Below are positions 1 through 19,263 of a stretch of 19,263 bases of DNA, one piece after another. Under the pieces are notes generated by a model, which had not been told where the DNA came from, did no database searches, and worked only from the letters and a program-made list of their open reading frames with translations. The DNA is from Octopus sinensis. Taxonomy: Eukaryota. A program made the translations under genes and the position numbers. Location of the stretch: contig NW_021824326.1 in NCBI RefSeq assembly GCF_006345805.1, positions 1-19,263 of the forward strand. Reading direction: 5' to 3'. Every line of letters begins with the position of its first letter. The stretch's first letter is position 1.

Positions 1-383
1 GTGTTTGTGTGTGTGTATGTCTTTTATCTTATACATATATGCATATATATCGTATATTGTTTATATATATATGCATCTTATTTTCTCTCTCTCTCTCTCG
101 CTATATATACATTTTATTCACACACACACTATATATATATATACATGCATATATATGTATATATAAGTTTATAAGCATATGTGAATACATATATTCACAC
201 ACACACACACATATATATATATATAAGCATATATATAAATAGGTGCGTATGATTGGGTTCATTTACGTGCGTATACATATATATTCATGTATATATATGT
301 ATCTGTATATTTACACACATCTAAGAATATGTCTCTCTGCTTGCCTACCTGCTTACCTACGTGCTTACATATATACATACCTA

Positions 384-850
384 CCTATCTACCTATCTAT
401 GTATTTATCTAAGTATCTATCTATCATCCATCTATATATCTACCTACCTTTCTATCTATCTATATATCTATCAATCTATCTCTCTATCTATATATCTATC
501 AATCCATCTGTCTATCTATATATCTATCAATCTATCTATATATCTATCAATCTATCTATATATCTATCAATCTATCTATCAATCTATCTGTCTATCTATA
601 TATCTATCAATCTATCTATATATCTATCAATCTATCTATCTATCTATGTCTATCTATCAATCTATCTGTCTATCTATCAATCTATCTGTCTATCTATATA
701 TCTATCAATCTATCTGTCTATCTATCAATCTGTCTGTCTGTCTATCTATCAATCTATCTATATATCTATCAATCTATCTATATATCTATCAATCTATCTG
801 TCTATCTATCAATCTGTCTGTCTATCTATCAATCTATCTATCTTCTCTTT
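384..850. repeat. Degenerate (CTAT)n tetranucleotide microsatellite with recurring ~20-bp unit TATATATCTATCAATCTATC
   Basis: Direct reading; accounts for the YLSI-rich ORFs 243-998 and 361-867. Confidence 0.95.
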
Positions 851-1305
851 ATCTATCTTCAAATTAAGCATTTTCTTTTCCTCTCTTATATGTATATGTT
901 TTTGTTGCTCCCTCGATTTATTTCATAGGAATATCGGCGTCTTAGCATTTGATGCCAGAATATTAAAGCTAAACGCTAAAAATACAGCGAAATTTTAATA
1001 TTACATAACGGTTACGTATAACATCAAAATAAGACCTCTTACTCCACCTCCCACCTGCCAACAAAACTCCTCCCACTACCATCGCCACAACAAGGTGAAC
1101 AAAAAACAAAAAAGGAAAGAAAAAAAGAAAAAAAACGAGCAAAACAAAATTCAAATGTTTCGCTTTGCGTTTCTTCTTTATGCTTAGCTTCACTTGACTT
1201 ATATTTCGTTAACATTAGAAAATGGCGATGATAGCTTTAAAAAAAAGAAAATATAGGTATAACAATAACAACTTCAGCAATAATAAACGATGATAGTAAA
1301 TACAC

Positions 1306-1340
1306 CAGCACCACCACCACCACCACCACCAGTAATGATC

Positions 1341-1374
<34 letters not shown>

Positions 1375-1410
1375 TGATGATAATAATAATAATAACAATA
1401 ATGATGACTT
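1306..1410. repeat. Compound (CAC)n-(AAT)n/(GAT)n trinucleotide microsatellite
   Basis: CACCAC... run followed by AATAAT... and GATGAT runs. Confidence 0.9.
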
Positions 1411-1684
1411 CTAACAATAAAAAACTAGAAAACTAGACAGTTGTAGAGCACAATAATTTGATTTGAAAACTAGCTGAAGACATCGTGTGGAAATAAGTTA
1501 TTTCATATTCTTCTTCTTTTGCTTCTTCTTCGACTATCATTCTTTTGAATGGCTGAATAACACACACATATATATATTCACACGCAAACACATACGTAGG
1601 CAAACATAGACATGGCGTACGCACATGTACGTGCACACATATACACAAAAACTAGTAAATAGTTTTCCCTATGCATACCACACA

Positions 1685-1742
1685 TCTATATATATGTACA
1701 CATACACATACATACATACATACATCTATGTACATGTACATG

Positions 1743-1830
<88 letters not shown>

Positions 1831-2344
1831 CAGTGTCTTTTTATTAGGTAAATAGGTATATGTATGCATACAGATACATACAACATCATGCATAATAATA
1901 TATATATAGATATATATATATATATATATATATGGTGTGTGTCTGTGTGTTGTGTGTGTGTGTCTATATGGATCTCGGTAGCTATATATGTATGCATATA
2001 ATCGTAGACGATGATACATTTACGTGCCTCTATAAACGTGTGAATAAGTTTATATGGATGTATAGTATGCGAGTTATATGTTGCGTGTGTCTGATTAAAG
2101 CTATATAAGTTCGTGTGTGTGTATATATACACATACATACATACATACATATATATATATAACACACATACATACATATATACATACATATATATATATA
2201 TACACACATACATACATATATATATATATATCTATATAATATATATATACACACATACATACATACATATACATATATATACACACACAAACATACATAT
2301 ACATACATATATATATATATATTGGTGTGTATATATATATATAC

Positions 2345-2377
<33 letters not shown>

Positions 2378-2511
2378 GATATATGTGTATATATATATAT
2401 ATATATACACACATACGTACATATATATATATATAATACATATATATATATATATATATATGTGTGTATATATATATACACACATACGTACATATATATA
2501 TATATATATAC

Positions 2512-2549
<38 letters not shown>

Positions 2550-2619
2550 GGTGTGTATATATATAATATATATAAACAACATACGTACATATATATATAT
2601 ATATATATAATATATATAA

Positions 2620-2652
<33 letters not shown>
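1685..2652. repeat. Long degenerate (TA)n/(CA)n/(TACA)n microsatellite field ending in (GA)n
   Basis: Direct reading; interrupted by a more complex stretch at about 1830-2110. Confidence 0.9.
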
Positions 2653-2655
<3 letters not shown>

Positions 2656-3270
2656 AGCGGCTTAGAAATCCCTAGACCCATACTGATGCGAAAGTGCACC
2701 TGCTCACTTAAACTGACACATATACACACATATAGTTTAGTTTTATGCCATATTTCACAGTGGGGCACTAACTCAGAACCTAGCAAGAAAAACCAAAAAA
2801 AAAAAAAAAATCAAAATTTCATACATACATTTTAACACGGAAATCTCCTCAGACACATACATCATATTATAAACGTGCGTAAGTATTATGCATATGTTAT
2901 ATGTGTATTACTTGTCTTTTACTTCTATGGAGAAACATAATTATACATGGTCAAAACAGTCTACTGATTGCAGGAATATGTTCGCTGATACAAGTTCTGA
3001 AATCTAAAAATTAAATTATGCAAATTTGGATAAACATTCATTCATACAACCGCAAACATGTCCGCGCACACATACGCTCGTTTATATACTCGAACACACA
3101 GAGACACACACAGACATACCCCGACACACACATGTATATTCCAATGTACAATTATGTATATATATATATATATATTATATATACATATATATATATATGT
3201 GTGTGTGTGGGTTTGCGTGTGTATATATGTATGTATTTAATATGTATATAAATACGTGTGTGTGTACATG

Positions 3271-3324
<54 letters not shown>

Positions 3325-3420
3325 TATGTATATAATATGTATATAAATATGTGTGTGTACATGTATATATATGTGTGTGTATATGCATGTATATATATAT
3401 ATATATATATATATATGCAT

Positions 3421-3596
3421 GTGGAGGCACTTGGCTTAGTGGTTAGGGTGTTGAACTCATGATCATAAGGCTGTGATTTCGATTCCTGGACCAGGCGACG
3501 CATTTAGTTCATCCTTTCTTGGTCGACAAAATGAGTACCATTCAAAAAATCGACTTTCCTCCTCGGAAACTGCTGGCCTTGTGCCAAAATTTGAAA
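3421..3596 (+). mobile_element. Chimeric tRNA-derived SINE (family-B-type head joined to family-A-type body), followed by an (ATT)n run
   Basis: A-box TGGCTTAGTGG and B-box ATTTCGATTCC; head matches 14311-14345; body TTCATCCTTTCTTGGTCGACAAAATGAGTACCA matches the reverse complement of the 10211-10977 units. Confidence 0.75.
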
Positions 3597-3598
3597 TT

Positions 3599-3608
3599 GT
3601 TATTATTA

Positions 3609-3655
<47 letters not shown>
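3599..3655. repeat. (ATT)n microsatellite
   Basis: Direct reading. Confidence 0.95.
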
Positions 3656-4078
3656 AATTGCAAAAGTTCTTATCATTCTTATCATTATGATGATTTCTAA
3701 AGTATGTTTTGCCTCGTATGTGGTAAGAAATTACGTGACTATAATGGAAATATGTATACGTAATTTCGAATAATAATGCCGATATAGAAGGAATTATTGG
3801 TGTTACTACGCATGAAGTATTTCTTAGAAGATATAGACAAACAAAACTAGCAATGCATAAAAATACACATACAACCACTTACACACACGACGCACAGACA
3901 AACATATATATGCATACATACGCAGACACACACACATATATATATATACATATACATATATGTGTACACACACTATATTATGCGCATAATATTTACTCAA
4001 CTATATATATCTACGTACATACCGACGCACACACACTCATATATAGATTTACATATACGTAAATATATATATATATAT

Positions 4079-4492
4079 ATACTTACATACATACATATAT
4101 ATACTTACATACATACATATATATATACTTACTTACATACATATATATATACTTACTTACATACATACATATATATACTTACTTACATACATATATATAT
4201 ATACTTACTTACATATATATATATAATACTTACTTACATATATATATATATACTTACTTACATACATATATATATATATACTTACTTACATACATATATA
4301 TATATACTTACTTACATACATACATATATATACTTACTTACATACATATATATACTTACTTACATACATATATATACTTACTTACATACATATATATACT
4401 TACATACATACATACACTTACTTACATACATACATACATATACTTACTTACATACATACATACACTTACTTACATACATACATACATATACT

Positions 4493-4505
<13 letters not shown>
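4079..4505. repeat. Microsatellite-derived minisatellite, unit ~22-30 bp (TACTTACTTACATACATATATATA), roughly 18 units
   Basis: Recurring ACTTAC(TTAC)ATAC(ATAC)ATATATAT modules. Confidence 0.9.
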
Positions 4506-4529
<24 letters not shown>

Positions 4530-4673
4530 GTATACATACATACATATATTTATATATATATGTATATATATGTATGCATGTAAATATTCATTGTATGTAT
4601 TTTTAATATGCATATATATGTTCAGTTTTGGAAGCACGTATTAAATACCAATAAATTCTTAAATATTATTTTT

Positions 4674-4982
4674 AAAAAAAACGGCACTCCGTCGGTGACG
4701 ACGACGAGTGTTCCAGTTGATCCGATCAACGGAAGAACCAGTTCCTCAAATGAGCGTGTAAATTGGCTGAGCACTATACAAACACGCGTGCCTTCGCATA
4801 GTTCTCAGGGAGATTCAGCGTGACACAAAATTTGACAAAACTGACCCTTTTTCTTTTGCTGGCTGAATGTACTGCAGCAACTTGAAACAACCCGTCTTGA
4901 TGATGCACACCTCACGCCACCGGGAATCGAACACATGACGTTACGATTGTGAGCCGAATAAGCTAACCACTAAGACAAGCAC
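4674..4982 (-). mobile_element. tRNA-derived SINE (family B), near full length with internal deletions and a T-rich tail
   Basis: Minus strand begins GTGCTTGTCTTAGTGGTTAGC (A-box), then GTTCGATTCCC (B-box); ends CCGACGGAGTGCCGTTTTTTTT; internal hairpin GTTGAT-CCG-ATCAAC. Confidence 0.8.
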
Positions 4983-5272
4983 TTTCACAAATTCTTATAC
5001 AATAGAGTGCACCATTGTACAAGTTATTTGCTGTACGAGCAGAGACGCGTGCGAATTTTTGTCTTGAATTTCGACCGGAAATCCGGTGGGATATAGAAGA
5101 GTATTGTAGTTCGCTTGAAGCATTGTGTATTGTTTGTAAAGAATAAAAAAAATTTGAATGGTGCAACAATGCACTATAATATAGACAATGGTCTATATAC
5201 CTGTTGTAATTTGGTTATCCATAATCTGATATGATATTTCGGAATAATATTCCTTCTTCAGATATTCTTACA

Positions 5273-5407
5273 TAGAGTCGCTGCTATAATCGGTTTTCTA
5301 ACGGCTTTTTTCTTATTTTGGGGAAGAGTCTCAGCAGTGGTCTCACGATGCTCCTTCCGGAATTCCTCATGAGACGTGTGTGAGGTCGGCCGTGTCTCAA
5401 TCTCGTG
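5273..5407 (-). pseudogene. Possible highly degenerate non-LTR retrotransposon (RTE/CR1-like) ORF2 linker fragment
   Basis: Minus-frame translation HEIETRPTSHTSHEEFRKEHRETTAETLPQNKKKAVRKPIIAATL resembles the 'WEEFK..I.E.A.E.LP.KKKK.KKPWIS..TL' linker between endonuclease and RT; flanked by stops. Confidence 0.3.
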
Positions 5408-5569
5408 CGTGCTGGTACGCCCGTAGCACTGCTTCTAAGTTAAGTATTAAACGTGCAGCTTCCACTTTTTCTTTCACTCTGTTCTTTTTTTTTTATTATA
5501 AACTACAGATGAGCATATTATCAAAAATGAACCTACACGCATCCAGATTATATATACATATATATATGT

Positions 5570-5776
5570 AGTTGATCCAAACAAGAAAGCACAAAAAAAA
5601 CACAACAACGCGAGGACGTGGACAAATAAAGTATTATTGGACGCTCAAGAAAGAAGAAAAGAAGGAGGGTTTAACGTTTCGAGCGGAGCTTTTCGTCGGA
5701 AACATAGAAGAAGGAAAGATCCAGAGAAGGGAAGACAGAGGGAAAAAAATCGCCAACGGTACACACGCGGTCACAT
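5570..5776 (-). mobile_element. ~205-bp hammerhead-bearing short repeat, family H1 copy 1 (Penelope-like terminal repeat/retrozyme-like)
   Basis: Aligns end to end with 12875-13075 and with the start of 17867-17990; hammerhead-like motif at 5669-5703 (-). Confidence 0.8.
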
Positions 5777-6395
5777 GTATGTATGTATATATTCAGAATG
5801 CAAAGTATTTTTTTATCAAAGTTTACATTCTGCGCTGTTTTGCCAATTAACAGGAAAGTAACTTATTTCTTTCACATTGCGTGTGTGACGTTTGCCGACA
5901 TTATGATCGATGGTATACTGAAGCATTTGACAAGTGAAAGTTCCTCTTTAAAATCACTTTAATAATTCAGTAAACTCTGATGGATATCTTTAGTGTCTTC
6001 GTTATAGAAATTTCAGATTGATGGCAAAATTAACTTCATGTTGTTTATAGCGTTTTACAACAATCACATGAACTCTTAAATTTTATAATTTCTCGCAGTA
6101 TGACACGGCGCCCTCTCACTATCTTTCTGCGTTTAGCTTTTTCTTAGACGTCAAATGTATATATATTTTATTCTGCACTTTCCTTTGTTTCAAAGAACTT
6201 TTCGTGTTCTTCAGCAGAAAATAATCATATTTTATATAACCTCGCCGTACATTAGAAAAATCGACATTTTTCAATATTTTAATTTCCCTATACTTTCTTA
6301 AACTTGGTTAAAATTGCATATACATACTGTTAACGTTCTTCTGTATACCTGCTATGGGTGGTATTGGATCTTTTGGATGTTTACTTTAGTACTAT

Positions 6396-6521
6396 CCGAC
6401 GGAATAAGTATTGGGCTTGCAAAGAATAAGTCTTGGGTCGATGTTTTTCTACTAACACCACAAAGGCGGTGCTCCAACATGGCCACAGTCAAATTACAGA
6501 AACCAGTAAAAAAAGTAAAAG
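6396..6521 (+). mobile_element. 3' fragment of SINE family C
   Basis: GAATAAGTATTGGGCTT...GGCGGTGCTCCAACATGGCCACAGTCAAATTACAGAAACCAGTAAAA matches the 3' part of 12074-12625. Confidence 0.75.
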
Positions 6522-6675
6522 CATATATATATATAGGTATCAAGTTAGAGGAGTTTAATACCTCTAAGGGATAATTAAATCCAGAGTCGCTTCTGGTTGT
6601 GAACTGGGTAGGTACAGTCTTTTGAATGATAGCACGGTAGCAGGTGGTTCGGTTGGTAAACCGCAGTTTAGGTTC

Positions 6676-6826
6676 TATAAGAGAAGAAAATGGATATAAT
6701 AACAATGAGAAACTCATGGTTTATGCTGACATGTCTTTAGTTAAATAGGTAGCCTTTTTAATTAAAGACATGCCAGAGTAAACCATGAGTTTCTCATTGT
6801 TATTATATCCATTTTCTTCTCTTATA
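6676..6826. repeat. Near-perfect inverted repeat (70-bp arms)
   Basis: 6676-6745 pairs with 6757-6826: 66/70 Watson-Crick, 2 G-T, 2 mismatches; inner AGG-TAG-CCT extends the hairpin. Confidence 0.95.
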
Positions 6827-6892
6827 TACATACATACATATATATATAAAGTCAAGGTGAAAAATGCTAAAATAATTTTATAAAAAACATTT

Positions 6893-6928
6893 CAGAACTG
6901 GTTTCGGCCATTGAGACTTTTTCAACTG
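6893..6928 (-). ncRNA. Degenerate minimal type I hammerhead-like motif
   Basis: CAG-TTGAAAA-AGTCTCAATGGCC-GAAA-CCAG-TT-CTG: stem I CAG/CTG, GAAA, near-palindromic ACCAGT; core has three changes from CTGATGA. Confidence 0.35.
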
Positions 6929-7048
6929 TGAGTATGGAAAACAATTAAATTTTGGAAAAAGAATATTTTGAAAGAATATTTGCACAGTATTCAAATACAA
7001 GGGGCATTTTCCTTGTCTCTGCCTGTCGCCGTCTCTCTTGTTTACACA

Positions 7049-7049
<1 letters not shown>

Positions 7050-7098
<49 letters not shown>

Positions 7099-7389
7099 CT
7101 ATCTATCTATCTATCTATCTGTCTGTCTTTCTACCTATCTATCTATCTGTCTGTCTTTCTACCTATCTATCTATCTGTCTTTCTACCTATCTATCTATCT
7201 ATCTATCTACCTATCTGTCTGTCTTTCTACCTATCTATCTACCTATCTGTCTGTCTTTCTACCTATCTATCTATATGTCTGTCTTTCTACCTATCTATCT
7301 ATATGTCTGTCTTTCTACCTATCTATCTATATGTCTGTCTTTCTACCTATCTATCTATATGTCTGTCTTTCTATCTATCTATCTGTCTT

Positions 7390-7466
<77 letters not shown>

Positions 7467-7482
7467 GTGTCTGTCTTTCTAC

Positions 7483-7514
<32 letters not shown>

Positions 7515-7680
7515 GTGTCTGTCTTTCTAGCTATCTATCTATCTATCTATCTATGTGTCTGTATTTCTACCTATCTATCTGTCTGTCTGTCTGTCTGTCT
7601 GTCTGTGTGTCTGTCTGTGTGTCTGTCTGTCTATCTATCTACTTATCTGTCTGTCATCTATCTATCTATCTATCTATCTG
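7050..7680. repeat. (CTAT)n/(CTGT)n microsatellite with a 28-bp higher-order unit
   Basis: ATGTCTGTCTTTCTACCTATCTATCTAT starts at 7275, 7303, 7331 and 7359. Confidence 0.95.
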
Positions 7681-7824
7681 TATAAACATACGACTAGGGT
7701 GTTTGGAAAAACCTACATTGCTAGAAATAAGAGCTAAAACTGCTTTCATGCTGTAGTTAACGCGCATGAATGAAAACATACACTAACAGAGACCCTACTC
7801 GTCCGAAAAATGCCGATCGAGAAC

Positions 7825-7871
7825 TCTTAATACTTCAGTTTCTGCGATTTCCGTTGCCTCATCAGTTAAGA
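7825..7871 (-). ncRNA. Type I hammerhead ribozyme motif, degenerate (left arm)
   Basis: TCTTAA-CTGATGA-GGCAACGGAAATCGCA-GAAA-CTGAAG-TA-TTAAGA; core intact, stem II closing pair broken, stem III shortened by 6 nt relative to the right arm. Confidence 0.7.
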
Positions 7872-7939
7872 CAGCTCGACTTCGGCTCTTTCCGGATTCG
7901 CTTCACCATTAGTATTTATGTTTCAGTCATCTCAAGCTG

Positions 7940-7992
7940 TCTTAACTGATGAGGAATCGGAAATTGCCGAAATTGACGCGTTAGTATTAAGA
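7940..7992 (+). ncRNA. Type I hammerhead ribozyme motif (right arm); predicted cleavage after GTA at 7986
   Basis: Stem I TCTTAA/TTAAGA; CTGATGA 7946-7952; stem II GGAAT-CGGAA-ATT(G)CC; GAAA 7969-7972; stem III TTGACGCGTTAG with a central ACGCGT palindrome. Confidence 0.85.
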
Positions 7993-8192
7993 ATTCCCGC
8001 TCGGCAATTTCGGACGATTATGTTCCCTGTTGCGTGTATGCTGTCATTCATGTGCTTTAGCTATAGTATCAGAGCGGTTTAGCTGTTATTTCTTGCAATG
8101 TAGGTGTTTCCTAACAGGCTAATCGCTTTTAGTGACATTTGTAATTCTCCTTTTTGGTGAAACACTGCAAAATGCTTTATATATATATATAT

Positions 8193-8320
8193 ATCACCGT
8201 GATCACCGTGATCACCCTGATCACCGTGACCGACCAGGCAATCAGATGTTGCAATACATCGCAGGTCACAATTCTTTTAGCCTTCAAATGACGCCACCCA
8301 GCTGGCTGAGCGAGCAGGCC
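8193..8320 (-). mobile_element. 3' fragment of SINE family D with a 9-bp tandem-repeat tail (CACGGTGAT)x4
   Basis: Matches 13121-13240; ATCACCGTG units start at 8193, 8202, 8211 and 8220. Confidence 0.85.
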
Positions 8321-8467
8321 ATATACATATACATACATACATACATACTTACATATATATATATATATATGTATATATATATGTATATATATATATGTAT
8401 ATATATGTATATCTATGCATGTATATTATATGTATATATATATATATATATGTATATCTATGTATGT

Positions 8468-8498
<31 letters not shown>

Positions 8499-8510
8499 TC
8501 TTTACGTAAT

Positions 8511-8544
<34 letters not shown>

Positions 8545-9189
8545 ATTATATTATATATTTGTTTTATCGCCGACATTCTTATTTTCATACATCTGTGGGT
8601 TTTGTTTTGGTTTTCTTCTCAGCCACCACAAAGTTGCAAAGAAACTTTTGACATTCTCAGATACATCAATATTCTATCGTTTTATTATCTCAATTTTTTC
8701 TAATCTCATTGATTTTACACACTGATGAAGATTTGCAACAATTTTTCTTTTTCTTTTCGAAAATTTCTCTTTTTCTTATCCTAAAATATCTGCATATTTT
8801 TACGTCGTTCTTATTAGAGATTTAAAAATACCCCATACACACAACGACAACAATTTGTAGAAATTTCTATAAATATAAAAAATCGTCTGCGAATTGAAGA
8901 AAAAAAAAGTCTTATTCGACATATAAGTCAATGATCTTAATAACACAAAAATTGTCTCAACAGCATATCTCAAAAGTGTGTGTATATGTATATATGTATG
9001 TATGTGTATGTGTCACGTGGAGTTTTAGTTTTGGCTGAGCGGTGAGAGATGTGGTTTCATATCTAAAATTATTTTGAACGCGTAGTTGATCCGGTATTAA
9101 AACAACAGACGACACGTCATTGTCTTTGTCTCGTTCTAGAAATTGATGAAGATAATACGAAGAGAAAGGCAAAAAAAAAATTATGATGA

Positions 9190-9301
9190 TGATAACAACA
9201 ACAACAATAATAATAATAATAATAATAATAATAAGATAATAATAATAATATTAATAATAAATAATAATAATAAGATAATAATAATAAAAAATGACAATAA
9301 G

Positions 9302-9338
<37 letters not shown>

Positions 9339-9503
9339 TAATAATAAATGATAATAATAAGATAATAATAATAATAATAATAATAAGATAGTAATAATAA
9401 TGATAATAATAATAATAATAATAGTAATAATAATAAGATAATAATAATAATAATAATAGTAATTATAATAATAATAATAATAATGATAATAATAATAATA
9501 ATG

Positions 9504-9537
<34 letters not shown>

Positions 9538-9551
9538 TGGTAATAATAATG

Positions 9552-9587
<36 letters not shown>

Positions 9588-9715
9588 GTAATAATAATAA
9601 TGGTAATAATAATGGTAATAATAATAATGGTAATAATAATAATGGTAATAATAATAATAGTAATGATACTACTACTACTACTACTACTAATAATAATAAT
9701 AATAATAATAATAAA
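9190..9715. repeat. Long (AAT)n microsatellite with AAG/GAT/GGT/AGT/ACT variant blocks
   Basis: Direct reading; source of the poly-I/N/L/Y ORFs. Confidence 0.95.
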
Positions 9716-10210
9716 AAGTGAAAGCTAAAATGTTTTGAAATATTACCAAGGGAGTGGAAAATGTGATATATGGATAATATTTCAATATGTCAGTAACCCT
9801 GTAGGTCGGTAAGTTTTCCATCATCGTTTTCCACACCCACACGCCCACATATACTTGTTGGTGCGTATTTCGTTCGTATTTATATACACACATGTAGATA
9901 CTCTCTGTACACAGCCATAAGTACGCGCACACTGACTTATATTCGCAACAGAATTTTGTCAATAATTAATTACAAAAGCCAACAAAGAGACAGAATTATT
10001 CAATATTTAGAATTATTGCATGATAAGCATTGTAGAATAAATAGTTTGTCTAATGAAAGACGGTCTTGGGGAATAACGAATTGATGATACAGAAGAGGTG
10101 TAAGTTTACTGAAGAAGTAAATACGAAAATGCACTCCAAAGTGTTTCGAAGAAGATTCGAGAATCAGGTTCAACGATAGGGCTGATGCATCGCTTATGAT
10201 GGAAACTATA

Positions 10211-10977
10211 TATTTCTTTATTGCCCACAGGGGCCAAACGTAGAGGGGACAAGCCAGGACAGACAAAGGGATTAAGTCGATTATATCGACCCCAGTGCGT
10301 AACTGCTACTTATTTAATCGACCCCGAAAGGATGAAACGCAAAGTCGACTTCGGCGGAATTTGAACTCAGAGCGCGAAGACAGACGAAATACCTATTTCT
10401 TTACTATCCACAAGGGGCTAAACATAGAGGAGACAAACAAGGACAGACAAACGGATTAAGTCGATTATATCGACCCCAGTGTGTAACTAATCGACGCCGA
10501 AAGGATGAAAGGCAAATTCGACCTCGGCGGAATTTGAACTCAGAACGTAGCGGCAGACAAAATACCTATTTCTTTACTACCCACAAGGGGCTAAACACAG
10601 AGAGGACAAACAAGGACAGACAAACGGATTTAAGTCGATTATGCCGACCCCAGTAACTGGTACTTATTTAATCGACCCCGAAAGGATGAAAGGCAAAGTC
10701 GACCTCGTGGAATTCGAACTCAGAACGTAGCGGCAGACGAAATACCTATTTCATTACTACACACAAGGGGCTAAACACAGAGAGGACAAACAAGGACAGA
10801 CAAACGGATTTAAGTCGATCATATCGACCCCAGTAACTGTTACTTATTTAATCGCCCCCGAAAGGATGAAAGGCAAAGTCCACCTCGGCGGAATTTGAAC
10901 TCAGAACGTAGCGGCAGATGAAATACTGCTAAGCATTTCGCCCGGCGTGTAACGTTTCAAAACCAGTTTATTGCCTT
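10211..10977 (-). mobile_element. Head-to-tail tetramer of tRNA-derived SINE family A
   Basis: Four ~173-183-bp units (starts 10211, 10394, 10567, 10747); only the unit at the 5' end on the minus strand has the upstream head (10927-10977); each unit has B-box-like GAGTTCAAATTCC. Confidence 0.9.
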
Positions 10978-11968
10978 CCTAACATGTAAAATATTAATAA
11001 AAGATTAAAAGATAAGCAGTGGGATCACTTAATTCAATGTTTCATAAATTAAATGATGTAATTATAGCAATTAACCAATCCTCAAAGAGAAAAGCAGGAT
11101 TCGCATATCCAAGAAAAATCTCATTAAGCAAATTTTGTTTATTCATTATTCATAGTCAAAACATTAAACATTTTTTGTTTCATTCGCGTGTAATTCATTG
11201 TAGCGAATGAATTTTAAACGGCTGTAATTCCAGTTGGATGGAATATTCTGCAGATACATTCTTCGTTTAGGGGACGCCAGAAGCCCTACTTACAGAAGTG
11301 GAACTCGCATGGCCAATTAGATTTCAATTGTCAACTGCTTGCAATGCTTTCATAACAATTTAGCCTTTGTGTCTTGTCTTCGTTGATTCGTGGTCGAACA
11401 GTCTTTGTAGCTATAATTCAATAACTTTGTTTCTAGAAACATCTTTAGGGAGAGGCCTAACGTATTTTCATCTAAACGGATTTCTTTCGCTTCGACCATG
11501 CTGAGACTTGTTGCTTGCACGTAATGTTCTGTTGCAATATTAACAGTTGTCTAAAGTAATTTGAATGCTTCAGATCTCGCGTTTAGATTTACACCAGACT
11601 GATAAAAGAAACTGTAGGAATAAAGCAGGATTAACAACTTGCTGAAAACGGAAGCATTGCGTCTTGAATTCGAATTAGCAAAACGTAGGAGGTATGGCTT
11701 GAATTCTTGCGTGAGGATGGGAAACAAAATAAACCACCCAAGGAAAATAGAGTGATGTTAAACTATGCGGTGGTTTGCCTATCACACAGTTTTCATTTTT
11801 GAGTTATTTCCTTAGTAAAGGAAAGTAAACGCATCAACGAGTAACGAAGGGTGGGGAGTGTTTCGAAATGACAGTAAACAAACGCATACAGAAAATACAC
11901 ACAGACACACCCTTGTATGTATGTATGTACGTATGCATCGATGTATGTAAGTACGTATATCTATATAT

Positions 11969-12013
<45 letters not shown>

Positions 12014-12073
12014 ATATGTGCATGGATGTATATAAGTATATATTCATATATGTATATGAATATGCGTGTAGAT

Positions 12074-12308
12074 ATAGGCGCAGGAGTAGCTGTGTGAAAA
12101 GAAGCCTCCCGTCCAACCACGTGGGTCCAGGTTATGTCACACTGCGTGGCACATTGGGCAAGTGTCTTCTAATATAGCCCCGGGCCGACAAGACTCTTAC
12201 GAGGAGATTTTTGACGAGAATTGACAGAAGCCCGTTATACAATATATGCGTGTGAGTGTGTGCGTTCTTGTGTGTGTGAGTGTGTGTGTGTTTGTGTGTG
12301 CATACGCT

Positions 12309-12341
<33 letters not shown>

Positions 12342-12625
12342 ATGCGCTCTCGTGTATGCATGAGTGTGTGTGTGTACATGTACGTATATACATGAATGCA
12401 TGTACTTATCTAAATGTGCGTATCTTTGTGTTTGTACCCAACACTGACAACCGGTATCGGTGTGTTTATGTCCCTGTGAATTTAGGCTTCGGCAATAAAC
12501 AGAGTGAGAATAACTATCAGGCTTAAAAACGGAAAAGGAAAAGTATTGGGGTTAAAGATTTCGACTCTTGGAGGTAGTGCCCCAGCATCGCCACAATCTA
12601 ACGACTGAAACAGGTAAAAGATAAA
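12074..12625 (+). mobile_element. SINE family C, diverged full-length copy with an internal (TG)n microsatellite
   Basis: Degenerate tRNA-like head AGGCGCAGGAGTAGCTGTGTG...GGTTATGTCACACTG; CTTGGGCAAGTG-like core; (TG)n at about 12245-12410; 3' part matches 6396-6521. Confidence 0.75.
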
Positions 12626-12653
12626 CGATATATATATATATGTATATATATAT

Positions 12654-12820
12654 AGGGGGAAAATTCACGAAAAAAAGCGAAAGACGAAGACAGGTGGTGT
12701 AGAAAACAAACAGATGTATTAGTATAGCGCTCGGGAATTGAAAAAGTCTTTAACGTTTCGAGCCTACGCTCTTCCACAGAATTGAATACAAAAGAAACAA
12801 GGAGAGAAATAAGGAGAGCT
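12654..12820 (-). mobile_element. Hammerhead-bearing short repeat, family H2 (related to H1)
   Basis: Shares TATT..CGCTC(A/G)GGAA..TTTAACGTTTCGAGC with H1; motif TT-CTGTGGA-A-GAGC-GTAG-GCTC-GAAA-CG-TT-AAAG at 12748-12782 (-). Confidence 0.65.
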
Positions 12821-12834
12821 ATATATGTATGTTG

Positions 12835-12868
<34 letters not shown>

Positions 12869-12874
12869 ATATAT

Positions 12875-13075
12875 AGTTAATCCAAACAAGAAAGCACAAA
12901 AAAAACACAAAGCGAGGACGTGGAACAAATATAGTATTATTGGACGCTCAGGAAAAGAAAGAAGAAGGAGGGTTTAACGTTTCGAGCGGAGCTCTTCATC
13001 AGAAACATAGAAGGAAAGATCCAGAGAAGGGAAGACAGAGGAAAAAAATCGCCAACGTTACACACGCGGTCACAT
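12875..13075 (-). mobile_element. Family H1 copy 2 (201 bp)
   Basis: Same ends as copy 1 (AGTT(A/G)ATCCAAAC ... CGCGGTCACAT on +). Confidence 0.85.
12972..13006 (-). ncRNA. Intact minimal type I hammerhead ribozyme; predicted cleavage between 12976 and 12975
   Basis: GTTT-CTGATGA-A-GAGC-TCC-GCTC-GAAA-CG-TT-AAAC: stem I GTTT/AAAC, stem II GAGC/GCTC, palindromic ACGT stem III. Confidence 0.8.
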
Positions 13076-13120
13076 TTTGAAAGACCGGAAGGAAATATAT
13101 AAATATATATATATATATAT

Positions 13121-13431
13121 ATCACGTGATCATGTGACCGACCAGGCTATCAGATGTTGCTACACATTGCTGGTCACAATGCGCTTCGCATTGTCTTAGC
13201 CTTCAAATGACGCCACCCAGCTGGCTAAGCGAGCAGGCCAACAGAAGAAAGAGTGAGAGAAAGTTGCGGCGAAAGAGTACAGCAGGGATCGCCACCACCC
13301 CATGCCGGGGCTTCGTGGAGCTTTGGGTGTTTTCGCTCAATAAACACGAACAACGCCCGGTCTGGGAATCGAAACGGCGATCCTACGACCGCGAGTCCGC
13401 TGCCCTAACCACTGGGCCATTGCGCCTCCAC
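13121..13431 (-). mobile_element. Full-length tRNA-derived SINE family D
   Basis: GTGGAGGCGCAATGGCCCAGTGG (A-box) ... GTTTCGATTCCC (B-box); GA-rich middle on +; tail GGTCACATGATCACGTGAT. Confidence 0.9.
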
Positions 13432-13455
13432 ACACACACACACATACATATGTAC

Positions 13456-13499
<44 letters not shown>

Positions 13500-13988
13500 G
13501 GATAGGTCTTTGTTAAACTTATTAACATTTGAAATCTAGGATGCATCTCCGTGTCTGTGTTTACACATTATTAAATTAAAACTAATGTATATTACTTATT
13601 ACTTGAGTAAAATTGTGGCAAAAAGTAGCAAAATTAGTTAAGTAGTTAACAGTGTAATTTCTTTCAACATATATTTAAATAGAAAATATAAATAAGTTAA
13701 TGTCTTCGACACCTTATGGCTTTTCTTAGACGGATAATATTCAATGTTTGGGTTGTGTTTTGTTAGTTTGTTTATCTGAAATTTTTTGTCGATTTCGAGT
13801 ATAATTTTTTAAAACTATGCATTGTTCTAGATTGGACGTAATTGCACTATATACGTAGACACATATATAAACACATTCATCATACACTCATATATATAGG
13901 CATAAAAACACACACACTAACACATATTTAACGTATATTCCGTAAGGAACGTAGCACAGTACAGTATAAAGCTCGTTCATCCTTAGAA

Positions 13989-14295
13989 GGTCGACCTCGG
14001 CGAATTTTGAACTCAGAACATAAAGACAGACGAAATGCCTATTTCTTTAGTGCCCACAGGGGCTAAATATAGAGCCAGGACAGACAAAAGGATAAAGTCG
14101 ATTACATTGACCCCAGTGCGTAACTGGTACTTATTTAATCGACCCCGAAAGGATGAAAGGCAAATTCAACCTCGGCAGAACTTGAACTCAGAGCGTAGCG
14201 GCAGACTAAATACCTATTTCTTTACTACCCACAAGGGGCTAAACACAGAGGGGACAAACAAGGAAAGACAAAGGGATTAAGACGATTATATCGTC
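13989..14295 (-). mobile_element. Second SINE family A multimer (partial, full 175-bp and partial units)
   Basis: Junctions GAAATGCCTATTTC (14032-14045) and TAAATACCTATTTC (14207-14220) match those at 10386, 10559 and 10739. Confidence 0.9.
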
Positions 14296-14310
14296 TATAT
14301 ATATATAGTT

Positions 14311-14379
14311 GATTGTGGTTTCGATTCCTGAACCAGGCTGTGCGTTGTGTTCTTGGATAAAACACTTAATTTCACGTTG
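14311..14379 (+). mobile_element. SINE family B head fragment
   Basis: GGTTTCGATTCC B-box followed by GCGTTGTGTTCTTGG...ACACTTAATTTCACGTTG. Confidence 0.65.
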
Positions 14380-14554
14380 GCTAATTCTGCGATGCACCGG
14401 CGTCACACAAAGTTCGGGAAACCTGCCGAATGAGCCTTGGGCTAGGGAAACGAAGATTACCACCAGCCACCACCACCACCAATACTACTACTACTACAGC
14501 TGTTGTTGACATTACTATTCAATGAGGCTGATGGCGGTGTTGAAGGCGATGTTA

Positions 14555-15125
14555 CAGCTACTACTACTACTACTACTTCTACTACTACTGCTACTACTAC
14601 AACTACTATTACTACTACTACTACTATTACAACTACTATTACTACTACTTCTACTACTACTTACTATTACTACTCCTATTACTAATCCTACTACTACTCC
14701 TACTACTACTTCCACTACTACTACTACTTCTACTACTACTACTACTACCTCAGCTGCTGCTACCACTACTACTACAGCTACTACTACTACCTCAGCTACT
14801 GCCACCATTACTACTACAACTACTAGTACTTCTACTACCTCAGCTACTGCCACTACTACTACTACTACTACTATCACCTCAGCTACTGCCACCACTACTG
14901 CTACAACTACTACTACTACCTCAACTACTGCCACCACTACTACTACAGCTACTACTACTACCTCAGCTACTGCCACCACTACAACTACAACTACTACTAC
15001 TTCTACTATCTCAGCTACTGCCACCACTACTACTACAGCTACTACTACTACCTCAGCTACTGCCACCACCACCACTACTACTATTACTACTACAACCTCA
15101 GCTGCTGCCACTACTACTGCTGCTG
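14555..15125. repeat. (ACT)n-based repeat with a 39-48-bp higher-order unit (9 copies)
   Basis: CCTCAGCTACTGCCACC-like anchors at 14748, 14790, 14838, 14877, 14919, 14961, 15009, 15051 and 15096. Confidence 0.9.
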
Positions 15126-15499
15126 CTTTCGTCGCTGTCGCTGTTGTTGGCGCTACCATTTTCTGGTTGATTTAACATCGACATTGCTTTAGTAGAGTTC
15201 CGCCATCTAATGACAGCTAATGTCCAATGATAGACGAGAAACCAATAAACATCATAACATATATATTTATGTTACGCTGTCCAGCTATGTGTGTTCTGTT
15301 TGTATAAGTGTAGAGTTTTGTATATGTATATATATAATATATATATATATATAAGTAAAATGTATGCTCGTAGGTATGTACATTAACTTGAGCAAATATG
15401 TTAACATGTCTGTCCTTCTGTCTCGCTGTCTGAGTGAATTTATACTCACATATACGTATGTACATACACATACACACACGAATATATATATACATAAAT

Positions 15500-15700
15500 G
15501 TATGCATATAAATATACTTTATATAGTGTATATATATATATATATATATATACGTATATATATAATTATATTTATATATATAATTATATTATATACGTAT
15601 ATATATAATTTATTTATATATAGATAATTATATATATATATATATGCATATTATATATACAAGTATATTTATATATTACGTCTATATAAATATGTGTATG

Positions 15701-15746
<46 letters not shown>

Positions 15747-15918
15747 ATGTAGATATATGTATATATATACTAAAATTTCCAACTGGGTATATAACGCACC
15801 TCATCAATTATATAATACTTCAGTTATTACTTATATTTATTAAATATGAAAGAACGACACGTGTTTCAGTATTAGAAGATTAGAATGTATATACACAATC
15901 ACAACTGTATACCTATAT

Positions 15919-15961
<43 letters not shown>

Positions 15962-16154
15962 CATAATATATACATATATAAATACATATATGCAATTGTC
16001 AGATTTACAATTATTCCAACACATCTTCAGGTTCTATTTCAAAATATAATATATCTAATTTTATTCCCTTTAAAATAAACAATACAAGTAAGCATTAAGA
16101 TTAAAAATTACGAATTAAAAATTACGAATAAAAATTATACTTTGAATATTAAGA

Positions 16155-16189
<35 letters not shown>

Positions 16190-16527
16190 CATATATATAC
16201 GTATATATATATACATATATATATAAATTATACGTAATATACGATATATATATATATATATTATATATATGTGTATACGATATATATATATATATATATA
16301 TGTGTATACGTATATATACTATATATATGTATACGTATATATCGTATTATATATATATATATATATATAATACATACATTATATATATTATATGTATACG
16401 TATATATACGTATATAATATAAATACATATATATATATATATACGTATATATGCGTATATATACGTATAGATATGTACATATATGTATATATCTATGTAT
16501 ATATATTATATATACGTATATATACGT

Positions 16528-16565
<38 letters not shown>

Positions 16566-16595
16566 CGTATAAATACATAAATACATACATACATA

Positions 16596-16638
<43 letters not shown>

Positions 16639-16640
16639 CT
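15500..16640. repeat. Degenerate (TA)n/(TACG) microsatellite fields with short AT-rich interruptions
   Basis: Direct reading. Confidence 0.85.
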
Positions 16641-16719
16641 AAAATACAGAACAGGTCAAGAACGCAAAGCATCCGGACAACTAAGTGATACAAAAAGGGA
16701 CAACAAAACATCCAGATCG

Positions 16720-16783
16720 CCGATACGGTGGGCTAGTGGTTAAGAACGTGGGCTAATAACTCCAAGATTCCGCATTGGATTCT
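16720..16783 (+). mobile_element. Degenerate tRNA-derived SINE head
   Basis: TGGGCTAGTGGTTAAG (A-box-like) and TTGGATTC (B-box-like), followed by an (AAT)n run at about 16797-16865. Confidence 0.45.
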
Positions 16784-16809
16784 AAACAATAACCCGAATA
16801 ATAATAATA

Positions 16810-16864
<55 letters not shown>

Positions 16865-17030
16865 CTAGGCATAACAACTAGGCACAACAACAACGTGAAC
16901 TTCCAACCTGTTGTCTCTTGAGGTCTCTAGGTGAGACTTGGAACCAACTTGTACAAACATAAAGCAAAAGTCAAACATAGAATAATAATAATAATAATAA
17001 TAATAATTAATATTATTATTATTATAGTAA

Positions 17031-17200
17031 TATCGAAAAATACCTCAGGAATGAGAACCCAGGTTCGAAACTTCCCCCAAGACACCTGATGAAGGCTGGA
17101 AAGTTATATTAGCCGAAAAGTTGTGTTAACAACAAACAAGATATGGACAAATATCCGTTGAATATAAATTATGTAAATAACGTGCATAATTCCTCATCTC
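17031..17200 (+). mobile_element. Hammerhead-bearing short repeat, family H3 (Penelope-like terminal repeat)
   Basis: GACAC-CTGATGA-A-GGCTG-GAAAGTTATAT-TAGCC-GAAA-AG-TT-GTGTT at 17081-17127. Confidence 0.7.
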
Positions 17201-17689
17201 TTTATATACAATACAGTTATATATATATATATATATAAATATATATACTATATATATATATATATATATATAGTTATATAGATATCAGTCACGTGCCGTC
17301 AGTAATTACTCAGGGTAAGCATTTGGCGACCTTTATGTAGTAAAGCGATAAAAAATAAGCGAAAAACAGGCGCACTACTGAGCTGACGGCAGGGTTACTT
17401 CTGCTTTCATAGCACGTAAAGAAAATGTTGTTGTAGGAATGGACGCAGCATATGTACTACAGCAGGACTATGTGTAGCTTAAATGCTGAGATTGAAAAGC
17501 AGGGACGAATTATGCCAACCTAATCAAAAGAAAATTTCAATATCTTACATTTTTAGCGTAGTAATCTAACTAACCTTCATAATTTCCTAGAATTGGAAGC
17601 ATATTTTGCCATAAGAGGAAAATGCTGCTTTCGACCTACTTTATTCAAGGTAGGCACTGCCTACTTTACGTGCCTAGGCTCATGTGTCG

Positions 17690-17746
<57 letters not shown>

Positions 17747-17825
17747 ATATATATATTTATGCATGTATATATACTATATATGCATATGTATATACATATA
17801 AATTACACACCAACATACACAACAC

Positions 17826-17865
<40 letters not shown>

Positions 17866-17866
17866 A

Positions 17867-17990
17867 AGTTAATCCAAACATGAAGCACAAAAAACACAAC
17901 AAACGCGAGGACGTGGAACAATATAGTATTATTGGACGCTCAGGAAAGAAGGAGGGTTTAACGTTTCGAGCGGAGCCTTCGTCGGAAACA
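17867..17990 (-). mobile_element. Family H1 copy 3, truncated just beyond the hammerhead
   Basis: Same AGTTAATCCAAAC end; motif GTTT-CCGACGA-A-GGC-TCC-GCTC-GAAA-CG-TT-AAAC at 17956-17989 (-). Confidence 0.85.
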
Positions 17991-17995
17991 AAATG

Positions 17996-18036
<41 letters not shown>

Positions 18037-18274
18037 TATATTATGTATATATATGTATATATGTATATATATATATGTATATAATACATATATAATGAAT
18101 ATATACATACATATATATATGTATATATATATGTATATATACATATGTATATATATTATATATACATATGTATATATATATATATATATACATATGTATT
18201 ATATATATACATATATATATATACATATACATGTATATATACATTGTATATTACAATGCTAATATATGTATATA

Positions 18275-18316
<42 letters not shown>

Positions 18317-18813
18317 ATATCTATCTATATTATCTATTATCTATCTATATATAAGCACAATACTGTAGACACATACGCGCAAATCACATCGTTAGCAGCT
18401 GCAAAATCTAAATATCAGTAACACTTCAAGAAACATTGAGGAGTGTAAGTGCATTACTAACAACACGGACAGCAGCTTCATTACCATGCCTCTCTGAACG
18501 ACTTCCTACTGTAACAACAGCCCCGCCAGCTGCATCACCACTATCACCATCATCATCAATAAAATCAACAATAACAACGAAAACATCATACACTATGATA
18601 TATCAACGATCTCGGTCGCGTGTACTATTAATAGGAAAGAAAATATAAAAAGAGGAGAAACCGCCATTGCATTTAACTGCAAAATTACCTATCATATTAT
18701 TTCAGTAATTATTCTCACGTTCTCTATAAGTATGAAGAACACAATTAGTGGCTGATGAGGCGGCTTGGACAGGAGTCGTGACAGCAGTACGGGAAAAGTC
18801 GCCTCCTTTGCTG

Positions 18814-19263
18814 CCCATCCAAACCGGGCGATCTGCAACATGTACAATCGGTCATCGCCCGGAAATTTCATCGCCTGTTATCGACCTTTCACATATCCTA
18901 GCATCAGGTGTGGACAACCGCAGCAAGATGTCCAGTCCAGTTACGAGCTCTAAATTCCAAGAACCGTCGTCGACCCGTCGCCCTCTCCAAAGAGCGGCGC
19001 AAAGTGCTGTAGAAAAGCCACACACATCTGCTCGGGGCCGCGTAGCTCGCGCCCATCCCTATCCGTCAAAGACCTGATTGCGGTTTTGTTTCCGAGTCGC
19101 GTCCGCACCGTTGGGGTCCATTGGACAGCTTTAGTTCCTTCCTGTGTGAGCACATGGGCCTTAACTCTAACAACGCAATCTTCGTGTTTCGCTTCGAAGA
19201 AACGGTGATGGCTCAATCTCGCCACAGATTTGCTCAGTTGCTTGGCCTTACCCTGTTGAGCAG
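18814..19263 (-). mobile_element. Degenerate L1/Tx1-type LINE ORF2 fragment (linker region up to the SPGLDG motif before the RT domain), running off the window edge
   Basis: RFFEAKHEDCVVRVK...AIRSLTDRDGRELRGPEQMCVAFLQHFAPLF (18950-19225), then after frameshifts LRLSTPDARICERSITGDEI and AMTDCTCCRSPGLDG, matching the L1/Tx1 'I..L...G.......I......F..LF...LP.LS......E.PIT..EI..A......KSPGLDG' pattern; GC-rich relative to the window. Confidence 0.85.

What the first reader, a model, noticed from the sequence alone, without database searches (positions are those of the whole stretch)
7691..8125. 435-bp fold-back element with a hammerhead ribozyme on each strand
Seen: inverted ~190-bp arms (about 79% identity) around a 52-nt spacer. 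The right arm encodes a well-formed type I hammerhead on + (GTA cleavage at 7986), and the left arm a degenerate one on -. A transcript of either strand therefore carries one sense ribozyme facing its own antisense copy in a long rod. Established: paired opposite-polarity hammerheads in rod-like RNA typify viroid-like RNAs, and Penelope-like elements can have inverted terminal repeats. Inference: most likely an inverted pair of Penelope-like terminal repeats. If the palindrome itself is multicopy, it would be an unusual MITE-like ribozyme element whose cleavage is switched by co-transcriptional folding. No target-site duplication is evident.
Basis: partly seen in the sequence, partly recalled or inferred. 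Interest (0 to 1): 0.85.

Follow-up and report, generated by a model that had tools for sequence, protein, structure and literature searches.

The report
Inverted pair of decayed hammerhead retroelement copies
Two worn-down copies of a short ribozyme-carrying jumping-gene fragment sit head to head in an octopus-type genome; this layout is already known for Penelope-like retroelements and nothing suggests it does anything now.

Summary
Arms 7691-7880 and 7932-8125 are inverted copies (155/197 aligned columns identical, 78.7%) around a unique 52-nt spacer. The right arm carries a formally complete type I hammerhead (7940-7992 +, GUA, cut after 7986). The left arm carries an eroded one on the minus strand (7825-7871).

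My descriptor finds such a motif about 0.003 times per simulated window. No Rfam hammerhead model recognises either copy, and the extant right-arm ribozyme fold is predicted to be disfavoured (+0.3 vs -12.6 kcal/mol).

The host is an octopod: the window shares many repeats with Octopus vulgaris. Both copies point their 3' ends outward, there is no target-site duplication, and no RT/GIY-YIG ORF was found among the 20 ORFs scanned. Substitutions between the arms look neutral (15 transitions, 17 transversions; ribozyme part 79% identical vs 78.5% for the rest; no excess of G-U pairs).

This fits a published pattern. Penelope-like elements often carry an adjacent inverted 5'-truncated copy, and opposite-strand hammerhead pairs 100-700 bp apart are described in Schistosoma.

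The "co-transcriptional switch" idea is not supported, because on either strand the antisense arm is transcribed first.

The decisive copy-number test could not be run: the genome server was closed. Verdict: ordinary decayed retroelement debris, a new member of a known kind.

The parts
7691..7880 (-). Left copy of the repeat (sense on the minus strand; 3' end of the copy at 7691, inner/5' end at about 7880)
   Evidence: Aligns over its whole length with the right copy, 78.7% identity
7825..7871 (-). Eroded type I hammerhead. Helix I UCUUAA/UUAAGA is intact, as are CUGAUGA, GAAA and GUA (predicted cut between 7831 and 7830 on the minus strand). The 10.1-11.1 position is G.A, and helix III is reduced to 2 bp plus a UGAA loop by a 6-nt gap.
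   Evidence: Alignment; sequence read; not found by the strict descriptor; Rfam only a sub-threshold Hammerhead_II hit, 15 bits vs 37
7880..7931 (.). 52-nt unique spacer joining the two inner (5') ends. Its first 20 nt resemble, in reverse complement, the helix II segment of the ribozyme (weak).
   Evidence: No arm homology. Local alignment GAATCCGGAAAGAGCCGAA vs GAATCGGAAATTGCCGAA is reached by 1 of 500 shuffles, in one of four comparisons
7932..8125 (+). Right copy of the repeat (sense on the plus strand; 3' end at 8125)
7940..7992 (+). Formally complete type I hammerhead: helix I 7940-7945/7987-7992 (6 bp); CUGAUGA 7946-7952; helix II 7953-7968 (G-C, G-C, bulged G, 3 A-U pairs); GAA 7969-7971; helix III 7972-7985 (5 bp with 2 G.U, loop CGCG within the palindrome ACGCGU); A17 at 7986; cut after 7986
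   Evidence: Descriptor hit, 1 in the window vs 1 in 300 simulations; energy evaluation
8001..8012 (+). Segment CGGCAAUUUCGG downstream of the ribozyme that pairs with the helix II/GAAA region in single-arm folds. The equivalent segment exists in the left copy.
   Evidence: MFE and centroid structures of each arm alone

Best explanation
This is a head-to-head pair of short, 5'-truncated copies of one hammerhead-carrying retroelement family. The family is either the terminal (pLTR) region of a Penelope-like element or its non-autonomous 'retrozyme' derivative. The host is an octopod genome.

Each copy keeps about 55 nt upstream and 139 nt downstream of the ribozyme cut site and points its 3' end outward. 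That is the geometry expected if both DNA ends of one cleaved target primed reverse transcription of the element's RNA and the two cDNAs were joined in the middle, with the spacer as junction or filler. This step is inferred.

In the parent element the hammerhead processes the element's own RNA (established for the family, not shown here). At this locus both ribozymes and the rod are decaying neutrally. The pair is inert debris, about 0.1 substitutions per site old on each arm. If it is transcribed through, it would simply give a long imperfect hairpin RNA that buries the ribozyme.
For: Shown here:
- The inverted arms are homologous along their whole length and end at the same inner position.
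- The hammerhead core and helices are in the right arm, with an eroded homologue in the left arm.
- Such a motif is expected about 0.003 times per window.
- There is no TSD.
- Divergence between arms is p=0.171, JC 0.194, with 15 transitions and 17 transversions. The ribozyme segment is 79% identical and the rest 78.5%. Rod mismatches include only 9 (+) or 6 (-) G.U pairs against 23-26 non-pairs. This is a neutral pattern.
- A two-copy inferred ancestor restores a perfect 5-bp helix II and a C-G pair in helix III. It brings the hammerhead fold to -8.0 kcal/mol against an MFE of -10.6, compared with +0.3 against -12.6 today. Both copies have therefore decayed from a better ribozyme.
- The host is octopod. 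A SINE ORF hits an Octopus vulgaris protein, and 23 repeat matches of 75-91% identity link the window to O. vulgaris chromosome OX597820.1.

From papers:
- PLE insertions are highly 5'-truncated and often carry an inverted 5'-truncated copy immediately adjacent, forming inverted repeats. Hammerheads lie in the pLTRs (PMC8557442).
- In S. mansoni, dual min-HHRs lie 100-700 bp apart on opposite strands (PMC4209133).
- A purified PLE protein cleaves and extends both target strands, and reverse transcription starts about 85-92 nt downstream of the ribozyme cut site (PMC11167929). This is the same order as the 139 nt seen here.
- PLEs are a major repeat order in O. vulgaris, with an expansion at JC ~0.2 (PMC13282606).
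- Retrozymes are pLTR-derived and occur as dispersed solo monomers (bioRxiv 10.64898/2026.07.22.740005).
Against: - Pattern scans of genome, metagenome and viral contig collections found nothing. 26 kb of O. vulgaris holds no copy.
- No RT or GIY-YIG domain appears among the 20 window ORFs scanned.
- Rfam hammerhead models do not score the motif.
- The ribozyme has a 6-bp helix I and a 5-bp helix III. This is unlike the minimal PLE hammerheads (short helix I, no helix III) and closer to retrozyme-type ribozymes, which are normally in direct tandem, not inverted.
- The equal length of the two arms is not predicted by random 5' truncation.
- Proximity to a (TATC)n array is uninformative, because about 31% of the window is microsatellite.
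Confidence: 0.55

Rival explanations
1. Same repeat family, but the inverted arrangement arose differently. Either there were two separate insertions into one site (PLEs can target their own sequence), or a later DNA-level inverted duplication of a solo copy occurred (template switching or palindrome formation).
For: The arms stop at the same internal position within 1 nt. This is natural if about 190 nt is the full unit inserted twice, or if one copy was duplicated in inverted orientation. The 21% divergence could partly reflect different source copies rather than age. PAc inserts at its own ORF-pLTR junction (PMC11167929).
Against: Adjacent inverted truncated copies are a recurrent signature of single PLE integrations (PMC8557442). 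Two independent hits at the same nucleotide are less parsimonious. No microhomology or TSD marks a second event.
Confidence: 0.25
2. The 435-bp fold-back is itself a multicopy mobile unit (a MITE-like or hairpin 'retrozyme'). Its rod-shaped transcript carries a ribozyme of each polarity, in the manner of viroid-like RNAs.
For: The fold-back makes a very stable rod (z = -20). The arm lengths are matched. Formally there is one sense ribozyme per strand. The test for copy number could not be run, so this is not excluded.
Against: - No TSD.
- No second copy in the window or in 26 kb of O. vulgaris.
- No compensatory or G.U-biased substitution that would show selection on the rod.
- The ribozyme segment is no better conserved than the rest.
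- One ribozyme has lost its 10.1-11.1 pair.
- On both strands the antisense arm is made first and the ribozyme is buried at every transcript length.
- Single arms are not unusually structured, z about 0.
Confidence: 0.07
3. The hammerhead resemblance is spurious. The arms would belong to some other repeat (for example a DNA transposon with long inverted ends, or a C/D-box-like small RNA remnant), and CUGAUGA...GAAA...GUA with flanking complementarity would be coincidence.
For: Rfam's curated hammerhead models do not match at E<=10, apart from one sub-threshold Hammerhead_II hit on the left arm. Weak hits to C/D-box snoRNA models share the UGAUGA/CUGA boxes. The hammerhead fold is not the predicted MFE.
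Against: The descriptor hit rate is 1 per 300 simulated windows. Core, cleavage triplet and 6-bp helix I are identical in both diverged arms. The two-copy ancestor has a perfect helix II and a better helix III. The right arm lacks a CUGA D box, and the C-to-D spacing of about 20 nt is far too short for a eukaryotic C/D RNA. The snoRNA scores are 8-13 bits against cut-offs of 37-75.
Confidence: 0.07
4. The hairpin is a functional RNA gene, for example an endo-siRNA or miRNA-like precursor or an ADAR substrate, exapted from the repeat pair.
For: A long imperfect hairpin is predicted. Sub-threshold hits to miRNA precursor models reflect the hairpin shape.
Against: The miRNA hits are far below gathering score (34 vs 117 bits; 28 vs 62). 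The substitution pattern is neutral. No expression data are available.
Confidence: 0.03

Closest known systems
Penelope-like element insertions with an adjacent inverted 5'-truncated copy and hammerheads in the pseudo-LTRs (Craig et al. 2021, PMC8557442; Cervera & de la Pena 2014, PMC4209133)
   Same: Inverted repeat made of two copies of the element's 3'-terminal region with 3' ends outward. There is a hammerhead in each copy, no clear TSD, the pair sits next to a microsatellite, and the host lineage is rich in PLEs.
   Different: No RT/GIY-YIG ORF or longer copy is attached. Both copies are only about 190 nt and of equal length. The ribozyme has full helices I and III rather than the minimal PLE form. 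Homology to an actual PLE end was not tested.
Dual min-hammerheads 100-700 bp apart on opposite strands in Schistosoma mansoni, attributed to truncated PLEs (PMC4209133)
   Same: Two hammerhead motifs on opposite strands a short distance apart (here the cut sites are 155 nt apart), as dispersed, ORF-less remnants.
   Different: Different phylum and a different ribozyme architecture. The paper gives no detail on whether those pairs are long inverted repeats.
Metazoan non-LTR retrozymes (Cervera & de la Pena 2020, PMC7229834; Li et al. 2026 preprint)
   Same: Classical type I hammerhead with a 6-bp helix I, a 4-5 bp helix II and a palindromic loop 3. Unit size is in the 170-400 nt range, GC is 42% (<45%), and solo 'monomer' copies are known to be dispersed.
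   Different: Retrozymes are defined by direct tandem repeats and highly self-paired circular RNAs. Here the copies are inverted, and each arm alone is not unusually structured (z about 0).
Viroid-like circular RNAs with hammerheads of both polarities (Avsunviroidae, satellite RNAs)
   Same: Formally a rod in which ribozyme sequences of the two polarities face each other.
   Different: This is chromosomal DNA flanked by host repeats. The two ribozymes are diverged copies of one sequence, not two distinct functional domains. One is crippled, and there is no evidence of RNA replication.
LINE-1 twin priming (inversion plus 5' truncation; own knowledge, Ostertag & Kazazian 2001)
   Same: A second priming event on the opposite DNA strand during one retrotransposition yields inverted, truncated segments joined internally.
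   Different: Twin priming copies different parts of one RNA, giving an inversion rather than a duplication, and leaves TSDs and a poly(A) tail. Here the same region is present twice.
MITEs and fold-back DNA transposons
   Same: A short non-coding element made mostly of two inverted arms.
   Different: No TSD, no subrepeats in the arms, arms only 79% alike, and a retroelement-type ribozyme inside.

Membership tests
Hammerhead ribozyme, type I | Conserved core CUGANGA ... GAAA ... U-H cleavage triplet in the right order | tested here: met
   Both arms: CUGAUGA, GAAA, GUA
Hammerhead ribozyme, type I | Three helices around the core, helix I open, G10.1-C11.1 closing helix II | tested here: inconclusive
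   Right arm: helix I 6 bp, helix II 2+3 bp with a bulge, helix III 5 bp, G10.1-C11.1 present. Left arm: G10.1 faces A and helix III is only 2 bp.
Hammerhead ribozyme, type I | Match to curated covariance models (Rfam Hammerhead_1, HH9, HH10, II, 3) | tested here: not met
   No hit at gathering score. At E<=10 there is only a sub-threshold Hammerhead_II match of 15 bits against a cut-off of 37, and that is on a different register.
Hammerhead ribozyme, type I | Self-cleavage at the predicted site | not testable with these tools
   As a proxy only, the hammerhead fold of the extant right copy is +0.3 kcal/mol against an MFE of -12.6. The two-copy ancestor gives -8.0 against -10.6.
Penelope-like element (terminal repeat / truncated copy) | Sequence homology to the end of an element encoding a telomerase-like RT plus GIY-YIG endonuclease | not testable with these tools
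   The genome server was closed. No RT/GIY-YIG domain was found among the 20 window ORFs scanned. The public contig scans were empty.
Penelope-like element (terminal repeat / truncated copy) | Hammerhead within the repeated terminal region, near the 3' end of the inserted unit | tested here: met
   The cut site is 139 nt from the outer end in the right arm. In PAc the RT start lies 85-92 nt from the cut site.
Penelope-like element (terminal repeat / truncated copy) | Complex insertion: 5' truncation with an adjacent inverted truncated copy | tested here: met
   Two copies are head to head with 3' ends outward. The pattern is described in PMC8557442.
Penelope-like element (terminal repeat / truncated copy) | 30-40 bp 'tail' extension at one end; microsatellite or AT-rich target | tested here: inconclusive
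   A tail cannot be recognised without other copies. (TATC)n ends 11 nt from the left end, but about 31% of the window is microsatellite.
Metazoan non-LTR retrozyme | Direct tandem repeats of 170-400 bp, each with a type I hammerhead | tested here: not met
   No direct repeat of the arm exists in the window. The copies are inverted. Solo monomers of retrozymes do exist, so derivation from one is not excluded.
Metazoan non-LTR retrozyme | Highly self-paired unit RNA, expressed as circRNA | tested here: not met
   Each arm alone folds no better than shuffles, z = +0.16 and -0.21. Expression is not testable.
MITE / fold-back DNA transposon | Target-site duplication flanking terminal inverted repeats | tested here: not met
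   No direct repeat of 4-15 bp lies within +/-8 nt of the ends.
MITE / fold-back DNA transposon | Many copies of the whole unit at unrelated sites | not testable with these tools
C/D-box small RNA | Box C RUGAUGA and box D CUGA brought together by a terminal stem, with a guide region between them | tested here: not met
   The right arm has UUGA instead of CUGA. The spacing is about 20 nt. Rfam scores are 8-13 bits against cut-offs of 37-75.

The most novel reading that the evidence does not exclude
The fold-back as a whole (arms plus this spacer) is a mobile, multicopy non-autonomous derivative of a hammerhead retroelement. Its transcript would be a viroid-like rod with a ribozyme of each polarity, and this locus would be an old copy of it.
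Probability: 0.06. Interest if true: 0.6.

Novelty: new member of a known kind. Interest (0 to 1): 0.2.

Why it matters
It matters little by itself. The locus adds an octopod example to the known association of type I hammerheads with Penelope-like elements and retrozymes. It also illustrates the inverted, truncated insertion products that PLE integration leaves behind. No paper found in the two searches that covered hammerheads together with octopus/cephalopods or molluscs describes hammerhead repeats in cephalopods, so a family-level survey of octopus genomes might be worth doing. Cephalopods edit double-stranded RNA heavily, and inverted repeat pairs like this one are potential substrates. 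The locus itself shows only neutral decay.

Tried and rejected

2. Exact and degenerate pattern scans for the ribozyme (a 20-mer, then two helix-II-tolerant patterns) in genome contigs, metagenome contigs and viral contigs: 0 hits each.

3. Looking for spurious ORFs predicted through other copies:
- The search for homologous proteins with the 70-aa frame across spacer plus right arm found nothing.
- A full HMMER scan of 1.84 billion representatives gave three weak hits. On reading, all three are unrelated tandem-repeat proteins, so they are not homologues.

4. Sampling the host genome through annotated proteins:
- A SINE ORF led to O. vulgaris chromosome OX597820.1. Only 26 kb could be reached, and it holds no arm copy and no strict hammerhead.
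- Three window ORFs are not on record.
- The ORF at the window's right end found nothing.

5. Rfam at gathering score and at E<=10 on the whole window, the region and each arm: no usable hammerhead hit. The miRNA, CRISPR-DR, snoRNA and JPX_2 hits were rejected as sub-threshold reflections of the hairpin or the CUGAUGA box.

6. Literature string search for the ribozyme and SINE sequences, and searches of supplements to PMC8557442 and PMC7229834: nothing.

7. Assembly artefact as the origin of the palindrome: rejected, because the arms differ at 21% of columns.

8. A covariance model from the two ribozyme copies: abandoned. MAFFT misplaced the 6-nt gap, and two sequences add nothing over BLAST.

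Full report
**1. What is there**

The sequence 7691-8125 is a 435-bp fold-back. The repeat finder returns a collinear series of inverted blocks (I1, I17, I23, I3, I2) that tile both arms, with 52 nt between the innermost pair. A global alignment of the reverse complement of 7691-7880 with 7932-8125 has 155 identical positions in 197 columns (78.7%) and 10 gap columns. As RNA, the segment folds into a rod of -222 kcal/mol, against -104.6 +/- 5.8 for dinucleotide shuffles (z = -20). The homology stops sharply at both outer ends (...TAGTCG / ...TAATCG) and at the same inner position in both arms.

**2. The ribozymes**

I scanned the window with a hammerhead descriptor of my own: helix I of at least 5 bp, CUGANGA, helix II, GAA, an A15.1-U16.1-closed helix III, then H17. 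It finds a single hit in 19 kb on both strands, at 7940-7992 on +, with cleavage after the GUA at 7984-7986. It found one hit in 300 Markov-simulated windows.

- Helix I is UCUUAA/UUAAGA.
- Helix II is G-C, G-C, a bulged G, then three A-U pairs.
- Helix III is 5 bp (two of them G.U), capped by CGCG inside the palindrome ACGCGU.

The left arm read on the minus strand (7825-7871) keeps helix I, CUGAUGA, GAAA and GUA. It has lost the G10.1-C11.1 pair (now G.A) and lacks 6 nt of helix III.

Each arm differs at two positions of helix II from the sequence GGCAACGGAAAUUGCC, which would form a perfect 5-bp helix. The left arm also keeps a C that would make a C-G pair in helix III. Both copies therefore look like eroded versions of a better ribozyme.

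Energetics agree with this. The hammerhead secondary structure of the present right copy scores +0.3 kcal/mol, against -12.6 for a competing hairpin. The two-copy inferred ancestor scores -8.0 against -10.6.

Rfam gives no hammerhead hit at gathering score or at E<=10 for the whole window, the 651-nt region or the right arm alone. The left arm gives only a sub-threshold, differently registered Hammerhead_II match. 'Well-formed' should therefore be read as 'formally complete'.

**3. Context and host**

About 31% of the window is microsatellite. A (TATC)n array ends 11 nt left of the element. On the right, 65 nt of unique sequence and a (TA)n run separate it from a SINE-like fragment (8190-8321) that recurs at about 13100-13240.

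An ORF through that SINE matches a 'Hypothetical predicted protein [Octopus vulgaris]'. The 20-kb locus around that gene, on chromosome OX597820.1, shares 23 repeat matches of 75-91% identity with the window. The host is therefore an octopod.

None of the 20 window ORFs scanned has an RT or GIY-YIG domain. There is no target-site duplication of 4-15 bp.

**4. Evolutionary signal**

The arms differ by p = 0.171 (JC 0.194), with 15 transitions and 17 transversions. Only 4 of the differences are CpG-type.

- The ribozyme segment is 79% identical and the remainder 78.5%.
- Of the non-Watson-Crick positions in the rod, 9 are G.U on the plus transcript and 6 on the minus transcript, against 23-26 true mismatches.

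Nothing indicates selection for the ribozymes, for the rod, or for one strand.

If the arms were identical when formed, each has accumulated about 0.1 substitutions per site. On the calibration used for O. vulgaris repeats (JC 0.09 about 25 My, 0.2 about 56 My; PMC13282606), that is roughly 25-30 My. This date is an inference that assumes a single origin and that rate.

**5. How it most likely arose and works**

The literature describes this architecture.

- PLE insertions are strongly 5'-truncated, form partial tandems and 'often' carry an inverted 5'-truncated copy immediately adjacent. Their hammerheads sit in the pseudo-LTRs, and target-site duplications are often not discernible because insertion is biased toward microsatellites (PMC8557442).
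- In Schistosoma mansoni, pairs of minimal hammerheads lie 100-700 bp apart on opposite strands and are attributed to truncated PLEs (PMC4209133).
- A purified PLE protein cleaves and extends both strands of its target. It starts reverse transcription 111-118 nt into the ORF, and the ribozyme cut site is at +26, so the copied unit ends about 85-92 nt past the cut (PMC11167929).

Here the unit ends 139 nt past the cut, and the two copies have their 3' ends outward. This is the product expected if both DNA ends primed cDNA synthesis on the element's RNA and the cDNAs were joined at their 5' ends. That mechanism is inferred, not shown.

The ribozyme's job belongs to the parent element (processing of multimeric or read-through element RNA) and is not demonstrated at this locus.

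**6. The ribozyme resembles the retrozyme type more than the minimal PLE type**

Minimal PLE hammerheads have a short helix I, a long helix II and essentially no helix III. Classical metazoan type I ribozymes, now assigned to non-LTR retrozymes, have a 6-bp helix I, a 4-bp helix II and a palindromic loop 3 (PMC4209133, PMC7229834). The motif here is of the second sort.

The arm length (190-245 nt) and GC content (42%) fit the retrozyme range. Retrozymes are reported to be pLTR-derived and to leave dispersed solo monomers (preprint). However, retrozymes are defined by direct tandem arrays and highly self-paired RNAs. Here there is no direct repeat, and single arms fold no better than shuffles.

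I therefore file the arms under 'PLE-type hammerhead retroelement, autonomous end or non-autonomous derivative undetermined'.

**7. The switch idea**

On the plus transcript the left arm, which is the antisense of the ribozyme, is made first. On the minus transcript the same holds for the other ribozyme. MFE folds of the growing plus transcript show the ribozyme region completely paired with the left arm as soon as it is complete, at 7992, 8010, 8060 and 8125. Co-transcriptional folding would therefore favour the inactive rod, not transient cleavage. Only transcripts that start in or near the spacer would carry a free ribozyme.

**8. What could not be done**

That needs the host genome, and the genome search and the fetch from genomes were shut.

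The substitutes all failed:
- pattern scans of three public contig collections;
- protein-space searches for ORFs read through other copies (the three hits are unrelated repeat proteins);
- sampling of O. vulgaris DNA through annotated genes, which reached only 26 kb and found no copy.

The multicopy fold-back reading is therefore unsupported rather than refuted. I give it about 6%.

**9. Verdict**

The exotic alternative has nothing in its favour beyond the shape of the hairpin. This is ordinary, decayed retroelement debris: a new (octopod) member of a known kind, of low interest.

Noticed in passing
window 6676-6826: A 152-bp near-perfect palindrome (92% self-complementary) with arms of about 64 nt, starting TATAAGAGAAG... 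and ending ...CTTCTCTTATA. It looks like a small MITE, possibly with a TA target. It is unrelated in sequence to the hammerhead fold-back.
   Followed up: partly
window 8190-8321 and 13100-13240 (continuing to about 13440): SINE-like repeat fragments, 83% identical to each other. The copy at 8190 starts with an expanded (ATCACCGTG)4 array. An ORF through the longer copy matches a predicted O. vulgaris protein and a SINE copy on OX597820.1.
   Followed up: partly
window 10211-10926 and 13987-14293: A 180-bp unit repeated four times in tandem (87% matches), with further copies 3 kb away. Similar sequence is also present in the O. vulgaris loci.
   Followed up: no
window 5549-5776, 12853-13075, 17845-17990: Another dispersed repeat family, three copies at 86-91% identity. 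At 12853 it lies directly next to the SINE-like fragment.
   Followed up: no
window, whole: About 6 kb of 19.3 kb (31%) is microsatellite of period 2-6, in 24 arrays of up to 630 bp. Overall GC is 32% and CpG observed/expected is about 1.1.
   Followed up: no
window 7945-7973 (+) and 7838-7866 (-): The Rfam lncRNA model JPX_2 (positions 42-69, consensus ACuGAUGAGGcUaGGaGGUUGCAGAAaC) aligns to the CUGAUGA-helix II-GAAA part of both arms at 13 bits. That stretch of the model consensus itself looks like two-thirds of a hammerhead.
   Followed up: no
window 7880-7899: The reverse complement of the start of the spacer (GAATCCGGAAAGAGCCGAA) resembles the helix II/GAAA segment of the right-arm ribozyme (GAATCGGAAATTGCCGAA). 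Only 1 of 500 shuffles reaches the score, in one of four comparisons. It could be a partial duplication at the junction, or chance.
   Followed up: partly
window 8001-8012 (and the equivalent in the left arm): In both copies, a 12-nt segment just downstream of the ribozyme is complementary to the helix II/GAAA region. It dominates the centroid fold of the right arm alone and appears in the MFE fold of both arms. This may be an ancestral alternative pairing that competes with the active fold.
   Followed up: no
window 18950-19261 (-): A 103-aa non-repetitive frame that runs off the right end of the window. It has no Pfam family above threshold and no relative in the protein collection. Its nature is unknown; it may be a retrotransposon ORF fragment.
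   Followed up: partly
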